NCBI GenBank assembly: GCA_029945195.1 | Contig: GCA_029945195.1_4117.1 | DNA from: a phage | Length of the DNA: 64,000 bases | Reading direction: 5' to 3' (one strand) | Notes under the pieces: generated by a model | Database searches by the model: none | What the model saw: the letters and a program-made list of their open reading frames with translations, nothing else | What the model was told of the DNA's origin: nothing | In this document: piece after piece, positions 1 through 64,000 of the stretch | Layout of the letters: each line of letters begins with the position of its first letter | Position numbering within the stretch: position 1 is the stretch's first letter | Program-made: the position numbers and the translations under genes

Positions 1-1
1 T

Positions 2-2641
2 AAAAGAACAATTCAAGGAATAAATGAACAAGTTTTTGATTCCAACGGTAACTTGGAATTAGATACTTATTCCAGAGATGAAGTACTAGATATAGTAAGT
101 ATGATGCCAATCTCCCATTATGGTTCACAAAACTATCTACCTGCGGGTGTTTCTGGGGATTTCAATGGTGCATCAGAAAACCAGTCACAACGTAGAAATA
201 AAATTTTATTAGAAAACGATGGTACACTAGTACTTTTACGTAGTGGGACAAACGGTAGTGTTGAGGGATTATTTTATTCATATTTGGCTAACGCATTATC
301 AGTTGATGACATGAGCCGTACAATTAACACTAGTCGTCAATACAAGCCTGGGTTTTTTGGTTCAAATAGAGTTGCGATTGGTTTATACAATACTGATCCA
401 AATATTTTACTCGGTAGATATATTGATACTTCTAACAGTACTAATGGTTTGTTCATATCAATTACCAATGGTACATTAGATGATAAATTGCATACTGGTT
501 TTTTCGTTAACCAAGCAGATATATCACCTGAAGGTGGTATTGAATATGCTATGATGGCAGAAGATGGTTCTATATATGTTTTTAACGTACTTAATGAAAA
601 TAACCAACTACAATTAGTTGTTGTAAAAGTTGTTTATAATATAAGCAATGGTACTTATACTGCAACTCGAATTACTGGATGGACTACTAAAACATTTTAT
701 AACACGACATATTCTGCACAAAATAATATGGTTATTACTAATCAGGTAACATCAACAAATATTGCTGATAAACCTTATGTGTATGTTCCACAAAATCTAC
801 GTGGTATTGGGATTTACATGACATCAATTGATTTATATGTTGCACAGCAGCCAGGAACGCAGAATTTCCGCTTTAGAATGAACGGGGACGCTTGGTTTAC
901 AATGGCAACATATAATACACGTCCACAGCATAGTTACAGTTTTGTGTTCAATATGAGTACTAAACAATGTACATTAGATGCGGGTAACGATATTGGTTCA
1001 TATCAAGCACCATTAGTTATAACTAATACTGGTTCGGCATTAGTTCCTACTGGTAACGTTTTAAATAACGATCCATTGTATAACCATGCAAATGCAAGAA
1101 ACATTTATAGTTCATATTTTTATTTGAATTCTGGTGAAGCTTTTTGTACTACATGTCCAAACTTAGCAGAACCATTACTTATGCAAAAAGCTAAGTTTCC
1201 TATTCAAATAGTTTATAGTATGCTGAATGTCCGTGCTGTACTTTCTACTGACTTCAAAGGTGGTATAGTTCGCCCGTCTTTTGGTTCAGCGGTTGGTTCA
1301 TTTATTAATGGTGTAGAATTACTACCAGATAACAGTACTAAACAATATTCACGTGCATCAGGTAGTGGTGGATTTAGACCATCATATGCAGTTCATAAAA
1401 GTACTCCTAATTTTACATTTAAATCATTATCTTTAGGAACAATACAAGGTTATGAACCTACAGTTGAACGTGCTAATGTTGATGATAATGCAAATAATAG
1501 AATTTTTATTAGTAGTATTTCTGGGTCAACTGTCACAACCAATGGTGGTATTTTTATGGTTGGGCAACGTTATTCACAATCATTATCCTATGATAAAAAC
1601 TTAAATGGCACAGGAATTATAAGCGTTACACAATCAGTACTGGACAATTTTAGAAATACTGAATATGCCAAAGTTCTAAGTGATTGGAATTTATCAGCAC
1701 AAGCATACCGTGATATGACACTATTTGTTCCACAACAAACAGACATTCCAGCTTTTGTTATGTTGAGTACAATTACTAATGATTATAGAAACTATATTAG
1801 AATTGCTGAAGTTAATGTCAATACTAGAGTTGGTAATATTACATCTATTACATTTAAGCGTTTAGTACTTGAGAATACGTATGGTGATAACTTTACACCA
1901 ACTGGGAATGGTTCGATTGCATCTTCTTCTGTTGGTTTGACCATATATGATGGTGGTTCATTCTACTTCATTGGTGGTTCTGACCCATTATCACATCCAA
2001 CAATAGGTAATACTGCAACTCATCAATTTAGAGCATATGTAACTAAATCAACTGCACAATTTACAAGTTTTATAATTACTGGATCTCATGCCAGTTATGA
2101 ACAAGGAAGTCAACCAGCAGCATTACCTGGTATTGGTTTTGGAATTTTTGAACCAATGGATTACTCAAATAAAATGACATTCAAAAAATATGGAACAACG
2201 ATTGCAGACTATAATAACTGGACTGCACAAGGTAGCCCAATTAACGTAGTATCCCAGGACGTTGCTCAAGGGTTTATTGTATATTTTACAGAGGAAACAC
2301 CAGTTATTCTTTCAGGTAAGTCATTTTCACTACCAGTTTCAAATATTGATTTGAGAACTATTAAGTCTAATCCAGCAAATACAACATTTTATGTATATGT
2401 TAAATTGGAACAAGGATTGGCAAACTATTACATAACTACTGATGTTATTTCTGAAACAGGGACAACTGCATATAATATTTTTTGGATAGGTACAATTCAA
2501 ACTAATGCAATTCAAATCGAAACAATTAATATACAAAAACGTTCCCGTTTAGATATATTTGGTGCTTCACTTGAATCAGCAGGTTCATCGTTCCCAGTTA
2601 GCTACGGTCTACCATCACAAACAGGAACCATAAACTGGTAA
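2..2641 (+). CDS. Large hypothetical protein, family A paralog (5' partial; reading frame open from window start)
   Basis: Frame is open from nt 2 with no upstream stop; N-terminal region and C-terminus (SFPVSYGLPSQTGTINW) are shared with the 3257..5986 product. Confidence 0.7.
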   Translation, partial: KRTIQGINEQVFDSNGNLELDTYSRDEVLDIVSMMPISHYGSQNYLPAGVSGDFNGASENQSQRRNKILLENDGTLVLLRSGTNGSVEGLFYSYLANALSVDDMSRTINTSRQYKPGFFGSNRVAIGLYNTDPNILLGRYIDTSNSTNGLFISITNGTLDDKLHTGFFVNQADISPEGGIEYAMMAEDGSIYVFNVLNENNQLQLVVVKVVYNISNGTYTATRITGWTTKTFYNTTYSAQNNMVITNQVTSTNIADKPYVYVPQNLRGIGIYMTSIDLYVAQQPGTQNFRFRMNGDAWFTMATYNTRPQHSYSFVFNMSTKQCTLDAGNDIGSYQAPLVITNTGSALVPTGNVLNNDPLYNHANARNIYSSYFYLNSGEAFCTTCPNLAEPLLMQKAKFPIQIVYSMLNVRAVLSTDFKGGIVRPSFGSAVGSFINGVELLPDNSTKQYSRASGSGGFRPSYAVHKSTPNFTFKSLSLGTIQGYEPTVERANVDDNANNRIFISSISGSTVTTNGGIFMVGQRYSQSLSYDKNLNGTGIISVTQSVLDNFRNTEYAKVLSDWNLSAQAYRDMTLFVPQQTDIPAFVMLSTITNDYRNYIRIAEVNVNTRVGNITSITFKRLVLENTYGDNFTPTGNGSIASSSVGLTIYDGGSFYFIGGSDPLSHPTIGNTATHQFRAYVTKSTAQFTSFIITGSHASYEQGSQPAALPGIGFGIFEPMDYSNKMTFKKYGTTIADYNNWTAQGSPINVVSQDVAQGFIVYFTEETPVILSGKSFSLPVSNIDLRTIKSNPANTTFYVYVKLEQGLANYYITTDVISETGTTAYNIFWIGTIQTNAIQIETINIQKRSRLDIFGASLESAGSSFPVSYGLPSQTGTINW

Positions 2642-2652
2642 AGGATTACATA

Positions 2653-3240
2653 ATGGCATATAAAATAAGAGCAGACCTTAAGGCAATGCAACAAGTTACA
2701 GTTCAGGGTAAAAGTACTGGTCTTGGTGTATTAGGTAATAATATGACTTATTACCCAACAAATTCAAATGGGGAATGTACATTCCCCTCTATTACCAAAG
2801 ATGAAGTTAACTTTATTGTCAATGGATTACCACTTACACAATACGGAGAATTGTATGATGACGCTAGTCTAAATATTACTTCATCAGGCTATAGTCTTAC
2901 ATTTAATAGACAGATACCATCATTTATTGGTGGTTATCTTTATAAATTTCCAGCAGTTTCTATTTTTGCTTCAACTGTTTCATCTGGAACACAAACACAA
3001 TACGTATATGCAACGTTAGTTCTCGGTGAACCAATTTATAAAATATCACCAACACAAATACAAGAATCTGAAATTATAATGTTTATTGGAACACTGACCG
3101 TTGGTACAAGTGGTATTACAAATATAAACATTAATAAAGTATCCAGATTTAGTACATATAGACCTAGTGTTACACAAAAAGGTTCTTCATTCCCAGTCAG
3201 TACTGGAAAACCATCAGAAACTGGTACAATTGGTTGGTAA
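2653..3240 (+). CDS. Hypothetical protein, short family A paralog (shares C-terminal module)
   Basis: ATG start 12 nt after upstream stop; C-terminus RFSTYRPSVTQKGSSFPVSTGKPSETGTIGW matches the ends of both flanking large proteins. Confidence 0.6.
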   Translation: MAYKIRADLKAMQQVTVQGKSTGLGVLGNNMTYYPTNSNGECTFPSITKDEVNFIVNGLPLTQYGELYDDASLNITSSGYSLTFNRQIPSFIGGYLYKFPAVSIFASTVSSGTQTQYVYATLVLGEPIYKISPTQIQESEIIMFIGTLTVGTSGITNININKVSRFSTYRPSVTQKGSSFPVSTGKPSETGTIGW

Positions 3241-3256
3241 ATTAAGGAAAAGAAAG

Positions 3257-5986
3257 ATGTCATCAAAACGAATTATAGGAAGTGCCGAGATCCTTGGGAA
3301 CTTGGCAATTGGACAAAGGTACGCTATGCGTACTTTTAATGGAACCTCACCGAATGCCAATACTGGAATTGTTCAATATCCAATATATAAGCGTTCAGAA
3401 GTTCAAAGTATTTTAGATATGTTGCCTATATCACGTGTAGGAGAAATGGATTACTTACCATTAAACGTAAGTGGGTCGTATGAAGGTGCTACACCTATGT
3501 CAAGTGACCAAGTAGTTCAGCCAACAATTATTGAAGATGATGGAACCGCCGTTGTTCTGCGTAGCGGAACCAATGGTAGTACTAAAGGTTTTTATTATTC
3601 ATTTATACGAGAACTCCGAAATATAACTATGATTTCACAAGAAAGTGTTATTTCAACCAATTCAATGTATAAACCTTCAATTATGAGTAGTACTGAAAAT
3701 ATTAAGTATTTTATTGGCTCTAATGGTTATGAGATGCTTGGATGTTTAAGTACTGAAGATAATTATATTTTTACTATAACCAATGGCACATTTAACGAAA
3801 TATCACATATTCATGCTAAAGTGCCAAGTACTTCTTTTGGTAATGATATGCCAATATATACACATATTGTTGGGACAAAGGTTTATATTTGGTGTAAAGA
3901 TAAAAGTGTTTCTAATTTAGGATTAGCACTTTCAATTTATACAGTAGAGCTAAGTGATGTGAAAGCAAGCTCAATGGAATCATTAACAAAAGTTACTGGG
4001 TTATCAGGTCAAACTGTTCGAAACACAAGTTATTCTGCATCTAATAACATAAGAGTGTTCGATAAATTATATAGTGTTGGTACTAGCTCGGATTCATTAT
4101 TCGAAGTTACATCACCAGTATCACGTGTAGAATTTTCAGACTATACAGACTTTAACATTCAAGCCAACGTTAGTCCTGATTTATCAAAAATACGTGTAAC
4201 TTTATATCCAACACATCGAATGGTTACACCTTTGTATATTTCAACAGTTTATGGTACTGGAATAAGTTTTGTTTATAATATAAACTCAAAATCTATGTCA
4301 CTAGATGGTAGTGCTCGTGCACCTGCAACTGTTTCATATAATAATGGATTTCAAGTTTCTAACCCATTTGAAATTAATATGGTCAACTTCACAGGGACAA
4401 CTGCTGCTGGTGTATTAGGAAACGCAGGTGGTTTATGTCAAACTAAAGATGGTTTGGTATTTGCATCTAAATTTAGATGGAGTTCAACTGAATTTTATGG
4501 TCTACAACGATATAAGGTTAGTGGTACACCGTTTGATTCATGGGTTGCCAGTACTAGAACCGCAAGTAACGTTATAAATGCAAACGTTTTACCAGTTTTT
4601 GGTAGTGCTGTTGGTGCAAACCTTTTAGGTGTACGTTTCATCGATAATAGAAAAATATTATTAGCATGTTCTGGTACGTATGATGATGTAACATATAATT
4701 ATAATAATACTGTTTTTTCTGAAATAGGTTCACAACCAACATATCAATATAACTCAGTTCAAAATAATACTACATTAAATGGTTTTGCACCACAATCTAA
4801 TCGTAAACAAATAGGCGATGATTTTACATACACTGCTATGATTTCTCTTGTTGATACCGATGGTAGTGTTAGATGCTATGGAACATCATTCATTGAAGGT
4901 GTATATAAAACAAGTGGTGGATTATTAAACCCAGATACTTTAGAATTTGATGAAACATATACAATAGAACCAACGGTATTAGAATCATTAAAACAAGATA
5001 TTTTTGCTAATATAGGAAACTCTGGCATTGTTGGCACACTATCTGGACAAATTGTATTATATTATGTACCTGATAATACTTTTTCTAAATCCATCGCAGT
5101 AGTTTCAGCATATAATCTTAACAATAACCAAGGTTATGCAATCTATGCCGAAGTTGATGTTGTATTATCTGGAACTAACATAACTTCAGCTACATTGGTG
5201 AGTACTAGATATGAGACACTTAGTTCTGTTACAGGAATTATTACTGAAGCATATATGAAACGTTGTACTGGTCTAACAGTTGCAAAATATTCAGGATTTG
5301 GTTACATTGGTGTTGATGCTGTTCATCAATTTTCACAACCAGGTAATGCACAATTTAAGATGATGATAGCTAAAACAGTAGATGGTGTCATAACATCAAA
5401 TCGTTTTTTATCATCTAGTTACATCCAACTTGGTGCAGCATATCAACATGGTGTTATTCCTGGTGTTGGTTTTGGATATTACAATTTTCAAGATTCTGAC
5501 TATCAAACCAAATCTGTATTCAGCGTTTTTGGTACAACATCTGCTGAAATGGATGGTTTAATTAGTGGAAATGGTAGCGTTAAAGAAAAGATTGTGGTAG
5601 TATCACAAGACGTTGCACAAGGATTCTCAGTGTACTTTACACGTGAAGTTCCGGTGTTTTTAGGTGGAATTTTCGACAGACTACCTATACAAAGTGTTGA
5701 TTTAAGTACTGTAAAAAGTAACCCAGCTAATACTACGTTCTATTTGTATATACAAATGAACAGGAATACTAAGAAAGCGTCATATGTTATTAGTACTGAA
5801 ACAATTGATGAATCTTTAACTAGCACTTACATTGGTAAGATAGTTACTGGAACTTCAGGAATAACTTCAATTGATACAGAAAAAGTAACTCGTTTTTTGA
5901 CATATCGTCCAAGTACAACGAAACGTGGTTCAGCGATACCTGCCAGTACTGGTGTACCATCAGGTCCAGGTACACGTTGGAAATAA
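3257..5986 (+). CDS. Large hypothetical protein, family A paralog
   Basis: ATG at 3257 preceded by AAGGAAAAG; the track start at 3167 lies inside the upstream gene; conserved N-terminal (LPIS..YLP..VSG, VVLRSGTNGS) and C-terminal modules. Confidence 0.7.
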   Translation: MSSKRIIGSAEILGNLAIGQRYAMRTFNGTSPNANTGIVQYPIYKRSEVQSILDMLPISRVGEMDYLPLNVSGSYEGATPMSSDQVVQPTIIEDDGTAVVLRSGTNGSTKGFYYSFIRELRNITMISQESVISTNSMYKPSIMSSTENIKYFIGSNGYEMLGCLSTEDNYIFTITNGTFNEISHIHAKVPSTSFGNDMPIYTHIVGTKVYIWCKDKSVSNLGLALSIYTVELSDVKASSMESLTKVTGLSGQTVRNTSYSASNNIRVFDKLYSVGTSSDSLFEVTSPVSRVEFSDYTDFNIQANVSPDLSKIRVTLYPTHRMVTPLYISTVYGTGISFVYNINSKSMSLDGSARAPATVSYNNGFQVSNPFEINMVNFTGTTAAGVLGNAGGLCQTKDGLVFASKFRWSSTEFYGLQRYKVSGTPFDSWVASTRTASNVINANVLPVFGSAVGANLLGVRFIDNRKILLACSGTYDDVTYNYNNTVFSEIGSQPTYQYNSVQNNTTLNGFAPQSNRKQIGDDFTYTAMISLVDTDGSVRCYGTSFIEGVYKTSGGLLNPDTLEFDETYTIEPTVLESLKQDIFANIGNSGIVGTLSGQIVLYYVPDNTFSKSIAVVSAYNLNNNQGYAIYAEVDVVLSGTNITSATLVSTRYETLSSVTGIITEAYMKRCTGLTVAKYSGFGYIGVDAVHQFSQPGNAQFKMMIAKTVDGVITSNRFLSSSYIQLGAAYQHGVIPGVGFGYYNFQDSDYQTKSVFSVFGTTSAEMDGLISGNGSVKEKIVVVSQDVAQGFSVYFTREVPVFLGGIFDRLPIQSVDLSTVKSNPANTTFYLYIQMNRNTKKASYVISTETIDESLTSTYIGKIVTGTSGITSIDTEKVTRFLTYRPSTTKRGSAIPASTGVPSGPGTRWK

Positions 5987-6053
5987 ATTTAAAGCTCGTC
6001 TATTGACGGGCTTTTCTTTTATGTGTATAATTGAATAAAAATAGGAGGAAATT

Positions 6054-6620
6054 ATGGTCAAAACTTTATTACCACCACCAAAACGTCACAAAATCAAAGA
6101 AATGAAAGAACAACGTACATTAAAGATGTACAACAATTTAGTTAAGTTACTGTGTAAAAGTCCATCGCTCAAAGCAGAGTTTAAAACTGATGATGACCGT
6201 AAAGCACTAATTGAGATGAAATATATGCTCAGTAAAATGTCCTTTTACAAATTTGTAAAAGAATACGCATCTGACCCATTTAGTCCTCGTTGGAGAGCCA
6301 AACCAAGAGAGTATTTTTACGGTGGTTCATATACAGATCGCATTCAAGACACAGTGATGGGAGTTGAATTTGAAATCGATTATGAGCCGAATGGTGAGGA
6401 AATCTTGCAGATTGAGAAACGTTTACCAAGTGAAGAAGAAATTTATGTTTATGCAAGAAAACTTTCAAATTACAGTTCAAGAATTACTCTAGGCAATTTA
6501 GATTCATTAATTATTTTCTATACACGTGTTGGTGTAGATAAGATGGTAACTAAACTCAATGAACTTTCATTACAACAAAAACAGATTAATGCATACAAAG
6601 ACATTACTGATTTATACTAA
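6054..6620 (+). CDS. Hypothetical protein, family B tandem paralog 1
   Basis: AGGAGG SD before ATG; shares KSPSLK...D.DR..L...KY.LSK motif with the next two genes. Confidence 0.65.
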   Translation: MVKTLLPPPKRHKIKEMKEQRTLKMYNNLVKLLCKSPSLKAEFKTDDDRKALIEMKYMLSKMSFYKFVKEYASDPFSPRWRAKPREYFYGGSYTDRIQDTVMGVEFEIDYEPNGEEILQIEKRLPSEEEIYVYARKLSNYSSRITLGNLDSLIIFYTRVGVDKMVTKLNELSLQQKQINAYKDITDLY

Positions 6621-6626
6621 TGAGGA

Positions 6627-7148
6627 ATGGATATGTTTTTTGGATCAGTTGGAAAACAAAACAGTACTTTAATTTGGCATGAAATTATCTTCAAAATTAT
6701 ATCTAAAAGCTACTCACTAAAGGATATTATCACCACAGATAATGATAGACGTATCCTGTTAGATGCAAAATATAAATTGAGCAAACACCCTTTACTTTCT
6801 TTAATCATTGATTACGTTAATGATTATGAATCTAGTCGTTGGAAGTGGGAAGACGGCGGTTTATTTCGTGGAAAAACATTCTACGGTGCGGAACGATATG
6901 TTTTCAGTGATGCATCAAATGGCGTTAAGTTTGTTATTAGAAACTTTAACTCCAAAGAAAATGATTATCTTGAAAGTGGAGTGAAAGTATATATCGATAA
7001 TAATAGCAATGTCCTAACATATGACGAATCACTAATTATGTTACAAATAATGCGTGGTGTTGAAGGTGTAAGAAACAACCTTACTAAATTGAAAATCCAG
7101 CAAAATGATATACATAATAGACAGAAAATTAAGGGTTTATATAAATGA
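6627..7148 (+). CDS. Hypothetical protein, family B tandem paralog 2
   Basis: Same N-terminal motif; start may instead be ATG 6633, which has better SD spacing. Confidence 0.6.
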   Translation: MDMFFGSVGKQNSTLIWHEIIFKIISKSYSLKDIITTDNDRRILLDAKYKLSKHPLLSLIIDYVNDYESSRWKWEDGGLFRGKTFYGAERYVFSDASNGVKFVIRNFNSKENDYLESGVKVYIDNNSNVLTYDESLIMLQIMRGVEGVRNNLTKLKIQQNDIHNRQKIKGLYK

Positions 7149-7654
7149 TTTCATTTTTCAAAAAGAAACAAAAAGTTGATGAAACAGGATTAGAATCGTT
7201 TCTATGGACTCTTATCATCAAAAAAAGTCCATTGATAAAAGAATATGCTATCAATGATGCTAATAGAAAAACTATCATTGAATACAAATACGAATTATCA
7301 AAATGTGATCCAATCGTTTATCACTTTGCGAAGTACTGTTCAAAAAATTTATCGGATATCACAATAGACCATGAGTCAGTTCCAATGAGCTTTCCTTATG
7401 GTGATTGGGTAGATACTTTTGATATTTTTGATGGGTCCAATGGATTCAGTTTCTTTTACTCGTCAAATAAAGCAAATGTTCGTATTAAAACAGAGATAGG
7501 TTGGGCACAGCATAGCTCAAATAAAGAAGATTATAATTTACTAGCTGACGTATACCGAAGTGTGAAGAATTCAAAGGATATTGATGAAAGAATTAAAAAG
7601 CAAAATCGTATTTCTTTATCACTTGAAACATACAAGTCAAAGTATGGTGGTTAA
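7145..7654 (+). CDS. Hypothetical protein, family B tandem paralog 3
   Basis: Start overlaps upstream stop (ATGA); same motif. Confidence 0.6.
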   Translation: MISFFKKKQKVDETGLESFLWTLIIKKSPLIKEYAINDANRKTIIEYKYELSKCDPIVYHFAKYCSKNLSDITIDHESVPMSFPYGDWVDTFDIFDGSNGFSFFYSSNKANVRIKTEIGWAQHSSNKEDYNLLADVYRSVKNSKDIDERIKKQNRISLSLETYKSKYGG

Positions 7655-7656
7655 CG

Positions 7657-8058
7657 ATGACTACAGTTGATGATATCTACAGCACTATACGCAATATGAG
7701 TACAGATAGAAAAGTATTTGGTGATAAAGAAAAATCTAAGTGTTATGGTATTGATTCTTTTGATATAATTTCTTATGAGTACAACACGAGTGGAAATAGT
7801 TCACTGAATATCGTCTGCCCTCGTGACCCAGAAAATAATTTTATGTATGTTGAAATTAATAATGATGGAATATTTTTTACAAAAGTTTTTAAAGGTGGAA
7901 TTAATTACGAACCAATTGAATGTATGAATGAAGAAACTTTCTTTCAAGAAGATACAATTATCAATTTAGGTTTTAGTTTTGATGATTATAAAACATTAGA
8001 ACATGACTTTAATCGTTATTATAACGGTTTCTTAAAGGAGTTAACAATTTATCTATGA
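7657..8058 (+). CDS. Hypothetical protein
   Basis: ORF tightly packed between neighbours; start overlaps upstream end. Confidence 0.5.
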   Translation: MTTVDDIYSTIRNMSTDRKVFGDKEKSKCYGIDSFDIISYEYNTSGNSSLNIVCPRDPENNFMYVEINNDGIFFTKVFKGGINYEPIECMNEETFFQEDTIINLGFSFDDYKTLEHDFNRYYNGFLKELTIYL

Positions 8059-10325
8059 ATAACCAATATGTTGAACAAACAATAGTGAAACACTTGGCTG
8101 GGTCACAAGCCTACGGAACCAGTACACCTGAAAGTGATACTGATTATCGTGGTATTTTTCTTGCTAATAAAGAATTTATTCTTACGCCATTCTATAAGGT
8201 CAAAGAAGTAGCTGATAAAAATGAAGAAGATACTAAATTCTATGAGTTAAATCAGTATTTAAAATTATACACTGAAGCCAACCCTAATATATTGGAATCA
8301 CTATGGGTCGAACCAGAACACATTGTAGAAAGTACTGAGATTTATGACTATCTTCGTTCATTTAACCAAAAACTTCTTAGTTCCAAGATTGCATTTTCAT
8401 ACACTGGATATGCATATAATCAGATTAAGCGTATGACAAATCATCACGGTTGGATGGATAAAGAGCGTATTGCTGAAAAACGATTAAATGAGATTTTAGA
8501 AGAACACCCTGTCGATGAGGTTCTTGCGTGGATGTATGATTCATTCCCACAGTATCTTGTTGAACGTTTAGATACATCCAACTTACATCCATTTAATGCT
8601 AAAAAGATTGATTTTGAAAAATATATGCGTGATACGTCATTGCAGTTAGTTTCGAAAAATCCATTAAAGCAATATCATTTTGTAAGATTAGTGCATAACT
8701 ACACTACTGAAAAAATTCTTGATCGTGATTTCAATTTATTGAATTTTAATAATGGTTATGAACTAATTCATTACGGAGAAAACATTTTTGCGATTATTAA
8801 AAATCCGAATGAAAGCACTATCAACGGTGATGGATCATTGCGTTATTTTTCTAAAGAGCGTAGTACTGAAGAGTTGAAAACTAAACCAGAACTAATTGTC
8901 AAATTTAACGAAAAAGAATATCAGGAAAATAGTGAGAATAGGAAAAGTTATCATAAATGGAAAGAAAATCGTAATGCCAAACGTGCTATTTTAGAATCAC
9001 AACACGGATACGACTGTTATAGTTTTGATACTGAATTCTTAACTAAAGATGGTTGGAAATTATTTGACGACATCACTGATAAAGATCTATTAGCGACTTT
9101 TGATAAAAATCACAAAATAGAGTATCAAAAATACACAGAACGTTTTGATAATTTATACAATGGAAATCTTTACCATTTCACTGGTCATCACCAAGATACG
9201 TTAGTGACTGCAAATCACAGAATGTATGTTAAGAATTATGCACGTAATCAGCAAAAAGATATGTCAGAATGGCAATTTGTTGAAGCAGCACAATTAAAAG
9301 AAACTTATAAAATTTTGAATACATTATCTCCAATAACAAAGGAATATAAAGATAAAAAAAGCCCAATTGACTATATGGATATCAAAGTTTATCTTCAACT
9401 GATGGGATGGTTTCTTTCAGATGGTAGTATAAGTTTTAGAGATGGAAAAGTAAAATCATTATACATTTCACAATCAAAAGCCAGTCCTGGTATGCGTTGT
9501 GCTTTATCAAAATACAAACAATCTGGACAAATGATATTTCAGGAATACATTAACGAAAGAAAAGATTACCAATCAAATGATGAATCAAGATTTGTATTTC
9601 CACGTGAAGTGGCTGAAGCATTATATAATGATTGTGGGCATGGATCATATAATAAAAGAATTCCAAATTGGGCATTTGATTTAACAAAACGAAAAATGGA
9701 TTTTCTGCTAAAAGGTTTGTTGCAAGGTGATGGTACAAAACGTAATTTGGTCAATCATGATGACACATATGTATATTATACTGCTAATTCATTATTAGCT
9801 GATGATGTTCAAAAACTAGCATTACTGTGCGGTTATGAAACATCGAAATGGGGACCATACACAAACGAAACTAATTTTGGTTATATTGAAATGTATCAAG
9901 TTCATATCAATATGAAACCTAAATCAGAAAAAATAAACATGAAACAAAATCTTGAAAAAATTCCAGTAACTAACTACAGAACTGTTTGTTTTTCAGTTCC
10001 GAACGGTACACTGGTTACTCGTAGAAATGGTAAAACTGCATTACATGGAAACTGTAAACATGCTATGCACACAATCCGACTTTTGAATAGTGCAGAAGAA
10101 GCATTACAAAGTGGAATTATTCAAGTTAAACGACCAGATGCACAAATGTTGATGGATATTCGTAATGGTAAATGGAAGTATGAAGAAGTCTTAGAATATT
10201 TCGATGATAAAGTACAATACATTCGTGATGTTCTATATAAGAAATCAGTACTTCCTAAAAAACCAAACATCAAGTTAGCATCAAAAATTATCATTGATAT
10301 TAGAGAAATGCAATGGTATAAGTAA
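8055..10325 (+). CDS. Pol-beta-superfamily nucleotidyltransferase (RNA-repair-type) interrupted by an intein
   Basis: N-terminal GSQAYGTSTPESDTDYRGIF matches the GS...SD.D nucleotidyltransferase motif; an internal ~346-aa insert carries intein and LAGLIDADG blocks. Confidence 0.7.
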   Translation: MNNQYVEQTIVKHLAGSQAYGTSTPESDTDYRGIFLANKEFILTPFYKVKEVADKNEEDTKFYELNQYLKLYTEANPNILESLWVEPEHIVESTEIYDYLRSFNQKLLSSKIAFSYTGYAYNQIKRMTNHHGWMDKERIAEKRLNEILEEHPVDEVLAWMYDSFPQYLVERLDTSNLHPFNAKKIDFEKYMRDTSLQLVSKNPLKQYHFVRLVHNYTTEKILDRDFNLLNFNNGYELIHYGENIFAIIKNPNESTINGDGSLRYFSKERSTEELKTKPELIVKFNEKEYQENSENRKSYHKWKENRNAKRAILESQHGYDCYSFDTEFLTKDGWKLFDDITDKDLLATFDKNHKIEYQKYTERFDNLYNGNLYHFTGHHQDTLVTANHRMYVKNYARNQQKDMSEWQFVEAAQLKETYKILNTLSPITKEYKDKKSPIDYMDIKVYLQLMGWFLSDGSISFRDGKVKSLYISQSKASPGMRCALSKYKQSGQMIFQEYINERKDYQSNDESRFVFPREVAEALYNDCGHGSYNKRIPNWAFDLTKRKMDFLLKGLLQGDGTKRNLVNHDDTYVYYTANSLLADDVQKLALLCGYETSKWGPYTNETNFGYIEMYQVHINMKPKSEKINMKQNLEKIPVTNYRTVCFSVPNGTLVTRRNGKTALHGNCKHAMHTIRLLNSAEEALQSGIIQVKRPDAQMLMDIRNGKWKYEEVLEYFDDKVQYIRDVLYKKSVLPKKPNIKLASKIIIDIREMQWYK
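9015..10052 (+). mobile_element. Intein with LAGLIDADG homing-endonuclease domain (boundaries approximate)
   Basis: Begins at Cys (CYSFDTEFLTKDGW, block A); TANH (block B); two LAGLIDADG-like motifs LMGWFLSDGSI and LLKGLLQGDGT; C-terminal ...VCFSVPNGTLV...ALHGN followed by Cys +1. Confidence 0.65.
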
Positions 10326-10493
10326 CATATACAAGTGTAATGGTACTAAAAATGCCATTACACTCAATAAATACTCAATATAAATTAACACAAGGATTAA
10401 GTATGGCACAACAAATTTTCACAGATATCCACACTACCGGAGTTATTAAATTTCAAAATAATTTTTCAGGTGCAACTGGTGTAGACATTAAAA

Positions 10494-11030
10494 ATGATGG
10501 TTTTAACATTGTCAGTACTCGGATCTATTGATGGTGAAGATAGTTCTCTTAGTGATTCTGTGATTGCATCATTCGGAACTAATAAAAACAGTTCTTTTAT
10601 TATATCTGGATGGACTGGAATGACTGATTCTGAAAATAATGTTAAGATAAAAGCTAAAGCTACTAACGAGAATCATGAAACAGAATGGGTAACATTATAT
10701 GATAGTGCAAGTAATAAGTTATATAATGTATTAAGTTCTAATAATATTTTAATTAATCCACTGTCGGGCAATGCTGTTTTTAATATTAATTTATCTGATA
10801 GAAATACTACTATTTCGATTGGTGCGGCTCCTACTGAAGTTTATTCAATTACCATCCTATTAACACAACAAACAGGTTCAAACCTAGTTAATTGGGGTTC
10901 TAATGTTAAATGGTCATATAACAGACCAGTTGTTCTTTCTTATGAAATTGGTGAAAAAGATATTATTTCATTAGAAACATATGATAAAGGAGTTACATGG
11001 TACGGTGCATTAATTAGAGCAGGAGTATGA
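10494..11030 (+). CDS. Hypothetical protein; possibly the 3' part of a frameshifted gene beginning at ATG 10402
   Basis: A 43-codon ORF with a good SD (AAGGA) starts at 10402 and ends at 10531, overlapping this +1-frame ORF, which has no obvious RBS of its own. Confidence 0.4.
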   Translation: MMVLTLSVLGSIDGEDSSLSDSVIASFGTNKNSSFIISGWTGMTDSENNVKIKAKATNENHETEWVTLYDSASNKLYNVLSSNNILINPLSGNAVFNINLSDRNTTISIGAAPTEVYSITILLTQQTGSNLVNWGSNVKWSYNRPVVLSYEIGEKDIISLETYDKGVTWYGALIRAGV

Positions 11031-11031
11031 T

Positions 11032-13821
11032 ATGTTAAACAATAATATTGATAATATTGTACAACTTCTTTATGGGCATCACAAATTTATTGAAAGAAAT
11101 ACTGGTGATACAATAGACCCAACAGTACAACATTATGTGGTGAATAATCAGGGTGTTTTGGCGAACAACCGTCATTTTATTAACTATTCTGCAATGGAAG
11201 GTCAACCAAACGGTGACGGGACAACAGAAGGTCAAAGTCTATTAATTTTAGGATACATTTATGCGTATCTGGCAACAAATGATCCAATGTTTTTAGATAA
11301 GGCAAAGTGGTACTGGGACGCATATCATCAGTACTTTTATGCTGGGCGTGAATTACCAGACCCACCAACCCCACTGCAATGTAACTGGATAGTTAATGCC
11401 AAAGAACCGATTTTGGCTAACTGGCCTTTAGCTGATGATGGATGGCCTACACATGGTGGTTTCAAGGGTGTAGAATTTACATTTACAAATGGACAATGTA
11501 AAATACCACATGGTGCACCTTATTATGGTCAGTTCTTGGATAAAGTAACATTTGCATTCAAAGGTGCTTTAGCATGGAACCAAATAAATGCGTCAGTAAA
11601 AGCATTATTACCAGATGGTAGTGTTGATTGGGATACACCAGGTGAACAATATGATGTTGACTGGATTATCGATTTCATGGGTAGAAAAATCGACTGGGAT
11701 GGTAATATTTTAGCAGAAGGTTTTGACGAATCTGAAAAAGGAACTGTTCAATTAAAGAATACAACAATTAATGGTGTATATAAATTAAATTTTGCAAATC
11801 GTCAACCAGTAGAATATGGTGGTGTGATAATTCAACGAAATGAAATGCAACACAACCGCCCTCTTCATGTTCCAATTGATTTGGAATTTGCTGATAACGC
11901 ATCAGATGCAGAATTATGGTTTAGTGATGCTTCTTATTTGTTATATAAAATAACAAAAGAAAGAAAACATTATTTGGGTTGGAAATGTTCACTACTAACG
12001 TGTTATGCTTATGGTGATATTGACTCCAGAGATAAATTTTTCAGACAAAGTACAATTGTAACCACACCATTCACTGATGGTATTTCCTATGAATATTTTT
12101 ATCCTAGTGATGCTATTGCTAAGTTTGGTAGAAATTCTCTAGGATATATTACTATCAGGCAAGACCAAAGTGCACAAAGTACTATGGAACAACAAGCTAT
12201 TTGGTTCAGGGTCAATGCTGATTCTAAATTACTTGTAGACTATGGTGGTGTATGTGATGATGGTAAGCCGTTATCATTTAAACCAGTACTGGAATTGTCA
12301 AAAACAAAAAATGACCATGATGTTGTTCGTTATCGTTGTGGCTTACCGGAAAGTAAAGACCAAAATATCACACATTCATTAACACCTTTAAGTGCATTTG
12401 TTAGAGAAAAGAAAGCAGATGGTTCCCCTTATATAATTGCTGATAGTAGAATTGTTGTTCCTTATGGTGCAGCTACGTCCGAAATGATATATAGTACTGA
12501 TATATTAGTTACACGCCGCGATACCATTAATCAGTTAGTTTGTGGTGAAGATGATGGTGCTGTTATTGGATTTTGGCTATTAGCAACAAATAAGTCTGAA
12601 GTTAAATCTTTTACCTATCGTTCATATGAAGATGATTACAATATAAGAATTGTAGATGATAATGGTTGGAGATGGTGGTGGATGATTCCTGCAACACACG
12701 GGGAATGGACTACAATCACACTAAGTTCAGATACATTACGTTTATCTGGGTATCAGCCAAATCATCCAAGTTCTGACCCAAGACCATATGCACCAGTTTA
12801 TAGTGAACTAGAAGATATTACTATTTTACCTGATACAACCCCAGTAGATGGTGTTGCTGCAATAATTGATTGGTATTGTATTAATGACATTCCAGAATTA
12901 TACACGGATGCTGACGGTGATGACTATACTATGACATTTTCAATAACAATTGCAGGTGAATCACCATATACTGCACAGTTAGGGGATTGTGTAATCAAAG
13001 ATTATTTGTTAAACTCATTGCATTACACACCAGGAACAATACCATTTTCTAACATCACTGACCCGTATGCGAATCAGTATTCAGGATGGCGTGGTTTACC
13101 GTATCCAGGTTATCAATATCCTGTGATATATTGTTTTAAAGATCAGCCAGTAGATAACACACGCTTAGGAAACATGTTAAGCTTTATGAAAGATTCCCAA
13201 ACATGGTTTACTCAACAATTCGGTACTGTTGGTCCGTGTGCACAAGCATATGTTTGGAACCGCTGGGATAACTTAAAATATGGTGAACCAGATACATTTA
13301 CTATGCTACATTGGGGTGATCAAGCATGGAGTGGGTATGAACCACGTGCGTTCTTTGGGGCTGCCAGAGCATGGCAAGAACTCGCAGAGAGAGGAATTGA
13401 ACCACCAGCAGATCTTGTTGAATTTTGTGAGAATTGGATTCACTTTTTAATTCAATTTCAAAAAGATAATGATGGTCGTTCACCAACAATCTTCAATAAA
13501 GATGGCACAGTTGAAGGTCCAGATTGGGACTTTACAGGTCATATGTGTGGGTTGTGGTTAGCTGGGGCTTGTGCTGCTGGATTGGCTGGATGTAAAATAG
13601 AAGGTCTAACAACACTCGCTGATAACTTAGTTCTCGAACTTCAAAAGAATTATGTTATTGTAAATCCAGGTTCACCAATGAATGGTTCATGGAGTCCAGC
13701 AGTTAGAGAAGGTACTGATAATGGTATGTTTTTTGGTTTCTGGGCAGGTGAGATTATGCGTGGATTGGGATTATACTCAATGTACCGCTTAAACACACCA
13801 AATCGTTTCCGTGATTTATAA
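11032..13821 (+). CDS. Large hypothetical protein (929 aa)
   Basis: AGGAG SD, ATG start, long uninterrupted ORF; Trp-rich segments; function not recognised. Confidence 0.7.
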   Translation: MLNNNIDNIVQLLYGHHKFIERNTGDTIDPTVQHYVVNNQGVLANNRHFINYSAMEGQPNGDGTTEGQSLLILGYIYAYLATNDPMFLDKAKWYWDAYHQYFYAGRELPDPPTPLQCNWIVNAKEPILANWPLADDGWPTHGGFKGVEFTFTNGQCKIPHGAPYYGQFLDKVTFAFKGALAWNQINASVKALLPDGSVDWDTPGEQYDVDWIIDFMGRKIDWDGNILAEGFDESEKGTVQLKNTTINGVYKLNFANRQPVEYGGVIIQRNEMQHNRPLHVPIDLEFADNASDAELWFSDASYLLYKITKERKHYLGWKCSLLTCYAYGDIDSRDKFFRQSTIVTTPFTDGISYEYFYPSDAIAKFGRNSLGYITIRQDQSAQSTMEQQAIWFRVNADSKLLVDYGGVCDDGKPLSFKPVLELSKTKNDHDVVRYRCGLPESKDQNITHSLTPLSAFVREKKADGSPYIIADSRIVVPYGAATSEMIYSTDILVTRRDTINQLVCGEDDGAVIGFWLLATNKSEVKSFTYRSYEDDYNIRIVDDNGWRWWWMIPATHGEWTTITLSSDTLRLSGYQPNHPSSDPRPYAPVYSELEDITILPDTTPVDGVAAIIDWYCINDIPELYTDADGDDYTMTFSITIAGESPYTAQLGDCVIKDYLLNSLHYTPGTIPFSNITDPYANQYSGWRGLPYPGYQYPVIYCFKDQPVDNTRLGNMLSFMKDSQTWFTQQFGTVGPCAQAYVWNRWDNLKYGEPDTFTMLHWGDQAWSGYEPRAFFGAARAWQELAERGIEPPADLVEFCENWIHFLIQFQKDNDGRSPTIFNKDGTVEGPDWDFTGHMCGLWLAGACAAGLAGCKIEGLTTLADNLVLELQKNYVIVNPGSPMNGSWSPAVREGTDNGMFFGFWAGEIMRGLGLYSMYRLNTPNRFRDL

Positions 13822-13822
13822 C

Positions 13823-13851
13823 TTGACATAGAAAAAGTAATTATGTATAAT
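13823..13851 (+). promoter_or_regulatory. Sigma70-like promoter (TTGACA, 17-nt spacer, TG-n-TATAAT)
   Basis: Perfect -35 and -10 hexamers with extended -10 TG. Confidence 0.5.
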
Positions 13852-13852
13852 C

Positions 13853-13883
13853 AGAGAACTTCATATGGAGTTCTCTTTTTTTA
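13853..13883 (+). terminator. Rho-independent terminator hairpin
   Basis: 8-bp stem AGAGAACT/AGTTCTCT followed by a T7 run. Confidence 0.6.
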
Positions 13884-13895
13884 TAAGGTGATAAA

Positions 13896-14315
13896 ATGTT
13901 AAATGAACGTATTAAAAATGCACTACATGTATTGAACCAAGAAGTAAATTCTATTGATAAAAGTACTGACCGTTATAAAGTAATGCATGAAATCAAACAA
14001 GAATTGGAATCTATTAATAAGGGAGAATGGTGGTATCTTCAGCCCGAATATCAAACTCGTGAATTAAACGATGTTGAAAAAGAAATTGTCAAATTCATCA
14101 CTACTCGTTACTGTGATACATCAGAGAATGAGGTATCAGCGAACTTCAATCTTACTAAATTGGAAGTCGAAGAAAAATTCAATTTTGATTGGCTTGATTG
14201 GATTGAAATGGTCATGGAACTAGAAGAAAAATTCAATGTTGAAGTTGATGAAAAGTTCGAGAATAATGAAACGAAGCTGTATGAACTAGTAGAACATATT
14301 CAAAAAATGTTGTAA
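13896..14315 (+). CDS. Acidic protein with acyl-carrier-protein-like C-terminal region
   Basis: C-terminal DWLDWIEMVMELEEKFNVEVDEKFE resembles the ACP helix II region, but the DSL serine position holds Trp. Confidence 0.35.
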   Translation: MLNERIKNALHVLNQEVNSIDKSTDRYKVMHEIKQELESINKGEWWYLQPEYQTRELNDVEKEIVKFITTRYCDTSENEVSANFNLTKLEVEEKFNFDWLDWIEMVMELEEKFNVEVDEKFENNETKLYELVEHIQKML

Positions 14316-14368
14316 AACTATACAATTGTATACTCTAAATAATATCATCAACTATAGGAGATATTATT

Positions 14369-14743
14369 ATGAGTATGTTAGAAATAATTGTTTCAAAAAT
14401 TCTTATTCCATTTTGGAAACCAATTTCTTTTGTATTATTAATTGGCGGTTCAGCTTATGCTGGTTGGGAAGCTAATACTTATTACAGTGGATATCAACAA
14501 AGCATAGAGCAACAAATAGCTAAAAAAGTTGATACCGCCTTGGATAAAATGCAACAAGAAAATGCAAAAAATTACCTTGAAACTAAAAAAATCATGGAAG
14601 ATAATGCTAAAGTTATTGAAACAAAGGTTCCTTTTATTGTAGAACGTGAAGTTTATAAGAATGTATGTTTAGATGAAGATGGTGTAAAAGTACTGAATGA
14701 ACTAAAACAAAATTCTCAAGCAGCGAGGAATAAATTCAAATGA
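14369..14743 (+). CDS. Inner-membrane spanin (Rz-like)
   Basis: N-terminal TM segment (ILIPFWKPISFVLLIGGSAYAGW), then a charged helical region; its end overlaps the next gene. Confidence 0.55.
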   Translation: MSMLEIIVSKILIPFWKPISFVLLIGGSAYAGWEANTYYSGYQQSIEQQIAKKVDTALDKMQQENAKNYLETKKIMEDNAKVIETKVPFIVEREVYKNVCLDEDGVKVLNELKQNSQAARNKFK

Positions 14744-15048
14744 AAAAATTATTAGTTCCAATGATTTCTTTTTTAATTATAAGTGGGTGTGCCGAGCAAG
14801 TAAAACTACAATCCCCCGCACCAATTAAACAAGAAATTCTGTTAGAAAGATGTGATGATGATACACCTCTACCACAAAAAATTATGATTGACAAAAATGG
14901 TTTTAAAGGTTATGATGGTGCAGAAATTCTTAAAGTACTTACTCGTTGGGATGCAGTCTACAATGAATGTGCTTTAAAACACGACGCATTGATTAAAACT
15001 ATTCGTGATTTACAAGGTAAAGATATTAAAATCAATATCAAGGAATAA
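14740..15048 (+). CDS. Outer-membrane lipoprotein spanin (Rz1-like)
   Basis: Signal peptide with lipobox MKKLLVPMISFLIISGC; small size; start overlaps the upstream gene end. Confidence 0.55.
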   Translation: MKKLLVPMISFLIISGCAEQVKLQSPAPIKQEILLERCDDDTPLPQKIMIDKNGFKGYDGAEILKVLTRWDAVYNECALKHDALIKTIRDLQGKDIKINIKE

Positions 15049-15049
15049 A

Positions 15050-15661
15050 ATGAACAAATATCATGTTTACTATACGACAAAATTATCACTTCTTGACGAA
15101 TTAAATCAACGAAGTACTAAGATGAAACGCTACACTTTAAATGGTATTACTTTTCGATATTTCCCACAAAAAGTTCTTACTTTTGTTAAGAATCCAAAAT
15201 GCGTGGCATGTGGGATTGAAGCTACTGAAGTACGCATTGAACGTTCATTATGTTCTGATCCAGTATATGGTAAACCACATTTAAATGTATATGCTGTATG
15301 TGGTCTTTATGAAGTTTTAATGACAGTTGACCATAATCATCTGGCATCTAAGGGTGGACCTGATTTAGAGTCAAACTTTAATACTATGTGCTCCAGATGT
15401 AATCAACTACGTTCGAATAAAACTGAAACAGTTGATGAGTTTCTTGAGAAAGTTAAAGGTCGTAATCTTCTCCAAGAACATATGAATAATTTCTTTAATG
15501 TACAAAAAAAGAAAAATAACATTGACAAGTCGAAACTACTAGAAGAACGTAGGTTACGTCAAGAATTATGGGAAACCGATCATCTATGGCATGTTCGAGA
15601 GTTTGGTCGTCATATGAAAGCTTTGAAAAAAGAACAGAAGAAATTGAATAAACATGATTGA
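15050..15661 (+). CDS. HNH homing endonuclease
   Basis: CxxC zinc-finger pair and HNH core (VDHNHLASKGG...N...CSRCNQL); ATG at 15050 preceded by AAGGA; the track start at 15005 overlaps the upstream gene. Confidence 0.7.
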   Translation: MNKYHVYYTTKLSLLDELNQRSTKMKRYTLNGITFRYFPQKVLTFVKNPKCVACGIEATEVRIERSLCSDPVYGKPHLNVYAVCGLYEVLMTVDHNHLASKGGPDLESNFNTMCSRCNQLRSNKTETVDEFLEKVKGRNLLQEHMNNFFNVQKKKNNIDKSKLLEERRLRQELWETDHLWHVREFGRHMKALKKEQKKLNKHD

Positions 15662-15674
15662 TATGATATTATAG

Positions 15675-15702
15675 GGACTTGAGTATTCAAGTCCTTTTTT
15701 TT
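15675..15702 (+). terminator. Rho-independent terminator
   Basis: Stem GGACTTGA/TCAAGTCC followed by a T8 run. Confidence 0.6.
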
Positions 15703-15713
15703 GGAGAAAATAA

Positions 15714-16070
15714 ATGAAATCTAAAATCTTTTTACCACAATTAATGTGGCATCTAGCAGAGTTAGATGAAAATGATGAATATACTGACTATGGTGCATGG
15801 GATGACAGTACTGAAACTTTTAAACCAGATGTAAAATATAAAATCATCTGCAATGAAAGCAAAGGGCACAGAAGGTGGACTGAAGAATTTGATCTCGTAT
15901 TTCTTGACATGAGCACAAATAAGTTTTATCATTGTACTTATGAACGAGGTTTAACAGAAGATAGACCAGTACAACCATTCAGTACTGAAACTGATGGTGT
16001 TAAGTGCAATGAAGTTTCTGTTACCAGAGAAGAAATTATCACTTATCGAACTTTGTGGAAATATTTGTAA
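15714..16070 (+). CDS. Hypothetical protein
   Basis: GGAG SD, ATG start. Confidence 0.55.
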   Translation: MKSKIFLPQLMWHLAELDENDEYTDYGAWDDSTETFKPDVKYKIICNESKGHRRWTEEFDLVFLDMSTNKFYHCTYERGLTEDRPVQPFSTETDGVKCNEVSVTREEIITYRTLWKYL

Positions 16071-16071
16071 A

Positions 16072-16470
16072 ATGCTTAAAGAATTAGATTTTTCAAACTT
16101 AGAAATTATCAGTGCTGTAAAAAACATTTCCGATATGGGAGATGAGAAAGCAGTTCTTGTTACTATTACTTTTGTAAAAGAAAAAGATAGCTATAGCCAT
16201 TTAACTGGCATTGAAGAACTAATTCATAAAACCAATCTTGAGAATGATGGTAAACTCATCAAGCTTCAGGCTTCCTATACGCAAAAAACGTCAAATTTTA
16301 TAGACCTAAATAATGTAGTCAAGGTGGTATACAATCATCCTGAACACACATATAGGAACACGACAAGAAATGAAAATGTTGCTAACGATTCGAATATTAT
16401 CGAAGATGTTGAATTCATAAACACAATTTTTGATCGTTGTTCTAAGGATTTAAAAAAAGTATACATGTAA
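16072..16470 (+). CDS. Hypothetical protein
   Basis: ATG 2 nt after upstream stop; the track start at 15994 overlaps the upstream gene. Confidence 0.5.
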   Translation: MLKELDFSNLEIISAVKNISDMGDEKAVLVTITFVKEKDSYSHLTGIEELIHKTNLENDGKLIKLQASYTQKTSNFIDLNNVVKVVYNHPEHTYRNTTRNENVANDSNIIEDVEFINTIFDRCSKDLKKVYM

Positions 16471-16490
16471 TGGGACATTATATGTTCCAA

Positions 16491-16499
16491 TGATATAAT
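16491..16499 (+). promoter_or_regulatory. Extended -10 promoter element TGATATAAT
   Basis: Same 9-mer recurs at 27590, 31191, 43534 and 46603 in intergenic positions. Confidence 0.4.
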
Positions 16500-16770
16500 G
16501 TATATAGAAAATGACAACGGACATTGAAAAATGGACACTGAGAACCTACTTCTCTTGAAAATGTAAAGGATAGATGAGCTTTACCGTTGTAGCGAACAGC
16601 AGAAGAAACCTGTTAGAGTACTGGCATTCAAACAAACACGATGTAAGACCACGAATCACGGCGACACGGCTGTATAAAGAACTCCGATAAGCATACAGAG
16701 AGTTCCTAGATAGATGTATAAGGTTCGCACCTTACCAGATTTGCTAAGGGAGTTCAAGGATAGCGGACGC

Positions 16771-16806
16771 AATTTTTACAAGAAAGTTGCGTCCAAAATT
16801 TGAGAA
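16771..16806 (+). repeat. Direct repeat copy A (AATTTTTACAAGAAAGTTGCGTCCAAAATTTGAGAA)
   Basis: About 85% identical to copy B; the flanking GGACGCAA...TTGCGTCC is a perfect 8-bp inverted repeat. Confidence 0.6.
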
Positions 16807-16920
16807 CAAGTACTACTTTGATCGAATAGAGTTAGTACTGAGTGCTGTTGATGAAAAGACCAGCGACCGTTGCATATGACTGCGATAGAGAGAAACCGAG
16901 CAACCCGCTTTCGCTCTCTA

Positions 16921-16958
16921 AATTTTGGTACAAGAAAGATCCGTCCAAAATTTGAGAA
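16921..16958 (+). repeat. Direct repeat copy B (AATTTTGGTACAAGAAAGATCCGTCCAAAATTTGAGAA)
   Basis: Second copy about 150 nt downstream; can pair as AAATTTTGG...CCAAAATTT. Confidence 0.6.
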
Positions 16959-16995
16959 ATTCGCAATTCGATAATATCCGATGCCATCATCGTCA

Positions 16996-17020
16996 AGAGA
17001 GACTTAATTGTCTCTTTTTT
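16996..17020 (+). terminator. Rho-independent terminator
   Basis: Stem AGAGAC/GTCTCT with loop TTAATT, then T6. Confidence 0.55.
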
Positions 17021-17160
17021 ATTACCTTCATTCCCCTGCGGGGGGATGTAATAGTCCTCAACAAATCCCGTCAAGTTTTTAAAGTACATTATCATTTTCA
17101 GAAGGAACTAGTTTACGAAGTAAACGCAGTGACTTCTTGAGTTACGAGAGAACGAAGTGA

Positions 17161-17589
17161 ATGAGTAACACAACGAAAATATCCGATAAATCCGAATTAA
17201 CACAAATGTTATTCAAAGAATATTTTGAGTTTCAGATAAAAGACGAACATCAATTACCACAGCAATATTTGAAAAGAATTAAAGATCCGTCAGTAATTAC
17301 TAAAGAAACTAATTTTTATAATAGTATTTTGGATTTCGTTAAATCAGTTCATACAACAAGACCTATTGTAGTTTTGTTTTTTGATAAATCTATTCCTTTA
17401 GTAGTTCCTGAAAATGTATTTTTTATTTCAGAAACTGATTTAAATAATCAAAGTACTGTAAGTAGATTAAGAAATTGCTTACTTGTAGTATGTGATTCTT
17501 CTTTGTATAATAACAGAATACTATGGGATAGAAGTAAACGCAATGCAGTTTCTGAAATGAATCCTGAAATTACCTTTATTATTAACTAA
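17161..17589 (+). CDS. Hypothetical protein
   Basis: ATG-initiated ORF in the gene array. Confidence 0.5.
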   Translation: MSNTTKISDKSELTQMLFKEYFEFQIKDEHQLPQQYLKRIKDPSVITKETNFYNSILDFVKSVHTTRPIVVLFFDKSIPLVVPENVFFISETDLNNQSTVSRLRNCLLVVCDSSLYNNRILWDRSKRNAVSEMNPEITFIIN

Positions 17590-17621
17590 ATAATAAGAGA
17601 ATAACTCTAAGGAGAGATATT

Positions 17622-18062
17622 ATGGAAGATATTAATGATTTACGACACGTAATGGACTTTATCGGAAGTACTGAAGAAGATAATTCGTATGATGAAGTAC
17701 TATTAACTTTTATTGAAAATAGTTTGTTTTTAAGTTCTGCTGCACATAACTGGCACTTACAATGTCATTTTTATACAAAGCATTTACAATTAGATGAACT
17801 ATATAAAGAATTACCAGAATATGTAGACGCATTTGTTGAAGGTATCATGAATAATCGTGGTGCTTTACAAGTTGGAACTGGTAATAGTTATCGTTTTACA
17901 CCAATTGAAGATTGTGTACCAATTCTTGAAGAATATGTTGAGCAATGTAGAGCAATTCATGATATGCTTGAAGAATCAGGTGATTACGGCAGTGTAAACA
18001 CATTAGAAGATATTATGAGTTTTGTTGAAGGAACACTTTACAAACTTAAAGTTTTACAATAA
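17622..18062 (+). CDS. Ferritin-like / Dps-like protein (putative)
   Basis: AAHNWHLQCHFYTKHLQLDELYKEL...EGIMNNRGAL parallels the Dps AHWNMRG...HEMLD...ERAVQLGG core; strong SD. Confidence 0.4.
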   Translation: MEDINDLRHVMDFIGSTEEDNSYDEVLLTFIENSLFLSSAAHNWHLQCHFYTKHLQLDELYKELPEYVDAFVEGIMNNRGALQVGTGNSYRFTPIEDCVPILEEYVEQCRAIHDMLEESGDYGSVNTLEDIMSFVEGTLYKLKVLQ

Positions 18063-18069
18063 AATATAT

Positions 18070-18099
18070 GGAGAGTCATTGTGACTCTCCTTTTCTTTT
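18070..18099 (+). terminator. Rho-independent terminator
   Basis: 9-bp stem GGAGAGTCA/TGACTCTCC then TTTTCTTTT. Confidence 0.6.
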
Positions 18100-18110
18100 G
18101 GAGAAATAAA

Positions 18111-18728
18111 ATGAAATCTCATGATTTAGCAAAATTACTACTATCTCAACCAAATCTAGAAATTTATCATTATGATGCAGAGAGTGACTTGCATTATCAG
18201 AATTTTGATAATAAATTAATGGTCACCCCATCTGGCATTTTCACAACGGTAAAACCCACATCAGTTTCTGAAAATGTACTTACACCATACGAAACCCCGC
18301 TCTTGGGTCATGTACAAATTTTCTTTAAGGATGGTACTATTACTCCAAAATTGGAGGGTTCATCTATTCAAACTGTTCTTAACTTAGAATCTGGGTTGAT
18401 ATTTAACATTCCTTATGAAAAGCCAATTGTTTTATTAGGTAAAAATCAATCAGCACCATCAGGGAATCAAAATGCTGTTTGGTATACACCCGATGATATT
18501 GATTTCATTTCAGTACTGACAGAATATGATCCTAATACTTGGCATGAAACATGGGAAAATATGTCATATGATGAAGCAATTGAATGTGGTAAAAATTTAG
18601 CCAAAATGTTATTTCCACAAAAAGAAGAACTTTCACAAGAACAAATTGATTCATTTTCTAAAGATTTTCCTGATTCTGAATTCAATGTAAAAGTATCACC
18701 TTCTATGATTGATAAAATTGAAAAATAA
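18111..18728 (+). CDS. Hypothetical protein, family C paralog
   Basis: ATG at 18111 with GGAG SD (the track start is a GTG inside the terminator hairpin); N-terminus MKSHDLAKLLLSQPNLEIYH parallels the 19464 product. Confidence 0.6.
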   Translation: MKSHDLAKLLLSQPNLEIYHYDAESDLHYQNFDNKLMVTPSGIFTTVKPTSVSENVLTPYETPLLGHVQIFFKDGTITPKLEGSSIQTVLNLESGLIFNIPYEKPIVLLGKNQSAPSGNQNAVWYTPDDIDFISVLTEYDPNTWHETWENMSYDEAIECGKNLAKMLFPQKEELSQEQIDSFSKDFPDSEFNVKVSPSMIDKIEK

Positions 18729-18740
18729 AAGAGGTTGAAC

Positions 18741-19094
18741 ATGAGTGATTACCGCGTAACATCTGGACTAATGGCCCGTCTTATTGAAGCAGTTCCTGAA
18801 GATGATTATGAAGCTATTTCAGATCGTCTTTTTGACGCAGATTCTAAACTCCATATTACATATGATGGTGCATTGATTTACAGTACTGATATTGATATGT
18901 CTAGTTATGAATTTGAGATTTCTTTTGGTAACAAACTAACTACTGAAGAATTCGCTCAAAAATGTGAGCGTGAAGGGTTGTGTATTGATATTAGTTCAGT
19001 TCAGCCATATACATCACTGTGGTATGATGGTGCTGATAGTCCAATGTCTACTACATCTTTACAGGATTTTCTAAATGCAAATCAAAAAGATTAA
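18741..19094 (+). CDS. Hypothetical protein
   Basis: ATG at 18741 with AGAGG SD. Confidence 0.5.
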   Translation: MSDYRVTSGLMARLIEAVPEDDYEAISDRLFDADSKLHITYDGALIYSTDIDMSSYEFEISFGNKLTTEEFAQKCEREGLCIDISSVQPYTSLWYDGADSPMSTTSLQDFLNANQKD

Positions 19095-19467
19095 ATTCCA
19101 CCAGCATTGTTCTATACATGAATGTGATGATTGTGGTATGAACATGAGTGACATTTATACAGTTTCCTGTAAAGGATTCAAATTCACTCACGGTGAACCT
19201 GCATATTGTTATGGCACAGAAGAAGGTGATATCGAAGTAGTACTGAAAGAATTGTTCCAGTACTTGCAAAGTGTAGGTCATGATGTTACAATACCCACAT
19301 ATTATGAAGATGATTATGATGCACATGTAGAAGAAAATACATATTATAATCAATTCGTTTATGGTAATGGTTTTATCACATACCTACATGAGAATGGTAT
19401 TGAGGTAAAAACTAAGTACACCAGTGATGATTATGATGATGATAATTCTATGGAGATTGTAGATTGA
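19075..19467 (+). CDS. Hypothetical protein (start uncertain; Cys/His-rich N-terminus)
   Basis: ORF overlaps neighbours at both ends; alternative start at ATG 19138. Confidence 0.4.
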   Translation: MQIKKIKFHQHCSIHECDDCGMNMSDIYTVSCKGFKFTHGEPAYCYGTEEGDIEVVLKELFQYLQSVGHDVTIPTYYEDDYDAHVEENTYYNQFVYGNGFITYLHENGIEVKTKYTSDDYDDDNSMEIVD

Positions 19468-28322: not shown

Positions 28323-28564
28323 TGGATATTGAAAAAGTATCATCTCGTGCAAAACAACTAGCTGATACGTTGGGAGTAGAGTTTAAAATTCCTGATATTT
28401 CAATAGCTAAAGAAAAAGCCCAGATTAAAATTAACAAAATGAAAGAATATCTATCTAAACAAGAACAGTATGATTCGGCTGTAGAATTTATTGTAAAATC
28501 TTTTAGTAAAGATGATATTTTGGCATTTATCAAACATGTGAAGGTTTCTGGCAACCCTAAATAA
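28322..28564 (+). CDS. Hypothetical small protein
   Basis: ATG overlapping upstream stop (TAATG). Confidence 0.45.
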   Translation: MDIEKVSSRAKQLADTLGVEFKIPDISIAKEKAQIKINKMKEYLSKQEQYDSAVEFIVKSFSKDDILAFIKHVKVSGNPK

Positions 28565-28610
28565 ATGTGAAGAACAAAAAGTTCTTCTTAACAATTTGGG
28601 AGATACTATT

Positions 28611-28853
28611 ATGCTCAGTTTTCGTGAACAATTAGCAAAAGGTCAATTTCAGGCTAAAGCTCAAACTAATATTCCTAAAAAATCTGCATTTTTAGGAACA
28701 ATTACGGAAGATGGATTTTGTGATTATGATGCACCAGAAGATTCATGGTACATTACAAAAGACACAAAACGCAGTAATAGACTTCACAAAAGTACAATAG
28801 CTAGAAAGCATCGAAAAGAATTAAAGAAAATCCGTTTCGGTGAAGAAGAATAA
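28611..28853 (+). CDS. Hypothetical small basic protein
   Basis: ATG 28611 with GGGAG SD; the track start is a TTG. Confidence 0.45.
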   Translation: MLSFREQLAKGQFQAKAQTNIPKKSAFLGTITEDGFCDYDAPEDSWYITKDTKRSNRLHKSTIARKHRKELKKIRFGEEE

Positions 28854-28862
28854 TTTAAAATA

Positions 28863-28891
28863 AGGACTCTGACCACAGAGTCCTTTCTTTT
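28863..28891 (+). terminator. Rho-independent terminator
   Basis: 9-bp stem AGGACTCTG/CAGAGTCCT then TTTCTTTT. Confidence 0.6.
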
Positions 28892-28902
28892 CGGAGAATA
28901 TA

Positions 28903-29379
28903 ATGATTCATGAACACCGAGGTAATCTGTTTGAATTATTCAGTACTGTTACCGATGATCAAAATGCATTACATATTATTGCTCACGGATGTAATGCTCA
29001 AGGTAAGATGGGTTCTGGTTTCGCAAAGGAACTAAGGAATCGCTACCCAATGGCATATGATGATTATAAAGCATATGAAAAGGAAATGGGATTTCTTAGA
29101 ATTGGACAAATTGCATATTCAGCAATTAACGATAATTTGATTATTGCAAACTGTATTACCCAAAAAATGTACGGTAATGACGGTGCTAAATATGTCAGTT
29201 ATGATGCAATTGACGATGTGTTCAAACATCTAAATTATTTTTGTAAAGTTGATCGAGATGTTCATGTACATTTCCCGAAAATTGGAGCCGATTTGGGCGG
29301 CGGTAACTGGAACGTTATCAAAGAAATCATTGATCACCGTCTGGTCAATGCAGAAAAACACTTATACATTCTAAAATAA
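28903..29379 (+). CDS. Macro-domain protein (ADP-ribose binding / processing)
   Basis: HIIAHGCNAQGKMGSGFAKEL and HFPKIGADLGGGNWNVIKEII parallel the macro-domain NAAN..L.GGGGV and FP.I..G.YG motifs. Confidence 0.55.
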   Translation: MIHEHRGNLFELFSTVTDDQNALHIIAHGCNAQGKMGSGFAKELRNRYPMAYDDYKAYEKEMGFLRIGQIAYSAINDNLIIANCITQKMYGNDGAKYVSYDAIDDVFKHLNYFCKVDRDVHVHFPKIGADLGGGNWNVIKEIIDHRLVNAEKHLYILK

Positions 29380-29398
29380 ACAAAAGGACTTGACAAAA

Positions 29399-29707
29399 AT
29401 GACTATGACCGTTAAACTACTAAACATCAATAACATTGGCCCAGTACTAGCAGTTCTTCAAACCGATTCTGCTGAAGCTGTTGTAGTTAACTACCCAGCA
29501 CAACTAGGGACTGACGAAAATGGTGAAATCATTCTTCGTGATTATCTAGAGTTTGTTAGTATGGAGAAAAATGTTATTTTTTATAAATCCAACATTATTA
29601 GTGTTAGTGATGCAAACCCTGCATTAGTTGATGCTTATGTTGATGCTATTAAAGCAATCGAAAACACTCCAAAAGTTTTCGTTCCTGAGAATAAAATCAT
29701 TCTATAA
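29399..29707 (+). CDS. Hypothetical protein
   Basis: ATG 29399 with AAGGA SD. Confidence 0.45.
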   Translation: MTMTVKLLNINNIGPVLAVLQTDSAEAVVVNYPAQLGTDENGEIILRDYLEFVSMEKNVIFYKSNIISVSDANPALVDAYVDAIKAIENTPKVFVPENKIIL

Positions 29708-29719
29708 TAGAGGTATATA

Positions 29720-30097
29720 ATGGCTGCTAATGACGTTAAAGTAAAAACTATCCAAGCTATCGTAGTACTGAAAGATTCTACACCATCCCCTAAAGAATTA
29801 GTAATGGCTGGGATGACTATGTTACATCAATACAACCCTGAATCACCTAACTATGTTCAAGAATACGAAGCTAAGAAGTTTAAAGAACATTGGCAGTCAT
29901 GGATTAAAGATAATGAAATGGAGCAGGTAGTTTATGCTGCTGATGACATTTTCGAACTGGAACAAATTGAATATCTAGCTGGTCAGCAATCAGTACCATT
30001 GAGCATTTTCGGTAATGGTGAAGAAGTTCTGGTATTGGGACCATTCACTGCTGATGATATCATTCACTTACTGAGTAATTGTAAGAAAATTGAATAA
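29720..30097 (+). CDS. Hypothetical protein
   Basis: AGAGG SD, ATG. Confidence 0.5.
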   Translation: MAANDVKVKTIQAIVVLKDSTPSPKELVMAGMTMLHQYNPESPNYVQEYEAKKFKEHWQSWIKDNEMEQVVYAADDIFELEQIEYLAGQQSVPLSIFGNGEEVLVLGPFTADDIIHLLSNCKKIE

Positions 30098-30313
30098 AAA
30101 TTCGAAACTGTCAGGTTACCGTAACAACACGTTGAAGTACAATGATATTAAGTACTGGGTTGATCCTTACTTAAATAAATCATTGTTAATGTACAGAGAT
30201 AAATCACGAGATCTATATGGAATATATGTTACTCAGTTAATATATATAATAGATTCCGAGCATTTTACTCCATTGGTATACCTGTACTGCTTGTATAATT
30301 CAAAATAACTATT

Positions 30314-30358
30314 AGCACCTCTAAATAATGTATATAAACATTAATGAGGTGCTTTTTT
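30314..30358 (+). terminator. Hairpin with T-run; its right arm contains the SD of the downstream gene
   Basis: Perfect 8-bp stem AGCACCTC/GAGGTGCT with a 24-nt AT-rich loop, then T6 and the ATG at 30359. Confidence 0.35.
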
Positions 30359-31150
30359 ATGTCTTACGATTATATGGGTGGAAACCCTGATGCTCCTAAC
30401 TTTGACCATCGTGAAAAACTGAAAGATGTTATCACTCAAATGTTGGGTGCTGGGGCCGTTGAGGTAGAAATTACTGATGGTCAATTAGAAATTGCAATTG
30501 AAAATGCGGTATCGAATTACAGAGCGTGGAGTTCTGCTTCTAAAGAAGAAGCATTTTTAAATATGAAATTTTATGATTCACAATCTGTATATATGCTACC
30601 AACTGAAGTTGAAATTGTTAAAAAGATTTATCGTTATGGTAATGGTTACTTAAGTTCTGGTAGTGGGAACTCAGTAGATCCGTTTTCTCTAGCATTCACC
30701 AACACTTACTTATTGACTTCAGCACGAAATGCAGGTGGATATGATCTAACTACATATGATTTTAGTTTTCAGTTCCAAGAACTGGTAGGTCGTATGTTTG
30801 GTCGTGATATTATATTTCAATTTAACCCAATGACCAAAAAATTAATTATAGATCGTGATATTCGCGGTACTGAAGAAGTACTATTACACGTATATCATAA
30901 TATTCCAGAACCATTGTTGTTTCAAAGACAGCAAAGTTATCCTTGGCTACGTGATTGGGCATTGTCTGAAGCCATGATTATGTTGGGTCGTAACCGTGCC
31001 AAATTTGCTTCTCTTCCAGGTCCACAGGGAACGTTTTCTATGGATGGTGATACATTACGTAATGAAGGATTACAACTTCAGGAACAGCTTAAAGAGCGTT
31101 TGAAACGTTATCAAGATGGTGCTGAACCACTAGGTATGATTATTGGTTAA
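30359..31150 (+). CDS. Hypothetical protein (possibly virion-associated)
   Basis: ATG 30359 after a GAGGTG SD; the track start at 30344 lies in the hairpin. Confidence 0.5.
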   Translation: MSYDYMGGNPDAPNFDHREKLKDVITQMLGAGAVEVEITDGQLEIAIENAVSNYRAWSSASKEEAFLNMKFYDSQSVYMLPTEVEIVKKIYRYGNGYLSSGSGNSVDPFSLAFTNTYLLTSARNAGGYDLTTYDFSFQFQELVGRMFGRDIIFQFNPMTKKLIIDRDIRGTEEVLLHVYHNIPEPLLFQRQQSYPWLRDWALSEAMIMLGRNRAKFASLPGPQGTFSMDGDTLRNEGLQLQEQLKERLKRYQDGAEPLGMIIG

Positions 31151-31155
31151 ATTAA

Positions 31156-31182
31156 AAAAGACTCCTATATGGAGTCTTTTTC
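31156..31182 (+). terminator. Rho-independent terminator
   Basis: Stem AAAAGACTCC/GGAGTCTTTT with loop ATAT. Confidence 0.55.
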
Positions 31183-31190
31183 ACATTATG

Positions 31191-31199
31191 TGATATAAT
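31191..31199 (+). promoter_or_regulatory. Extended -10 promoter element TGATATAAT
   Basis: Recurrent 9-mer immediately after the terminator. Confidence 0.35.
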
Positions 31200-31226
31200 G
31201 ATACTATTAATCTAAAGGAACTTGTC

Positions 31227-31496
31227 ATGAATAATAACATAAATGCAATGTATAACAAATATAGTTGTGGTGCACCTACATTAGATTATGAGTCAACAGA
31301 AAAATTCTGGAAATTTTTAAAAGAATCAATCGTTGATGTTTTCGGTAGAGATCGAATAAACGCGTGGGCGAGTATATGTCGTGATGATAATGGAGAAACA
31401 TTCTACATCACTTATGTTACTATATATTATGGGAGCGAGTTTATAGTTCAATTACTTGAATGTTTAGTAGGAAAGGATTTAGTAGTACTTATATAA
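31227..31496 (+). CDS. Hypothetical protein
   Basis: AAAGGA SD, ATG. Confidence 0.5.
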   Translation: MNNNINAMYNKYSCGAPTLDYESTEKFWKFLKESIVDVFGRDRINAWASICRDDNGETFYITYVTIYYGSEFIVQLLECLVGKDLVVLI

Positions 31497-31514
31497 TATA
31501 CATGGAGAAGTATT

Positions 31515-32141
31515 ATGGAAAGACAAATAATTGCAATTAACGGTACTATTGGAAGTGGTAAAGATACTTTTGGAGAAACTTTTATTAATAATGGTTACAC
31601 CAGAATGTCATTTGCAACTAATCTTAAAGATTCCGTTGCTGCTATTTTTGGATGGGATCGTGAAATGCTTGAAGGTTCAACTAAGGAAAGTCGTAAGATT
31701 CGTGAAGAACCGGACCAGTACTGGTGTGATAAGTTAGGTCGTAGTGATGTATCCCCTCGATGGGTATTGCAGAATTATGGTACTAATATTTTGCGTAAGT
31801 ATTTTCATAATGATATTTGGGTATTCAGTTTAGAAAAATCAATGCAAGAAATAGATGGAAATATCATCATCACTGATTGCCGTTTTCCAAATGAATTAAA
31901 AATGATTAGATCGCAAAATGGGACTATTATTGAAGTTCAACGTGTTCTACCACATTGGTATGGTTTGGCGGCCTCTTATAATAAAGGGGATATTAATATT
32001 AAACCAGTTGAACTAGAATCAGTACACGAATCTGAGTGGGCTTGGATTGGCATAAACAATCCTGATATAATTGTACAGAATAACAGTACTATTGATGATT
32101 TACATAAAAAAGCAATGGACATTATTTATTCTAATACATAA
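31515..32141 (+). CDS. Deoxynucleoside monophosphate kinase (T4 gene 1-like)
   Basis: P-loop GTIGSGKDT, plus FATNLKDSVAAIFGWD, RWVLQNYGTNIL and IITDCRFPNELKM parallel T4 Dnk segments. Confidence 0.7.
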   Translation: MERQIIAINGTIGSGKDTFGETFINNGYTRMSFATNLKDSVAAIFGWDREMLEGSTKESRKIREEPDQYWCDKLGRSDVSPRWVLQNYGTNILRKYFHNDIWVFSLEKSMQEIDGNIIITDCRFPNELKMIRSQNGTIIEVQRVLPHWYGLAASYNKGDINIKPVELESVHESEWAWIGINNPDIIVQNNSTIDDLHKKAMDIIYSNT

Positions 32142-32235
32142 ATTATAAACAATAAGGACTGGACAATTAAATCCTTCAATAAATAAGACTATACGAATAT
32201 ATTTCGAATAACCAATTATTTTTGGAGGATTTAAT

Positions 32236-34899
32236 ATGGCAGGAGATCTACTCTCACCTGGCGTTTCCATTTCAGTAACTGATGAAAGTATGAGTACCGC
32301 TGCTGCTCCTGGCACTGTACCACTATTTGTAATCGCTACTGCTGAAGACAAACTTGTCCCAGGAAGCAGTGCAATAGCTGCGGGAACTACTAAAGCAAAC
32401 GCTGGAAAACTACAGCTTCTAACATCACAAAAAAGCTCACTTGATACCTATGGTACACCAATTTTTCAAATGAATAACGGTTCTGTTGTTCAAGGTGATG
32501 AACTAAACGAATATGGCCTACATGCAGTATATTCTTATCTAGGCATTACTAACCGTGCATATGTAATTCGTGCTGATATCGATCTAGCACAACTAGCACC
32601 AAGTGCTGAAGCACCAACTGGCCCAGTATCCAATGGTACTTTGTGGTTTGATACCGCACAATCACAAGTAGAAGCGTATGTAGCGAAGAAAGATAGTCCA
32701 AGCAGTTTTTATGATTGGCAACTTAAGCCAGTAACTATTGTAAGTGCTGAAGAAGTTGAAGATGTAAGTCTAGTAGGTTTAAATGTTGATGATTTAGTTC
32801 TACGTTACAAACCAAGCAATGGTCAGATGCTAATGTATAAACGTTCTGCTTCTGGGCTAGTGCAAATGGAAACTTATCTATCACCAATTAACAAAGTTCC
32901 AGTTGGCTCAACTGTAGAAAAAGGTAACATTTGGATTCGTGATGGTTACACCCAAAATGGTTCAAACTATTTTGGTACTCGTTTTGTTATTAAACGTTAT
33001 GCATCCCTAACTCAAGTTTGGAATATTGTACCAGCATATACTGGTAATTCATTCCAAGAAATTGAAGCGAAAAGTGGTGTACTAAACAATAGTTATATCG
33101 CATCTCGTTTTGATGAAGATAGTAAGAGTTTCTCTTTCTATATTCAAAGTGCAAAACTAACAACAATTAGTGCTCCTGCTTTGCCACTTGGTGAAACTAT
33201 TATTGAACAAGCAGGTGCTGATAGTTATATGACTTTTGTTTATTTGAATAAATCAGTTAAAGTACTAGCAGTTCCACAAGGCGGTGTTATTAATACCCAA
33301 ACTATCATCAATAATCTAAATGCAAATGCTGAAATTATTAACGATGGTTTTAAATTTAAACGTGAAACTAATGGTGGTTTAGTTGTTTCCAATACAAAAG
33401 GTTACAGTTTCAAAATCACACAAAGTGGTGATGATATTTTTGCTGAATCTGAACTACAAAAACTAACTGTAGATAGTAACAACTACTCTCTAATTAACGT
33501 TAATAACTTCCGTGTTAGTTATTCAGTACCACGTAGTGTAGCAAAAGAAGGAACTCTCTGGTATGATTTCGGGAACTCCGATAATCTAACTGTAACTATG
33601 TATGTTGCTGATGTTGCTAATGATGAATGGGATCTAGTACAAGAAGAAAACAAATATGTACAAGTTGATGAACCAGCGGCTGACCGTTTAATTTGGGTTT
33701 GTCCTTTGTCTCAAGGCATTGATGGTTATGATTTCTATCGTAACGTTGATGGTGAATGGGTTAAACTTGACAGTACTGATCAAAGTACACTAAATGGTAT
33801 GATTTTCCAAGACTTTAATTTCCCAAGCCAAGTTCCTGCTGCGGCATTGTATCAAAATGGTATGCTTGCAGTTGACCTAGGTAACACTGAAGGTGTTGTT
33901 AAGAAAATGGTTAATGGTCAATGGGAAGTTGTTAGTGGTGTAAGTCTTGATGGTGCTGGCCTATTTGGTCGTGCTGCACAACGTCAACTAGTAGTTGAAG
34001 CACTAGCTGCTGTTATTATTGGTAATGATGACATTCGTTCTGAATTTATTGATTTTAACCTAATTTGTGTACCTGGTTACGTTGAAACACTTGATGAATG
34101 TGTAACTTTAAACACTGATCGTAAAGAAACTGCATTTATTGTTACTGACGTTCCAGCACGTTTGAATCCAACCGGAAACGGTAGTGCTGTACAACAATGG
34201 GCTACTAATGCTAACAATGCACCAAGCAACGGTTCAGTTGGTCGTACAACTGCTTATGATTATGCTGCTCAGTATATGGGTTGGTGTCTAAGTACTAACG
34301 TTGATGGTGAAGAAGTTGCAGTTCCTGGTAGTACTATTGCAATGCGTACATATGCATACAGTGATAGTGTTAGTTATGTATGGTATCCACCTGCTGGTAC
34401 AACTCGTGGTGTTGTAACAAACGCTGCAAGTACTGGTTTTATCAACAGCGAAGGTGAATATCAACCAGTAGTATACAACCAAGGTCAACGTGACGTTATG
34501 TATACTAACAACATTAACCCAATTGCAATGCGTCCTAACCGTGGTTTGCTTGTTTATGGAGATAAAACTCTATCTGCTAATCAAACTTCTGCACTAAGTC
34601 GTGTTAACGTTGCTCGTTTAGTTGTTTATATTCGTCGTCAACTAGAAATTATTTCCGAACCATTCCTATTCCGTTTGAATACTCCAAGTACTCGTCAGGA
34701 ATTTAGTGGTGTAGTTAATAGCTTCTTGGCTGAAATTGTTCAACAACAGGGTCTTTATAACTTCGCAGTGGTTTGTGATGAAAGTAACAACACCGCAGAG
34801 CGTATTGACCGTAATGAACTTTGGATGGATATTGCAATTCAACCAACTAAGAGTATTAACTTCATTTACGTACCAATCCGTATCGAGAAAACTCAATAA
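32236..34899 (+). CDS. Tail sheath protein (T4 gp18-like)
   Basis: N-terminal LLSPGV; C-terminal VVCDESNNTAERIDRNELWMDIAIQPTKSINFIYV parallels T4 gp18 VVCDTTNNTPSVIDRNEFVATFYIQPARSINYI; GGAGG SD. Confidence 0.85.
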   Translation: MAGDLLSPGVSISVTDESMSTAAAPGTVPLFVIATAEDKLVPGSSAIAAGTTKANAGKLQLLTSQKSSLDTYGTPIFQMNNGSVVQGDELNEYGLHAVYSYLGITNRAYVIRADIDLAQLAPSAEAPTGPVSNGTLWFDTAQSQVEAYVAKKDSPSSFYDWQLKPVTIVSAEEVEDVSLVGLNVDDLVLRYKPSNGQMLMYKRSASGLVQMETYLSPINKVPVGSTVEKGNIWIRDGYTQNGSNYFGTRFVIKRYASLTQVWNIVPAYTGNSFQEIEAKSGVLNNSYIASRFDEDSKSFSFYIQSAKLTTISAPALPLGETIIEQAGADSYMTFVYLNKSVKVLAVPQGGVINTQTIINNLNANAEIINDGFKFKRETNGGLVVSNTKGYSFKITQSGDDIFAESELQKLTVDSNNYSLINVNNFRVSYSVPRSVAKEGTLWYDFGNSDNLTVTMYVADVANDEWDLVQEENKYVQVDEPAADRLIWVCPLSQGIDGYDFYRNVDGEWVKLDSTDQSTLNGMIFQDFNFPSQVPAAALYQNGMLAVDLGNTEGVVKKMVNGQWEVVSGVSLDGAGLFGRAAQRQLVVEALAAVIIGNDDIRSEFIDFNLICVPGYVETLDECVTLNTDRKETAFIVTDVPARLNPTGNGSAVQQWATNANNAPSNGSVGRTTAYDYAAQYMGWCLSTNVDGEEVAVPGSTIAMRTYAYSDSVSYVWYPPAGTTRGVVTNAASTGFINSEGEYQPVVYNQGQRDVMYTNNINPIAMRPNRGLLVYGDKTLSANQTSALSRVNVARLVVYIRRQLEIISEPFLFRLNTPSTRQEFSGVVNSFLAEIVQQQGLYNFAVVCDESNNTAERIDRNELWMDIAIQPTKSINFIYVPIRIEKTQ

Positions 34900-34906
34900 A
34901 ACACTA

Positions 34907-34932
34907 AGGGAACCTTTTGGTTCCCTTTTTTA
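34907..34932 (+). terminator. Rho-independent terminator
   Basis: Stem AGGGAACC/GGTTCCCT with loop TTTT, then T6. Confidence 0.65.
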
Positions 34933-35295
34933 TTGATTAAAATTAAATACCTTTATATTGATGTTATAAAGGAACATTATGGATATGGAAGAAATACTAA
35001 AAAAAAACAATACAAGATGTCAGTAAAATAGTTTTAACTCAGTTGGAATCAGTACACATACTAAATATATTTTTAAAAAATTTGGAAGATTGTCGGTATA
35101 ATTGAAAAATACGAAGTATACACAAATGGAAAATGGTCTATATCAGTAAACTATATTGACCACACTAAACGAAAAAGATACTTATATTGTGTTAATATTA
35201 ATTGGTTCCCTGTTGATGACACTTTAGTTAATTAAAAATATACTTCCAGATAGATAAATAATATAAAGATGTCATTCCATAATAGGAGAATATAA

Positions 35296-35982
35296 ATGGC
35301 TACAATGCTTGATCGATATGGCGTACCGCTCGCTGGCGGTGGTCGTATCTCTATGAAACAACCAAAAGCAAAATACAAATTTCGTGTTATTTTCTTTGGT
35401 TTTGGTACTAATGATGATGGTAATATGATTACACTAGACACCAATACAGTTGGGGCAGTATCTGTATCACATGAAAATGTCACTGTTCATAGTTACAACA
35501 GTTCTGCACACTATAAAGGTAAGTACACTTGGGATACAATTGATGTTGCTTTCCGTGACTCAGTAGGTAATGCTTCTGCTAAAGCACTATACAACCAAAT
35601 GCGTAAAGAATTCAACTACTACAGTCAAGAATCTCGCATGACTGATTCACAATTTAAATTCGAAATGTGGATTCAAGAACTTGATGGTTCTAATAGTGAA
35701 AATACAACAAACTTGTTTGAAGGAACATTGAGTACTTGGGTATGTCAAGGTTGCTTTATTGAATCCAGCAACTTTGGTGATTGGGATTATTCCTCAAGTG
35801 AAGCACAAGTTATTTCAATGACTGTTCAACCAGATGGTTGTGCTAAATTGGGTCCAAATGGCGAAGCGTTCGGTGATGAAGTTAGTGGCTTCGGTAATCC
35901 ATCAACTGCTACCTCTATTTCTGGTGCACAAACTAATATTAGTAGTACTACTCTACCAGATAGTAACTTCTACGAAAATTAA
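35296..35982 (+). CDS. Tail tube-like protein (paralog 1)
   Basis: Immediately downstream of sheath; shares YGVPL.G......QPKAKYKFRVI..FG with the next gene. Confidence 0.5.
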   Translation: MATMLDRYGVPLAGGGRISMKQPKAKYKFRVIFFGFGTNDDGNMITLDTNTVGAVSVSHENVTVHSYNSSAHYKGKYTWDTIDVAFRDSVGNASAKALYNQMRKEFNYYSQESRMTDSQFKFEMWIQELDGSNSENTTNLFEGTLSTWVCQGCFIESSNFGDWDYSSSEAQVISMTVQPDGCAKLGPNGEAFGDEVSGFGNPSTATSISGAQTNISSTTLPDSNFYEN

Positions 35983-36003
35983 TTTTATTTAAACTTAATA
36001 TAT

Positions 36004-36031
36004 AGCCTCGAATCTATTCGGGGCTTTTTTT
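36004..36031 (+). terminator. Rho-independent terminator
   Basis: Stem AGCCTCGA/TCGGGGCT (one G-U pair) then T7. Confidence 0.55.
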
Positions 36032-36077
36032 ATGCTAAATAAAGTATAATGCCTTATAAAATAAAAAAGAGGTTGCT

Positions 36078-36854
36078 ATGGCAAATAACATGATTAATAA
36101 ATATGGCGTTCCTTTACCATCGGGGCGTAATCGTTCAATGCTACAACCGAAAGCAAAATACAAGTTTCGTGTTATTGTGTATAATTTCGGTACTGATATA
36201 GATGAACGTGATCACATCGCATTAGATGTTGATAAAATTGATAGACCTACTGTAACATTTAGTACTCATAAACTATATCAATTTACTACTAATACTTCCT
36301 ATATAGGTAGTCATGATTGGGAACCAATTACAATATCTATCCGTGATTCAGTTGGTAATGCATCAGCAAAAGCATTATCACGCCAATTACAAAAACAACT
36401 TGACTTTCAACGCAGAATAACTTCAAGAAGTGACCAAGATTATGGTTCTTATAAATTTGGCTTGGTTATACAGATGTTGAGTGGACGTAACTCAGATGAT
36501 ACACTAGGAAATCTAGGAAGAGATACTCTAGTAGATGCTGCAACTGCTGCAACAAATAATTCTGGCTTAGTAAATGCAGTAGATCAATTTATTGGTGGTT
36601 CTTCATATAACAGTGCTGGTGTTATGGAATACTTTGTTTTAACCGGATGTGTTATTCAAAACATATCATACGATTCATTAGATTATAGCTCAAGTTCTCC
36701 AGTTGAAATGGTAGTGACTATCAAACCAGATAATTGTATACAATTTGATAATATTGAAGAAATGTATAGTACCAGAATTAATTCACTTTTACCTGAAAAT
36801 GTCAATCAAGGTTTAGATATCATTGATCGTGTTTTTGGTAGTGTAGGATTTTAA
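36078..36854 (+). CDS. Tail tube-like protein (paralog 2)
   Basis: Paralogous N-terminus; AAGAGG SD. Confidence 0.5.
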   Translation: MANNMINKYGVPLPSGRNRSMLQPKAKYKFRVIVYNFGTDIDERDHIALDVDKIDRPTVTFSTHKLYQFTTNTSYIGSHDWEPITISIRDSVGNASAKALSRQLQKQLDFQRRITSRSDQDYGSYKFGLVIQMLSGRNSDDTLGNLGRDTLVDAATAATNNSGLVNAVDQFIGGSSYNSAGVMEYFVLTGCVIQNISYDSLDYSSSSPVEMVVTIKPDNCIQFDNIEEMYSTRINSLLPENVNQGLDIIDRVFGSVGF

Positions 36855-36865
36855 GGAGATAATGA

Positions 36866-38973
<2,108 letters not shown>

Positions 38974-39000
38974 CTTAAACGACCTTATGGAGTTATTAAA

Positions 39001-39537
39001 ATGAATAGATTACAACAAATCCTAACTGAAAAGAAACCAGTTTATGAATACCGAGTTAAGTTTGCAGTTGAACCAACACCTGAACAACTTAGTAAAGTAA
39101 CACAGCGACTAATGGATCGCTATGATGCGTTTGAAATTGGAGCACTAAAGAAAACAATTTTTATGGAAAAACCATTAGATTTCTATGAATTAGATTGTGG
39201 TGAAATTTGGATGTTTGACTTTAAATGTCATCGTGGCGTTCAATCAAATGTACTAATGTATGAAATTGGCAATTTACTAAGCATGACAGAAGCATTGATT
39301 CGTGTTCGTAGTAAAGATGAACCTCGTCAAATTGAAATGACTGATTTGGAAGATGATATCGATTTTGATGATGTTGATGAACCAGTTATTGGAGTGGATT
39401 TTGGCAAACCAGAAGACAGTTATGACTTAGCTGGACAACAACGTGCAGACACTGCCGTTGATGATGCAATTGAAGCATCGAAAAAAGACAATAAATACTC
39501 TCAATATATGAGTGCTGGTTTTGGTAAAAAGGATTAA
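39001..39537 (+). CDS. Hypothetical protein
   Basis: GGAG SD, ATG. Confidence 0.5.
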   Translation: MNRLQQILTEKKPVYEYRVKFAVEPTPEQLSKVTQRLMDRYDAFEIGALKKTIFMEKPLDFYELDCGEIWMFDFKCHRGVQSNVLMYEIGNLLSMTEALIRVRSKDEPRQIEMTDLEDDIDFDDVDEPVIGVDFGKPEDSYDLAGQQRADTAVDDAIEASKKDNKYSQYMSAGFGKKD

Positions 39538-39540
39538 CAC

Positions 39541-40083
39541 ATGAGTATACTTAATGAAATGTTAGATTATGAAGACAATGAGTTAAATGAAGCTCGTCCT
39601 TATAGTCGTTCACAAAGTGCAGTTGATAGTGCAAAAGGAAAAGTAAAAGGCTTTTTTGGTAGTGGACAGATTGAACAAGGTGCACAAGAAGTTGGTGCTG
39701 AAGCCAACCGCTTATGGGCAGAGTTTAAACGTTATGTTGGACGTAAATATGGTAAAGCTCAACCATCAGTACCTTACGCTGATGTGGCACAGTTTTTTAA
39801 AGGTAACAATCTTGATATTAAACATTTAGGGAACAATCCTCGTCGTTCTTTTACACCAAAAGATGTAGGTACTGCTCTATTAAATGCTGCTCGTGATATA
39901 ATGAATGACTACCGTGACCAACAAGGTGGCGAAGAAAGTTCAGAATCACAACCATCACAATCGACCTCAACTGAGCAACCAGCACAACAAGAACAACCAA
40001 AAGCACAAGGTTCCAGTATCCCTGATGCTCTACAAAAATTAAGTCCAGAGCAACGCGACCAACTGTTACGTATGCTTTCTTAA
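39541..40083 (+). CDS. Hypothetical protein with Q/S/E-rich low-complexity C-terminus
   Basis: AAGGA SD. Confidence 0.5.
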   Translation: MSILNEMLDYEDNELNEARPYSRSQSAVDSAKGKVKGFFGSGQIEQGAQEVGAEANRLWAEFKRYVGRKYGKAQPSVPYADVAQFFKGNNLDIKHLGNNPRRSFTPKDVGTALLNAARDIMNDYRDQQGGEESSESQPSQSTSTEQPAQQEQPKAQGSSIPDALQKLSPEQRDQLLRMLS

Positions 40084-40096
40084 GGAGAATCAACAC

Positions 40097-41614
40097 ATGG
40101 ATAATTTTTTCAGTACTGAAACTACCACAGTTCCTAATGGATATGTATATACGTCACATACTGGTGCAAAATATGTATTTCTTGAAGGATTCTGGTTCAA
40201 TGACAATAATATGTTAATGGTAGACCCTAGAAAATACCCATCCATGTACGCAAGTGCTCGACAACAGATTGTCGAGCACAATCTAGCTTCAAATGAATAT
40301 AAGATTGGTAACAAATATATTGTTGAAGGTAAAGAGTGTACATTTATTGGTGAAAACCGTTTCAATTCAAAAGATGGAATTCTATTAACTGAAAGTGAAT
40401 TCATCACTGAATTAATGGCAGATGATCATCGAGTATATAATGTTTCTAAAGAAACACTACAAAAAGAATGGAATGCATTAAAATTTTACATTCTTCCACC
40501 ATATGCTGATGATATATCAATTCCAGCAGGTATGGAAGTAAGTGGTTTTAAATTTGTTCCAAAGAATCACCGTTTTGTTGATATGAAATCAGGCCGAGCA
40601 GTTGATCCAGCAATGACCCGTAAACTATCAGATGAAGGTATGCGTATTGCTCGTCAGTTAGCTTCTAAAAATAAACTAATTCCAATCAAATCAACCTTAG
40701 TACAAGGCAATACACGTTGTGAGTGGAATGGTAAAGAATTTTGTGATAATGATGGTAATGTAGTAATTCCAGAACAAAATGCACATGCAATTATTAATGC
40801 ATATCAGCAATTTGTTAAGAATAACCCAAGTGATTTTCCAACATTAACGGGTGAACAAGAACATAGTGAGCAACGTTTTGGTTCAGGTGAAAAGCCACAA
40901 CAAGCTTCACAACCTGCTAAACAGCCAGTATTTGCAACTAAAGAATCAATTAATGAAGCAGATGAAGAAATTGAAGAATTTGAAAGCATTACTGTTCCTG
41001 ACGGTTATAGAATGACTTCTTCTAAAGGAAAAACATACGCTAAGAAAAATAACTTGTGGTATGATATCGAAAGTAAAAAGCAACTTAACACAAGTGCTTC
41101 TAAAAGTGTTGAACGAGCAGCACAGCGTGATATTTTCCGTCATAACAATTCCGGTGCTATGAAAATCGGTACAAAAGTTAAATCCAAACAAGGCAAAGAA
41201 TATTCGTATGTTGGTGGTGACAGATTCATTAGTGCTGATGGTAAGTTTATACCAAAAGCAACTGCTGCTAAATTACTTGCCAAATATGAACAAGATAAAG
41301 AAGTTAAAAGTGATGAAACACCTGAAGTAGACTCTGGTACTGAGCAAATTCAATCAAAAGAAGAACCTAAGAAAGAACCAGAATCTGAACAAAAACCAGA
41401 CGAAGTTTCTGAACCAGAAACTAAATCTGAAACAATTGCTGGTGATGATGTACAATCATTAGCTTCTAAAATTAAAGAGTCACCTTATGCTAAAAAAATC
41501 ACAGTACTACTAACTCGTGGTGATGAGGTTTCTCTACTTGCTGCTGACATTTTACTTTCAGGTAAAAAGGATGAAACAGTGCAAATTTTAAAATCATTAA
41601 ATAATAATGATTGA
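40097..41614 (+). CDS. Hypothetical protein with internal duplicated module and K/E-rich tail
   Basis: Repeated VP(N/D)GY...(T/S)S..G..Y module; AAGGAG SD. Confidence 0.55.
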   Translation: MDNFFSTETTTVPNGYVYTSHTGAKYVFLEGFWFNDNNMLMVDPRKYPSMYASARQQIVEHNLASNEYKIGNKYIVEGKECTFIGENRFNSKDGILLTESEFITELMADDHRVYNVSKETLQKEWNALKFYILPPYADDISIPAGMEVSGFKFVPKNHRFVDMKSGRAVDPAMTRKLSDEGMRIARQLASKNKLIPIKSTLVQGNTRCEWNGKEFCDNDGNVVIPEQNAHAIINAYQQFVKNNPSDFPTLTGEQEHSEQRFGSGEKPQQASQPAKQPVFATKESINEADEEIEEFESITVPDGYRMTSSKGKTYAKKNNLWYDIESKKQLNTSASKSVERAAQRDIFRHNNSGAMKIGTKVKSKQGKEYSYVGGDRFISADGKFIPKATAAKLLAKYEQDKEVKSDETPEVDSGTEQIQSKEEPKKEPESEQKPDEVSEPETKSETIAGDDVQSLASKIKESPYAKKITVLLTRGDEVSLLAADILLSGKKDETVQILKSLNNND

Positions 41615-41636
41615 TAACTAAAAGGATTTATTTAAA

Positions 41637-42617
41637 ATGGCTAAAAAAATTAATGAAGCACAAGTTAAAATCGATATCGCAGGTTTAGAATCTGATGATT
41701 TGGAAACTCTATCACGTATGTTAGCTCTTGCTGGTCAAGCTGAACGTCAAGACCCAGTAGTTGCTGCTCCAGTACCATCTATGGGGTCTATGACTCCATC
41801 TCTTCCACCTATTGCTCCACTAGATCTCGATTCTATTGGTGCTGAAGAAGAAATTGGTGGAATTGAAACTTCAGTTGAAGACCCACTAGCAGCGGCAGTT
41901 GATGATCTTTCCGCTGATGTTGGTGATTTTGGTGCTGACACAGATGAAGTTAGTATGGATGCTGAATTTTCAGAACCAGGTGTAGAAGGTGAAGAAGATT
42001 TTTCTCTTGACCTTAGTGGTCAACCTCAACTAGAATCAGTTGAAGAAGACGATGAGGAAGAAGAAGAAATTATTGAAGAAGAATTCGATTTTAGTCGTAT
42101 GCTATCTCTTGCTGGTATTAACGAAGAAGAAGACGAAGATTTTTCAGTAGAGGGTAATCCTGCTACCGATAAAGAAATGAAAGATACCCAATTTCTACCA
42201 GATCTAAGTATCTCTGAAGATGAAGAACCATCTAACAGTACTGATTATGGTCCATATGAAACAGAAGCTGATGCCGTTCGTGATGGTCAACTAAAGACTA
42301 ATGGTGTTGAAGGTGATCATTTTGTTGTAATTGCAAAAGGCAATCAATTTTATTGGAGACGTGTTGTAGATGAAGATCTTGACAATCGTCCAGAACCTGA
42401 GTATTATGATAATGAAGGGAACGAAAATCGTGTTCATAAATTTGAACCAAAATTCCCAGGCACTGCATTAGGAGATAACCCACTAAATGTTAATGAAAGT
42501 GAAGAAGATGATTCACCTGAAGGTAACATTGACTTGGAAGATGATTCTGATGAAGAAGTAGAAGATATTTTTGAAAGTCTCCAAGAAAAATACAAGAAAT
42601 TTTTAGGAGACAAATAA
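41637..42617 (+). CDS. Hyperacidic protein (D/E-rich; repeated SRML(A/S)LAG motif)
   Basis: Long D/E runs such as EEDDEEEEEIIEEEFDF; the SRML.LAG motif occurs twice. Confidence 0.55.
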   Translation: MAKKINEAQVKIDIAGLESDDLETLSRMLALAGQAERQDPVVAAPVPSMGSMTPSLPPIAPLDLDSIGAEEEIGGIETSVEDPLAAAVDDLSADVGDFGADTDEVSMDAEFSEPGVEGEEDFSLDLSGQPQLESVEEDDEEEEEIIEEEFDFSRMLSLAGINEEEDEDFSVEGNPATDKEMKDTQFLPDLSISEDEEPSNSTDYGPYETEADAVRDGQLKTNGVEGDHFVVIAKGNQFYWRRVVDEDLDNRPEPEYYDNEGNENRVHKFEPKFPGTALGDNPLNVNESEEDDSPEGNIDLEDDSDEEVEDIFESLQEKYKKFLGDK

Positions 42618-42618
42618 T

Positions 42619-43014
42619 ATGCAATATAATTATCGTGAACTAGTTGAAGCGTTAGACGAAATTACCGGAAGAGATGAAGACGAAAGTTTTTCAGTTGAAG
42701 TTGAATCCGATGTTGTAGCAGTTGATGTTCTTAAGGATATTACCAAATGTCTTATTGATATTGTTGATAAGATTAAATCTGGTGAAGACCAAAAAGAAAT
42801 TGTAGATAAACTACAAAAAGCCTGTGACATTTTGTCTGACATTCGATATAATGATGAAAGTACTGAAGTTGCTGATGAAGAAGTGTTGGAAGCCATTGCA
42901 GGTTGTTTTGGAACTGAAGGTATGGGACCATCAATTGACAAAGAAGGCGTACAACACTATAATGAGCCTGGTGCACCATCTTATGCTGCACGTCAAGGTT
43001 TTGTTGGAGACTAA
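42619..43014 (+). CDS. Acidic hypothetical protein
   Basis: AGGAG SD; D/E-rich. Confidence 0.5.
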   Translation: MQYNYRELVEALDEITGRDEDESFSVEVESDVVAVDVLKDITKCLIDIVDKIKSGEDQKEIVDKLQKACDILSDIRYNDESTEVADEEVLEAIAGCFGTEGMGPSIDKEGVQHYNEPGAPSYAARQGFVGD

Positions 43015-43017
43015 TAT

Positions 43018-43398
43018 ATGTTTCCAGAACCATCACATAACAGTACTGAATATCAAAATAATGTACTTTCCAAAGTTAGGGAAGTACATGAATCAGATTC
43101 AGAAATAACAGACCGTATGCTTCTGATGTCAATTTTTGAAAATTTCAGAACTGGCGGTGGTTTACGTCTTAGCAAGTTTGGGTATGGAATTTGTAAAGAA
43201 AATAATCTTTATGAATTTACCAAAATCCCCTTGCAAAGAGAATTTAAAAGTTCTATAATGTTTACATCACTTGACAGAATATGTACTTCACCTTATTATG
43301 TTGAAGGTCAGTACATATATCTGACAGATGCAATGATAATAACTGAATTAACATTGTGTTGTGATGATTTTAAACAGTTATTTTCTATTCATATGTAA
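43018..43398 (+). CDS. Hypothetical protein
   Basis: GGAGA SD, ATG. Confidence 0.5.
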   Translation: MFPEPSHNSTEYQNNVLSKVREVHESDSEITDRMLLMSIFENFRTGGGLRLSKFGYGICKENNLYEFTKIPLQREFKSSIMFTSLDRICTSPYYVEGQYIYLTDAMIITELTLCCDDFKQLFSIHM

Positions 43399-43421
43399 GA
43401 AAAATGAATTAAAAAAAAATG

Positions 43422-43449
43422 TTGACAAGATAGAATGATGTGATACAAT
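43422..43449 (+). promoter_or_regulatory. Sigma70-like promoter P1 (TTGACA, 16 nt, TG-n-TACAAT)
   Basis: Consensus -35, extended -10. Confidence 0.5.
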
Positions 43450-43514
43450 AAGCATCAGACATAAAGTTTTCAAGCGACACAAGATGTGAGTTTGAAAAAA
43501 AAAGAAAAAAAGTG

Positions 43515-43542
43515 ATTGACAAGTTGAAACGATGTGATATAA
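43515..43542 (+). promoter_or_regulatory. Sigma70-like promoter P2 (TTGACA, 16 nt, TG-n-TATAAT)
   Basis: Near-duplicate of P1 (TTGACAAG.T.GAA..GATGTGATA.AAT). Confidence 0.55.
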
Positions 43543-43642
43543 TGTTCACATCAAGACAGCAAAGAGATTTACCTTTTAAACACACGGATGATTCATGAAG
43601 TAACAAAGGAACTGATAAGTTAAATTATTTTAACACAGTTCC

Positions 43643-43671
43643 TTTACTTTTGCCCACGGATTGGCTATAAT
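43643..43671 (+). promoter_or_regulatory. Promoter P3 (TTTACT -35-like, 17 nt, TATAAT)
   Basis: T4-early-like -35 variant with a consensus -10, about 40 nt before the ATPase start. Confidence 0.4.
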
Positions 43672-43712
43672 AGAAACTTAAACGATTTTATCCAACAAAA
43701 GGAAATATATAC

Positions 43713-45038
43713 ATGACTACTCAAAACGATATCCTGAACGTTAAACTGACTCCAAAGAAAGCTAAAGAAGCAATGGCACTAGCTGACATGATTCAAGATA
43801 GCCTGATGATTTGGGGTAGCCCAGGTATCGGTAAGTCTGCAATCGCTCGTCAATACGCTGATGAAAATTACCCACTGCGTAAAGATAACGTAGCTAAAAT
43901 CGAGTTCATGAAACAACAAATCGAAGCTGACCCTGAAAATGCTGATCAGCTACGCCGTGAACTGGCTGCATTTGAAGCAAAACTAATCGACCAAGATACT
44001 AACTTTATCGATTTCCGTTTGTCTCAAATCGAACCAAGTGACCTTCGCGGTATTCCAGTACCAGAGAAGCTTTTCCGTAAAACTGACGGTTCTCTTCTGA
44101 AAGAATCTGAGCTTGCCGAAGCAAAAGATTATGTAGCTGAAACTGCGGTAGTATGGGCTGCACCTAAAGTTCTGAAATTGTCCGAAGATTGGAAAGGTGT
44201 TATTCTGTTTGACGAAATTAACTCTGCAATGCCTATTGTTCAGGCAGCGTCTTATCAGCTAATCCTCGACCGTTGTGTTGGTGAGATGAAGCTACCTAAG
44301 ACTGCACTGATTCTTGCAGCAGGTAACCGTGAAACTGATGGTGGTGTAACTTTCTCTCTTGCTACACCACTGCGTGACCGTATGACTCACATTGAGATGA
44401 TTCCTTATCATCAAGATTGGATTAACGATTATGCGATTGCAAAACGTTTGAACCCAGCAACTGTTGCGTTCATCAACAACACTGGTTCTAAGTACTTTAA
44501 CACACTTAGTCCACAAGATCCTTCTCACAGTGGTGGTACTTCTCCACGTTCATGGGAAGCAGTAGCACGCTACGAAGATCTCAAGAAAACTAAGACAATT
44601 GATAAAGAAGTGTTCCGTGCAATGATTGCTGGTCGTGTTGGTGAAGGTGTTGCAACTGAATACATTGAGTACGTTGAGAACGTTGCTAAACTACCAGATA
44701 CTATGTCTATTCTGTCTGGTGAAATCAAAGAAATCGACGCAACGCTGGATATTTCTGCGAACTACTTTATCACTCTGAACTTGGTTTATAAAATTATCGA
44801 CCTGTTCAATGAGAAGCAAGAACAACGTCTACCAGTGGAAGAATGGGGTAAACTGTGTAACAACTTCATCACCTTCCTAGACCATAACTTCTCTGCAACT
44901 CAAGCAGAACTGGCAGTACTGGCAATTCGTACCATCACGCTTCATAAGGTTGCGATTTCCATTAAAGATGTACCAGCGTTTAAAGATTTCATCGCTAAGT
45001 ACTCTGATCTTGTACGTAAAGCACGCTCTCTTGGCTAA
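43713..45038 (+). CDS. MoxR/CobS-like AAA+ ATPase
   Basis: Walker A GSPGIGKS and Walker B ILFDEINSA; codon usage visibly shifted to CTG/CGT/GGT/ATC relative to neighbours. Confidence 0.7.
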   Translation: MTTQNDILNVKLTPKKAKEAMALADMIQDSLMIWGSPGIGKSAIARQYADENYPLRKDNVAKIEFMKQQIEADPENADQLRRELAAFEAKLIDQDTNFIDFRLSQIEPSDLRGIPVPEKLFRKTDGSLLKESELAEAKDYVAETAVVWAAPKVLKLSEDWKGVILFDEINSAMPIVQAASYQLILDRCVGEMKLPKTALILAAGNRETDGGVTFSLATPLRDRMTHIEMIPYHQDWINDYAIAKRLNPATVAFINNTGSKYFNTLSPQDPSHSGGTSPRSWEAVARYEDLKKTKTIDKEVFRAMIAGRVGEGVATEYIEYVENVAKLPDTMSILSGEIKEIDATLDISANYFITLNLVYKIIDLFNEKQEQRLPVEEWGKLCNNFITFLDHNFSATQAELAVLAIRTITLHKVAISIKDVPAFKDFIAKYSDLVRKARSLG

Positions 45039-45112
45039 TTAACAAAGAGTTGTTGACAAGAAGGATGCCTAATGGTATCCTTCTTTTATCTTAACTAAAC
45101 GAGGAAATATAC

Positions 45113-46537
45113 ATGTCAGATAACAAATCTACTTCAAGATTCAATGAAGTATCTCCGGCACTCCAGAAAGAATGTCAAGAACGTCTGGTTCTGGCTCGTA
45201 CATCTTTGATGTTAACTGCACCATTCTTTGGTGTACTCGCTTCACGTTTACGTCCAGTTCCTAATAATACATGGTGTCGTACTCTAGCAGTGGATGGTAA
45301 ACATCTATTCTACAACGTAGAATTTGTAATGGGCATTCAAGACCCATCTAAAAAGAAAGAATATGAAGAAGCTATTCGTGAAAAGCACCCTGAAGTTACA
45401 GACGAACAATTAAAAGAAATGACTGAAGGTTTGACTGATGAAAACCTTGTTGCTGTAATTTGTCATGAAATTCTACACTGTGCTTACGATCACTTCCTTC
45501 GTCGTGGTATGCGTGATCCACAACGTTATAACCGTGCAGCGGATTATGCCATTAACCAAATCATCGTTCGTGAGAAAATTGGGAAAATCCAAAGTTCATG
45601 GTTGTATGATAAAAAATATGAAGGCATGACCGCAGAAGAGATTTACATTCTTCTTGAAGAAGAAGAACAAAAAGAAGATGGTGAAGGTGAAGGTCAACCA
45701 CAAAGTGGCGGCGGTGAAGGTGAAGGTAAAAATCGCGGTACTTTTGGCGATATTAAAGATGGTAAGGGTAAACCAAAAGGTACTACCATTGACCAGCATG
45801 ACGTTCCACAAGAAGGTCAAGAGGGTGGTTCAAGTGAACAGCAAAAACGTGATTACATGGATGATTTCAAAACAGCAATGATGAATGCTGCTCGTGCAGG
45901 TGGTACACCAGCAGAAATCGCTCGTATGATTAACAACTTTAAAGAACCAAAGATTGACTGGCGTTCAAAACTTCAACGTACACTTCGTAGTTGGTTGAAG
46001 TCTGATGCAACATATCAAAATCCGAATCGTCGTTCTTGGGGTGCAGGTTTTGGTTCTAATGGCTCATTCTATGGTAATCCAATTTACCCAGGGATGAAAC
46101 CAGATGATGATATTGATATTGCGATTGCACTAGATGCTTCTGGGTCTATTTCTGAAGATATGCTTCGTGATTTCATTAGTGAAGTTCTTGGCATCACTAA
46201 ACAATTCAAACAGTTTAAGATTCGTATCATGACTTTTGATACTGAAGTTTATACTGTAAAGGATTACAAAACTGGCGAAGAACGTAAGATTCTGGAATAT
46301 CCAGTAAAAGGTGGTGGTGGTACTGACTTTGAAGCAGTATGGGTTCATATGAAGAACGACAACTATAAGCCTAAACAGCTTGTAATGTTTACTGATGGTG
46401 AACCGTGGCAGTCATGGGGTGATCCAAACTACTGTAAAACACTGTTCGTGATTCACAGTAACCCAAATAAAGTTGCACCATTTGGTGAGACTGTACACTA
46501 CGAATATGAAGCTGATAAAAAGCGTCAACGTAGTTAA
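45113..46537 (+). CDS. VWA-domain protein with N-terminal HExxH metallopeptidase-like motif (CobT-like partner of the ATPase)
   Basis: HEILHCAYDH motif; MIDAS-like DIAIALDASGSIS; Gly-rich acidic linker; follows the ATPase. Confidence 0.6.
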   Translation: MSDNKSTSRFNEVSPALQKECQERLVLARTSLMLTAPFFGVLASRLRPVPNNTWCRTLAVDGKHLFYNVEFVMGIQDPSKKKEYEEAIREKHPEVTDEQLKEMTEGLTDENLVAVICHEILHCAYDHFLRRGMRDPQRYNRAADYAINQIIVREKIGKIQSSWLYDKKYEGMTAEEIYILLEEEEQKEDGEGEGQPQSGGGEGEGKNRGTFGDIKDGKGKPKGTTIDQHDVPQEGQEGGSSEQQKRDYMDDFKTAMMNAARAGGTPAEIARMINNFKEPKIDWRSKLQRTLRSWLKSDATYQNPNRRSWGAGFGSNGSFYGNPIYPGMKPDDDIDIAIALDASGSISEDMLRDFISEVLGITKQFKQFKIRIMTFDTEVYTVKDYKTGEERKILEYPVKGGGGTDFEAVWVHMKNDNYKPKQLVMFTDGEPWQSWGDPNYCKTLFVIHSNPNKVAPFGETVHYEYEADKKRQRS

Positions 46538-46549
46538 GTACTAAATAAT

Positions 46550-46579
46550 GAGAACGGAAAATTCCGTTCTCTTCTTTTA
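46550..46579 (+). terminator. Rho-independent terminator
   Basis: Stem GAGAACGG/CCGTTCTC then TTCTTTT. Confidence 0.6.
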
Positions 46580-46602
46580 TAAGTGGGACAACTTATAAAA
46601 AT

Positions 46603-46611
46603 ATGATATAA
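46603..46611 (+). promoter_or_regulatory. Extended -10 promoter element TGATATAAT
   Basis: Recurrent 9-mer after the terminator. Confidence 0.35.
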
Positions 46612-46646
46612 TAGTTAATGTACCAATATACATGGAGAGTATTAAA

Positions 46647-46925
46647 ATGGAACAAGAAAATAATCAAATTCAACTAACCCTTCTAGACCTAATCAATGCT
46701 GCAAAAATCATGGAAGCTGCTGTTGCACGAAACACCTTTAAAGTTGAAGAACTTGTTGAGGTTGCTCCAGTTGTATCTAAATTTGTTTCTTTTGCAAATG
46801 TAGCTCTTGAAGATATTAAAGCACAAGAAGATGCAGCTAAAGAAGAAGCTGAATCACAAGAAGATGCAGCTAAAGAAGAAGCTGAATCACAAGATAGTGA
46901 AACTCAAGAAGATAAAGGAGAATAA
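46647..46925 (+). CDS. Small acidic protein with a tandemly duplicated 11-aa unit
   Basis: ATG 46647 with GGAGAG SD; a perfect 33-bp tandem duplication encodes QEDAAKEEAES twice. Confidence 0.5.
   Translation: MEQENNQIQLTLLDLINAAKIMEAAVARNTFKVEELVEVAPVVSKFVSFANVALEDIKAQEDAAKEEAESQEDAAKEEAESQDSETQEDKGE
46824..46889 (+). repeat. Perfect 33-bp tandem duplication (2 copies, in-frame)
   Basis: CAAGAAGATGCAGCTAAAGAAGAAGCTGAATCA repeated head-to-tail. Confidence 0.8.
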
Positions 46926-46927
46926 TT

Positions 46928-47584
46928 ATGGCAGCTATTCGTCATGTTGGTGTAATGCGTAATACAGGTTCTCGTGTTTTTGTTGTTTGGCGTTCACTAC
47001 CAGATGATCCTGAACACTGCCTTATCGTTTATCGTGATTCACTACCAGAAGCATATGTACACGCAGTAACTGATATTGTTATGGGTCATGGTCAATCTAA
47101 TATTGATTTGTGGGAAGTAATGCATAAAATTGGTTATCTCGATGGACGCAAAATGCTAGATGTTCTACACAACATGCAGCATCTACGTCGCGTTCGTACT
47201 TGTGATATTGATATGCACACTGGTGGTAATAATAAAATTTCTCTTGATGTTCTAAACAAAGCATTAGATGAAAATCAAGCGAAAGTACAAGAAGATGGTA
47301 AAGTAAAAGACTTTAACCCATTCAATCCACAAGAAGCAGACACTAAAGTAGAAGAAGCTACTATTGTAGAACAACTTCTCACTGATGCACAAAAATATGA
47401 AAAACTGGCTAAAGAACATTATGAACGTGCATACAATTTAGAGCCAAGCTTGCGTCCGCAAACACAAGTTGTTGAACAACCGAAAGATAGTAAAACAATT
47501 TATCTAGAAATTCCAGAAGGTATTTCACAGACTAAAGCTATTGAGAAAGTAAAACAACTATTTGCAGAACGTAAAGCAAAATAA
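46928..47584 (+). CDS. Hypothetical protein
   Basis: AAAGGAG SD; CGT-rich codon usage like the ATPase block. Confidence 0.55.
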   Translation: MAAIRHVGVMRNTGSRVFVVWRSLPDDPEHCLIVYRDSLPEAYVHAVTDIVMGHGQSNIDLWEVMHKIGYLDGRKMLDVLHNMQHLRRVRTCDIDMHTGGNNKISLDVLNKALDENQAKVQEDGKVKDFNPFNPQEADTKVEEATIVEQLLTDAQKYEKLAKEHYERAYNLEPSLRPQTQVVEQPKDSKTIYLEIPEGISQTKAIEKVKQLFAERKAK

Positions 47585-47587
47585 AAT

Positions 47588-48181
47588 ATGAAAAAGAATG
47601 AATTAGATGAAGCAATTAAAGGTTTATCTAATGTATGTTTTAGTGGCGGGGCAGCAGGTGCTGACCGCCTTTTTTCTATCTATGCAAAAAATAATGGATT
47701 TGAAGTTATTAATTTTTCATTCAAAGGTCATGAGCATAGTGTAGATGAAAGTACTATATTAGAAATACCATCCAATATTCTATCTGATATTTCTATATTA
47801 AATCAACTAAACATTGCATGTTACTCGTTGCAGCGAAAAGTACCAAAACCTGGTTCTTATGTTTACAACTTACTTGCAAGGAATAGTTATCAGATACTTA
47901 ATACAGAAAGAATATATTGTATTGCAAATATCACATCACCAACTAAGGTAAGTGGTGGTACTGCATGGGCAGTACAGATGTATATGGATTCAGTTGAAAA
48001 TCCTGAAATTTATTGTTATGATATGAATTCACGTTCAGTATTTTATTTCGATACAGTACTGAAAGAGTTCACACAAACATTCGTCGTTCCAGCACCACAT
48101 GGTAACTGGACTGGTATTGGTTCACGCAATGCCACCGAAAAACATATGGAACATTTTATTACATTTTTCAAGGAAGAATAA
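47588..48181 (+). CDS. Rossmann-like protein with DprA/SLOG-like Gly-rich motif (putative nucleotide-binding)
   Basis: CFSGGAAGADRLFSIYA resembles the SG.A.G.D motif of DprA/LOG-type folds. Confidence 0.3.
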   Translation: MKKNELDEAIKGLSNVCFSGGAAGADRLFSIYAKNNGFEVINFSFKGHEHSVDESTILEIPSNILSDISILNQLNIACYSLQRKVPKPGSYVYNLLARNSYQILNTERIYCIANITSPTKVSGGTAWAVQMYMDSVENPEIYCYDMNSRSVFYFDTVLKEFTQTFVVPAPHGNWTGIGSRNATEKHMEHFITFFKEE

Positions 48182-49110
48182 TGAAACAACTACAAGAACT
48201 ATATCAAAAAATTCTAGATGAAGGCGTAGAAAGCGTTGACCGTACTGGTGTTGGAACAATCAAACTTATCGGTCAACAAATGCGTTTTGACCTTAAAGAT
48301 GGTTTCCCAGCAGTGACGACAAAACGTCTAGCTTGGAAAGCAATGACTTCAGAATTACTATGGTTTATTGAAGGTTCCCATGATGAGCGTCGCCTTTGTG
48401 AAATTTTGCATGGAACTCGTGATACAGAAAAGAAAACTATTTGGACAGATAATTACCTAAATCAAGGCGTTGCTCTTGGTTATACTGATGGTGAGTTAGG
48501 TCCAGTGTATGGTAAGCAATGGCGTGAATGGGAAGATTATAAATTTAGTTCCAGTACTGAAGAAATTCAAGAATTAAAAGATAAAGGATACAAAGTTATC
48601 GATTATACTGGTTCACATGGTGTTGTTATGAAACGTACAACTGACCAATTACAAGAACTAATCAAAGGTATAAAGTCCGATCCATATGGCCGTCGCCACA
48701 TTCTAAGTGCATGGAACGTTGGTGAGCTTGATGATATGACGTTACCACCTTGTCATAGCTTTGTGCAATTTTGTGTAGTGCAAGGAAAACTAAGCTGTAT
48801 TCTGCATCAACGCTCCGCTGATCTATTTTTAGGAGTTCCATTTAATATCAGTAGTTACTCACTACTAACTCATATGATTGCACAAATTACTGGTTTAGAT
48901 GTTGGTGAATTTATTTGGAATGGTGGTGATTGTCACATTTATAAAAACCACGTTGAACAAGTAAAAGAACAACTACAGCGAAAACCTCGTGAATTACCTG
49001 AATTGTGGCTTGATCCTACAATTACTAATATTGAAGATTTCACTATGGATTCTTTTAAATTAGTGAATTACAACCCAATGCCAACAATTAAAGCACCTAT
49101 GGCTGTATAA
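48181..49110 (+). CDS. thyA: Thymidylate synthase
   Basis: TS motifs: RTGVGT, GPVYGKQWR, RRHILSAWNVGELD, LPPCH catalytic Cys, HQRSADLFLGVPFNI. Confidence 0.9.
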   Translation: MKQLQELYQKILDEGVESVDRTGVGTIKLIGQQMRFDLKDGFPAVTTKRLAWKAMTSELLWFIEGSHDERRLCEILHGTRDTEKKTIWTDNYLNQGVALGYTDGELGPVYGKQWREWEDYKFSSSTEEIQELKDKGYKVIDYTGSHGVVMKRTTDQLQELIKGIKSDPYGRRHILSAWNVGELDDMTLPPCHSFVQFCVVQGKLSCILHQRSADLFLGVPFNISSYSLLTHMIAQITGLDVGEFIWNGGDCHIYKNHVEQVKEQLQRKPRELPELWLDPTITNIEDFTMDSFKLVNYNPMPTIKAPMAV

Positions 49111-49111
49111 A

Positions 49112-49146
49112 CGAAAAGGGAGAACATCAGTTCTCCCTTTTTTATT
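49112..49146. terminator. Bidirectional rho-independent terminator between convergent genes
   Basis: 10-bp stem AAGGGAGAAC/GTTCTCCCTT flanked by an A-run upstream and a T-run downstream. Confidence 0.65.
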
Positions 49147-51109
49147 ATCTAATTGTTACCAATGTTCTTCCGTCGAAACGTACATCAGGAGTTGAAGGTA
49201 TACTAAACACTACGTTAGTGCCGTTAAACGTAACGCTATCGACCTCAACACGAGTATAGACACCAGGACTAACCTGTTCCTGTATCTCTGCTGTGACGAT
49301 GTTTGAGGCTGTTACAGTAAGGGTGTAGTAGTTACCACTTAATACCCAAGATGAAATTGTAAAAGCATCGGTTCTCACTGAACCTGAACCAATTGGAACC
49401 CATTGACCTTGAACTTTTTGCATTGAAGTACGCTCGGTATTGGAGTATGCAATCATACCATCAACGCCAACAGAGTTATCAATAGTAGCTAGTACTGGTA
49501 ATTGGATACCATATCTATTAAAACGTGTTCTTATAGTTCCATTATCATAGATACTTACATCAGCATAATTACCCATTGATAGTTTTAAATCAGAACTAAC
49601 TAATTGGATTGTACTTTGATTAGTAGTACTTTCTAATGTAATTATACCATTAGCTAATAGATTTATATTTTTAAATTTATTAGTTGTTCCATTGAAATTA
49701 GTGTTTGCTGTAAACGTACTAACTCCATTAACTGTAATTGTATCAGATGCAGCATCGCCTAATGTAGTATTACCTTGAATGTTCAAATTACCACTAGCAG
49801 TGATATTACTAGCTGATGTATCACCAGTCAATGTACTTGTACCATCAACCACAATATTACCATGAAACGCACTTTCACCATTTTTAAATTCAACTTGTAC
49901 TTTATTCATTGAACTAAATGAAATAATATTACTACTAGCACTTAGTCCAACATTAGTATTGGTTGCATTATCAAATCTTAGTACTGGGGTTGATGCTGGG
50001 GTTGAAGTTGTTTGGTATAATGTTAATGTTGAATTATTAATTCTAATACGTTCAGTTCCAGCAGTACTGAAACCAATTGCATCATCTGCTGGATGAAACA
50101 TACCAGTATTAGCGTCTGACCATTTTGCAGGATCATTACCTGGGTTATTGGTTGGATCAAATGGATTGTTATTAAATGTCAATGCTGGTGCTGCTGCACT
50201 ACCATAGACCACACCAAAACGCCCTGAGCCGCTTGTTCCATCATTATACATGGAATCACCAGTTCTACGTAAACACTCAATCACAACGTTATCTATGGAT
50301 GTTTGAACGGTCCCTGCGTTTGTCCTAAATTGACGATGATTTGCAATCATTACAGTATTGTCATATAATACTGAAGCAGCGGAAATGCTTGTTCTTGACT
50401 GGCGTAGACGTATGTTTTTATCTTCAGTTATAATAATCCAATCACCATCTGATAGTGCGGTTTGGTTCATTGGAACACCTGAAGCAAATGGTTTGGTTAA
50501 GTCAGCATCTGTTGCTAAATTTTTAAGACCATCATGACCAGTACTAGGAATAGATGCAGGAATAATTCTAGCGAAAGCGTATGTTACTAGTTTAGCACCA
50601 GATATATTTGGATTAGAGTCAACATAATATAAAATTTCAATCCAATTACCTTGTCCAGTTGGATTTGTAGGTGTAAATGTAACAGGACTTGTTTGTGGAT
50701 TATTTGCTTCATAATGGGCTTGTGCGGCATCCATAATACCACGAACAACATAATAATCACCATTTAGTGATGCTGCTGGTGCTGGTAGTGGTGTTTGTGC
50801 TAAAGGTGGATCAATATCATCTGGGATAGGATTGTATGTACCAACAAACTGTAAACCACTAGTTACTGAATCTGGTAATTGGGAAGTAAGAAGTTTACCA
50901 TTTGCATCTAAGTTTGCAAAGCGGCGATATGCCATAGTACCATCTTCAAAATCCAGAACACCTTCAAATGATTTCCATTCCTTATTGTATCTAATCATCC
51001 CTGATCTTATTACATCAGCGGTTTCTTTTGATGGTGCTTTCGGTAACTCTAAAAAAGATTTACTATCAATAATTACACCACCATCACCTCTAATTCGATT
51101 TATACTCAT
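49145..51109 (-). CDS. Tail fibre / structural protein (654 aa)
   Basis: GAGGAA SD before ATG; S/T/N/G-rich beta-type composition. Confidence 0.6.
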   Translation of the reverse strand: MSINRIRGDGGVIIDSKSFLELPKAPSKETADVIRSGMIRYNKEWKSFEGVLDFEDGTMAYRRFANLDANGKLLTSQLPDSVTSGLQFVGTYNPIPDDIDPPLAQTPLPAPAASLNGDYYVVRGIMDAAQAHYEANNPQTSPVTFTPTNPTGQGNWIEILYYVDSNPNISGAKLVTYAFARIIPASIPSTGHDGLKNLATDADLTKPFASGVPMNQTALSDGDWIIITEDKNIRLRQSRTSISAASVLYDNTVMIANHRQFRTNAGTVQTSIDNVVIECLRRTGDSMYNDGTSGSGRFGVVYGSAAAPALTFNNNPFDPTNNPGNDPAKWSDANTGMFHPADDAIGFSTAGTERIRINNSTLTLYQTTSTPASTPVLRFDNATNTNVGLSASSNIISFSSMNKVQVEFKNGESAFHGNIVVDGTSTLTGDTSASNITASGNLNIQGNTTLGDAASDTITVNGVSTFTANTNFNGTTNKFKNINLLANGIITLESTTNQSTIQLVSSDLKLSMGNYADVSIYDNGTIRTRFNRYGIQLPVLATIDNSVGVDGMIAYSNTERTSMQKVQGQWVPIGSGSVRTDAFTISSWVLSGNYYTLTVTASNIVTAEIQEQVSPGVYTRVEVDSVTFNGTNVVFSIPSTPDVRFDGRTLVTIR

Positions 51110-51193
51110 TTAAATATTTCCTCAGAATAGATTTATATGATGTATTTATTTTAGTTAAAAGAAAAGGCCAAGCATAGGCTTGACCTTAAAAAA

Positions 51194-51973
51194 TTAACGT
51201 ATACGTTCAGGAATATCAACACCTTCATATACCCAAGTTGCAGCTTGTTGTGCCTTATAAATTGCATCAGGATCTAAATCATCAACTGCATCAATTGCTG
51301 CACACTGATTGTCACATTCTGTAAACAATTGCTCAATCATAGCAAAGGCTCCAGTGTATAGTTGTGTCATTTCAGTAGCAGATAATTTTACAATTGCGTC
51401 ATCAAGAAAAATAGAAACACTTTCAGAACCTGAAGTGACTTGTGTATAGTAATTAAGAAGCATTTGACGACCAGACATATCAGTACTGTAACGATGACCA
51501 TTGAACATATAACCAGAATTCATACGATTTGTACGTTCTGATATAGTTCTTGCTTTTAAATCAACTTTAACATCTGCTATTGGCATATCAATATAATGAT
51601 ATGTTTTAAGAACAGTTAGTGCTTTATATTCTTCGGTAGCGTCTTCTAAAAATTCAACAATAGGTTGATTTTCATCTTTTAATTTAATAAACTCCAACGG
51701 TTGTTCAATAGCATTAACATTTCCAACATTTTTATACACTAACCACCAAAAACCTTCTTCTTTTCTAACAGCATCATTAGGTTCTACTGGGGAACCATCT
51801 TTACTTGAAATACCATAAAGAGTTCTAATATCACTATAAAGATAACGATAGGTTTGTGGATCTTCTGGTGTTGCACCAGGACGTTCTTTAAGTCCTTTTA
51901 CACCAATTGGATTGGAAATAATGTTTCCCAATTCATAATTTTCTTTTGAATTTCCTTTCACATATGTGAACAT
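51194..51973 (-). CDS. Hypothetical protein (fibre-associated?)
   Basis: GTGAGGT SD before ATG. Confidence 0.5.
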   Translation of the reverse strand: MFTYVKGNSKENYELGNIISNPIGVKGLKERPGATPEDPQTYRYLYSDIRTLYGISSKDGSPVEPNDAVRKEEGFWWLVYKNVGNVNAIEQPLEFIKLKDENQPIVEFLEDATEEYKALTVLKTYHYIDMPIADVKVDLKARTISERTNRMNSGYMFNGHRYSTDMSGRQMLLNYYTQVTSGSESVSIFLDDAIVKLSATEMTQLYTGAFAMIEQLFTECDNQCAAIDAVDDLDPDAIYKAQQAATWVYEGVDIPERIR

Positions 51974-52037
51974 ATAACTACCTCACTTGTTATGATGGTG
52001 TCACCCAAAATGAGTGACACCTTTATTATTATAATTA

Positions 52038-55000
52038 TTAAGCAGTACGTTGTGCAATAAACATATCTGTTACTGGACTCACACCGTCATAAATGACTTG
52101 GTAGATAGTTACAGAGTTTGCAGTTTTGTTCAGTGTGCCATCAACAACCGCATAAGTACCATCAGTAGTAAAGTTTCTATTACCTGTTGCATCTTGTTTC
52201 ACATAAATGTATACTGAAGATGCTTTACCACCACCGATTAGACCAGTGATTGGTGCTAGAGTGGTATCTTGATCTAGAGTGATAAAGTATACGTTGCTAG
52301 TACCGTCTGGGGTCCAAGTACCAGTTGGTGCGATAACAGAAGAAGTTACTTGATTAGGAATAACATCATATTTTTTAGTAGTTACTGTTGTAGTAGTTAG
52401 GTCAGCATTAGTAGTTGTTAATTGACCAGTTACAGTTACATCTTTATCAAATACTGCATTTTCTTTGAAAGAAGATGTTGCATTGACAGTTAATGTATCA
52501 GCAGCAGCGTCACCTAAAACAACACTACCATTTGCAGTCATTAAACCAGTAACAGTTAAAGTACCACCGATTGTTGCTGCTCCAGTAACAGATGCACTAG
52601 CAAGTGTTGCTGCACCAGAAGTAGTAATGGTAGTTACTGAAGTTGCTGCTAGGGTTGCAGTACCTGTTGCAGAAATATCACCACCAACAGTTAGGTTACC
52701 AGAAGTAATTCCAACGGTTCCAGTAATGTTAGCACCACTTGACATTGTTACTGCACCACCAAATGAACCAGTAGTAGTTACTTCAAGGGTGTTCCCTTTT
52801 AGTAGACCAGTTGCAGTAATACTTGTACCTGCGGTAATACTAGTACCAGCAGCAACACTGTTGGTTGCAGTTAATGATTTAACAGCCACGTCAGAGTTTG
52901 CTTGGTTTAGTGTTGCGTTAAGTAGACCAGTTACTGTAAAGTTACCGTTGTTAACTACGTTACCATTGATTGTTAAGTTGTTGTTTTGTGAACCAACATC
53001 ACCAATAGTTGCTGATTTGGAAATCAACTCTGCACCAGAAGTAATATTACCCGCTGCACTAATAGTGTCCGCCGCAACAACTGCATAAGGTTCAATTGTT
53101 TGACCACTAACGTCAATATCAGCGTTGATACCACCATCTACACGCAAGGAGCCAGCAATGTAAGTATTAGGGAAAATCTGAACTGTCTCTGGTTGATCGC
53201 CAATTTTAGTACCGATAATAACATCAGCACCAGTTTTAACTGCACCAGAGGTTGTTAGAGAACCTAAAGTTGTAGCACCAGTTACACCTAATGTACCACC
53301 AATTGTTGCGTTATTAGTAACTGCTAACGCAGCACCTTCACCATTAAGAGCGATTGATGGAGCAGATACTGCACCAGTTACGCCTAATGTGCCACCAATT
53401 GTTGCGTTGCCATCTGAATGTAGAGTTGTAGCTACAGAAAGACTGTTAGCAACTACATCAGTACTAGCTAAATCCAATGCACCTGGGGTTAATGTACCAG
53501 TAATGTTAACATTATTACCAAAGGTCGCTGCACCAGTCACATCTAGTGTAGTACTAAATGTACCAGATGTTGCAGAGATTGCACCTGAATCTAGTGATCC
53601 AACAGTTGCTTTACCAGTTACACCTAAAGTTCCACCAACAGTTCCATTTGTGGTTACATCCAATGTACCAGTACTTAGTTCTTGTGCGGTTACCTTACCG
53701 GATGCAGTAACAGTTGAAGTGGAAACACCACCAGTTAGAGTACTAGCACCAGTAACACTTAATGTGGTTGCCGCAGTTACGCTATTCACACTAAGATCAG
53801 CACCGGATAAGTCCAAACCACCTTCAGGAACAAATACACCCTTAACAGTTAGTTTTTGTACTGTACTATCACCTGTTACATCCAATGTAGAAGCAGTTAA
53901 ACCACCATTCATACTTGCTGCACCAGTAACACCTAGTGTAGTGGTTACAGTAGCACTATTAAGTGTTGAGCTACCAGAAATATTAGCACTAGAAGCAGTA
54001 ATAGTTCCAGAATCAACTTGTATACCACCAGCAACAACCTGAATTCCACCAGCATTAACTGTTAGTTTACCAGCAGTATTCAATGTATTTGAAACTGTTG
54101 TTGCACCAGTTAAAGTTGTAGTGCCAGTTACACCTAAGTTACCAGAAATAGATGGACTACCTGTAATGTTACCAGTAGTTAGTATCAAATCAGTACCTAC
54201 GGTAGTGGAGCCAGTACTTTCTAGTGTTACACCGACGATGTTTGCAGAACTTAGGTTAATAGTACCATCAACAGTTAAGTTACCTTGAACGGTTGCATCA
54301 CCTAGAGAAGTTAATGTCTTCACAGACACATCAGTTGTGCTAAGATCAATAACACCCGCAGTTAGTGTTCCAGATACTGCTAAATTACCAGTAATCGCGG
54401 TATTTTTAGTAATGGATACATTTTCTGCCGCTGAAGTAATAGAACCAACAGTAAGTACACCACCAACAGTTGCGTTATTAGTTACATTTAGAGCAGTTCC
54501 AACACCAGATAGTGTTGCTGACCCACCAGTAATTGCACCTGAGATTGAAGCTGTTGCTGCTGAAACATCACCAGAAACTACTGCATTTGTTGCATTTAGA
54601 GCAGACACAGTAACTTCAGTACTTTGAACTTTAGGTAGAACGTTGATACCTTCTGCACTACTAACTGTAATAATACCAGTACTTGTTAGAGATTTAACAG
54701 ATACATCAGCACCACTTAAATCAACTGTACCAGAAACAACAAGATCTCCACCAATATTTGCTCCAGCGGTAGTAGTAATGGATTTTGCACTTACATCAGT
54801 TGTGCTCAAATCAATTGCACCTGGTGTTACTGTACCAGAAACTGTTAGGTCACCAGTAATAGATGTATTATTGGAAATAGATACACCATCAACGTTACTA
54901 ATTGTTGGGGTTTCTACAGAAACTGCTTTAACTTTACCTGAAGAAGTTACGTCAGCTACGGTAGATGCACCAGTAACATTCAAATTAGTAATATTTGCAG

Positions 55001-57563
55001 TTGTTGAACCAAGGGTTGCAATAGTTGCATCAGTACTTTGAAGTTTAGGTAGAACACTACTAATTGTGGATTCATTACTAACAATTGCACCAGTACTAGT
55101 TAAAGATTTGACAGTAACATCAGCCGTAGTAAGATCTACTGTACCATTAACAGTTAGGTTACCACCAATAGTTGCACCAGCAGTAGTAGTAATGGATTTA
55201 GCATTAACATCAGTTGTTGCTAGATCGATAGAGCCTGGAATAACTGCACCAGTAACAGTTAGGTCACCAGTTACATTTGTATTATTGGAAATAGTGACAC
55301 CACTTGCATTTGAAATGGTTGGGGTAACCAACGATGCAGTTGTAGTTTCACCAGTTACAGTTAAAGTTGACCCAACTAGAACAGATGAGCTTGAGTAAAT
55401 TGTACCCAAATTAGCAGATCCGGTAACAGTTATATCATCAGCATTAACAGTAGTTGCCGTTATGGTAGTACTATTAAGTACTGGAAGTACGTTAGCATTA
55501 ACAAGATCATTACTTTTAACAATACCAGAAGTAGTTAATGATTTAACATTAAGGTCGGCTGCTGATAAATCAAAAGAGCCTTGAACTACTAAATCACCAC
55601 CAATAGTTGCACCAGCAGTAGTAGTGATTGATTTAGCATTAATATCGGTAGTGCTCAAGTCTAGAGAACCAACAGTTAAGCTACCAGTAATATCAACATT
55701 TTCTGTAAAGTTAGTATTACCACTAATAGTTGGTGCAGTCAGAGTTGTTGCACTAATATTAGTACCGTTAATTGTTTGCCCACTTACAGTTCCACTCGCA
55801 GTGATAGTAGGGGCCGTTACTTCAGTAGATGCACTAATTGTTGGTGCAGATACAGAAGTTGTACCAGTAATAGAACCAGAACTTACTGAACCAGCGGATA
55901 ATGCACCAGAAAGAGTTGCAGTTGTACCAGCAATATCACCAGTAACAGTTAGTTTAGCACCCACGGTAGTGTTACCAGTACTTTCAAGTGTTGCACCTTT
56001 AATATTTGCTGCCGCGACAACAGAATTAGGTGTTAGATCCTGCCCACTAACATCAACAGTTAGTCCAGTTACTGTTCCAGTAAATTCAACATCATTAAGA
56101 ATTGCTTTACCACCAACTTGTAGGAATGGTGTACCTGGAGCTTGTGTTTCGTTACCAGTAATAGTTAGGTAATCTAGTTTGTTTAGACCGTTACCAGTAA
56201 TACCATAAGTGGAAAGAGAAGCGTTACCGAAAGTTGCTGTTTTAAGAACGTTCAATGTAGAAGGAGAAACGACTTCTGATTGAACTTCGTTAGGTAGAAT
56301 AACTGTTGGGCGTTGACCTGGTGCAGTATATCCAAAACCTAGTTTCACTGCCGCATCTTGACTATTTTGACCTAAGCTGATAGCTTTAAAGGATGCAGTA
56401 CTGTTATAACCAGTAATATTAGAACCAAGAGTAACACCACCAACTAATGAAGTTACACCAGTAACGTTCAAAGATACTGCATTAATATCGTCTAGTTGGA
56501 ACGTTCCACCAAGAAGACCAGAAACATTAATGTTATTAAAATTAGCAGTACCAGTACTTTCGATATTTGGAATAGTTGCAGTTCCGGTTACTTCAAAGTC
56601 AGCAACTTTAGTTTTTCCTTTTTGAACTTCTAATAGTGGTGTGTCTGGTGATTGTGTATTGTTACCAGAAACTGTTAGATAATCTAATTTGTTTAGACCA
56701 TTACCAGTAATACCATAAGAAGATAATGACGCATTACCAAAAGAAGCAGAGGTCAATACTGTCAAGTTTGCAGGTGACATTAGCTCGGACTGAATTTCGT
56801 TTTGTAGAATAACAGTTGGGCGTTTACCAGGAGCAGTGTAAGGGAAGCTTAATCTGAAGGTTTGTGATTCAGAGTTAGAACCAATACGAATGTCTTTAAA
56901 AGTAGCAGTACTGTTAATACCAGTTACGTTAGCACCGAAAGTTACTGCACCTTGTTGGTTAGATGCACCAGTAACGTTCAATGTTACTGCATTTAAGTCA
57001 GATAGATTAAACTCACCACCAAGTGTACCACTAATTGTCACATCGTTAAATGTAGCAGTACCAGTACTACTAATATCTGTTGTACTTACATTAGTAATTT
57101 CTGCGGTATTAGCAGTAATTTTATCAAATGCAGCAGTAGTCCCAACATCAGCAGTAATATTACCTTTAAATGCTGTTGTTTCAGCAACTTCTAAGTTTTT
57201 AACTTTAGTTGCTTGTAGAGTGGTTGTACCAGCAGTTTGTGTAAAATCAGAACCAACTGATACAGTACCGTTAAAGGTAGCGTTTGAATTAATTGTTGCT
57301 GTATCAGACCCGACAACTGCACTACCGATTGTAGTATTACCCTCAACACCAAGACCACCAGAAAGTGTTGCTTTGCCACCTACATCTAAAGTAGATGTAA
57401 TGTTGGCAGTTGATGATTCAATGGCAGTAAAAGTTGCATTTGCAAAAGTTACAGTACCATTTACAGTTAGGTTATTGTTGAAAACAGCATTTCCTTTGAC
57501 TAAAAGATCCTTACCAACCGTACCAGCACCAGTAATATCTAAGTCAGTTTTTATTGAGTACAT
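52038..57563 (-). CDS. Giant tail fibre protein (1841 aa) with tandem internal repeats
   Basis: GGAGGG SD; T/G/S/A/V/N-rich; at least four ~95-aa repeats (G.IDLSTTDV.AKSITTTAGA.IGG.L.V.G.VDL..AD..VKSLTSTG) and a ~130-aa N-terminal duplication. Confidence 0.75.
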   Translation of the reverse strand: MYSIKTDLDITGAGTVGKDLLVKGNAVFNNNLTVNGTVTFANATFTAIESSTANITSTLDVGGKATLSGGLGVEGNTTIGSAVVGSDTATINSNATFNGTVSVGSDFTQTAGTTTLQATKVKNLEVAETTAFKGNITADVGTTAAFDKITANTAEITNVSTTDISSTGTATFNDVTISGTLGGEFNLSDLNAVTLNVTGASNQQGAVTFGANVTGINSTATFKDIRIGSNSESQTFRLSFPYTAPGKRPTVILQNEIQSELMSPANLTVLTSASFGNASLSSYGITGNGLNKLDYLTVSGNNTQSPDTPLLEVQKGKTKVADFEVTGTATIPNIESTGTANFNNINVSGLLGGTFQLDDINAVSLNVTGVTSLVGGVTLGSNITGYNSTASFKAISLGQNSQDAAVKLGFGYTAPGQRPTVILPNEVQSEVVSPSTLNVLKTATFGNASLSTYGITGNGLNKLDYLTITGNETQAPGTPFLQVGGKAILNDVEFTGTVTGLTVDVSGQDLTPNSVVAAANIKGATLESTGNTTVGAKLTVTGDIAGTTATLSGALSAGSVSSGSITGTTSVSAPTISASTEVTAPTITASGTVSGQTINGTNISATTLTAPTISGNTNFTENVDITGSLTVGSLDLSTTDINAKSITTTAGATIGGDLVVQGSFDLSAADLNVKSLTTSGIVKSNDLVNANVLPVLNSTTITATTVNADDITVTGSANLGTIYSSSSVLVGSTLTVTGETTTASLVTPTISNASGVTISNNTNVTGDLTVTGAVIPGSIDLATTDVNAKSITTTAGATIGGNLTVNGTVDLTTADVTVKSLTSTGAIVSNESTISSVLPKLQSTDATIATLGSTTANITNLNVTGASTVADVTSSGKVKAVSVETPTISNVDGVSISNNTSITGDLTVSGTVTPGAIDLSTTDVSAKSITTTAGANIGGDLVVSGTVDLSGADVSVKSLTSTGIITVSSAEGINVLPKVQSTEVTVSALNATNAVVSGDVSAATASISGAITGGSATLSGVGTALNVTNNATVGGVLTVGSITSAAENVSITKNTAITGNLAVSGTLTAGVIDLSTTDVSVKTLTSLGDATVQGNLTVDGTINLSSANIVGVTLESTGSTTVGTDLILTTGNITGSPSISGNLGVTGTTTLTGATTVSNTLNTAGKLTVNAGGIQVVAGGIQVDSGTITASSANISGSSTLNSATVTTTLGVTGAASMNGGLTASTLDVTGDSTVQKLTVKGVFVPEGGLDLSGADLSVNSVTAATTLSVTGASTLTGGVSTSTVTASGKVTAQELSTGTLDVTTNGTVGGTLGVTGKATVGSLDSGAISATSGTFSTTLDVTGAATFGNNVNITGTLTPGALDLASTDVVANSLSVATTLHSDGNATIGGTLGVTGAVSAPSIALNGEGAALAVTNNATIGGTLGVTGATTLGSLTTSGAVKTGADVIIGTKIGDQPETVQIFPNTYIAGSLRVDGGINADIDVSGQTIEPYAVVAADTISAAGNITSGAELISKSATIGDVGSQNNNLTINGNVVNNGNFTVTGLLNATLNQANSDVAVKSLTATNSVAAGTSITAGTSITATGLLKGNTLEVTTTGSFGGAVTMSSGANITGTVGITSGNLTVGGDISATGTATLAATSVTTITTSGAATLASASVTGAATIGGTLTVTGLMTANGSVVLGDAAADTLTVNATSSFKENAVFDKDVTVTGQLTTTNADLTTTTVTTKKYDVIPNQVTSSVIAPTGTWTPDGTSNVYFITLDQDTTLAPITGLIGGGKASSVYIYVKQDATGNRNFTTDGTYAVVDGTLNKTANSVTIYQVIYDGVSPVTDMFIAQRTA

Positions 57564-57654
57564 TTATACCCTCCATTATAACCTTGTTAATATGTATATA
57601 TTTAGTTTTATTATGCTGTTATCCAACAATTAATATGTTATTTGACAAAAGCAA

Positions 57655-57695
57655 ATATAATAAAAACCAGACTTATTTAGAACAAGTCTGGTTAA
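57655..57695 (-). terminator. Rho-independent terminator (minus strand)
   Basis: Perfect 10-bp stem AACCAGACTT/AAGTCTGGTT with T-runs on both sides. Confidence 0.55.
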
Positions 57696-57700
57696 TTTTT

Positions 57701-58597
57701 TTACTTACCAGAGATGACAATCTTACCACTGAAAGAAATATCAGAAGTGAAGATTACATCACCAGTACTACTAATTTGTGTATCAGTCACTACCAATTCA
57801 AATGGAGATGACGAAACACTCCCAGGTGTTTTATTTGCATAAATTGAAATATACAAATTATCTGGTGTTTGATTGTGTTCAGATGCAGGAATAGTGATTG
57901 TAAAATCACCATCACTAGAAACCCAATCTGCTTGGTTTACCAATTTACTATAAGGTACTGTCATTGTTGTTGCTCCTATAATGTTTACTTTAACACTTGC
58001 ATAATCTGTGATTTGACCAATCACATCAATTGTTATATCCCCAATACCACTAACTGTTACTGTGGTTTGGAATACTGATTCCAATGCAACATTACCTGGG
58101 TCACCTTGTAGTTGGATCATAATATCAGAACCTCTACCATGAACTGATTCTGGTAGTGTGTAAGTATAATGATCAGTAGTATCTGGCACTAATGTAAATG
58201 CAGAAACAGGAACTATTTCAGTAGTTACATATGAGCTATCAGTCCCAGGTGAGCTACCTTTAAATGGTTTCCAAATACCAAGATCTTTAATATAAATTTG
58301 AAGAACATTAGTACTATCAACCAAAAAGTAAACGTCACCATCTAGACCGATCGAATCGGATGGTGCTGTTGTTCCACGTAAGATACCAGAACTACCACCA
58401 CCACTGTGTGCGTTTAAATATCCCAATGTAACCAAGTGTGTGTTTGCAGTTGGTTCACCTGCTGAAATTGGAAGAAGTTGTGTTCCTGAGTAGTTTTGAA
58501 TTTGCACAACACTACCATTTGTGGTAATCTGTGCACCATTCTTCCCAAGAATGAAGGACTTCTTCATGGTTCCTTCTAAATTAGAAAAAACTGCCAT
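57701..58597 (-). CDS. Tail fibre/tailspike protein sharing N-terminal anchor with the next gene
   Basis: N-terminus MAVFSNLEGTMKKSFILGKNGAQI matches MAVFSNFEGTMQPKFILGKKGASI of 58614..60755. Confidence 0.6.
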   Translation of the reverse strand: MAVFSNLEGTMKKSFILGKNGAQITTNGSVVQIQNYSGTQLLPISAGEPTANTHLVTLGYLNAHSGGGSSGILRGTTAPSDSIGLDGDVYFLVDSTNVLQIYIKDLGIWKPFKGSSPGTDSSYVTTEIVPVSAFTLVPDTTDHYTYTLPESVHGRGSDIMIQLQGDPGNVALESVFQTTVTVSGIGDITIDVIGQITDYASVKVNIIGATTMTVPYSKLVNQADWVSSDGDFTITIPASEHNQTPDNLYISIYANKTPGSVSSSPFELVVTDTQISSTGDVIFTSDISFSGKIVISGK

Positions 58598-58613
58598 TTT
58601 AATATAATCTCCT

Positions 58614-60755
58614 TTATGGTAGGGTTATGTAAGTTACGGGTTGGGCAGCTTTTAATGCTGCACCAGCGGCAGTTGCTGTTATGATAGGATCTGCAATATC
58701 AATTCTATATACGTTGTTTACAACATACACTGCACGAGTTATATACGTTCTCAAATCACCACCATTTTCACCAGCACCGGATATAATGATCTCAGTACCA
58801 GCAGCTTTTGCATATTGGTTTTCACCCCATGACACACCCAATGCTTCTATGTATGTTTGTCCTGCTACCGTTTGTCTAATTGTGTCATATTTTCCGAAAA
58901 AAGAACCACCAACAGTTACAATATATTTTCCACCCGATTGTTTATGAATAATCGTGCCTTCAGAGAAATAGCGTCCCCCAGGAAAAGTATCGTATGGAAT
59001 ATAATATTGCTCAACTACAGGTATCAGTACTGGGCCACGGTGTCCTGTACCATCGATTGCAGTTGTAACTTTAAAGTTATTAGATGATTGGTCTATTCTG
59101 TCTACATACATTTTAGAAAAACTATATTTTGAAACATTACAATCATCTTGAACAACACAGTTAGTCCAATTAGTATAAGTATATTTAGAGCGAGTATAGA
59201 TACCACCACCTTCGCCTTCGGTAGAGAGGTGTTGACCAATTACATCTAATTCTTTAGTTCTAATATCACTAAATTTAGATGATGATGGCAAACCACGCCA
59301 AAGGATTTTAGAACAGGTGATATTGCTCAATTCTGTATTATTTAACCAATTATCAGAACCGGAAGTATAAACAAGTATAGAAGACTCTGGAATATAGAGA
59401 TTAGAAATTTTAAAGTTTCTAGGTGGTCCAGCAAAACGACCAGAAGTTACACCCCAGTTTATTGAAACCATTCTATTTGTGATAGAAGGATCATTAAGCA
59501 AATGACCAGTCAACCCATCAATAATGAATTCTTTCGAACCATAAGTTATAACACCAGCAGTGGTTAATCCAGTACCAACAGAAACTAAAGATGATGGATA
59601 AACTTCATTATTAAGTATTTTAAAGTCCATTCCTAATTCAACGTGGATACATTGTCTAACATTATATAGTCTGTTATTTTTAATAACAAAGTTTCTGACA
59701 TATTGTGTATCTGGTGCATCTAAACCATAAGGACCAGAACCAGCAACGCCAATACCAATGCCCCAGTTTGAAAGTGGGATTGGAGCGTTAGAACCATCAA
59801 CGTTTTCAATTACGTTTCCTTCAATCACAAAACCATCAGGATAATGTGAGTTAATTACGTTTAGTTCAATTGCATCACCATATATATCATGTATGTGGTT
59901 ATATGAATATCTACCAACCTTCATTTTCTCACCAGTACCTTGTTGAAGAACACCATACTTACATTGGGTCATTTCATTAAAGCAAAAATCTATTGTTCCT
60001 GGTTGTGTCATACCTTGCATTAAAAATGCAGCAGTACTTGTGATGTTTATAAATTTATTAAAATAAAACTTACCATCGCCACCGAAGAATTTTAAATAAC
60101 ATCCAGTAAGTGTTGCAAATTGTATTTGGGAATTAATAACGGATACCATAGTACCACCATTACCAGTAATAGTTCCCCCAAACCAAGTTACATCTTCCAG
60201 GTATATTGCAGTTTTGATACGGTAATTACCACCAGCCTGAATTTGGATTTTATTTTCTTTAGCATAAGCAGCACATAAATTTACAGCAGCAGTGTCATCA
60301 GTTTCGCCATCACCTTTAGCACCAAATTCTTCTGGTGTTATATAAAACTGGGCCTGTTGAACTGTACCTCCAGTAATAAGTCCGATGAAATCGCCACCAT
60401 TTTTACTGGATATAACTTTTTTATTAATGTATAATGATTTTACCCATGTGCCATTACTTTTTGCAAAAATATCAACAATACCATCTTCATCAATTTGAAA
60501 ATACGTATTATTGTTCTTTCCTACATCATCGGTAGGGGGTACAACACCAAATAATGCATTAGGGTTATCTTCAAGATATTTTACGTTAACTGCTGAATTA
60601 GGGTCAGATGAAGTTCCTACCTTCAGTGGTAGGAACTGTTCTCCTAGATAATCTTTTATAGAAACTGAATCATTGATAAAATTTATTGAAGCACCTTTTT
60701 TCCCCAATATGAATTTGGGCTGCATAGTTCCTTCAAAATTAGAAAATACTGCCAT
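58614..60755 (-). CDS. Tailspike-like protein (possible beta-helix depolymerase)
   Basis: GGGAGG SD; shared N-terminal anchor; long G/N/T-rich body. Confidence 0.55.
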   Translation of the reverse strand: MAVFSNFEGTMQPKFILGKKGASINFINDSVSIKDYLGEQFLPLKVGTSSDPNSAVNVKYLEDNPNALFGVVPPTDDVGKNNNTYFQIDEDGIVDIFAKSNGTWVKSLYINKKVISSKNGGDFIGLITGGTVQQAQFYITPEEFGAKGDGETDDTAAVNLCAAYAKENKIQIQAGGNYRIKTAIYLEDVTWFGGTITGNGGTMVSVINSQIQFATLTGCYLKFFGGDGKFYFNKFINITSTAAFLMQGMTQPGTIDFCFNEMTQCKYGVLQQGTGEKMKVGRYSYNHIHDIYGDAIELNVINSHYPDGFVIEGNVIENVDGSNAPIPLSNWGIGIGVAGSGPYGLDAPDTQYVRNFVIKNNRLYNVRQCIHVELGMDFKILNNEVYPSSLVSVGTGLTTAGVITYGSKEFIIDGLTGHLLNDPSITNRMVSINWGVTSGRFAGPPRNFKISNLYIPESSILVYTSGSDNWLNNTELSNITCSKILWRGLPSSSKFSDIRTKELDVIGQHLSTEGEGGGIYTRSKYTYTNWTNCVVQDDCNVSKYSFSKMYVDRIDQSSNNFKVTTAIDGTGHRGPVLIPVVEQYYIPYDTFPGGRYFSEGTIIHKQSGGKYIVTVGGSFFGKYDTIRQTVAGQTYIEALGVSWGENQYAKAAGTEIIISGAGENGGDLRTYITRAVYVVNNVYRIDIADPIITATAAGAALKAAQPVTYITLP

Positions 60756-60769
60756 TATGACATCCTCCC

Positions 60770-64000: not shown

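Follow-up and report, generated by a model that had tools for sequence, protein, structure and literature searches.

A three-gene unit in a jumbo coliphage

The window analysed here, the whole stretch of 64,000 nucleotides, belongs to an Asteriusvirus jumbo coliphage with 99.8% identity to phage UB. Its beginning carries three consecutive genes, designated A, B and C (Table 1), separated by intergenic gaps of 11 and 16 nt and flanked by terminators on either side. One T4-late-type TATAAATA is found 35 nt upstream of gene A, where the motif [T/C/A]ATAAATA is kept in six phages, and A, B and C would probably be expressed as a single late transcription unit. For gene A the start lies 57 nt ahead of position 2 of the window, which covers 879 aa of the complete 898 aa (the complete coding sequence is 11945–14641 in the phAPEC6 locus, L001); an earlier note on this DNA had put the partial protein at 862 aa or more. 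The same note had assigned 939 aa to the third protein, a length that corresponds to a start at GTG 3167. We dropped this start for ATG 3257 (909 aa), which has its own AAGGAA Shine-Dalgarno and agrees with the orthologs of 909–921 aa, which begin with MSSKRIIGS.

Both large proteins matched the phrog_3573 profile over their full length (E 1.7e-269 for A, 2e-266 for C), with 47% identity between A and CBB gp147 and 36% between C and CBB gp149. For gene C, 30 homologs were found with lengths of 906–926 aa. The product of gene B matched phrog_26864 from profile position 1 to 195 of 195 (E 4.4e-115). The PHROGs database splits long forms from short ones at the family level, has assigned no function to 3573, 26864 or 7449, and records neither the relationship between long and short forms nor the three-gene sets described below.

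Table 1. Features of the A-B-C unit and its downstream border, in window coordinates.
Feature	Position	Strand	Evidence
Gene A, position-1 paralog, 5'-partial (phAPEC6 gp323c, JP4_233)	2..2641	+	translation, phrog_3573 match
MPISHYG of A, LPxSxYG-type motif closing the N-terminal module	104..124	+	seen in sequence
A C-terminal shoulder-like module and conserved tail	2267..2638	+	hmmsearch with module profile, E 4.5e-46, window-translation residues 756-879
Shine-Dalgarno-like AAGGA, 7 nt upstream of B ATG	2641..2645	+	read from sequence
Gene B, 195 aa, position-2 paralog without centre	2653..3240	+	phrog_26864 match, CBB gp148 alignment
B N-terminal module, residues 1-66, LPLTQYG at 2827-2847	2653..2850	+	pairwise and profile comparison
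B shoulder-like beta-sandwich, residues 77-162	2881..3138	+	
B conserved C-terminal tail, residues 163-195, RFSTYRPS..GSSFPVSTG.PS.TGTI.W	3139..3237	+	conserved, pLDDT below 50
Shine-Dalgarno-like AAGGAA, 7 nt upstream of C ATG	3244..3249	+	read from sequence
Gene C, 909 aa, position-3 paralog (JP4_235)	3257..5986	+	phrog_3573 match, homologs
C N-terminal extension, residues 1-75, LPISRVG at 3422-3442	3257..3481	+	conserved, pLDDT below 50
C central 'head': predicted beta-propeller, ~residues 76-575, and beta domain, ~576-775	3482..5581	+	
C shoulder-like domain, residues 776-878	5582..5890	+	homologous to B module
C conserved tail, residues 879-909	5891..5983	+	most conserved segment
Putative intrinsic terminator ending the A-B-C unit, 10-bp stem and T-run	5991..6014	+	Munch annotation has a terminator at the same place
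Near-consensus sigma-70-like promoter for the next gene, overlapping the terminator	6003..6031	+	

Conserved ends and diverged centres

As the earlier note had proposed, the three ORFs end in a homologous segment, and the C-termini aligned significantly on formal testing. BLASTP gave 43% identity across 120 aa for B and C (E 6e-24) and 36% across 125 aa for B and A (E 1e-16), and profile searches with the module reached E 1e-46 to 1e-61. The segment is however ~120 aa long and not ~60. An N-terminal region had also been described for the two large proteins; it does exist but is not restricted to them, since A, B and C all carry a module of ~65 aa ending in LPxSxYG. Compared pairwise, the N-terminal module of B matched those of A and C at E 5e-4 and 1e-3, while a profile of the B N-terminus recovered A and C at E ~1e-4 and, with E values between 1e-25 and 1e-18, all position-2 large paralogs from other phages. 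The motif LPxSxYG was present in 103 of 190 family members, compared to 1.2% of shuffled sequences, and its distance to the C-terminal module was ~18 aa in short forms and 600–785 aa in long ones. The module ended 0–9 residues from the C-terminus in 161 of 170 members, only the 30-aa tail following the shoulder-like domain.

The termini are the best-conserved parts of the chain, the share of columns with at least 90% conservation being 68% in the tail, 28% in the shoulder, 25% in the N-terminal extension and 12% in the centre. This conservation includes segments that the monomer models leave poorly defined: the tail of B had pLDDT below 50 and yet is strongly conserved, and the same holds for the N-terminal extension of C. 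Over most of the tail of C pLDDT was 31–38, reaching 59 in the block of residues 871–880.

A and C are paralogous from end to end (28% identity, E 6e-62). In steps of 50 aa their identity was 9–31% in the centres versus 34–52% at the ends. The centres are indeed divergent, as had been noted, but as judged by alignment they are diverged homologs and not unrelated cores. The proposed modular family with variable cores is better described as a single homologous region, a predicted beta-propeller, that is either present or absent, with no module swapping. The best structural matches of the propeller were 6-bladed lectins and sialidases. A Foldseek search of the 909-aa C model against the PDB returned only generic tandem propellers with low TM-scores, and a sialidase (GH33) reading was dropped because no Asp-boxes were found. 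The head of A and C (~700 aa, lectin/sialidase-like propeller plus beta domain) presumably binds host surface glycans.

Gene B is a paralog without its centre

The 195-aa protein had been taken for a stand-alone version of the C-terminal module. Its two ends, however, align with residues 1–66 and ~800–919 of CBB gp148, and what it lacks is the beta-propeller centre of ~720 residues. From these alignments B is the ortholog of the middle one of three ~900-aa paralogs, carrying an internal deletion. In a neighbour-joining tree of the 120-aa modules B grouped with other short forms and not with the position-2 large chains. Because the alignment is short and the branches are long, we gave more weight to the N-terminal profile and the gene position, although the tree placement is still a caveat.

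A large internal deletion is also how a functionless, decaying remnant of a lost paralog could have started, but we consider such a fate for B highly improbable and effectively refuted by conservation. The ORF is intact, at 190–196 aa and with its own Shine-Dalgarno, in five diverged phages at 39–72% protein identity; dN/dS was 0.19–0.55, with dS saturated; at least 12 clusters result at 90% identity, with many more at 50%; and analogous short chains recur across other lineages. With an intact ORF and dN/dS below 1, B is a working gene.

Sets of three and repeated loss of the centre

A survey of module-bearing genes, based on the sub-family module alignment, showed that in most of the lineages covered these genes stand in tandem, exactly three to a set. 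Coded as large (L), medium (M) and short (S) chains, the arrangements were L-S-L, L-L-L, S-L-L, S-L-M, S-L-S, M-L-L and double L-S-S cassettes. Only two module genes were found in EL and in the loci L041, L044, L049 and L050, and one in SPN3US. Other chains have been shortened as well. There are 193-aa chain-1 forms that consist of A residues 4–61 plus 774–898 and nest within the chain-1 clade, and a chain-3 form of 568 aa. Going by the sequences, the centre of chain 1 or chain 3 has been deleted independently in other phages, which brings to three the independent internal deletions, each sparing both termini. The family as a whole comprises at least 534 clusters at 50% identity and is present in Rak2-like phages and chimalliviruses.

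A shoulder-like fold in an inverted layout

Structure prediction of the C-terminal module indicated the shoulder beta-sandwich fold of receptor-binding proteins (RBPs) and TssK. The match was made with the 195-aa B model (mean pLDDT 65, core 78–94). Together with the conserved termini and the three deletions that spare them, this predicted fold supports the suggestion of the earlier note that the segment is a common attachment or assembly domain. The RBP/TssK shoulder docks trimers onto baseplates (review PMC7291167), and in the long tail fibre of A-1(L) it anchors the fibre to the baseplate wedge. No sequence similarity to shoulder proteins or to any solved structure was detected by PDB sequence and profile searches. 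Sequence searches of the PDB with A1, A2, B, C, SPN3US gp098 and EL gp115, gp116 and gp118 gave nothing significant, the sole near match (PHIKZ049, E 0.52) being taken as noise.

The layout of the chains departs from the known systems in several ways. The shoulder is N-terminal in all structural matches for which we have a documented domain layout, as in the RBPs of p2 and 1358, SPP1 gp22 and TssK; here it is C-terminal. In these same proteins the head comes after the neck, whereas here the chain stops after the 30-aa tail and the putative binding head stands ahead of the shoulder, as an insert that follows the N-terminal motif. They also have one chain each, as opposed to the three paralogous chains described here. 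A-1(L) gp34 (PDB 8kec) combines an N-terminal shoulder with a T4 gp37-like fibrous arm, unlike the C-terminal shoulder and globular beta-propeller predicted for our proteins.

Virion presence and location

The products of A and C are virion proteins. A was found in phAPEC6 virions (gp323c, 4 peptides), and both A (JP4_233) and C (JP4_235) in JP4 virions by LC-MS/MS, with 2 peptides each and similar, low abundances (1.8e6 and 2.3e6). Virion proteomics bears out a structural role for the two large proteins only, B being missing from the JP4 list. CBB_147 to CBB_149 are likewise missing from the mass-spectrometry table of CBB, so the 'structural protein' label of its record cannot count as direct evidence from this phage.

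Fibre chaperones are typically small, and their genes adjoin fibre genes. Both this and the missing B product would suit a non-virion assembly factor that mimics the end modules, templates or caps both folding and oligomerisation of the large proteins, and afterwards leaves them. We find this unlikely. When A and C gave 2 peptides each, missing a 195-aa protein is to be expected at that depth; the full-length B orthologs, such as CBB gp148, are ordinary paralogs of ~916 aa annotated as structural; and other phages have chain 1 or chain 3 shortened instead, which argues for interchangeable structural chains.

Gene neighbourhoods give some indication of where in the particle the chains sit. The EL homologs adjoin a gene homologous to that of the central spike of phiKZ, gp164, the OBP homologs lie near gp146, and in both phages they are near the central-spike gene. 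One metagenomic homolog (locus L013) is found near a PAAR gene, and tail-fibre N-termini occur on short forms elsewhere. From these indirect indications the A, B and C chains may sit in the tail, most likely at the baseplate periphery. Against this, the trio of Rak2-like phages adjoins nrdD and nrdG, outside the main structural block.

Another possible place for them is the unusual 'hairy' whiskers of phAPEC6 and CBB. Located on the tail sheath or capsid, these have no protein assigned, trimeric 'triskelion' fibres have been observed on the phAPEC6 capsid, and a trimeric hub with three propeller arms would resemble a triskelion. It is nevertheless quite unlikely that the trio builds these whiskers instead of a baseplate adhesin. 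GAP32 has the trio but no reported whiskers, and the authors of the CBB work expected whisker genes to be missing from GAP32; homologs are widespread in chimalliviruses, where they adjoin baseplate spike genes; and the very low abundance in JP4 virions does not match many fibres per particle.

A putative three-chain tail adhesin

Taking these observations together, we see about an even chance that the unit is a late operon for a tail adhesin made of three chains, probably a heterotrimer, in which B is the chain without a head. Each chain would contribute an N-terminal segment of ~65 aa ending in LPxSxYG and a C-terminal beta-sandwich of ~90 aa with the shoulder fold, continued by a 30-aa Gly/Ser/Pro-rich tail with Trp as its last residue. 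The two end modules may jointly form the oligomerisation and docking unit and may fold only upon assembly, the tail then occupying the place of the interlaced trimeric neck that follows the shoulder in the RBP of phage p2. Analogy with shoulder proteins and the gene counts point to trimerisation and hetero-assembly, most likely with A, B and C each contributing a single chain. B would thus be a position-2 chain that has lost its head and is kept since its end modules are still needed; probably all three chains are required to build one low-copy tail adhesin. The adhesin would carry two heads in this phage and three in CBB and GAP32, while other jumbo phages would have a single-headed form. Weighing against this reading are the missing B product in JP4, the C-terminal position of the shoulder, the low mean pLDDT of the B model behind the fold match, the lineages with one or two module genes and the nrdD/nrdG neighbourhood in Rak2-like phages. 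More tentatively, we propose that the heterotrimer is obligate, with an inverted, C-terminal RBP/TssK-type shoulder and neck and inserted propeller heads, and that its valency has been tuned to between one and three heads by deletion of heads with no chain lost.

The documented shoulder-domain proteins are all homotrimers (PMC7291167), and each paralog could likewise form a homotrimer of its own. The three would then occupy three docking sites or be joined end to end, with B as a short connector or stub. Having N- and C-modules on every chain suits head-to-tail joining, in which the N-terminal extension might insert into the cavity of the next shoulder as the Dit 'hand' does in the shoulders of the p2 RBP, and head-to-tail polymerisation of fibres has been reported for DUF7941 in phage Goslar. 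Sets of three with retained ends would fit three obligatory segments equally well, and nothing directly contradicts such an arrangement. With independent segments, though, whole genes should disappear as readily as centres do, and yet the three genes stay while centres have been lost repeatedly. We therefore regard separate homotrimers as possible but rather doubtful. Should the heterotrimer prove real, it would clearly illustrate how an asymmetric receptor-binding trimer can change its valency in evolution through head loss.

Relation to other jumbo-phage tail proteins

Most tail-periphery proteins of jumbo phages are without assignment. In phage Goslar no model could be built for the outer baseplate and fibres, and in phiKZ only backbone or predicted models were fitted. 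The family described here, with its at least 534 clusters, has no assigned function and no relative in Pfam, NCBIfam or the PDB. A Pfam search with A, B and C gave no family at E up to 1 (the Pfam copy used may lack DUF7941), and none was found with Pfam and NCBIfam for A, B, C and ten diverse relatives. The fold assignment of the shared module, the domain boundaries marked by natural deletions and the rule that the chains number three but the heads vary provide concrete hypotheses for the fitting of cryo-EM density and for host-range engineering.

Two sets of jumbo-phage proteins are comparable in organization. The paralogous fibre proteins gp131–gp135 of phiKZ, proposed to form a hetero-oligomeric fibre base (PMC13250141), share one common attachment domain and are otherwise different, and gp131 has a beta-propeller. 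The common domain of gp131–gp135 is however N-terminal and a six-helix bundle, unlike that of A, B and C. Our family had no sequence match among phiKZ PDB chains, gp131 (with a seven-bladed C-terminal propeller) was not among the top 60 structural matches of the head, and a tblastn search with SPN3US gp098 as query gave no homolog in phiKZ. The DUF7941 'fibre cloud' proteins of chimalliviruses (Goslar gp22 and gp23) are also a family of virion paralogs, in which a region disordered in the monomer docks on the globular domain of another protomer. They differ in being highly abundant in virions, in which A and C are rare, and in Erwinia phage RAY the DUF7941 genes (gp8, 9, 11, 215 and 218) are not the ones matched here (~gp18–20).

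Gene models and relatedness of the three proteins

On the best-supported reading, the three adjacent paralogous genes A, B and C (jointly, the trio) form an operon that is expressed late and encodes a tail adhesin of low copy number, probably sited at the periphery of the baseplate. The window's nearest relatives are the Asteriusvirus jumbo coliphages UB, JP4, PBECO4, phAPEC6 and slurp01, with 99.2–99.8% identity over the first 8 kb. We assigned C 909 aa because ATG 3257 has an AAGGAA Shine-Dalgarno sequence in front of it and 30 homologs (906–926 aa) start at the equivalent methionine; the GTG at 3167 of a mechanical listing, giving the 939 aa of the earlier note, was rejected on the same grounds. 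B and C lack annotation in the phAPEC6 GenBank record, which annotates instead a 37-aa ORF (gp322c) inside C; the phAPEC6 sequence has each of the two ORFs intact, with a 100% identical B protein.

Features of the trio locus and of related loci (window coordinates unless a surveyed locus, L, is named)
Feature	Coordinates	Strand	Description
Late-promoter motif	L001 11903–11910		32-kb phAPEC6 locus; ~98–91 nt upstream of window position 1
Gene A	2–2641	+	5'-partial; true start 57 nt upstream of the window per the phAPEC6 record; 898 aa (gp323c)
Gene B	2653–3240	+	195 aa
Gene C	3257–5986	+	909 aa
B and C in phAPEC6	L001 14653–17986 (window 2653–5986)		not annotated in the GenBank record
Terminator after C	5991–6014		intrinsic
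Terminator with overlapping promoter	5991–6031	+	near-consensus sigma-70-type promoter for the next gene
Three tandem small paralogs	6054–7654	+	188, 173 and 169 aa; directly after the trio
756-aa ORF	8055–10325	+	N-terminal RlaP-type nucleotidyltransferase domain; LAGLIDADG domain at residues 551–610
929-aa ORF	11032–13821	+	phAPEC6 gp314c, annotated as tail fibre protein
SPN3US protein, internal module	L005 3107–8290		1727 aa
Agricanvirus gp20, internal module	L004 8415–11864		1159 aa
Double L-S-S cassettes	L013 6400–17132		uncultured jumbo phage, ~250 kb (also L031–L040, L047)

The C-termini of A, B and C are homologous across ~120 aa (B vs C, 43% identity, E 6e-24; B vs A, 36%, E 1e-16), so that the relationship proposed in the earlier note passes formal alignment, over a longer segment than the ~60 aa described there. 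That note had also seen similar N-termini and divergent centres in A and C; the ends are indeed better conserved (34–52% identity per 50 aa, against 9–31% in the centres), within paralogs that are homologous over their whole length (28%, E 6e-62). B also has the N-terminal module, a feature absent from the earlier note: it spans ~65 aa, with LP[ILV][ST]x[FY]G as its last residues (pairwise E 5e-4 and 1e-3; profile E about 1e-4). The proteins are already held in PHROGs as families without assigned function (long forms, phrog_3573; short form, phrog_26864), and Pfam, NCBIfam and PDB sequence searches with them gave no match.

A short chain without its centre

In CBB, GAP32 and related phages the corresponding position downstream of nrdD and nrdG holds three ~900-aa paralogs. 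Of those in CBB, gp147, the first, is the nearest to A (47%), and gp149, the third, the nearest to C (36%). B aligns with residues 1–66 and about 800–919 of CBB gp148, and a profile of B residues 1–76 gave E 1e-25 to 1e-18 with each of the large position-2 paralogs, and 1e-7 or worse with all other chains. On these alignments, B is the position-2 chain minus ~720 residues, its centre having been deleted, with the caveat that a neighbour-joining tree of the 120-aa modules places B among other short forms and not with position-2 long chains. A decaying gene was considered and rejected, since the ORF is intact at 190–196 aa in the diverged phages Ecwhy_1, Munch, Hallingskeid and A4 (39–72% identity), with dN/dS of 0.19–0.55 (rough ratios, as dS is saturated).

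Sets of three and repeated loss of heads

An exhaustive profile search recovered 534 clusters at 50% identity, 316 of them at E 1e-10 or better, with bimodal lengths (~120–260 and ~880–1200 aa). In 161 of 170 members the module is found right at the C-terminal end; in two chimallivirus proteins, from SPN3US and Agricanvirus (gp20), it is internal and followed by ~150–320 more residues. The LPxSxYG motif (chance frequency 1.2%) precedes the module by ~18 residues in short forms and by 600–785 in long forms; the predicted propeller region between them thus behaves like an insertion that splits a single assembly unit in two.

In the 50 loci surveyed, the usual arrangement was three genes in tandem, no more and no fewer, each carrying the module. 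Denoting large, medium and short chains L, M and S, the order is L-S-L in Asteriusvirus and relatives, L-L-L in CBB, GAP32 and Yersinia phage fHe-Yen9-04, S-L-L in L023, L024, L030 and L046, S-L-M in L021 and L022, S-L-S in L012, M-L-L in Agricanvirus and a double L-S-S cassette in several uncultured jumbo phages. Departures are seen in phage EL and in four related contigs, with two module genes each, in SPN3US, with one internal copy, and in OBP, with at least one; one lineage has a second cassette whose middle gene has diverged beyond detection. The consecutive cassettes of L013 (959+233+238 and 981+233+244 aa) are each followed by a 206–214-aa ORF without the module, with a GH19 lysozyme-like gene downstream and a PAAR gene upstream; the short chains of such cassettes carry an N-terminal NPH-type tail-fibre segment.

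Shortening was not confined to B. Forms of 193 aa nest within the chain-1 clade and align with A residues 4–61 and 774–898 (58% identity in the module), and a 568-aa form is a chain 3. Together with B, these make at least three separate deletions that took out a centre and kept both ends, the gene count staying at three. The simplest account of this persistence would be a single heterotrimer to which each kind contributes one chain, B being the headless one, a proposal to which we give close to, if slightly under, an even chance. Its main rival has three homotrimers, at separate sites or joined head to tail with B as connector.

Predicted structures and comparison with known systems

The AlphaFold2 model of C was confident (mean pLDDT 83, pTM 0.78), with an all-beta centre (residues 76–775), a small beta-sandwich (776–878) and low-confidence segments at residues 1–71 and 879–909. 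In B a core at about residues 70–160 reached pLDDT 78–94, and the last 33 residues fell below 50. Among 30 sequences, columns at least 90% conserved made up 68% of the tail, 28% of the shoulder-like sandwich, 25% of the N-terminal extension and 12% of the centre; the best-conserved segments are those appearing disordered in the models, a combination typical of segments that fold only upon assembly.

The p2 and 1358 receptor-binding proteins (RBPs), gp22 and TssK have the shoulder domain alone in common; it trimerises around a central cavity that holds a loop of the baseplate partner, and in p2 an interlaced trimeric neck follows (PMC7291167). The shoulder of the A-1(L) fibre serves as its anchor on the baseplate wedge. 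The predicted fold and likely role of the trio module match this shoulder, although the trio domain is C-terminal, has no head after it and lacks sequence homology. In the models the 30-aa tail takes the place of the p2 neck, which by analogy would account for its disorder in a monomer. On the best-supported reading the chains would be joined and docked via the common N-terminal segment and the C-terminal shoulder and tail, with host glycans as the presumed ligands of the lectin-like propeller heads in A and C. The nearest conceptual precedent is phiKZ gp131–gp135, paralogs with a common attachment domain in a proposed hetero-oligomeric fibre base; searches revealed no kinship with them in sequence or fold. 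The fibre proteins of DUF7941 probably belong to another family.

Virion and genomic context

Published virion proteomes bear on the suggestion that these proteins are structural. In phAPEC6 virions A was detected with 4 peptides; B and C were unreportable there because they are unannotated. In purified virions of JP4, 99.7% identical to the window, LC-MS/MS gave two peptides each for A (JP4_233) and C (JP4_235), at low and similar abundances (1.8e6 and 2.3e6, versus 1.4e8 for a major protein), and B is absent from the list. That B is a non-virion assembly factor is less likely than the headless-chain reading. It is also less likely that the trio builds the 'hairy' whiskers of phAPEC6 and CBB, given its low virion abundance and its presence in GAP32.

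Baseplate genes are neighbours of the chimallivirus homologs: EL gp114 and gp115 adjoin a gene homologous to that for the phiKZ central spike gp164 (E 1e-21), and OBP_143 and OBP_144 have the spike gene gp146 nearby. One metagenomic relative has a PAAR gene in its vicinity, and the N-termini of short forms elsewhere are of a kind typical for tail-fibre proteins.

Expression signals

Intrinsic terminators bracket the trio, one just after nrdG and the other after C, and the genes, separated by 11 and 16 nt, are each preceded by a Shine-Dalgarno-like sequence. The T4 late-promoter consensus is TATAAATA. Its sole occurrence in 76 kb, also the only copy within the 32-kb phAPEC6 locus, is 35 nt upstream of gene A; none is found on either strand of the 64-kb window, versus 10.4 ± 3.1 expected. 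A [T/C/A]ATAAATA motif, a terminator and a GATATCT element are kept at this site upstream of gene A in six diverged phages. Such a pattern suggests that the consensus is a real promoter signal, counter-selected elsewhere in these phages. From the consensus copy and the conserved motif we infer that the trio is expressed late.

The promoter overlapping the terminator after C (TTGACG, 17 nt spacer, TATAAT; 11/12 matches) has its -35 element within the terminator loop and descending stem.

Other genes near the trio

Of the three small paralogs, the first two share 30% identity (E 1e-15) and the motif D.DR..L...KY.LSK; a Pfam search with all three gave no match. The 929-aa ORF has neither the trio module nor a Pfam match; as gp314c was detected in phAPEC6 virions, the trio has another gene for a virion protein in its neighbourhood, away from the main structural block. 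The 756-aa ORF has a phAPEC6 ortholog (gp316c) of 410 aa, and by this comparison holds an intein-like insertion of ~346 aa, beginning C-YSFDTEF and ending HGN-C.

What the first reader, a model, noticed from the sequence alone, without database searches (positions are those of the whole stretch)
8055..10325. LAGLIDADG intein inside a pol-beta-type (RNA-repair family) nucleotidyltransferase
The N-terminal ~320 aa carry the GS...SD.D nucleotidyltransferase signature. An insert then starts at a Cys codon (9015) with intein block A (CYSFDTEFLTKDGW) and block B (TANH), contains two LAGLIDADG-like motifs, and ends with ...ALHGN followed by Cys+1 (10053). The penultimate residue is Gly rather than the usual His, so the C-terminal splice junction is atypical. 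Inteins usually sit in replication or packaging enzymes; one in a nucleotidyltransferase would be unusual.
Basis: partly seen in the sequence, partly recalled or inferred. Interest (0 to 1): 0.7.

Follow-up and report, generated by a model that had tools for sequence, protein, structure and literature searches.

The report
Mobile intein in phage nucleotidyltransferase gene
A 346-residue self-splicing, self-mobilising protein insert (an intein with a LAGLIDADG homing endonuclease) interrupts the RNA-repair-type nucleotidyltransferase gene of this E. coli jumbo phage; the call is correct, but the same intein family at the same site is already known from mycobacteriophages, so it is a new member rather than a new kind.

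Summary
ORF 8055-10325 (+) encodes a 756-aa precursor. Twenty-four related Asteriusvirus phages (121Q/PBECO4 group) carry the same gene, up to 99.7% identical, without bases 9015-10052. That is exactly 1038 bp, or 346 codons, in frame. The insert has Cys1, TxxH, two LAGLIDADG motifs with their catalytic Asp, a terminal Asn and Cys+1. Its predicted structure (pLDDT 93) matches PI-SceI and VMA-type inteins. It splits an invariant motif of the RlaP (PF10127) nucleotidyltransferase, G-Y-D|C-K-H-A-M-H-x-x-R.

Only phage TH47 carries the same intein. Intein DNA is 88% identical between the two phages, against 72-79% for the flanks, and intein dN/dS is 0.09. This points to horizontal homing and a selected splicing and endonuclease function.

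The intein is 34% identical (E 3e-48) to the published "NT" intein of cluster C1 mycobacteriophages (Alice gp3), at the same site and with the same H-G-N ending. More than 100 metagenomic RlaP clusters also carry it. Penultimate Gly is a family trait (103 of 107) and is known to be compatible with splicing in another phage intein.

Verdict: a real class 1 intein, a new member of a known kind, of modest interest.

The parts
8055..10325 (+). Precursor ORF (756 aa, 89.5 kDa, including the stop codon): RlaP-family nucleotidyltransferase interrupted by an intein.
   Evidence: phrog_388 'nucleotidyltransferase' scores E 1.3e-77 in two stretches.
8055..9014 (+). N-extein (320 aa). It contains the Pol-beta nucleotidyltransferase core and ends ...ESQHGYD.
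   Evidence: PF10127 covers residues 12-131. It is 99.7% identical to the intein-free alleles. The last codon is GAC here and in TH47, but GAT in all 8 intein-free alleles examined (7 aligned plus A4).
8100..8144 (+). Nucleotidyltransferase catalytic signature GSQAYGTSTPESDTD (G16-S17...D28-x-D30).
   Evidence: G16, S17, S27, D28 and D30 are invariant in alignment A1.
9015..10052 (+). Intein (346 aa, 40.6 kDa), running from Cys1 to Asn346. It is absent from 24 related phages.
   Evidence: Searches show the exact 1038-bp in-frame indel. The AF2 model has pLDDT 93.1 and pTM 0.91. Foldseek matches the TliVMA, PI-SceI and PI-PkoII inteins at E 7e-14 to 1e-9.
9015..9359 (+). N-terminal splicing (HINT) lobe, with block A (CYSFDTEFLTKDGW, 9015-9056) and block B (GHHQDTLVTANHRMYV, 9183-9230; T65, H68).
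   Evidence: Conservation: C1 in 19 of 19 sequences that cover it, T/S at B:7 in 20 of 20, and H at B:10 in 20 of 20. phmmer matches the AceL NrdHF intein 6zgq.
9360..9914 (+). LAGLIDADG homing endonuclease domain. Motif 1 lies at 9390-9428 (catalytic D136) and motif 2 at 9702-9737 (catalytic D239).
   Evidence: PF14528 scores 24.6 bits against a cutoff of 22.5. The family profile matches PI-PkoII at E 3e-6. The fold matches I-DmoI and I-SceI. The acidic residues are kept in 20 of 20 and 19 of 20 homologues. dN/dS against TH47 is 0.13.
9915..10052 (+). C-terminal splicing lobe, with block F (RTVCFSVPNGTLVTRRNG, 9978-10031; invariant C325) and block G (KTALHGN, 10032-10052; G345 penultimate, N346 terminal).
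10053..10325 (+). C-extein (90 aa plus stop). It starts with the Cys+1 nucleophile and the invariant motif C-K-H-A-M-H-T-I-R-L-L.
   Evidence: K322, H326 and R329 (spliced numbering) are invariant in A1. The +1 residue is C, S or T in 104 of 107 intein-bearing homologues.

Best explanation
**What it is**
Bases 9015-10052 encode a class 1 intein with an embedded, monomeric two-motif LAGLIDADG homing endonuclease. It is inserted in the RlaP-family (PF10127, Pol-beta superfamily) nucleotidyltransferase gene of an Asteriusvirus jumbo coliphage.

**How splicing most likely proceeds (steps 1-4 inferred from conserved residues and the established class 1 pathway)**
1. The gene is translated as an 89.5-kDa precursor.
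2. Cys1 performs an N-S acyl shift at the Asp320-Cys1 bond, aided by block B Thr65 and His68.
3. Cys+1 (window 10053) attacks the thioester to give the branched intermediate.
4. Asn346 cyclises and releases the 40.6-kDa intein. An S-N shift then restores the peptide bond.
5. The product is the 48.9-kDa enzyme, with the invariant G-Y-D-C-K-H-A-M-H-x-x-R motif rejoined (shown by comparison with intein-free alleles).

**How it moves (inferred)**
The excised intein is a site-specific DNA endonuclease. In mixed infections it cuts intein-free alleles around ...GGATACGAT|TGTAAACATGC.... Repair from the intein-bearing copy then copies the intein in. This is homing, here with a very short co-conversion tract.

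**Population picture**
The element is a selfish passenger showing presence/absence polymorphism within Asteriusvirus. It belongs to an old allelic intein family specific to this site of RlaP enzymes in phages, archaea and bacteria.
For: **Shown by sequence comparison**
- An exact 1038-bp in-frame insertion is found relative to 24 relatives. It is the only gap in 25 kb of 99.2-99.6% identity.
- The catalytic set is conserved in homologues: C1, T/S-x-x-H, terminal N, +1 C/S/T, and both LAGLIDADG acidic residues.
- The high-confidence model has the HINT plus LAGLIDADG architecture of solved inteins.
- The insertion falls inside an invariant host motif, at the N-cap of helix 321-340.

**Evidence for mobility and selection**
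- The window and TH47 inteins are 88.4% identical in DNA, against 78.8% and 71.6% for the exteins. dS is 0.56 against more than 2.
- dN/dS is 0.09 over the whole intein and 0.13 over the endonuclease part.
- TH47's spliced host protein is 99.5% identical to the intein-free protein P0052. The polymorphism therefore exists in two sublineages.
- The -1 codon is GAC in both intein-bearing alleles and GAT in all 8 intein-free alleles examined.

**Family membership**
- Alice gp3 is 34% identical (E 3e-48), with the same site GWD|C...MHGN|T.

**From the literature**
- Penultimate Gly is compatible with efficient splicing in a phage class 1 intein (PMC5050341).
Against: - No experiment exists: neither splicing nor DNA cleavage has been shown for this protein. 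In the papers read here, none was shown for any member of the NT/RlaP intein family either. Kelley et al. tested the TerL and RDF inteins, not NT.
- The canonical penultimate His is missing and block F contains no His that could replace it. His344 (G:5) is Gln in about a third of homologues.
- The donor of the window's intein is unsampled. The nearest copy is only 88% identical, and none was found in IMG/VR or in complete E. coli genomes.
- Gain by homing rather than loss in relatives is inferred, not proven.
Confidence: 0.9

Rival explanations
1. The insert is a decayed, splicing-incompetent intein remnant, because penultimate Gly replaces His. The nucleotidyltransferase of this phage would then be inactivated or made only as a fusion protein.
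For: - The C-terminal junction lacks the usual His.
- The NT intein family has not been assayed in the papers read.
- The gene may be dispensable. This is an assumption: RlaP function is itself only predicted (PMC7824862).
Against: - Gly or Ser at this position is conserved in 104 of 107 family members spread over phages, archaea and bacteria. All of them keep C1, TxxH, the terminal N and a +1 nucleophile. A dead element would not keep these.
- dN/dS is 0.03/0.6 (about 0.05) in both splicing lobes between the window and TH47.
- There are no frameshifts or stop codons.
- A phage intein with penultimate Gly splices better than its His mutant (PMC5050341).
Confidence: 0.04
2. The intein splices by a class 3-like or dual-nucleophile route. 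The invariant block F Cys325, rather than or in addition to Cys1, would attack the N-terminal junction. Alternatively, Cys325 forms a regulatory disulfide with Cys1 or Cys+1.
For: - Cys325 is invariant in 20 of 20 homologues.
- It lies 21 residues before the terminal Asn. That is the same spacing as the class 3 nucleophile Cys118 to Asn139 in Msm DnaBi1 (PMC6195587).
- The closest solved sequence relative of the N-lobe is a class 3 intein, AceL NrdHF 6zgq.
Against: - Class 3 inteins are defined by the lack of a position-1 nucleophile and by the W-C-T triplet (PMC5050341).
- Here Cys1 is kept in every complete homologue, B:12 is an invariant Met rather than Trp, and G:5 is His or Gln rather than Thr.
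- No model coordinates were available to measure Cys-Cys distances.
Confidence: 0.06
3. The intein is ancestral in Asteriusvirus and has been lost precisely from most lineages. It would not be a recent gain by homing in the window's lineage, and the endonuclease may no longer be active.
For: - The same site is occupied in two divergent sublineages, the window and TH47.
- The true donor is unsampled.
- The homing-cycle model predicts loss phases (general knowledge).
Against: - Intein divergence (dS 0.56) is much lower than flank divergence (dS above 2) between the two carriers. The intein therefore did not co-diverge with its host gene.
- The window's exteins differ from the intein-free alleles at only 4 of 1233 sites. 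Loss would have needed repeated, base-perfect deletions in many close relatives.
- The endonuclease part is under purifying selection and keeps both catalytic Asp.
Confidence: 0.08

Closest known systems
Mycobacteriophage cluster C1 (Bixzunavirus) 'NT' nucleotidyltransferase intein, e.g. Alice gp3 (Kelley et al. 2016, PMC5050341; 10.1101/2025.01.02.630785)
   Same: - The host family is the same (PF10127 / IPR018775).
- The insertion point is the same: G-[YW]-D | C ... H-G-N | [CT]-K-x-x-x-H-x-x-R-L.
- Both are full-length LAGLIDADG inteins of about 335-346 aa.
- They are 34% identical over 100% of the length, E 3e-48.
- Both have penultimate Gly and the block F V-C-F motif.
   Different: - The host is an E. 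coli jumbo myovirus (Asteriusvirus), not an actinobacteriophage.
- The host protein has a ~180-residue extra insert (410 aa against ~290 aa of extein).
- The +1 residue is Cys instead of Thr.
- Sequence identity is only about a third, so this is a distant allelic relative.
PI-SceI / TliVMA / PhoVMA / PI-PkoII (solved LAGLIDADG-containing class 1 inteins)
   Same: - The two-domain architecture is shared: a HINT splicing domain split by a two-motif LAGLIDADG endonuclease.
- Foldseek gives E 7e-14 to 1e-9 with TM about 0.6.
- The family profile matches the PI-PkoII endonuclease core.
   Different: - Sequence identity is about 10-12%.
- The host proteins differ (V-ATPase, DNA polymerase).
- Those inteins have the canonical penultimate His.
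- This intein is more compact and has no extra DNA-recognition region of the PI-SceI type.
Mycobacteriophage Bethlehem gp51 RDF intein (class 1, penultimate Gly; PMC5050341)
   Same: It is a phage class 1 intein with Gly instead of the penultimate His. It was shown experimentally to splice efficiently, and G316H slows splicing.
   Different: - The host protein is different (a metallophosphoesterase/RDF), as is the insertion site.
- Homology to the window intein was not tested here.
Class 3 inteins (e.g. Msm DnaBi1, MP-Be DnaB, AceL NrdHF)
   Same: - A Cys occupies the block F:4-equivalent position, 21 residues before the terminal Asn.
- They are associated with phages.
- The N-lobe is the best sequence match in the PDB.
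   Different: - This intein keeps Cys1.
- It lacks Trp at B:12 (Met here) and Thr at G:5 (His or Gln here), so it is not a class 3 intein by the defining criteria.

Membership tests
Intein (class 1) | An in-frame insertion that is absent from orthologous alleles, with host sequence contiguous across the site. | tested here: met
   The exact 1038-bp (346-codon) indel is seen against 24 phages. The flanks are 99.7% identical.
Intein (class 1) | A nucleophile (Cys, Ser or Thr) at intein position 1. | tested here: met
   Cys1 is encoded by TGT at 9015. It is conserved in 19 of 19 homologues that cover the position.
Intein (class 1) | The block B T-x-x-H motif. | tested here: met
   T65-A-N-H68 is present. 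T/S is kept in 20 of 20 and H in 20 of 20 homologues.
Intein (class 1) | A C-terminal Asn followed by a Cys, Ser or Thr +1 extein nucleophile. | tested here: met
   N346 | C+1 is present. N is kept in 20 of 20 homologues, and +1 is C41/S35/T28 among 107.
Intein (class 1) | A penultimate His (block G:6). This is typical of the class but not obligatory. | tested here: not met
   The residue is Gly345, and Gly occurs in 103 of 107 family members. It is a known tolerated variant (PMC5050341).
Intein (class 1) | The HINT fold. | tested here: met
   The AF2 model has pLDDT 93. Foldseek finds inteins, the Hedgehog autoprocessing domain and BIL domains.
Intein (class 1) | Autocatalytic protein splicing that yields ligated exteins. 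| not testable with these tools
   This needs expression followed by western blot or mass spectrometry.
LAGLIDADG homing endonuclease | Two LAGLIDADG helices, each ending in a catalytic acidic residue, in an alpha-beta-beta-alpha-beta-beta-alpha core. | tested here: met
   The motifs lie at intein residues 126-138 (D136) and 230-241 (D239). PF14528 scores 24.6 bits against a cutoff of 22.5. The fold matches I-DmoI and I-SceI, and the family profile matches PI-PkoII.
LAGLIDADG homing endonuclease | Site-specific cleavage of the intein-free allele. | not testable with these tools
   Only indirect support is available: dN/dS of 0.13 in this domain and an intein that is less diverged than its flanks.
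RlaP / PF10127 Pol-beta-superfamily nucleotidyltransferase (host protein) | A Pfam match above the gathering score, and the G-S...D-x-D catalytic signature. | tested here: met
   The match scores 56.5 bits against 23. G16, S17, D28 and D30 are invariant. The fold shows only weak hits to the Pol-beta nucleotidyltransferases KNTase, HalB and MNT.
RlaP / PF10127 Pol-beta-superfamily nucleotidyltransferase (host protein) | Genomic or functional association with an RNA ligase (RNA-repair role; PMC7824862). | not tested
   The neighbours within about 7 kb are tail genes, paralogous small ORFs and an HNH endonuclease. The rest of the genome was not surveyed for ligases.
Allelic 'NT' intein family of mycobacteriophages | Homologous intein sequence at the homologous insertion site of the homologous host protein. 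| tested here: met
   Alice gp3 gives 34% identity over 100% coverage at E 3e-48. Its junctions are GWD|CYLGDTEFLT and AMHGN|TKTGYHALRL.
Class 3 intein | No position-1 nucleophile, and the W(B:12)-C(F:4)-T(G:5) triplet. | tested here: not met
   Cys1 is present, B:12 is Met (20 of 20), and G:5 is His or Gln. Only the F:4-equivalent Cys is present.

The most novel reading that the evidence does not exclude
The RlaP-site intein family may be a mechanistic intermediate between class 1 and class 3 inteins, or a conditional (redox-gated) splicing switch.

- It combines Cys1 with an invariant Cys at the class 3 block F:4 position and an almost invariant penultimate Gly.
- If Cys325 can act as an alternative branch nucleophile, or can form a disulfide with Cys1 or Cys+1, then production of the phage's RNA-repair nucleotidyltransferase would be tuned post-translationally during infection.
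- The E. coli phage copy would give a tractable system to test this.
Probability: 0.1. Interest if true: 0.55.

Novelty: new member of a known kind. Interest (0 to 1): 0.3.

Why it matters
**Practical value**
- The finding corrects the annotation. The 756-aa ORF is a 410-aa enzyme plus a mobile element. The only other carrier, TH47, is an unannotated record.

**Biological value**
- It extends a known actinobacteriophage intein family to E. coli jumbo phages.
- It shows that this family is widespread at one invariant site of RlaP enzymes. More than 100 protein clusters carry it, including Promethearchaeota, Nanoarchaeota and Glassbacteria bins and jumbo-phage contigs.
- Near-identical intein-plus and intein-minus Asteriusvirus genomes exist on a standard E. 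coli host. That makes this a convenient natural system in which to measure:
  - intein homing;
  - co-conversion tract length;
  - splicing without a penultimate His.

**Limit**
- It does not reveal a new kind of element.

Tried and rejected
**Searches that found nothing**
- Close copies of the intein in IMG/VR viral contigs: none.
- Megablast of bases 8800-10300 against 5,426 complete E. coli genomes: no match.
- phmmer of the block F/G peptide against PDB sequences: nothing, as the query is too short.
- A literature search for an Asteriusvirus or RlaP intein description: only unrelated mentions.

**Things that could not be done**
- Tori & Perler 2011 could not be read. Statements about the origin of class 3 inteins are therefore not cited from it.
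- Model coordinates are not exposed. The Cys1-Cys325 distance, and the position of the insertion site relative to the active site, could not be measured.

**Leads that proved empty or inconclusive**
- A second intein elsewhere in the window: tblastn gave one weak hit at 49856-49924 (-). It is a chance 'FHGN' in a tail-fibre-like protein.
- A fold search of the intein-free enzyme against the PDB gave only marginal Pol-beta nucleotidyltransferase hits (E about 0.03). No solved close relative of RlaP was found.

**Readings considered and rejected**
- A group I intron with a LAGLIDADG ORF: rejected, because the reading frame is continuous and the HINT lobes are present.
- A free-standing homing endonuclease gene: rejected, because there is no start or stop codon of its own.
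Full report
**1. The observation**

The window encodes a 756-codon ORF at 8055-10325 on the + strand. The whole protein hits Pfam RlaP (PF10127, 'RNA repair pathway DNA polymerase beta family') at residues 12-131 with 56.5 bits against a cutoff of 23. It also hits LAGLIDADG_3 (PF14528) at residues 551-610 with 24.6 bits against 22.5.

PHROGs places the protein in phrog_388 'nucleotidyltransferase' (E 1.3e-77), matched in two separate stretches. It gives secondary hits to families that are known only through their intein-bearing members, ThyX and PhoH. NCBIfam gives weak hits to intein-containing GyrA and DnaB models.

**2. Natural intein-free alleles fix the junctions**

Megablast against 50,697 phage records shows that the window comes from an Asteriusvirus, the 121Q/PBECO4 group of ~350-kb E. 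coli/Salmonella jumbo phages. Twenty-four records match the gene in two pieces that together cover 54% of the query, at 95.5-99.7% identity. In those phages the gene is 1233 bp, not 2271 bp.

Direct comparison with ELP-22 and 121Q gives the following.
- The window has an extra 1038 bp, which is 346 codons, at 9015-10052.
- The host sequence reads ...ESQHGYD|CKHAMHTIRLL... in the intein-free alleles.
- It reads ...ESQHGYD|CYSFDTEF...TALHGN|CKHAMHTIRLL... in the window.
- The spliced window gene differs from ELP-22 at only 4 of 1233 positions.

Over the first 25 kb of the window, the closest phages (SP27, UB, JP4, ELP-22, E9.1) are 99.2-99.6% identical with 96% coverage. The missing 4% is the intein.

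**3. The insert is a complete intein**

Twenty homologues were aligned (A2). The conserved positions are:

| Position | Residue in window | Conservation |
|---|---|---|
| Intein position 1 | Cys1 | 19 of 19 that cover it |
| Block B:7 | Thr65 | T/S in 20 of 20 |
| Block B:10 | His68 | 20 of 20 |
| Terminal residue | Asn346 | 20 of 20 |
| LAGLIDADG motif 1 acid | D136 | D/E in 20 of 20 |
| LAGLIDADG motif 2 acid | D239 | D in 19 of 20 |

The AlphaFold2 model built from this alignment is confident (pLDDT 93.1, pTM 0.91). It shows beta-rich N- and C-terminal lobes around an alpha/beta core. Foldseek against the PDB returns LAGLIDADG-containing inteins first: TliVMA, PI-SceI, PI-PkoII and PhoVMA, at E 7e-14 to 1e-9. 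Free LAGLIDADG enzymes (I-DmoI, I-SceI) follow, then mini-inteins and the Hedgehog autoprocessing domain. A profile of the family matches the PI-PkoII endonuclease core and the N-lobe of the AceL NrdHF intein.

**4. The insertion site**

In 30 intein-free homologues (A1), the residues around the site are the most conserved part of the C-terminal half. G318, D320, K322, H326 and R329 are invariant. The +1 position is mostly Thr or Cys, and occasionally Ser, Leu, Ala or Gly.

In the model of the intein-free protein (pLDDT 90.3), the site is the short loop before helix 321-340. No close solved structure exists. Only marginal hits to Pol-beta nucleotidyltransferases were found (kanamycin nucleotidyltransferase, HalB, MNT; E about 0.03). 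Insertion into an invariant motif is the usual intein pattern, as Kelley et al. describe for phage inteins including NT (PMC5050341).

**5. Evidence for mobility and selection**

Only one other phage record, the unannotated TH47 (MT446416), has the intein. It sits at the same site and has the same ALHGN|C ending.

| Window versus TH47 | N-extein | Intein | C-extein |
|---|---|---|---|
| DNA identity | 78.8% | 88.4% | 71.6% |
| dS | 2.1 | 0.56 | saturated |

- dN/dS is 0.09 for the whole intein, 0.13 for the endonuclease part and about 0.05 for each splicing lobe.
- The intein is therefore younger than the divergence of its two hosts, which means it moved horizontally. Both of its activities are under purifying selection.
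- TH47's spliced protein is 99.5% identical to an intein-free protein, P0052 of phage vB_Ec-M-J. Presence/absence polymorphism thus exists in two Asteriusvirus sublineages.
- Next to the junction, the only window-specific change is the synonymous third base of the -1 codon. It is GAC in both intein-bearing alleles and GAT in all eight intein-free alleles checked. This is consistent with a very short co-conversion tract, or with a change that affects recognition. That reading is inference.
- The actual donor is unsampled. No close copy exists in IMG/VR or in complete E. coli genomes.

**6. Comparison with what is known**

The intein alone finds 46 proteins in the 5.8-billion-protein set. Most of the best ones are RlaP proteins of 500-600 aa from metagenomes, including Promethearchaeota, Nanoarchaeota and Glassbacteria bins and a 352-kb contig. 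All have the junctions G-[YF]-D|C...[HQ]-[GS]-N|[CST]-K-H-A-M-H.

The exhaustive search of 1.84 billion representatives gives 240 clusters at E<=1e-30. Of the 189 top homologues, 109 also match the window's C-extein. Among the 107 with a recognisable C-junction (three of which are spurious internal regex matches):
- the penultimate residue is Gly in 103;
- the +1 residue is C, S or T in 104.

tblastn against phage genomes finds 94 Mycobacterium phage records. In Alice, gene 3 'nucleotidyltransferase' carries the homologous intein at the same site...AKHGWD|CYLGDTEFLT...VAMHGN|TKTGYHALRL..., with 34% identity over full length and E 3e-48.

This is the 'NT' intein listed by Kelley et al. 2016, with 23 copies in cluster C1. 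It was analysed again in a 2025 preprint, which names the host family IPR018775 and reports intein/extein incongruence for it.

Kelley et al. also report that the penultimate His is often replaced by Gly, Lys or Ser in phage class 1 inteins. They show that the Bethlehem RDF intein with Gly splices completely, whereas its G316H mutant accumulates precursor. They did not assay the NT intein itself.

Jumbo-phage RlaP enzymes are predicted, not shown, to restore nucleotides at damaged RNA ends before ligation (PMC7824862). I found no paper describing an intein in an Asteriusvirus or naming an 'RlaP intein'.

**7. An unexplained detail**

Cys325 in block F (V-C-F) is invariant. It lies 21 residues before the terminal Asn. 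That is the spacing of the class 3 nucleophile Cys118 to Asn139 in Msm DnaBi1.

The family nevertheless keeps Cys1. It has Met rather than Trp at B:12, and His or Gln rather than Thr at G:5. It therefore fails the class 3 definition and is best called class 1. Whether Cys325 is structural, redox-active or an alternative nucleophile cannot be decided here, because no model coordinates are available.

**8. Verdict**

The element is a bona fide class 1 LAGLIDADG intein, very probably active in splicing and homing. It is a new, distant member, and the first in an E. coli jumbo phage as far as the searched records and papers show, of an already described intein family specific to one site of RlaP nucleotidyltransferases.

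Interest is modest (0.3). The main value lies in correct annotation and in a tractable natural intein-plus/intein-minus phage pair for homing and splicing experiments.

Noticed in passing
window 9987-9989 (intein Cys325, block F): A Cys is invariant in all 20 aligned homologues. It sits at the spacing of the class 3 block F:4 nucleophile, 21 residues before the terminal Asn. This is an intein family that also keeps Cys1 and lacks the Trp and Thr of the W-C-T triplet.
   Followed up: partly
window 9012-9014 (-1 codon, Asp320): The codon is GAC in both intein-bearing alleles (window and TH47) but GAT in all eight intein-free Asteriusvirus alleles examined. It may be a 1-nt co-conversion footprint or a change that affects endonuclease recognition.
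   Followed up: partly
window 6054-7654 (+): Three tandem paralogous small ORFs of 188, 173 and 169 aa (phrog_18641 / phrog_7868, unknown function) lie directly upstream of the nucleotidyltransferase. The first two are 30% identical to each other. A fourth unrelated small ORF follows at 7657-8058 and overlaps the nucleotidyltransferase start by 4 nt.
   Followed up: partly
window 53-2641 and 3167-5986 (+): Two tandem paralogous large ORFs of 862 and 939 aa both match phrog_3573 (unknown function) at E about 1e-267.
   Followed up: no
window 15005-15661 (+): A free-standing HNH homing-endonuclease-like gene (phrog_23285, E 6e-131) lies about 5 kb downstream, among tail genes. It is a second selfish element in the region. 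Relatives also annotate an HNH endonuclease within the matching 25-kb region.
   Followed up: no
alignment A1, column of the +1 residue (spliced position 321): Some intein-free RlaP homologues have Leu, Ala or Gly instead of Thr, Cys or Ser at the +1 position (P0049, P0122, P0152). These alleles could not support splicing if invaded, so they may be 'immune' to productive intein insertion.
   Followed up: no
P0004 (599 aa, on a 351,809-bp metagenomic contig) and P0167 (763 aa): Other jumbo-phage-sized contigs carry a 48-53% identical intein at the same RlaP site. The called P0004 protein lacks the N-terminal nucleotidyltransferase core, which suggests a miscalled start or a split gene.
   Followed up: no
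L002 (TH47, MT446416) 1492-3768: The only other Asteriusvirus record with this intein is flagged UNVERIFIED and carries no annotation, so the intein-bearing gene is not annotated in that public phage record.
   Followed up: yes

Follow-up and report, generated by a model that had tools for sequence, protein, structure and literature searches.

A gap of about 690 bp between two protein genes raises the question of whether it holds a decayed or very small gene or specifies an RNA. The gap lies in the window, by which we mean the whole 64,000-nt stretch of DNA analyzed here, which derives from an Asteriusvirus jumbo phage (PBECO4/121Q group), and extends from the TAA stop codon of the upstream gene (16468-16470) to the ATG of the downstream gene (17161). 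The initial annotation had described this interval as richer in G/C than the flanking DNA and as lacking any convincing ORF, and both statements were borne out. The G+C content is 0.405-0.425 in 200-nt segments starting at 16500-16800, compared to ~0.25-0.33 in the flanks, and only short, non-conserved ORFs occur between the flanking genes: ORFs of 29-38 aa plus one 71-aa ORF starting with TTG on the + strand, and a single 87-aa ORF on the − strand.

A decayed or very small protein-coding gene would account for the 87-aa ORF and for the ORFs annotated across the region in many GenBank records (121Q_516, G17_00407, Yen9-04 g347/g348 and K64-1 gp305-308). However, neither the 87-aa nor the 71-aa ORF, the only two tested, matched a Pfam or PHROG family. 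Variability by position modulo three was 0.174/0.180/0.194 across homologous copies, revealing no codon periodicity, and alignment gap runs with lengths equal to 1, 2 and 0 modulo three numbered 514, 149 and 43, respectively, which means that 94% have a length not divisible by three. Across copies, the maximal run without a stop codon varies between 37 and 130 aa and has no conserved position. A protein-coding frame conserved in relatives was looked for and none was found, which supports an RNA. We thus regard the probability of a coding gene as practically negligible and the locus as currently mis-annotated with spurious ORFs.

Positions 16472-17073 of the + strand are likely to constitute a gene complete in itself, the product of which would be a large non-coding RNA with extensive structure, and this RNA probably represents a family that is conserved among Rak2-like jumbo phages. 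Members of the family were found in Asteriusvirus, Mimasvirus, Eneladusvirus, Alcyoneusvirus (K64-1), related jumbo phages and metagenome contigs. Searches with blastn recovered a core of ~460-540 nt in 61-72 jumbo-phage records, at 4-5 places per record, and nhmmer located exactly four full-length copies in OR845138.1, all on one strand, at 89999, 143388 (the window copy), 223199 and 333263. There is good reason to view the window copy as one of four ancient paralogues in the Asteriusvirus genome. The family profile matches the window at 16537-17080 (nhmmer), and a covariance model, which covers the 5′ domain only, matches 16541-16737 with 162 bits as the sole copy in the window; the same model detects a diverged copy in K64-1 (49.8 bits, E ~1e-13).

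The copies occupy conserved loci between unrelated, often oppositely oriented genes. More than 12 genomes, with flanking proteins that are only 52-83% identical, share the arrangement EndoVII(−), RNA(+), baseplate hub(−), and another copy follows a sigma-factor gene in Asteriusvirus and K64-1 alike. This synteny across genera indicates that the copies are old rather than recently mobile. No partner protein is consistently encoded beside the RNA. A pattern of 21 specified bases, searched over IMG/VR, JGI metagenomes and GTDB genomes, recovered jumbo-phage contigs or fragments only; one match in Lewinella was dismissed as due to chance, being confined to the motif. A scan of plasmids yielded no match to the family.

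Folding of the single sequence gave a moderately unusual result only (z = −3.0), and it is the comparative evidence that is decisive for a structured RNA. We scored 98 proposed pairs in 29 non-redundant copies, using as controls the same helices with their 3′ partners slid. The proposed pairs were paired in 91.8% of cases compared to 39-44% in slid controls, double (compensatory) changes were found at 54 pairs compared to 14-25, and the covariation score was 0.339 compared to 0.04-0.07, a value reached by 0 of 500 shuffles; these tests ignore phylogeny, which the slid controls retain. The alignment across related phages thereby delivers the compensatory changes that the initial annotation had proposed to look for. 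G·U pairs that form on the + strand only are conserved (GU in 29/29, UG in 28/29 and UG in 25/29 sequences), and the RNA strand is therefore the + strand. The comparative evidence gives the RNA a fold of at least 15 helices, held together by three pseudoknots. The family has ~150 invariant nucleotides, and the long single strands at its junctions do not vary between genera. The initial annotation had inferred selection at the nucleotide level from two repeat hairpins; such selection is evident but concentrated in other blocks, the constrained core consisting of 16546-16751 and 16865-16995.

Transcription would start from a promoter on the + strand (16472-16499) that matches a consensus made up of GGGACA (16472-16477), a 16-nt spacer and the extended −10 element TGATATAAT. 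The −10 element was correctly recognized at 16491-16499 from the outset; the GGGACA motif upstream adds to it. Four promoters of this type occur in the window, compared to 0.28 expected, and most family members are preceded by the same type (GGGAC/GGGAT...TGnTATAAT). GAP32/CBB-type copies use TGAAACG...TGGTATAAT instead, the "divergent RpoD-like" promoter described for CBB. The predicted start lies at ~16506, and the predicted primary transcript, the structured RNA body in which the nhmmer and covariance-model matches begin, spans 16506-17021 (+ strand, ~515 nt). Since the flanking genes at the most conserved locus lie on the opposite strand, and since the RNA has its own promoter and a bidirectional terminator, we consider it an independent transcription unit. 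Covariation, the absent reading frame and this promoter thus favor the discrete structured-RNA unit first suggested over a decayed gene.

The 5′ half, like all other elements described below on the + strand, would begin with the pseudoknot 0 (PK0) region (16514-16593), in which the 5′ strand (16514-16521) is paired to the loop (16583-16590) of a hairpin, Px (16578-80/16591-93). Within this region lie a variable hairpin, P1a (16522-34), and hairpin P2 (16546-56/16566-78), whose loop is GAAAAUGUA. PK0 is paired in 93.9% of cells compared to 21-39% in slid controls, with changes on both sides in 9 of 11 pairs, and the middle pair of Px occurs as CG (12), UA (10) or AU (7). Downstream, a covarying region (16596-16673) comprises P3 (16596-600/16669-73), which encloses P4 (16610-13/16658-61), and contains the invariant strands AGAAGAAACC and CAAUGCGGC. 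P3 is 100% paired despite swaps of AU/UA, GC/CG and UA/AU. In the window, the P4 cap is a lineage-specific insertion (16618-16655); elsewhere this 38-nt insertion is replaced by UUCG (L040/L034) or GAAA (K64-1). A long-range pairing of CCCGUUAG with CUAAGGG was rejected because CCCG finds its partner locally, in P4; the members with a UUCG- or GAAA-capped P4 lack any UUAG. The P5 hairpin, GAACUCC...GAGAGUUC (helix 6, 16679-16705), shows compensatory changes in 7 of 7 pairs. It is followed at 16706-16751 by the near-invariant junction CUAGAUAGAUGUAUAAGG, P6 (helix 7, 16719-22/16731-34), the inner pairs of which change from AU to GC, and the invariant single strand GCUAAGGGAG.

In the 3′ half, the loop of the P8 hairpin (16809-16839; stem 16809-19/16828-39) takes part in pseudoknot 1 (PK1), which joins 16821-16827 (AUCGAAU) to 16966-16972 (AUUCGAU). 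PK1 is 99.5% paired through the variants UCGAA/UUCGA, UUGUA/UACAA, UUGCA/UGCAA and UCAUA/UAUGA, and CUUGAAU/AUUCAAG in K64-1. The pairs of the variable hairpin P9 (16842-16867) covary, in a region that is poorly aligned. The 3′ core (16865-16972) holds an invariant CGACC, the invariant block GAUAGAGAGAAACCGAGCAACCCGCUUUCG and four helices. Pseudoknot 2 (PK2, GUUGC/GCAAC, 16869-73/16900-04) crosses both P10 (16881-85/16961-65) and P11 (16888-92/16908-12), and P13 pairs 16914-18 with 16954-58. PK2 is 100% paired, with the variants GUUAC/GUAAC, GUUGA/UCAAC and GUCAU/AUGAC; P10 is likewise 100% paired, with compensatory changes in 4 of 5 pairs, and P11 is invariant in 29 sequences and GGACG/CGUUC in K64-1. 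The P14 hairpin (helix 15, GAUG/CGUC, 16980-16994) lies within the conserved block CCGAUG..CAUCGUCA, where an alternation of U·G and C-G splits the sequences 14:13.

Two direct repeats of ~36 nt (16771-16806 and 16921-16958; 89.5% identity over 38 aligned positions) had been singled out as each sitting in a hairpin. They do, but as optional peripheral modules rather than parts of the core. Module 1 (16752-16806) contains the hairpin GGACGCAA/TTGCGTCC (16765-72/16787-94) with loop UUUUUACAAGAAAG, then GUCCAAAAUUUGAGAA, and occurs in part of the family only (alignment columns 285-345). Module 2 (16919-16953) forms the stem AAATTTTGG/CCAAAATTT (16920-28/16945-53) with loop UACAAGAAAGAUCCGU and is missing from about half of the copies (alignment columns 468-505). 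A ToxI-like RNA of a type III toxin-antitoxin system was considered and rejected: there are only two repeats, 150 nt apart and in different stems, and no adjacent toxin gene.

The hairpin thought to close the unit is present at 16996-17021, where the stem AGAGAC/GTCTCT (16998-17003/17010-17015) is followed by T6, or U6 in the RNA. Compensatory changes affect 5 of 5 pairs of this terminator-like hairpin (helix 17) and the T-run is conserved. A scanning tool did not call a + strand terminator at 16996-17021, although the hairpin covaries across homologues, and paralogues A and D lack it. This hairpin is probably the main 3′ end of the RNA, and a leaky one. Conservation does not stop there, however, but runs on to 17073 and more weakly to 17160. 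The second G/C hairpin of the initial annotation, P15, proved longer than first described, with a 10-bp stem (17027-36/17041-50) that, together with the conserved tail AUGUAAUAGUCCUCAACAAAUCCCGUCA, occupies 17027-17073. P15 (helix 18) is 95.8% paired, and a U·G pair that forms on the + strand only is kept in 25/29 sequences. No paralogue has lost P15 and its tail, which K64-1 and the E. coli island copy described below also possess. Beyond them, the conserved 3′ flank (17074-17160), whose membership in the RNA is uncertain, is an AT-rich spacer with the late-promoter-like TTTAAAGTAC, a hairpin GTTTAC-GAA-GTAAAC (17111-17125) and a second hairpin (17136-17157), interrupted inside by a purine mismatch, that reaches the start of the next gene. 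AACGAA occurs 36 times in the 190 nt after P15, compared to 2.4 expected, and its reverse complement once. Because P15, the tail and the flank are conserved beyond the terminator-like hairpin, the ends given here are predicted ends.

One intact copy was found outside phage genomes, in a ~10.7-kb integrative island adjoining ffs; among 5,426 E. coli genomes, 2 have this island, which is present in strains LR-29-1 and EEC_W5. This copy scores 450 bits (nhmmer), shares 80.6% identity with the nearest phage copy and is complete, including the promoter, all conserved blocks, the terminator and P15. It adjoins a candidate defence operon, DuOB-DUF488-mSLOG/DUF4326, and is followed by ~700 nt without a gene. 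No recognizable replication or packaging genes were found in the island. With this intact complement of elements, the RNA unit has moved as a whole into a bacterial island. The similarity of the island protein encoded upstream of the RNA to the homing endonuclease upstream of copy C was not significant.

What the RNA does can be framed by the alternatives to a trans-acting molecule. The main rival is a replication origin at each copy, where the structured transcript would serve as a pre-primer in the manner of ColE1 RNA II or T4 oriE/oriF, leading-strand synthesis would be primed by a persistent RNA-DNA hybrid formed where the G/C hairpin and the AT-rich spacer lie, and AACGAA would act as iterons. 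Four to five dispersed, same-strand copies per ~350-kb genome would suit such a role, T4 having several origins, a number similar to the copy count of the RNA. So would the composition of each copy (promoter, structured RNA, U-run, G6/C4 hairpin, a spacer of 70-90% A+T and strand-specific AACGAA repeats), the location of one conserved locus next to baseplate-hub and recombination genes, since T4 oriE lies in the baseplate region, and the copy in a small island, which could allow the island to replicate as a satellite. However, the cumulative GC skew follows gene orientation and has no inflection at copies A, B and D (three of four), the island has no recognizable replication or packaging genes, and the G·U pair in P15 reveals selection on RNA rather than on duplex DNA. 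In addition, ~150 invariant nucleotides and three cross-genus pseudoknots would far exceed the constraint known for primer RNAs. On balance, we find an origin at each copy distinctly unlikely.

Two further alternatives weigh less. Two of the four copies have a homing-endonuclease gene nearby: in the window this is an HNH gene at 15005-15661, and copy C is immediately preceded by a gene for a 323-aa homing-endonuclease-like protein. Together with the horizontal transfer of the unit into a bacterial island and with helices that cross as in ribozyme cores, this could point to the remnant of a mobile element (an ORF-less group I/II intron, for example, or something that a homing endonuclease carries or targets) or to a DNA-level packaging or recombination site. 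Such an origin is very unlikely given that the copies are intergenic, driven by their own promoter and devoid of flanking exons, that their loci are syntenic across genera, that Rfam intron models found no match, and that G·U pairs and compensatory changes reveal selection at the RNA level; homing endonucleases would, moreover, be expected to target any hyper-conserved sequence. Highly improbable as well is a role in cis, as a long leader or processing cassette through which (anti)termination at the 17 kb hairpin or 5′-end protection would control or stabilize the downstream mRNA. The terminator-like hairpin does separate the structured part from the conserved 3′ flank, which ends 15-25 nt before the start codon where a same-strand gene follows, and in the window the 17136-17157 hairpin runs up to the ATG at 17161. 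Against this, paralogues have different downstream genes, at the most conserved locus these genes have the opposite orientation, with a bidirectional terminator closing the unit, and no gene follows the E. coli island copy for ~700 nt.

A trans-acting RNA that serves as a protein-binding scaffold or a ribozyme-like core is the most likely reading. We propose that host RNA polymerase would transcribe the RNA from GGGACA-N16-TGATATAAT, most transcripts ending at the U-run near 17021 and some reading through into P15 and the tail. The RNA would act in trans, its pseudoknotted core and invariant junction strands forming a specific three-dimensional pocket or surface that would either bind a conserved phage or host partner, as a scaffold, decoy or sponge, or catalyze a reaction. 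The two repeats, as optional peripheral hairpin modules, would tune or decorate this core, and the diverged paralogues, with their paralogue-specific pseudoknot sequences, would provide dosage and possibly separate specificities. A protein-binding scaffold or decoy is quite possible, whereas a ribozyme and a self-assembling, RNA-only particle each appear unlikely. PK0 and PK1, both of them loop-strand pairings, may form within one molecule or between two; the same covariation would result either way.

A bolder and unlikely version would make this an unrecognised class of large, triple-pseudoknotted RNA engaged in phage-host or phage-satellite conflict, in which the PK0 and PK1 pairings, paralogue-specific "addresses" fixed among orthologues, would drive self-assembly or partner capture, and in which a bacterial defence island would have captured the whole unit to serve as decoy, sensor or hijacking device. 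If true, the RNA would be a ribozyme or an RNA-only or RNA-protein machine without known counterpart. The data fit a scaffold, a ribozyme and a self-assembling RNA alike.

A new class of large structured RNA with high conservation is a rare find, and RNase P, introns, tmRNA, OLE, GOLLD and ROOL each opened new biochemistry. Catalysis or a dedicated RNA-protein machine is what constraint on this scale (~150 invariant nucleotides, three pseudoknots supported by covariation) usually signals. The hosts of the family are culturable jumbo phages of E. coli, Salmonella, Klebsiella, Erwinia and Serratia that are under therapy development and whose genomes are more than 80% "hypothetical". The alignment and structure suffice for a family model and for the re-annotation of ~70 genomes. 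Paralogues at fixed loci and the captured island copy offer genetic handles in the form of phage and island knock-outs, and the capture hints at an RNA-level layer in phage-host conflict.

The RNA family is found in no RNA database or searchable paper. None of the 4,227 covariance models of Rfam 15 matched the whole window at gathering thresholds, in keeping with the novelty first claimed for the locus. With E up to 10, the interval 16300-17300 returned noise only (snoRNA and lncRNA models, 13-22 bits), and six homologous loci shared no Rfam family. ARAGORN found 0 tRNA or tmRNA genes in the window. A literature search found no description of the RNA, the unnamed candidates of a survey of 10,006 candidate viral RNAs lying outside the comparison (PMC10690425).

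Among catalytic RNAs, RNase P RNA, group I introns and HDV-like and glmS ribozymes resemble the family in their crossing helices around invariant single-stranded junctions, optional tetraloop-capped peripheral hairpins and comparable sequence conservation. Unlike them, it has no exons, splice sites or cleavage product, and the core helix order PK2-P10-P11-PK2′-P11′-P13-P10′ fits none of their folds. RNase P RNA was rejected, no model matching at E up to 10; patches that we take to resemble conserved regions of RNase P (M1) occur in the order 1, 5, 4, 3, 2 and, being non-colinear, do not indicate homology. A group I/II intron was also rejected for an intergenic element with its own promoter and terminator, opposite-strand flanks and no match to intron models. 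Like ColE1 RNA II and the T4 oriE/oriF/oriG transcripts, the unit consists of a promoter-driven, structured RNA of ~0.5 kb followed by G/C-rich and AT-rich elements, with several copies or origins per genome, but it is far more strongly conserved and pseudoknotted, and lacks a skew signal and an adjacent initiator gene.

Closer to jumbo phages, the distantly related PA5oct has four ORF-free transcribed regions of 236-619 nt defined by RNA-seq (PMC7318152), and the 3′ end of its ncRNA004 has a weak hairpin similar to P15. Homology with PA5oct ncRNA001-004 was rejected: ncRNA004 resembles the P2 region by eye, and neither nhmmer nor the covariance model, even with filters off, found anything in the body. 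With phi29 pRNA, the family shares its phage origin and a hairpin-loop pairing with covarying "address" sequences, which are essential in pRNA. The pRNA measures 120-174 nt, exists as one copy, adopts a different fold and has no Rfam match here, and it pairs loop to loop, unlike the loop-strand pairing of our RNA.

The family also recalls GOLLD, ROOL, OLE and raiA. Their covariance models gave no match, and membership in these classes was rejected. In addition, the new family is restricted to jumbo myophages of Enterobacterales, its hosts and phages differing from theirs, and has 4-5 diverged paralogues per genome at fixed loci outside any tRNA neighbourhood; all seven tRNA genes map to 317-321 kb, with no copy closer than 12 kb. 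The resemblance consists in a length of several hundred nucleotides, many covarying helices, pseudoknots and invariant junctions, encoded by stand-alone genes without a known partner. GOLLD and ROOL are themselves phage- or prophage-associated, and GOLLD, ROOL and OLE form RNA-only multimers (10.1101/2024.12.08.627333).

The window derives from an Asteriusvirus jumbo phage and shares 99-100% identity with SP27, phAPEC6, PBECO4 relatives and EC22.5-2 (megablast, blastn); in OR845138.1, its position 16401 falls at 143252. The interval 16471-17160 is a real feature and represents a new family of large structured RNA, and every element that the initial annotation had listed there was found where it had been placed. 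The flanking genes are real, since the upstream one (15994-16470) matches DUF7325/phrog_9016 and the downstream one (17161-17589) matches phrog_35272. Between them, the 690-bp gap contains short ORFs only, as had been noted, and the reported G/C enrichment holds (G+C of 0.405-0.425 at the locus compared to 0.25-0.33 in the flanks). The only two gap ORFs tested, of 87 aa on the − strand and 71 aa on the + strand, matched no family.

A blastn search with the interval matched 61-72 phage records at 4-5 places per record, all of them jumbo phages of ~350 kb infecting Escherichia, Salmonella, Klebsiella, Cronobacter, Pectobacterium, Erwinia, Serratia, Yersinia or Xanthomonas. One complete, unannotated genome, OR845138.1, was assembled and scanned with a profile derived from the initial family alignment. 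It contains exactly four full-length copies, all on the same strand: A (89999-90482), B (143388-143931), which is the single copy within the window, C (223199-223674) and D (333263-333722). A 5′-domain covariance model also recovered a strongly diverged homologue in Klebsiella phage K64-1 (Alcyoneusvirus; NC_027399.1, ~191420-191930; 49.8 bits, E ~1e-13), which carries four tiny annotated 'hypothetical protein' ORFs (gp305-308). The most conserved 26-mer pattern retrieved jumbo-phage contigs and short fragments only from IMG/VR and JGI metagenomes, and a single match, in Lewinella and confined to the motif, from 100,044 species-representative genomes. No copy was found on plasmids.

Copy C lies between an endonuclease VII gene and a baseplate-hub gene, both on the opposite strand, and a bidirectional terminator closes the unit. 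The same layout is found in over twelve genomes spanning different genera, the flanking proteins of which are only 52-83% identical. Copy D follows a phage sigma-70-like factor gene in Asteriusvirus, and the K64-1 homologue lies directly behind the sigma-factor gene there; the neighbours of copies A and B, and those at the GAP32-type locus, are different and unrelated. Since the copy-C and copy-D loci are conserved and the neighbours of the other copies are unrelated, the RNA is an autonomous gene and not a leader, and its paralogues are ancient. Homing-endonuclease genes occur close upstream of two of the four copies: an HNH gene (window 15005-15661, phrog_23285) precedes the window copy, and another (OR845138.1 222061-223032, 323-aa product, phrog_559/phrog_9084 match) precedes copy C, where E. 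coli phages carry such an insertion on the endonuclease VII side. Possibly, a hyper-conserved RNA gene makes a good homing target, which would explain these neighbours.

As a single sequence, the predicted fold is only moderately better than its shuffles (z = −3.0), and the case for it therefore rests on comparative data. We reduced 55 matches to 31 sequences below 96% identity, screened these for runs of covarying antiparallel columns, and tested the helix model on 29 complete copies aligned independently with MAFFT. The 98 proposed pairs were paired in 91.8% of cases, compared to 39-44% when their 3′ partners were slid by 1-3 columns. Compensatory changes, which the initial annotation had suggested looking for, were abundant: 54 pairs had changed on both sides, compared to 14-25 in the slid controls and 35.5 in shuffles (0/500 shuffles reached 54), and the covariation score was 0.339 versus 0.04-0.07 for the slid controls. 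G·U pairs conserved in 25-29 of the 29 sequences would turn into A·C mismatches on the opposite strand, indicating that the functional strand is the + strand, with which the promoter and the U-run agree.

Three pseudoknots tie the fold together. In pseudoknot 0, the loop of hairpin Px pairs with the 5′ strand 16514-21. In pseudoknot 1 (PK1), hairpin P8 (11 bp) pairs through its 7-nt loop with 16966-72; this pairing is 99.5% kept across five different sequence versions. PK1 sequences vary from paralogue to paralogue and are constant within a set of orthologues (for example, AUUGUAU/AUACAAU in all copy-C orthologues). Pseudoknot 2 (PK2; GUUGC/GCAAC) crosses helices P10 and P11 and exists in three independent compensatory versions. 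P11 itself shows no variation in 29 sequences, an A-U to C-G swap in K64-1 being the sole compensatory change seen. At 16898-16916, a terminator scan called a hairpin on the − strand (GAGCGAAAGCGGGTTGCTC, T-rich tail); we rejected it as an independent feature, since its sequence is just that of the invariant PK2/P11 core read as the reverse complement. The window copy has a 38-nt insertion in helix P4, which in one lineage is capped by UUCG and in K64-1 by GAAA. Roughly 150 nt of invariant single strands separate the helices (GAAAAUGUAGA, AGAAGAAACC, CACGGCAAUGCGGC, GAUAGA-AUAUAAGG, GCUAAGGGAG, CGACC, GAUAGAGAGAAAC-GAGCAACCCGCUUUCG and AGAAAUUC). The two direct repeats described initially (36-38 nt, 89.5% identical) are one hairpin module present twice, with apical loop UACAAnnAAG and 3′ strand GUCCAAAAUUUGAGA, inserted after GCUAAGGGAG and after CUUUCGYUCU. 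Other family members have none, one or two such modules, which are peripheral decorations of the fold and not its core.

The unit opens with the extended −10 element TGATATAAT (16491-16499), which we confirmed, with GGGACA upstream of it at −35. Promoters of the GGGACA type occur four times in the window, compared to 0.28 expected; the motif GGGAC(A/G)...(TG)ATATAAT, found at 885-916, 16472-16499, 27571-27598 and 46585-46612, always on the + strand, is probably a phage promoter class with a −35 region unlike that of the TGAAACG type described in CBB and GAP32. At the other end, the proposed terminator stood up, the 16996-17021 hairpin and its U6 covarying as an intrinsic terminator would; it is absent from paralogues A and D. 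Beyond it, the 10-bp G/C hairpin P15 (17027-50) and the tail ...CCUCAACAAAUCYCGUCA (to 17073) are as conserved as the core, and P15 contains a U·G pair possible on the + strand only, so that at least some predicted transcripts must include both. The 3′ flank (17074-17160), conserved across paralogues and genera, comprises an AT-rich spacer bearing a late-promoter-like motif (TAAAGTAC/TATAAAT), two more covarying hairpins (GTTTAC-GAA-GTAAAC at 17111-17125, and one with a conserved internal purine mismatch at 17136-17157) and strand-specific AACGAA motifs (36 versus 2.4 expected, ~15-fold enriched). Where no same-strand gene lies downstream, it ends at a bidirectional terminator. This flank may belong to the RNA, form a small RNA of its own or contribute to an origin.

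The RNA was also found by blastn in 2 of 5,426 complete E. coli genomes, in chromosomes from Ecuador and Bangladesh (NZ_AP027515.1, strain LR-29-1, at 8845-9492 of the extracted stretch, and NZ_CM130020.1). This copy scores 450 bits with nhmmer and is a full member of the family, having the promoter GGGAT...TGTGATATAAT, every conserved block, the two modules, the terminator and P15; its nearest phage relative is the copy-C type of Serratia phage BF (80.6% identity). It resides in an island of ~10.7 kb inserted between ffs and ybaA, together with a tyrosine integrase gene disrupted by IS3, a serine recombinase gene and a DuOB / DUF488 / mSLOG-DUF4326 operon matching the PADLOC candidate defence system PDC-M45, and is followed 3′ by ~700 nt of gene-free sequence with TATCGATCGTT repeats. 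Besides the RNA, only the DUF4326 protein is related to a protein of the window's phage (window ~3505-3822, OR845138.1 130356-130673; 41% identity over 109 aa). Homology between island and phage copies spans the promoter region to the tail after P15, thereby delimiting the functional unit independently. The intact island copy shows that the unit is portable and self-contained, and opens the possibility of a role for the RNA in conflicts between phage and host or between phage and satellite.

The locus is thus a non-coding, + strand, promoter-to-terminator unit, multi-copy and autonomous, with a conserved multi-domain fold. We consider it likely that the RNA is transcribed by the host RNA polymerase and acts in trans, its pseudoknots holding the invariant junction strands in a specific pocket or surface that would bind a conserved partner or be catalytic. 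The main rival, an RNA that primes replication at an origin, would accommodate the copy number, the G/C hairpin, the AT-rich spacer and the AACGAA repeats, but fits poorly with the extreme conservation at the RNA level and the lack of a skew inflection at copies A, B and D, and we regard it as unlikely. Less credible still are a leader, given the autonomy of the gene, and a mobile remnant.

A protein-coding reading is similarly improbable. Among 29 non-redundant copies, the three codon positions vary to a similar extent (0.174/0.180/0.194), 663 of 706 gap runs have lengths that three does not divide, and the longest stop-free stretches (37-130 aa) fall at inconsistent places, which rules out a protein-coding gene and bears out the earlier view that selection acts on the nucleotide sequence. 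Many GenBank records place short hypothetical proteins over the RNA gene, on one strand or the other (121Q_516, G17_00407 and fHe-Yen9-04 g347/g348, among others); since the comparative data carry no coding signal, these small ORFs are almost certainly spurious. Together with the covarying 98-pair fold, this favours a discrete structured RNA over a decayed gene, as originally proposed.

The covariance-model search of Rfam that had been suggested matched no family, and full-text literature searches found no account of the RNA, although the unnamed IMG/VR-mined candidates of PMC10690425 could include fragments. The distantly related Pseudomonas phage PA5oct expresses four ncRNAs (PMC7318152), which are not detectable homologues; the 3′ end of ncRNA004, which was defined by RNA-seq, a hairpin (UUCCUUCCC-AAAC-GGGGAGGAA) and tail, resembles P15 (nhmmer E ~0.001 in a small search), whereas its remainder has no detectable similarity. 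The function of the family can be tested directly in culturable phages. Descriptively, the closest counterparts of the RNA are GOLLD, ROOL and OLE, large, ornate, phage-associated RNAs with no assigned function, and it is a member of none of these.

Follow-up and report, generated by a model that had tools for sequence, protein, structure and literature searches.

In an Asteriusvirus, a Rak2-like jumbo coliphage (99.8% identity to PBECO4), a MoxR-class AAA+ ATPase gene and the gene of a metallopeptidase-VWA partner stand behind two predicted promoters close to the sigma70 consensus and a conserved terminator-like leader hairpin. We explain this pair tentatively, at somewhat below an even chance, as a two-gene ATPase plus VWA-peptidase module which acts on a host protein and not on an essential virion-assembly intermediate. 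The whole stretch of DNA analysed, here called the window, comprises 64,000 nt. The gene pair itself is already known from the literature and from GenBank, and our analysis leaves its classification unchanged: the GenBank labels already read 'MoxR ATPase' and 'N4 gp25-like', and the MoxR ATPase/VWA pair of the Rak2-like jumbo-phage group was described by Iyer et al. 2021 (PMC7824862). The coding features are as follows.

43699–43703, plus strand: Shine-Dalgarno sequence AAGGA, 9 nt upstream of the ATPase ATG, read from the sequence
43713–45038, plus strand: MoxR-class AAA+ ATPase gene, an ATG-to-stop open reading frame of 441 aa; N4 gp24 family, phrog_1297
43815–43838, plus strand: Walker A of the ATPase, GSPGIGKS, residues 35–42
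44211–44216, plus strand: Walker B of the ATPase, D167 and E168, within ILFDE at residues 164–168
45113–46537, plus strand: metallopeptidase-VWA partner gene, likewise an ATG-to-stop open reading frame, 474 aa; N4 gp25 family, phrog_1314, Pfam DUF2201_N and DUF2201
45464–45478, plus strand: HExxH of the partner, H118-E119-x-x-H122
46133–46147, plus strand: MIDAS DxSxS of the partner, D341-x-S343-x-S345, plus T404 and D428

The product of the first gene is an AAA+ ATPase of the MoxR class. It has the motif set of this class (Walker A, Walker B, sensor 1 Asn, Arg finger and the lid sensor-2 'SPR'), and among 48 homologues G38, K41 and S42 of Walker A, E168, N205, R223 and P278-R279 are invariant, while D167 of Walker B is retained in at least 90%. 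The protein has a helix 2 beta-hairpin insert and resembles MoxR, dynein or midasin modules in structure, and a VWA/MIDAS partner adjoins its gene, as expected for the class. It matches phrog_1297 (3e-107). The generic Pfam AAA is the sole AAA model passed, and this marginally (21.3 vs 21.2 bits); AAA_3 (PF07726) stayed under its cutoff with E = 0.0072 and the threshold of AAA_5 (PF07728) was likewise missed. At E <= 1e-3, AAA_3 is matched by 14 of the 48 homologues, AAA_5 by 16 and bpMoxR by three. PDB sequence searches with single sequences and profiles returned only P-loop or marginal integrin matches. By analogy to known members, a hexamer and ATPase activity are predicted. The label CobS-like, also given in the original prediction, finds no support, as no CobS, CobT or CbbQ model matches; the CobS_N, CobT, CbbQ_C and NorD-type models gave nothing at E <= 0.01 (Pfam) or 0.1 (NCBIfam).

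The second gene begins 75 nt downstream of the first and encodes a protein in which an HExxH metallopeptidase domain of zincin type is joined to a VWA domain bearing a MIDAS; peptidase activity is putative. Both motifs had been recognised in the original prediction, and they are indeed present and invariant in 52 homologues (H118, E119 and H122; D341, S343, S345, T404 and D428), with H127 retained in at least 90% of these sequences. The MIDAS is complete (DxSxS...T...D) and sits on a VWA fold. The protein matches DUF2201_N (2e-35, 123.2 bits, cutoff 23.2), DUF2201 (7e-21, 75.1 bits, cutoff 26.4) and phrog_1314 (7e-128). When the model of the partner was searched twice for similar folds, only VWA domains came up, and no solved peptidase fold was matched to the N-terminal peptidase domain. 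Neither protein classifies as a known virion assembly component, a finding that would have refuted the original prediction by its own terms: Pfam, PHROGs and NCBIfam hold no structural family for the pair, the PHROG category is 'other', PADLOC gave no match and NCBIfam no meaningful one.

By tblastn, the ATPase family occurs in 816 phage records and the partner family in 685. In all 33 bacterial-genome loci with enough flank, the ATPase gene lies 5' of the partner gene on the same strand. The pair is conserved throughout Rak2-like and N4-like phages and stands in conserved synteny in Asteriusvirus, Alcyoneusvirus, Munch, Mimasvirus and Eneladusvirus, that is, in every Rak2-like genus examined. 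The AAA+ ATPase gp24 and the vWFA protein gp25 of N4 belong to the same two families in the same gene order, a homology stated in the GenBank notes of Muenster, K64-1 and phAPEC6, and they are two of only 14 core genes of N4-like phages; tblastn matches of these phages to the window pair reach 28–33% identity. Compared with N4, the jumbo-phage ATPase is about 80 aa longer; its Walker A helix is followed by an insertion of 38 aa which comprises two helices, its beta-hairpin insert is extended, and the partner carries a disordered, Gly/Glu/Lys-rich linker of about 55 aa. Furthermore, the phage-encoded RNAP II is in charge of transcribing the pair in N4, whereas the window promoters are of sigma70 type.

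The deviating codon usage, already noticed for the ATPase gene in the original prediction, is borne out. With E. coli ribosomal-protein, EF-Tu and EF-G genes as the reference set, the CAI is 0.528 for the ATPase gene and 0.484 for the partner gene against a window mean of 0.330 (sd 0.066, 71 ORFs). The ATPase value tops about 90 phage genes sampled and exceeds that of the major capsid gene, and TTA, AGA, ATA and GGA codons are missing from the gene. Since the deviation points towards translational selection, it is plausibly read as a sign of high expression. The same deviation had alternatively been ascribed to recent horizontal acquisition instead of selection for expression, an idea which is by now effectively refuted and to which we give next to no credence. 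It could draw on base composition, with a GC content of 0.42 over 44001–45000 vs about 0.34 for the window and a GC3 of 0.34 vs a window mean of 0.22; however, a GC3 of 0.34 is not donor-like for enterobacteria. Against it also stand the synteny across the genera named above and the codon bias common to orthologues at 75–92% DNA identity, the CAI of orthologues remaining at 0.48–0.57 down to 75%. Moreover, the preferred codons largely end in T (CGT, GGT, ACT, TCT), as in the phage's own capsid gene. For leucine the ATPase gene uses CTG vs CTA in the capsid gene. A phage tRNA-Leu was considered as the cause of this split and rejected, as the 99%-identical Sharanji has none and the window is free of tRNA genes.

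Upstream of the ATPase gene, the following sites resemble sigma70 promoters.

43401–43449, plus strand: promoter P1, UP-like A-tract, TTGACA at 43422–43427, 16-nt spacer, TG-extended TACAAT at 43444–43449; score 11/12
43495–43543, plus strand: promoter P2, A-tract, TTGACA at 43516–43521, 16-nt spacer, TG-extended TATAAT at 43538–43543; score 12/12
43531–43552, no strand assigned: palindrome GATGTGA-N8-TCACATC, spanning the P2 -10 and the predicted start site; present in the Asteriusvirus consensus
43643–43671, plus strand: P3, a weak sigma70-like site, TTTACT at 43643, 17-nt spacer, TATAAT; score 10/12

The score is the match out of 12 to the sigma70 -35/-10 consensus. Sites of at least 11/12 number 13 in the window, all on the plus strand, vs 4.6 +/- 2.2 in shuffles, and only P1 and P2 among them lie between genes and have both the TG and A/T-rich DNA upstream. 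Both belong to a 49-nt direct repeat, 73% identical and 94 nt apart, with an A-tract upstream in each copy. They are kept together in Asteriusvirus relatives down to 81% DNA identity; P1 recurs in five Asteriusvirus lineages and in the Klebsiella phage Muenster, where the -10 is TATAAT, and at the place equivalent to P2 Munch has GGGACA-N17-TATAAT with an upstream TG (TGTGATATAAT). We regard P1 and P2 as real in the sense of exceeding chance and, judged by sequence, as near-consensus sigma70 promoters; the palindrome at the P2 -10 is a possible operator. Of the three tandem promoters originally predicted, the two duplicated strong ones stand, the first exactly where it had been placed (43422–43449) and the second, placed at 43515–43542, one base further on (43516–43543). 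A third promoter is doubtful. On its own P3 is a chance-level match, weak matches of at least 9/12 numbering 69 in the window vs 65.8 expected; it follows a conserved terminator-like hairpin (T0, below), its -35 overlaps the 3' arm and T-tract of this hairpin, and its -10 is kept only within Asteriusvirus, being lost in Muenster and Munch. Because Rak2-like phages encode their own RpoD-like sigma factor, sigma70-like boxes are no proof of early expression; we infer the timing of the pair's expression from promoter sequence.

The original prediction had overlooked three hairpins, one in the leader (T0), one between the genes (T1) and one behind them (T2).

43550–43652, plus strand: predicted leader of about 100 nt, running from the inferred start site of P2 through the T-tract of T0
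43584–43589, plus strand: ACGGAT box in the predicted P2 leader, from sequence
43605–43652, plus strand: T0, terminator-like hairpin, arms 43605–43614 and 43636–43645, inner 6-bp stem, then ACTTTTG
43656–43662, plus strand: conserved A(C/T)GGATT box just 3' of T0
45058–45085, plus strand: T1, intrinsic terminator-like hairpin between the ATPase and partner genes, 12 bp, 4-nt loop, TTATCTT tail
46550–46571, no strand assigned: T2, bidirectional terminator-like hairpin which closes the two-gene unit

The T0 arms form a perfect 10-bp inverted repeat between P2 and P3/the ATPase gene. The hairpin was found in 12 Rak2-like phages of at least four named genera, in ten of them 57–67 nt 5' of the ATG, and its stem comes in four variants which differ by compensatory changes or a paired deletion, each followed by a T-tract. 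This covariation was read from per-sequence folds and a pattern match, because MAFFT misaligned the hairpin in Muenster and Munch. Ten of the 12 phages carry the A(C/T)GGATT box behind the hairpin; in Muenster the corresponding letters read ACGGAAA, and EJP2 is without the box at this place. With a covarying, G+C-containing stem and a T-tract 3' of a promoter, T0 has the features of an intrinsic terminator or attenuator, and termination is predicted. It could stop most transcripts from P1 and P2, which we count against an explanation by abundant ATPase. At the place equivalent to T1, terminators are annotated in Muenster and Munch.

The RNA fold z-score is -3.9 for the leader that starts from P1 and -2.5 for the one from P2, and an Rfam scan of 42500–47000 returned no credible family. 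Several other readings of this region were rejected. An 11-codon leader peptide ORF (ATGATTCATGAAGTAACAAAGGAACTGATAAGTTAA) enters the T0 stem, but has only three codons in A4 and Muenster. The CBB middle-promoter motif TGAAACG lies inside the P2 spacer and occurs nowhere in the window at promoter spacing. The T4-type late promoter motif TATAAATA, sought upstream of the pair, is absent from the entire window, and TTTTGCTTA after T0, which could be read as a MotA box, was found only in Muenster and Munch. A literature search yielded no Asteriusvirus transcriptome paper; the homologue goes unmentioned in the text of the PA5oct RNA-seq paper, the RaK2 paper is silent on both genes and the CRISPRi-ART paper contains no data for the pair. 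The conserved covarying leader hairpin is a new, if minor, regulatory finding in these phages.

The role of the pair in a phage had been called not obvious, yet the literature holds an assembly proposal (Iyer et al. 2021) as well as counter-defence genetics in a Vequintavirus (HIDEN-SEQ, 2025). In the Vequintavirus Bas54, bas54_0063 (MoxR) and bas54_0055 (putative metallopeptidase) are full-length homologues of the window pair (BLASTP 7e-33 and 6e-53), the latter sharing the DUF2201_N plus DUF2201 architecture, the HExxH and the MIDAS of the window partner. Within the family, genetic data are available for this pair alone. Both genes are non-essential in K-12 (transposon saturation 0.94), and in the clinical strain CFE311 mutants in MoxR (log2FC -7.23, q = 0) and in the peptidase (log2FC -2.20, q = 0.009) are depleted; the MoxR gene is needed against the predicted defence system DS-28 (HIDEN-SEQ preprint, 10.1101/2025.11.20.689424). 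Because the homologues are dispensable in K-12 and required in a clinical strain, we favour counter-defence over virion assembly. Judged from this homologue, a host protein is the most likely target, be it part of a defence system or an object of takeover by the phage. Identity between the Bas54 and window pairs is only 24–28% and the two Bas54 genes are not adjacent, lying about 3.6 kb apart on divergent strands; these observations weigh against our explanation.

In an assembly or maturation machine, structural proteins would owe their folding or assembly to the ATPase and a VWA co-chaperone and their processing to the fused peptidase. Such a machine has been suggested for jumbo phages of group 2.2 (Iyer et al. 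2021, PMC7824862) with the viral MoxR-VWA pair p618/p892 of Acidianus two-tailed virus as precedent. That virus, compared here by description only, is archaeal, its adaptor lacks a peptidase domain and the pair is linked to extracellular tail development. In purified phAPEC6 virions the ATPase gp265c was detected by MS (6 peptides, 19% coverage), and its upstream neighbours gp267c, gp268c, gp270c, gp273c and the head completion protein gp272c are virion-associated; both points fit an assembly role and speak against a module directed at a host protein. So does the place of gp24/gp25 in the N4-like core, which is unusual for an accessory anti-defence gene. Universal conservation in Rak2-like and N4-like phages is likewise in line with assembly, and capsid-like codon adaptation suits a protein needed in bulk. 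However, the Bas54 homologues are dispensable for plaque formation on K-12 (10.1101/2025.11.20.689424), and the partner gp264c was not found in phAPEC6 virions, whereas thymidylate synthase was; therefore, the MS detection may reflect abundance and not packaging. Furthermore, with its own consensus sigma70-type promoters the window pair would not be read solely along with structural genes, the N4 pair is transcribed with middle genes, and the leucine codons differ from those of the capsid gene. On balance we hold an assembly function to be unlikely, if by no means negligible.

The classical role of MoxR/VWA couples is that of a dedicated activase or cofactor-insertion chaperone for an enzyme, here of phage or host, as in NorQD, CbbQO, CoxDE and CobST; the peptidase domain would then remove a propeptide or inhibitor. 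A homologous pair on a Chromatiaceae chromosome is surrounded by cytochrome c and SoxA/TsdA genes and adjoins one for an M48-TPR peptidase, and in the window genes of nucleotide metabolism (thymidylate synthase and a DprA/SLOG-like protein) follow just 3' of the pair. Nevertheless, NorQ-NorD, CbbQ-CbbO and RavA-ViaA, which mature or reactivate enzymes, have adaptors without the N-terminal HExxH domain of the window partner, and no client enzyme is evident for the latter; no conserved candidate gene accompanies the pair across Rak2-like, N4-like and rV5-like phages. The cobaltochelatase-like CobS/CobT pairs of cyanophages are also phage-borne couples of AAA+ ATPase and VWA protein, but CobT too is without an HExxH domain, and the model searches above disclosed no relation to CobS, CobT, CbbQ_C or NorD. 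The strain-specific requirement in Bas54 is, in addition, hard to reconcile with a housekeeping client, and we think an activase quite improbable. Still less credible to us is a remodeller of replication or transcription complexes in the middle phase, which might strip or cleave a DNA-bound host or phage protein. The gp24/gp25 genes of N4-like phages are surrounded by those for RNAP II and replication and belong to the middle transcripts, and a prophage-like locus of Brucella has the pair near DNA ligase and sliding-clamp genes; this evidence is purely positional, Pfam and PHROGs detect no DNA-binding domain in the pair, and Bas54 can dispense with it on K-12.

For the favoured counter-defence module, a mechanism may be sketched by analogy to NorQ-NorD, CbbQ-CbbO, RavA-ViaA and midasin (Rea1/Mdn1), the last being a giant eukaryotic protein which unites six AAA modules in a single chain and lacks a peptidase. 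The ATPase would form a hexameric ring on which one adaptor molecule docks, the MIDAS site would grip a carboxylate of the target protein, ATP hydrolysis would pull on or remodel the target, and the fused peptidase domain would then cleave it. In the NorQ-NorD system one NorD binds the NorQ hexamer, its VWA domain plugging the pore, and the system depends on carboxylates of the target (PMC9976466). From the strong host-type promoters, the leader hairpin, the codon adaptation and T1 we predict fast and abundant synthesis of the ATPase with a substoichiometric adaptor. A CAI higher than the capsid gene has, host-type promoters stronger than any others in the 64-kb window and this graded ATPase-to-adaptor design are consistent with a quick need in bulk, and together with the Bas54 genetics they make the counter-defence hypothesis concrete enough for testing.

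That both parts hold jointly, i.e. an early 'grab-and-cut' counter-defence protease together with an undescribed Rak2-like regulatory RNA cassette, is possible but doubtful. The gp24/gp25-type pair occurs in hundreds of phages and is core in N4-like and Rak2-like ones. If the joint reading is true, the promoter-leader-hairpin cassette would act as an attenuator which controls how much transcription passes on into the ATPase gene, or would yield a separate small RNA of about 60–200 nt that ends in a terminator tail. A mass-produced, ATP-driven protease would strip and cleave a host immunity or takeover target early in infection, and the widespread N4 gp24/gp25 family would be a general counter-defence machine.

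With the Escherichia phages PBECO4 and SHEFM2K the 3.2-kb region of the locus shares 99.8% identity, with 121Q, phAPEC6, G17 and Sharanji 99.2%. Therefore, judged by its sequence, the window comes from an Asteriusvirus, one of the Rak2-like jumbo myoviruses, with a genome of about 350 kb and roughly 550 genes. The phage had already been sequenced and the gene pair described: in the phAPEC6 record the ATPase is gp265c ('ATPase; MoxR ATPase') and the partner gp264c ('N4 gp25-like protein'). Other records call the partner 'HNH endonuclease', 'Zn-dependent hydrolase' or 'VWA domain-containing protein'; the 'HNH' label is wrong and was carried over from phrog_1314. The elements of the locus are as follows.

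43422-43449, plus strand: P1, TTGACA, 16-nt spacer, TACAAT, TG-extended -10
43516-43543, plus strand: P2, TTGACA, 16-nt spacer, TATAAT, TG-extended -10
43605-43652: leader hairpin T0 between P2 and P3, a perfect 10-bp inverted repeat (43605-43614/43636-43645) with an inner 6-bp stem, then ACTTTTG
43643-43671, plus strand: P3 (doubtful), TTTACT-N17-TATAAT, 10/12
43713-45038, plus strand: ATPase gene, 441 aa
45058-45085: T1, hairpin terminator between ATPase and partner, an annotated terminator in Muenster and Munch
45113-46537, plus strand: partner gene, 474 aa
46550-46571: T2, predicted bidirectional terminator closing the two-gene unit

Both reading frames agree with the original prediction. 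Among Pfam models, only the generic AAA model passes for the ATPase, and narrowly (21.3 bits, cutoff 21.2); phrog_1297 ('ATPase') matches it at 3e-107, and more distant homologues of the family match AAA_3, AAA_5 and bpMoxR. In an alignment of 48 homologues with 32–87% identity, Walker A G38/K41/S42, Walker B E168, N205, R223 and P278-R279 are invariant, and Walker B D167 is retained in at least 90%. No solved structure was detectable by sequence for either protein. The AF2 model of the ATPase (pLDDT 86) predicts an AAA+ core in which residues 114-149 form a long beta-hairpin insert, together with an SPR-motif lid and a helical bundle at the C-terminus. A two-helix insertion of 38 aa behind the Walker A helix, with its lineage-specific helical hairpin at residues 56-90, sets the jumbo-phage ATPase apart from the Vequintavirus and N4-like proteins. 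For the partner, the matches are DUF2201_N (putative metallopeptidase, 2e-35), DUF2201 (VWA-like, 7e-21) and phrog_1314 (7e-128). The HExxH motif and the MIDAS-containing VWA domain assigned to it earlier are indeed present: H118, E119 and H122 as well as D341, S343, S345, T404 and D428 of the complete MIDAS are invariant among 52 homologues. Domain content and the conservation of catalytic, ATP-binding and MIDAS residues are clear.

Three tandem promoters had been proposed upstream of the ATPase gene, of which two hold. P1 and P2 form a 49-nt direct repeat (73% identity, 94 nt apart), each preceded by an A-tract with 21–22 of 25 positions A or T. The window contains 13 sites scoring at least 11/12, all on the plus strand, versus 4.6 ± 2.2 in shuffled sequences; six of them fall within 42379-43543, and only P1 and P2 combine an intergenic position, the TG extension and an A-tract. 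Both are retained in Asteriusvirus relatives at 81–92% DNA identity, P1 also in Klebsiella phage Muenster. P3, in contrast, belongs to a score class (10/12) which occurs at chance frequency in the window, and its -10 box is degraded to TATCAT in Muenster and lost in Munch. The Rak2-like jumbo phages of this group encode their own RpoD-like sigma factor, therefore sigma70-like boxes are no proof of early timing.

Further promoter-like sites were observed. Four near-consensus sigma70-like sites lie at 42379-43299 (plus strand) inside the three ORFs directly upstream of the ATPase locus, starting at 42379 (11/12), 42824 (11/12), 42935 (12/12) and 43271 (11/12); with P1 and P2 they make up six of the 13 best sites of the window within 1.2 kb. 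Another motif, (T)GGGACA followed after 16–17 nt by ATATAAT or by TATAAT with a preceding TG, recurs at 16472-16505, 27571-27600 and 46585-46612 and in Munch (L008:1439-1468), where it is found in place of P2; with its GGGACA -35 box it has the look of a second class of promoters. On neither strand of the whole window does the octamer TATAAATA of T4-type late promoters occur (0 sites, expected 10.4 ± 3.1), and none of the 32 occurrences of TATAAAT is followed by A. Structural genes abound in this window, and a late sigma factor of the gp55 type (gp237c in phAPEC6) is encoded by the phage.

The T0 inverted repeat is absent from the original prediction. We compared the regions upstream of the ATPase gene in 12 Rak2-like phages, comprising Asteriusvirus (including EJP2), Alcyoneusvirus (Muenster), Munch, Mimasvirus (CBB, GAP32) and Eneladusvirus (fHe-Yen9-03, pEa_SNUABM_50). 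The hairpin, followed by a T-tract, was found in all of them. Its stem variants, AAAGGAACT/AGTTCCTTT, AAGGCACT/AGTGCCTT, AAAGCACT/AGTGCTTT and AGGACT/AGTCCT, are separated by two compensatory double changes and one paired deletion. The distance from its end to the ATG is 57–67 nt in ten phages, the exceptions being EJP2 (237 nt) and fHe-Yen9-03 (79 nt to the annotated start). Shortly past the T-tract an A(C/T)GGATT box follows in ten of the 12; in Muenster it reads ACGGAAA, and in EJP2 it is missing at this place. An A-tract and then an extended -10 promoter precede the hairpin in every case (e.g. AAAAAAATTGTGGTATAATAG in CBB and GAP32). Thus, the conserved unit consists of promoter, short leader, terminator-like hairpin and gene, the promoter being duplicated in Asteriusvirus. 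T0 may act in termination, attenuation or RNA stabilisation; no transcript data for the Rak2-like group were found in the literature.

In EJP2 (L012:512-832) the cassette is rearranged: it starts with an extended -10 promoter and the conserved hairpin, continues with a second hairpin and an A-tract, and ends in a 12/12 TTGACA-N17-TATAAT promoter, now located 3' of the conserved hairpin and directly before the ATPase gene with no hairpin between. The same layout as at the ATPase locus, promoter, immediate terminator-like hairpin and gene, is seen at 13823-13895, where TTGACA-N17-TATAAT (12/12) is followed after a few bases by AGAGAACTTCATATGGAGTTCTC with a T-run, after which a 139-aa ORF begins. 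TTGACA-N17-TATCCT with TG (10/12) at 45053-45081, upstream of the partner, overlaps T1; it may be a weak internal promoter or have arisen by chance.

Elsewhere in the window, three stretches lack an ATG-started ORF of at least 50 aa: 16471-16831 (361 nt), 23535-24136 (602 nt) and 34900-35295 (396 nt). A gene starting with TTG or GTG probably lies in the 602-nt stretch; the other two contain promoter-like boxes and may be non-coding. A small acidic protein (46632-46925, 97 aa, phrog_13789) has the perfect tandem repeat QEDAAKEEAES x2, which accounts for the paired hairpin calls at 46834-46884 (minus strand). A DprA-like/SLOG (YspA-related) protein (47588-48181, phrog_768, 1e-26) is encoded directly upstream of thymidylate synthase (48181-49110), with a one-base overlap; SLOG domains often bind nucleotide-derived ligands.

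The deviating codon usage of the ATPase gene could be quantified. With 24 ribosomal-protein genes, tufA and fusA of E. coli K-12 as reference, the ATPase reaches a codon adaptation index (CAI) of 0.528 and the partner one of 0.484, the two top values among window ORFs of more than 100 aa, versus a mean of 0.330 (sd 0.066) for 71 window ORFs. The tail sheath gene in the window reaches 0.366. When 19 phAPEC6 genes from outside the window were included (major capsid 0.444, portal 0.306, DNA polymerase 0.383, baseplate wedge 0.306), the ATPase still ranked first of about 90 phage genes sampled. TTA, AGA, ATA and GGA do not occur in it, versus 36%, 26%, 18% and 20% of the respective codon families in the rest of the window. 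Like the capsid gene it prefers AAC, TTC, TAC, CGT, GGT, ACT and TCT and is enriched in ATC (46% versus 15% in the rest of the window). Its GC3 is only 0.34, and the bias is one of translational selection, not of foreign base composition. Orthologues in ph0011, BF17, JNE01, A4 and Muenster share a CAI of 0.48–0.57 (Munch 0.34), and the same three ORFs lie upstream of the pair in all genera examined. Recent acquisition, one of the two explanations offered originally, is therefore rejected; the other, high expression, is supported. Altogether, what had been observed at this locus was largely real and its interpretation right only in part. In the major capsid gene gp225c of phAPEC6 (L011:15123-16298), CTA makes up 83% of Leu codons; E. 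coli rarely uses this codon, and no tRNA-Leu is encoded by Sharanji, a near-identical phage. In the equally codon-selected ATPase gene Leu is CTG in 41% and never TTA; two strongly biased genes of one phage thus differ in their preferred Leu codon.

tblastn detected the ATPase in 816 and the partner in 685 phage records, including Rak2-like and PA5oct-like jumbo phages, Vequintavirinae, N4-like Schitoviridae, Aeromonas phages and one cyanophage. Scanning bacterial genomes, we obtained 38 loci, and in 33 out of 33 with enough upstream sequence an ATPase of the same family is located upstream on the same strand. The pairing is obligate. The Brucella pecoris locus looks phage-derived. One locus on a Chromatiaceae chromosome (L037:4932-8823) is clearly cellular: an M48 peptidase with TPR repeats directly follows the ATPase/DUF2201 pair, and cytochromes c and SoxA/TsdA are nearby. 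With similar chromosomal loci in sulfur-oxidising Gammaproteobacteria (L038-L046) it points to a cellular branch of the family, possibly with a different role.

For the jumbo-phage group with this pair, including Rak2-like phages such as Munch, Iyer et al. (PMC7824862) proposed a role in virion assembly with peptidolytic processing, in analogy to ATV. In N4-like phages gp24 and gp25 are two of only 14 core genes and belong to the middle transcripts (PMC4193335; PMC2784036). In the proteome of phAPEC6 virions the ATPase appears with 6 peptides (19% coverage), the partner does not, and thymidylate synthase is present too. We keep the assembly model alive because of the core status of the pair and the MS detection in virions. 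However, genetic data from Vequintavirus Bas54 (HIDEN-SEQ preprint, 10.1101/2025.11.20.689424) point elsewhere. Its MoxR ATPase bas54_0063 and putative metallopeptidase bas54_0055 are non-essential in K-12 (transposon saturation 0.94 each), whereas in the clinical strain CFE311 insertions are lost from the former (log2FC -7.23, q = 0) and depleted in the latter (log2FC -2.20, q = 0.009); bas54_0063 is reported to be needed against DS-28, a predicted two-gene defence system. Judged from the identically numbered genes of the sister phages Bas56 and Bas48, these are full-length homologues of ATPase and partner (BLASTP 7e-33 and 6e-53), with the same Pfam architecture of the partner. From the Bas54 genetics, the host-type promoters and the host-matched codons we infer that a host factor, in defence or takeover, is a more likely target than a virion precursor.

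In NorQ-NorD the NorQ hexamer is bound by a single NorD with its VWA domain as a plug in the pore, and the target must carry carboxylates (PMC9976466). By analogy, the ATPase would form a hexameric ring with one adaptor, whose MIDAS site would grip an acidic residue of the target protein; the target would be remodelled using ATP, and the fused HExxH domain may add its cleavage. T1 between the two genes and a CAI that is lower for the partner than for the ATPase would fit an excess of ring over adaptor. What the present analysis adds to this known gene pair is modest: its codon adaptation is now quantified, recent acquisition is rejected, and a conserved, covarying leader-hairpin cassette is described.
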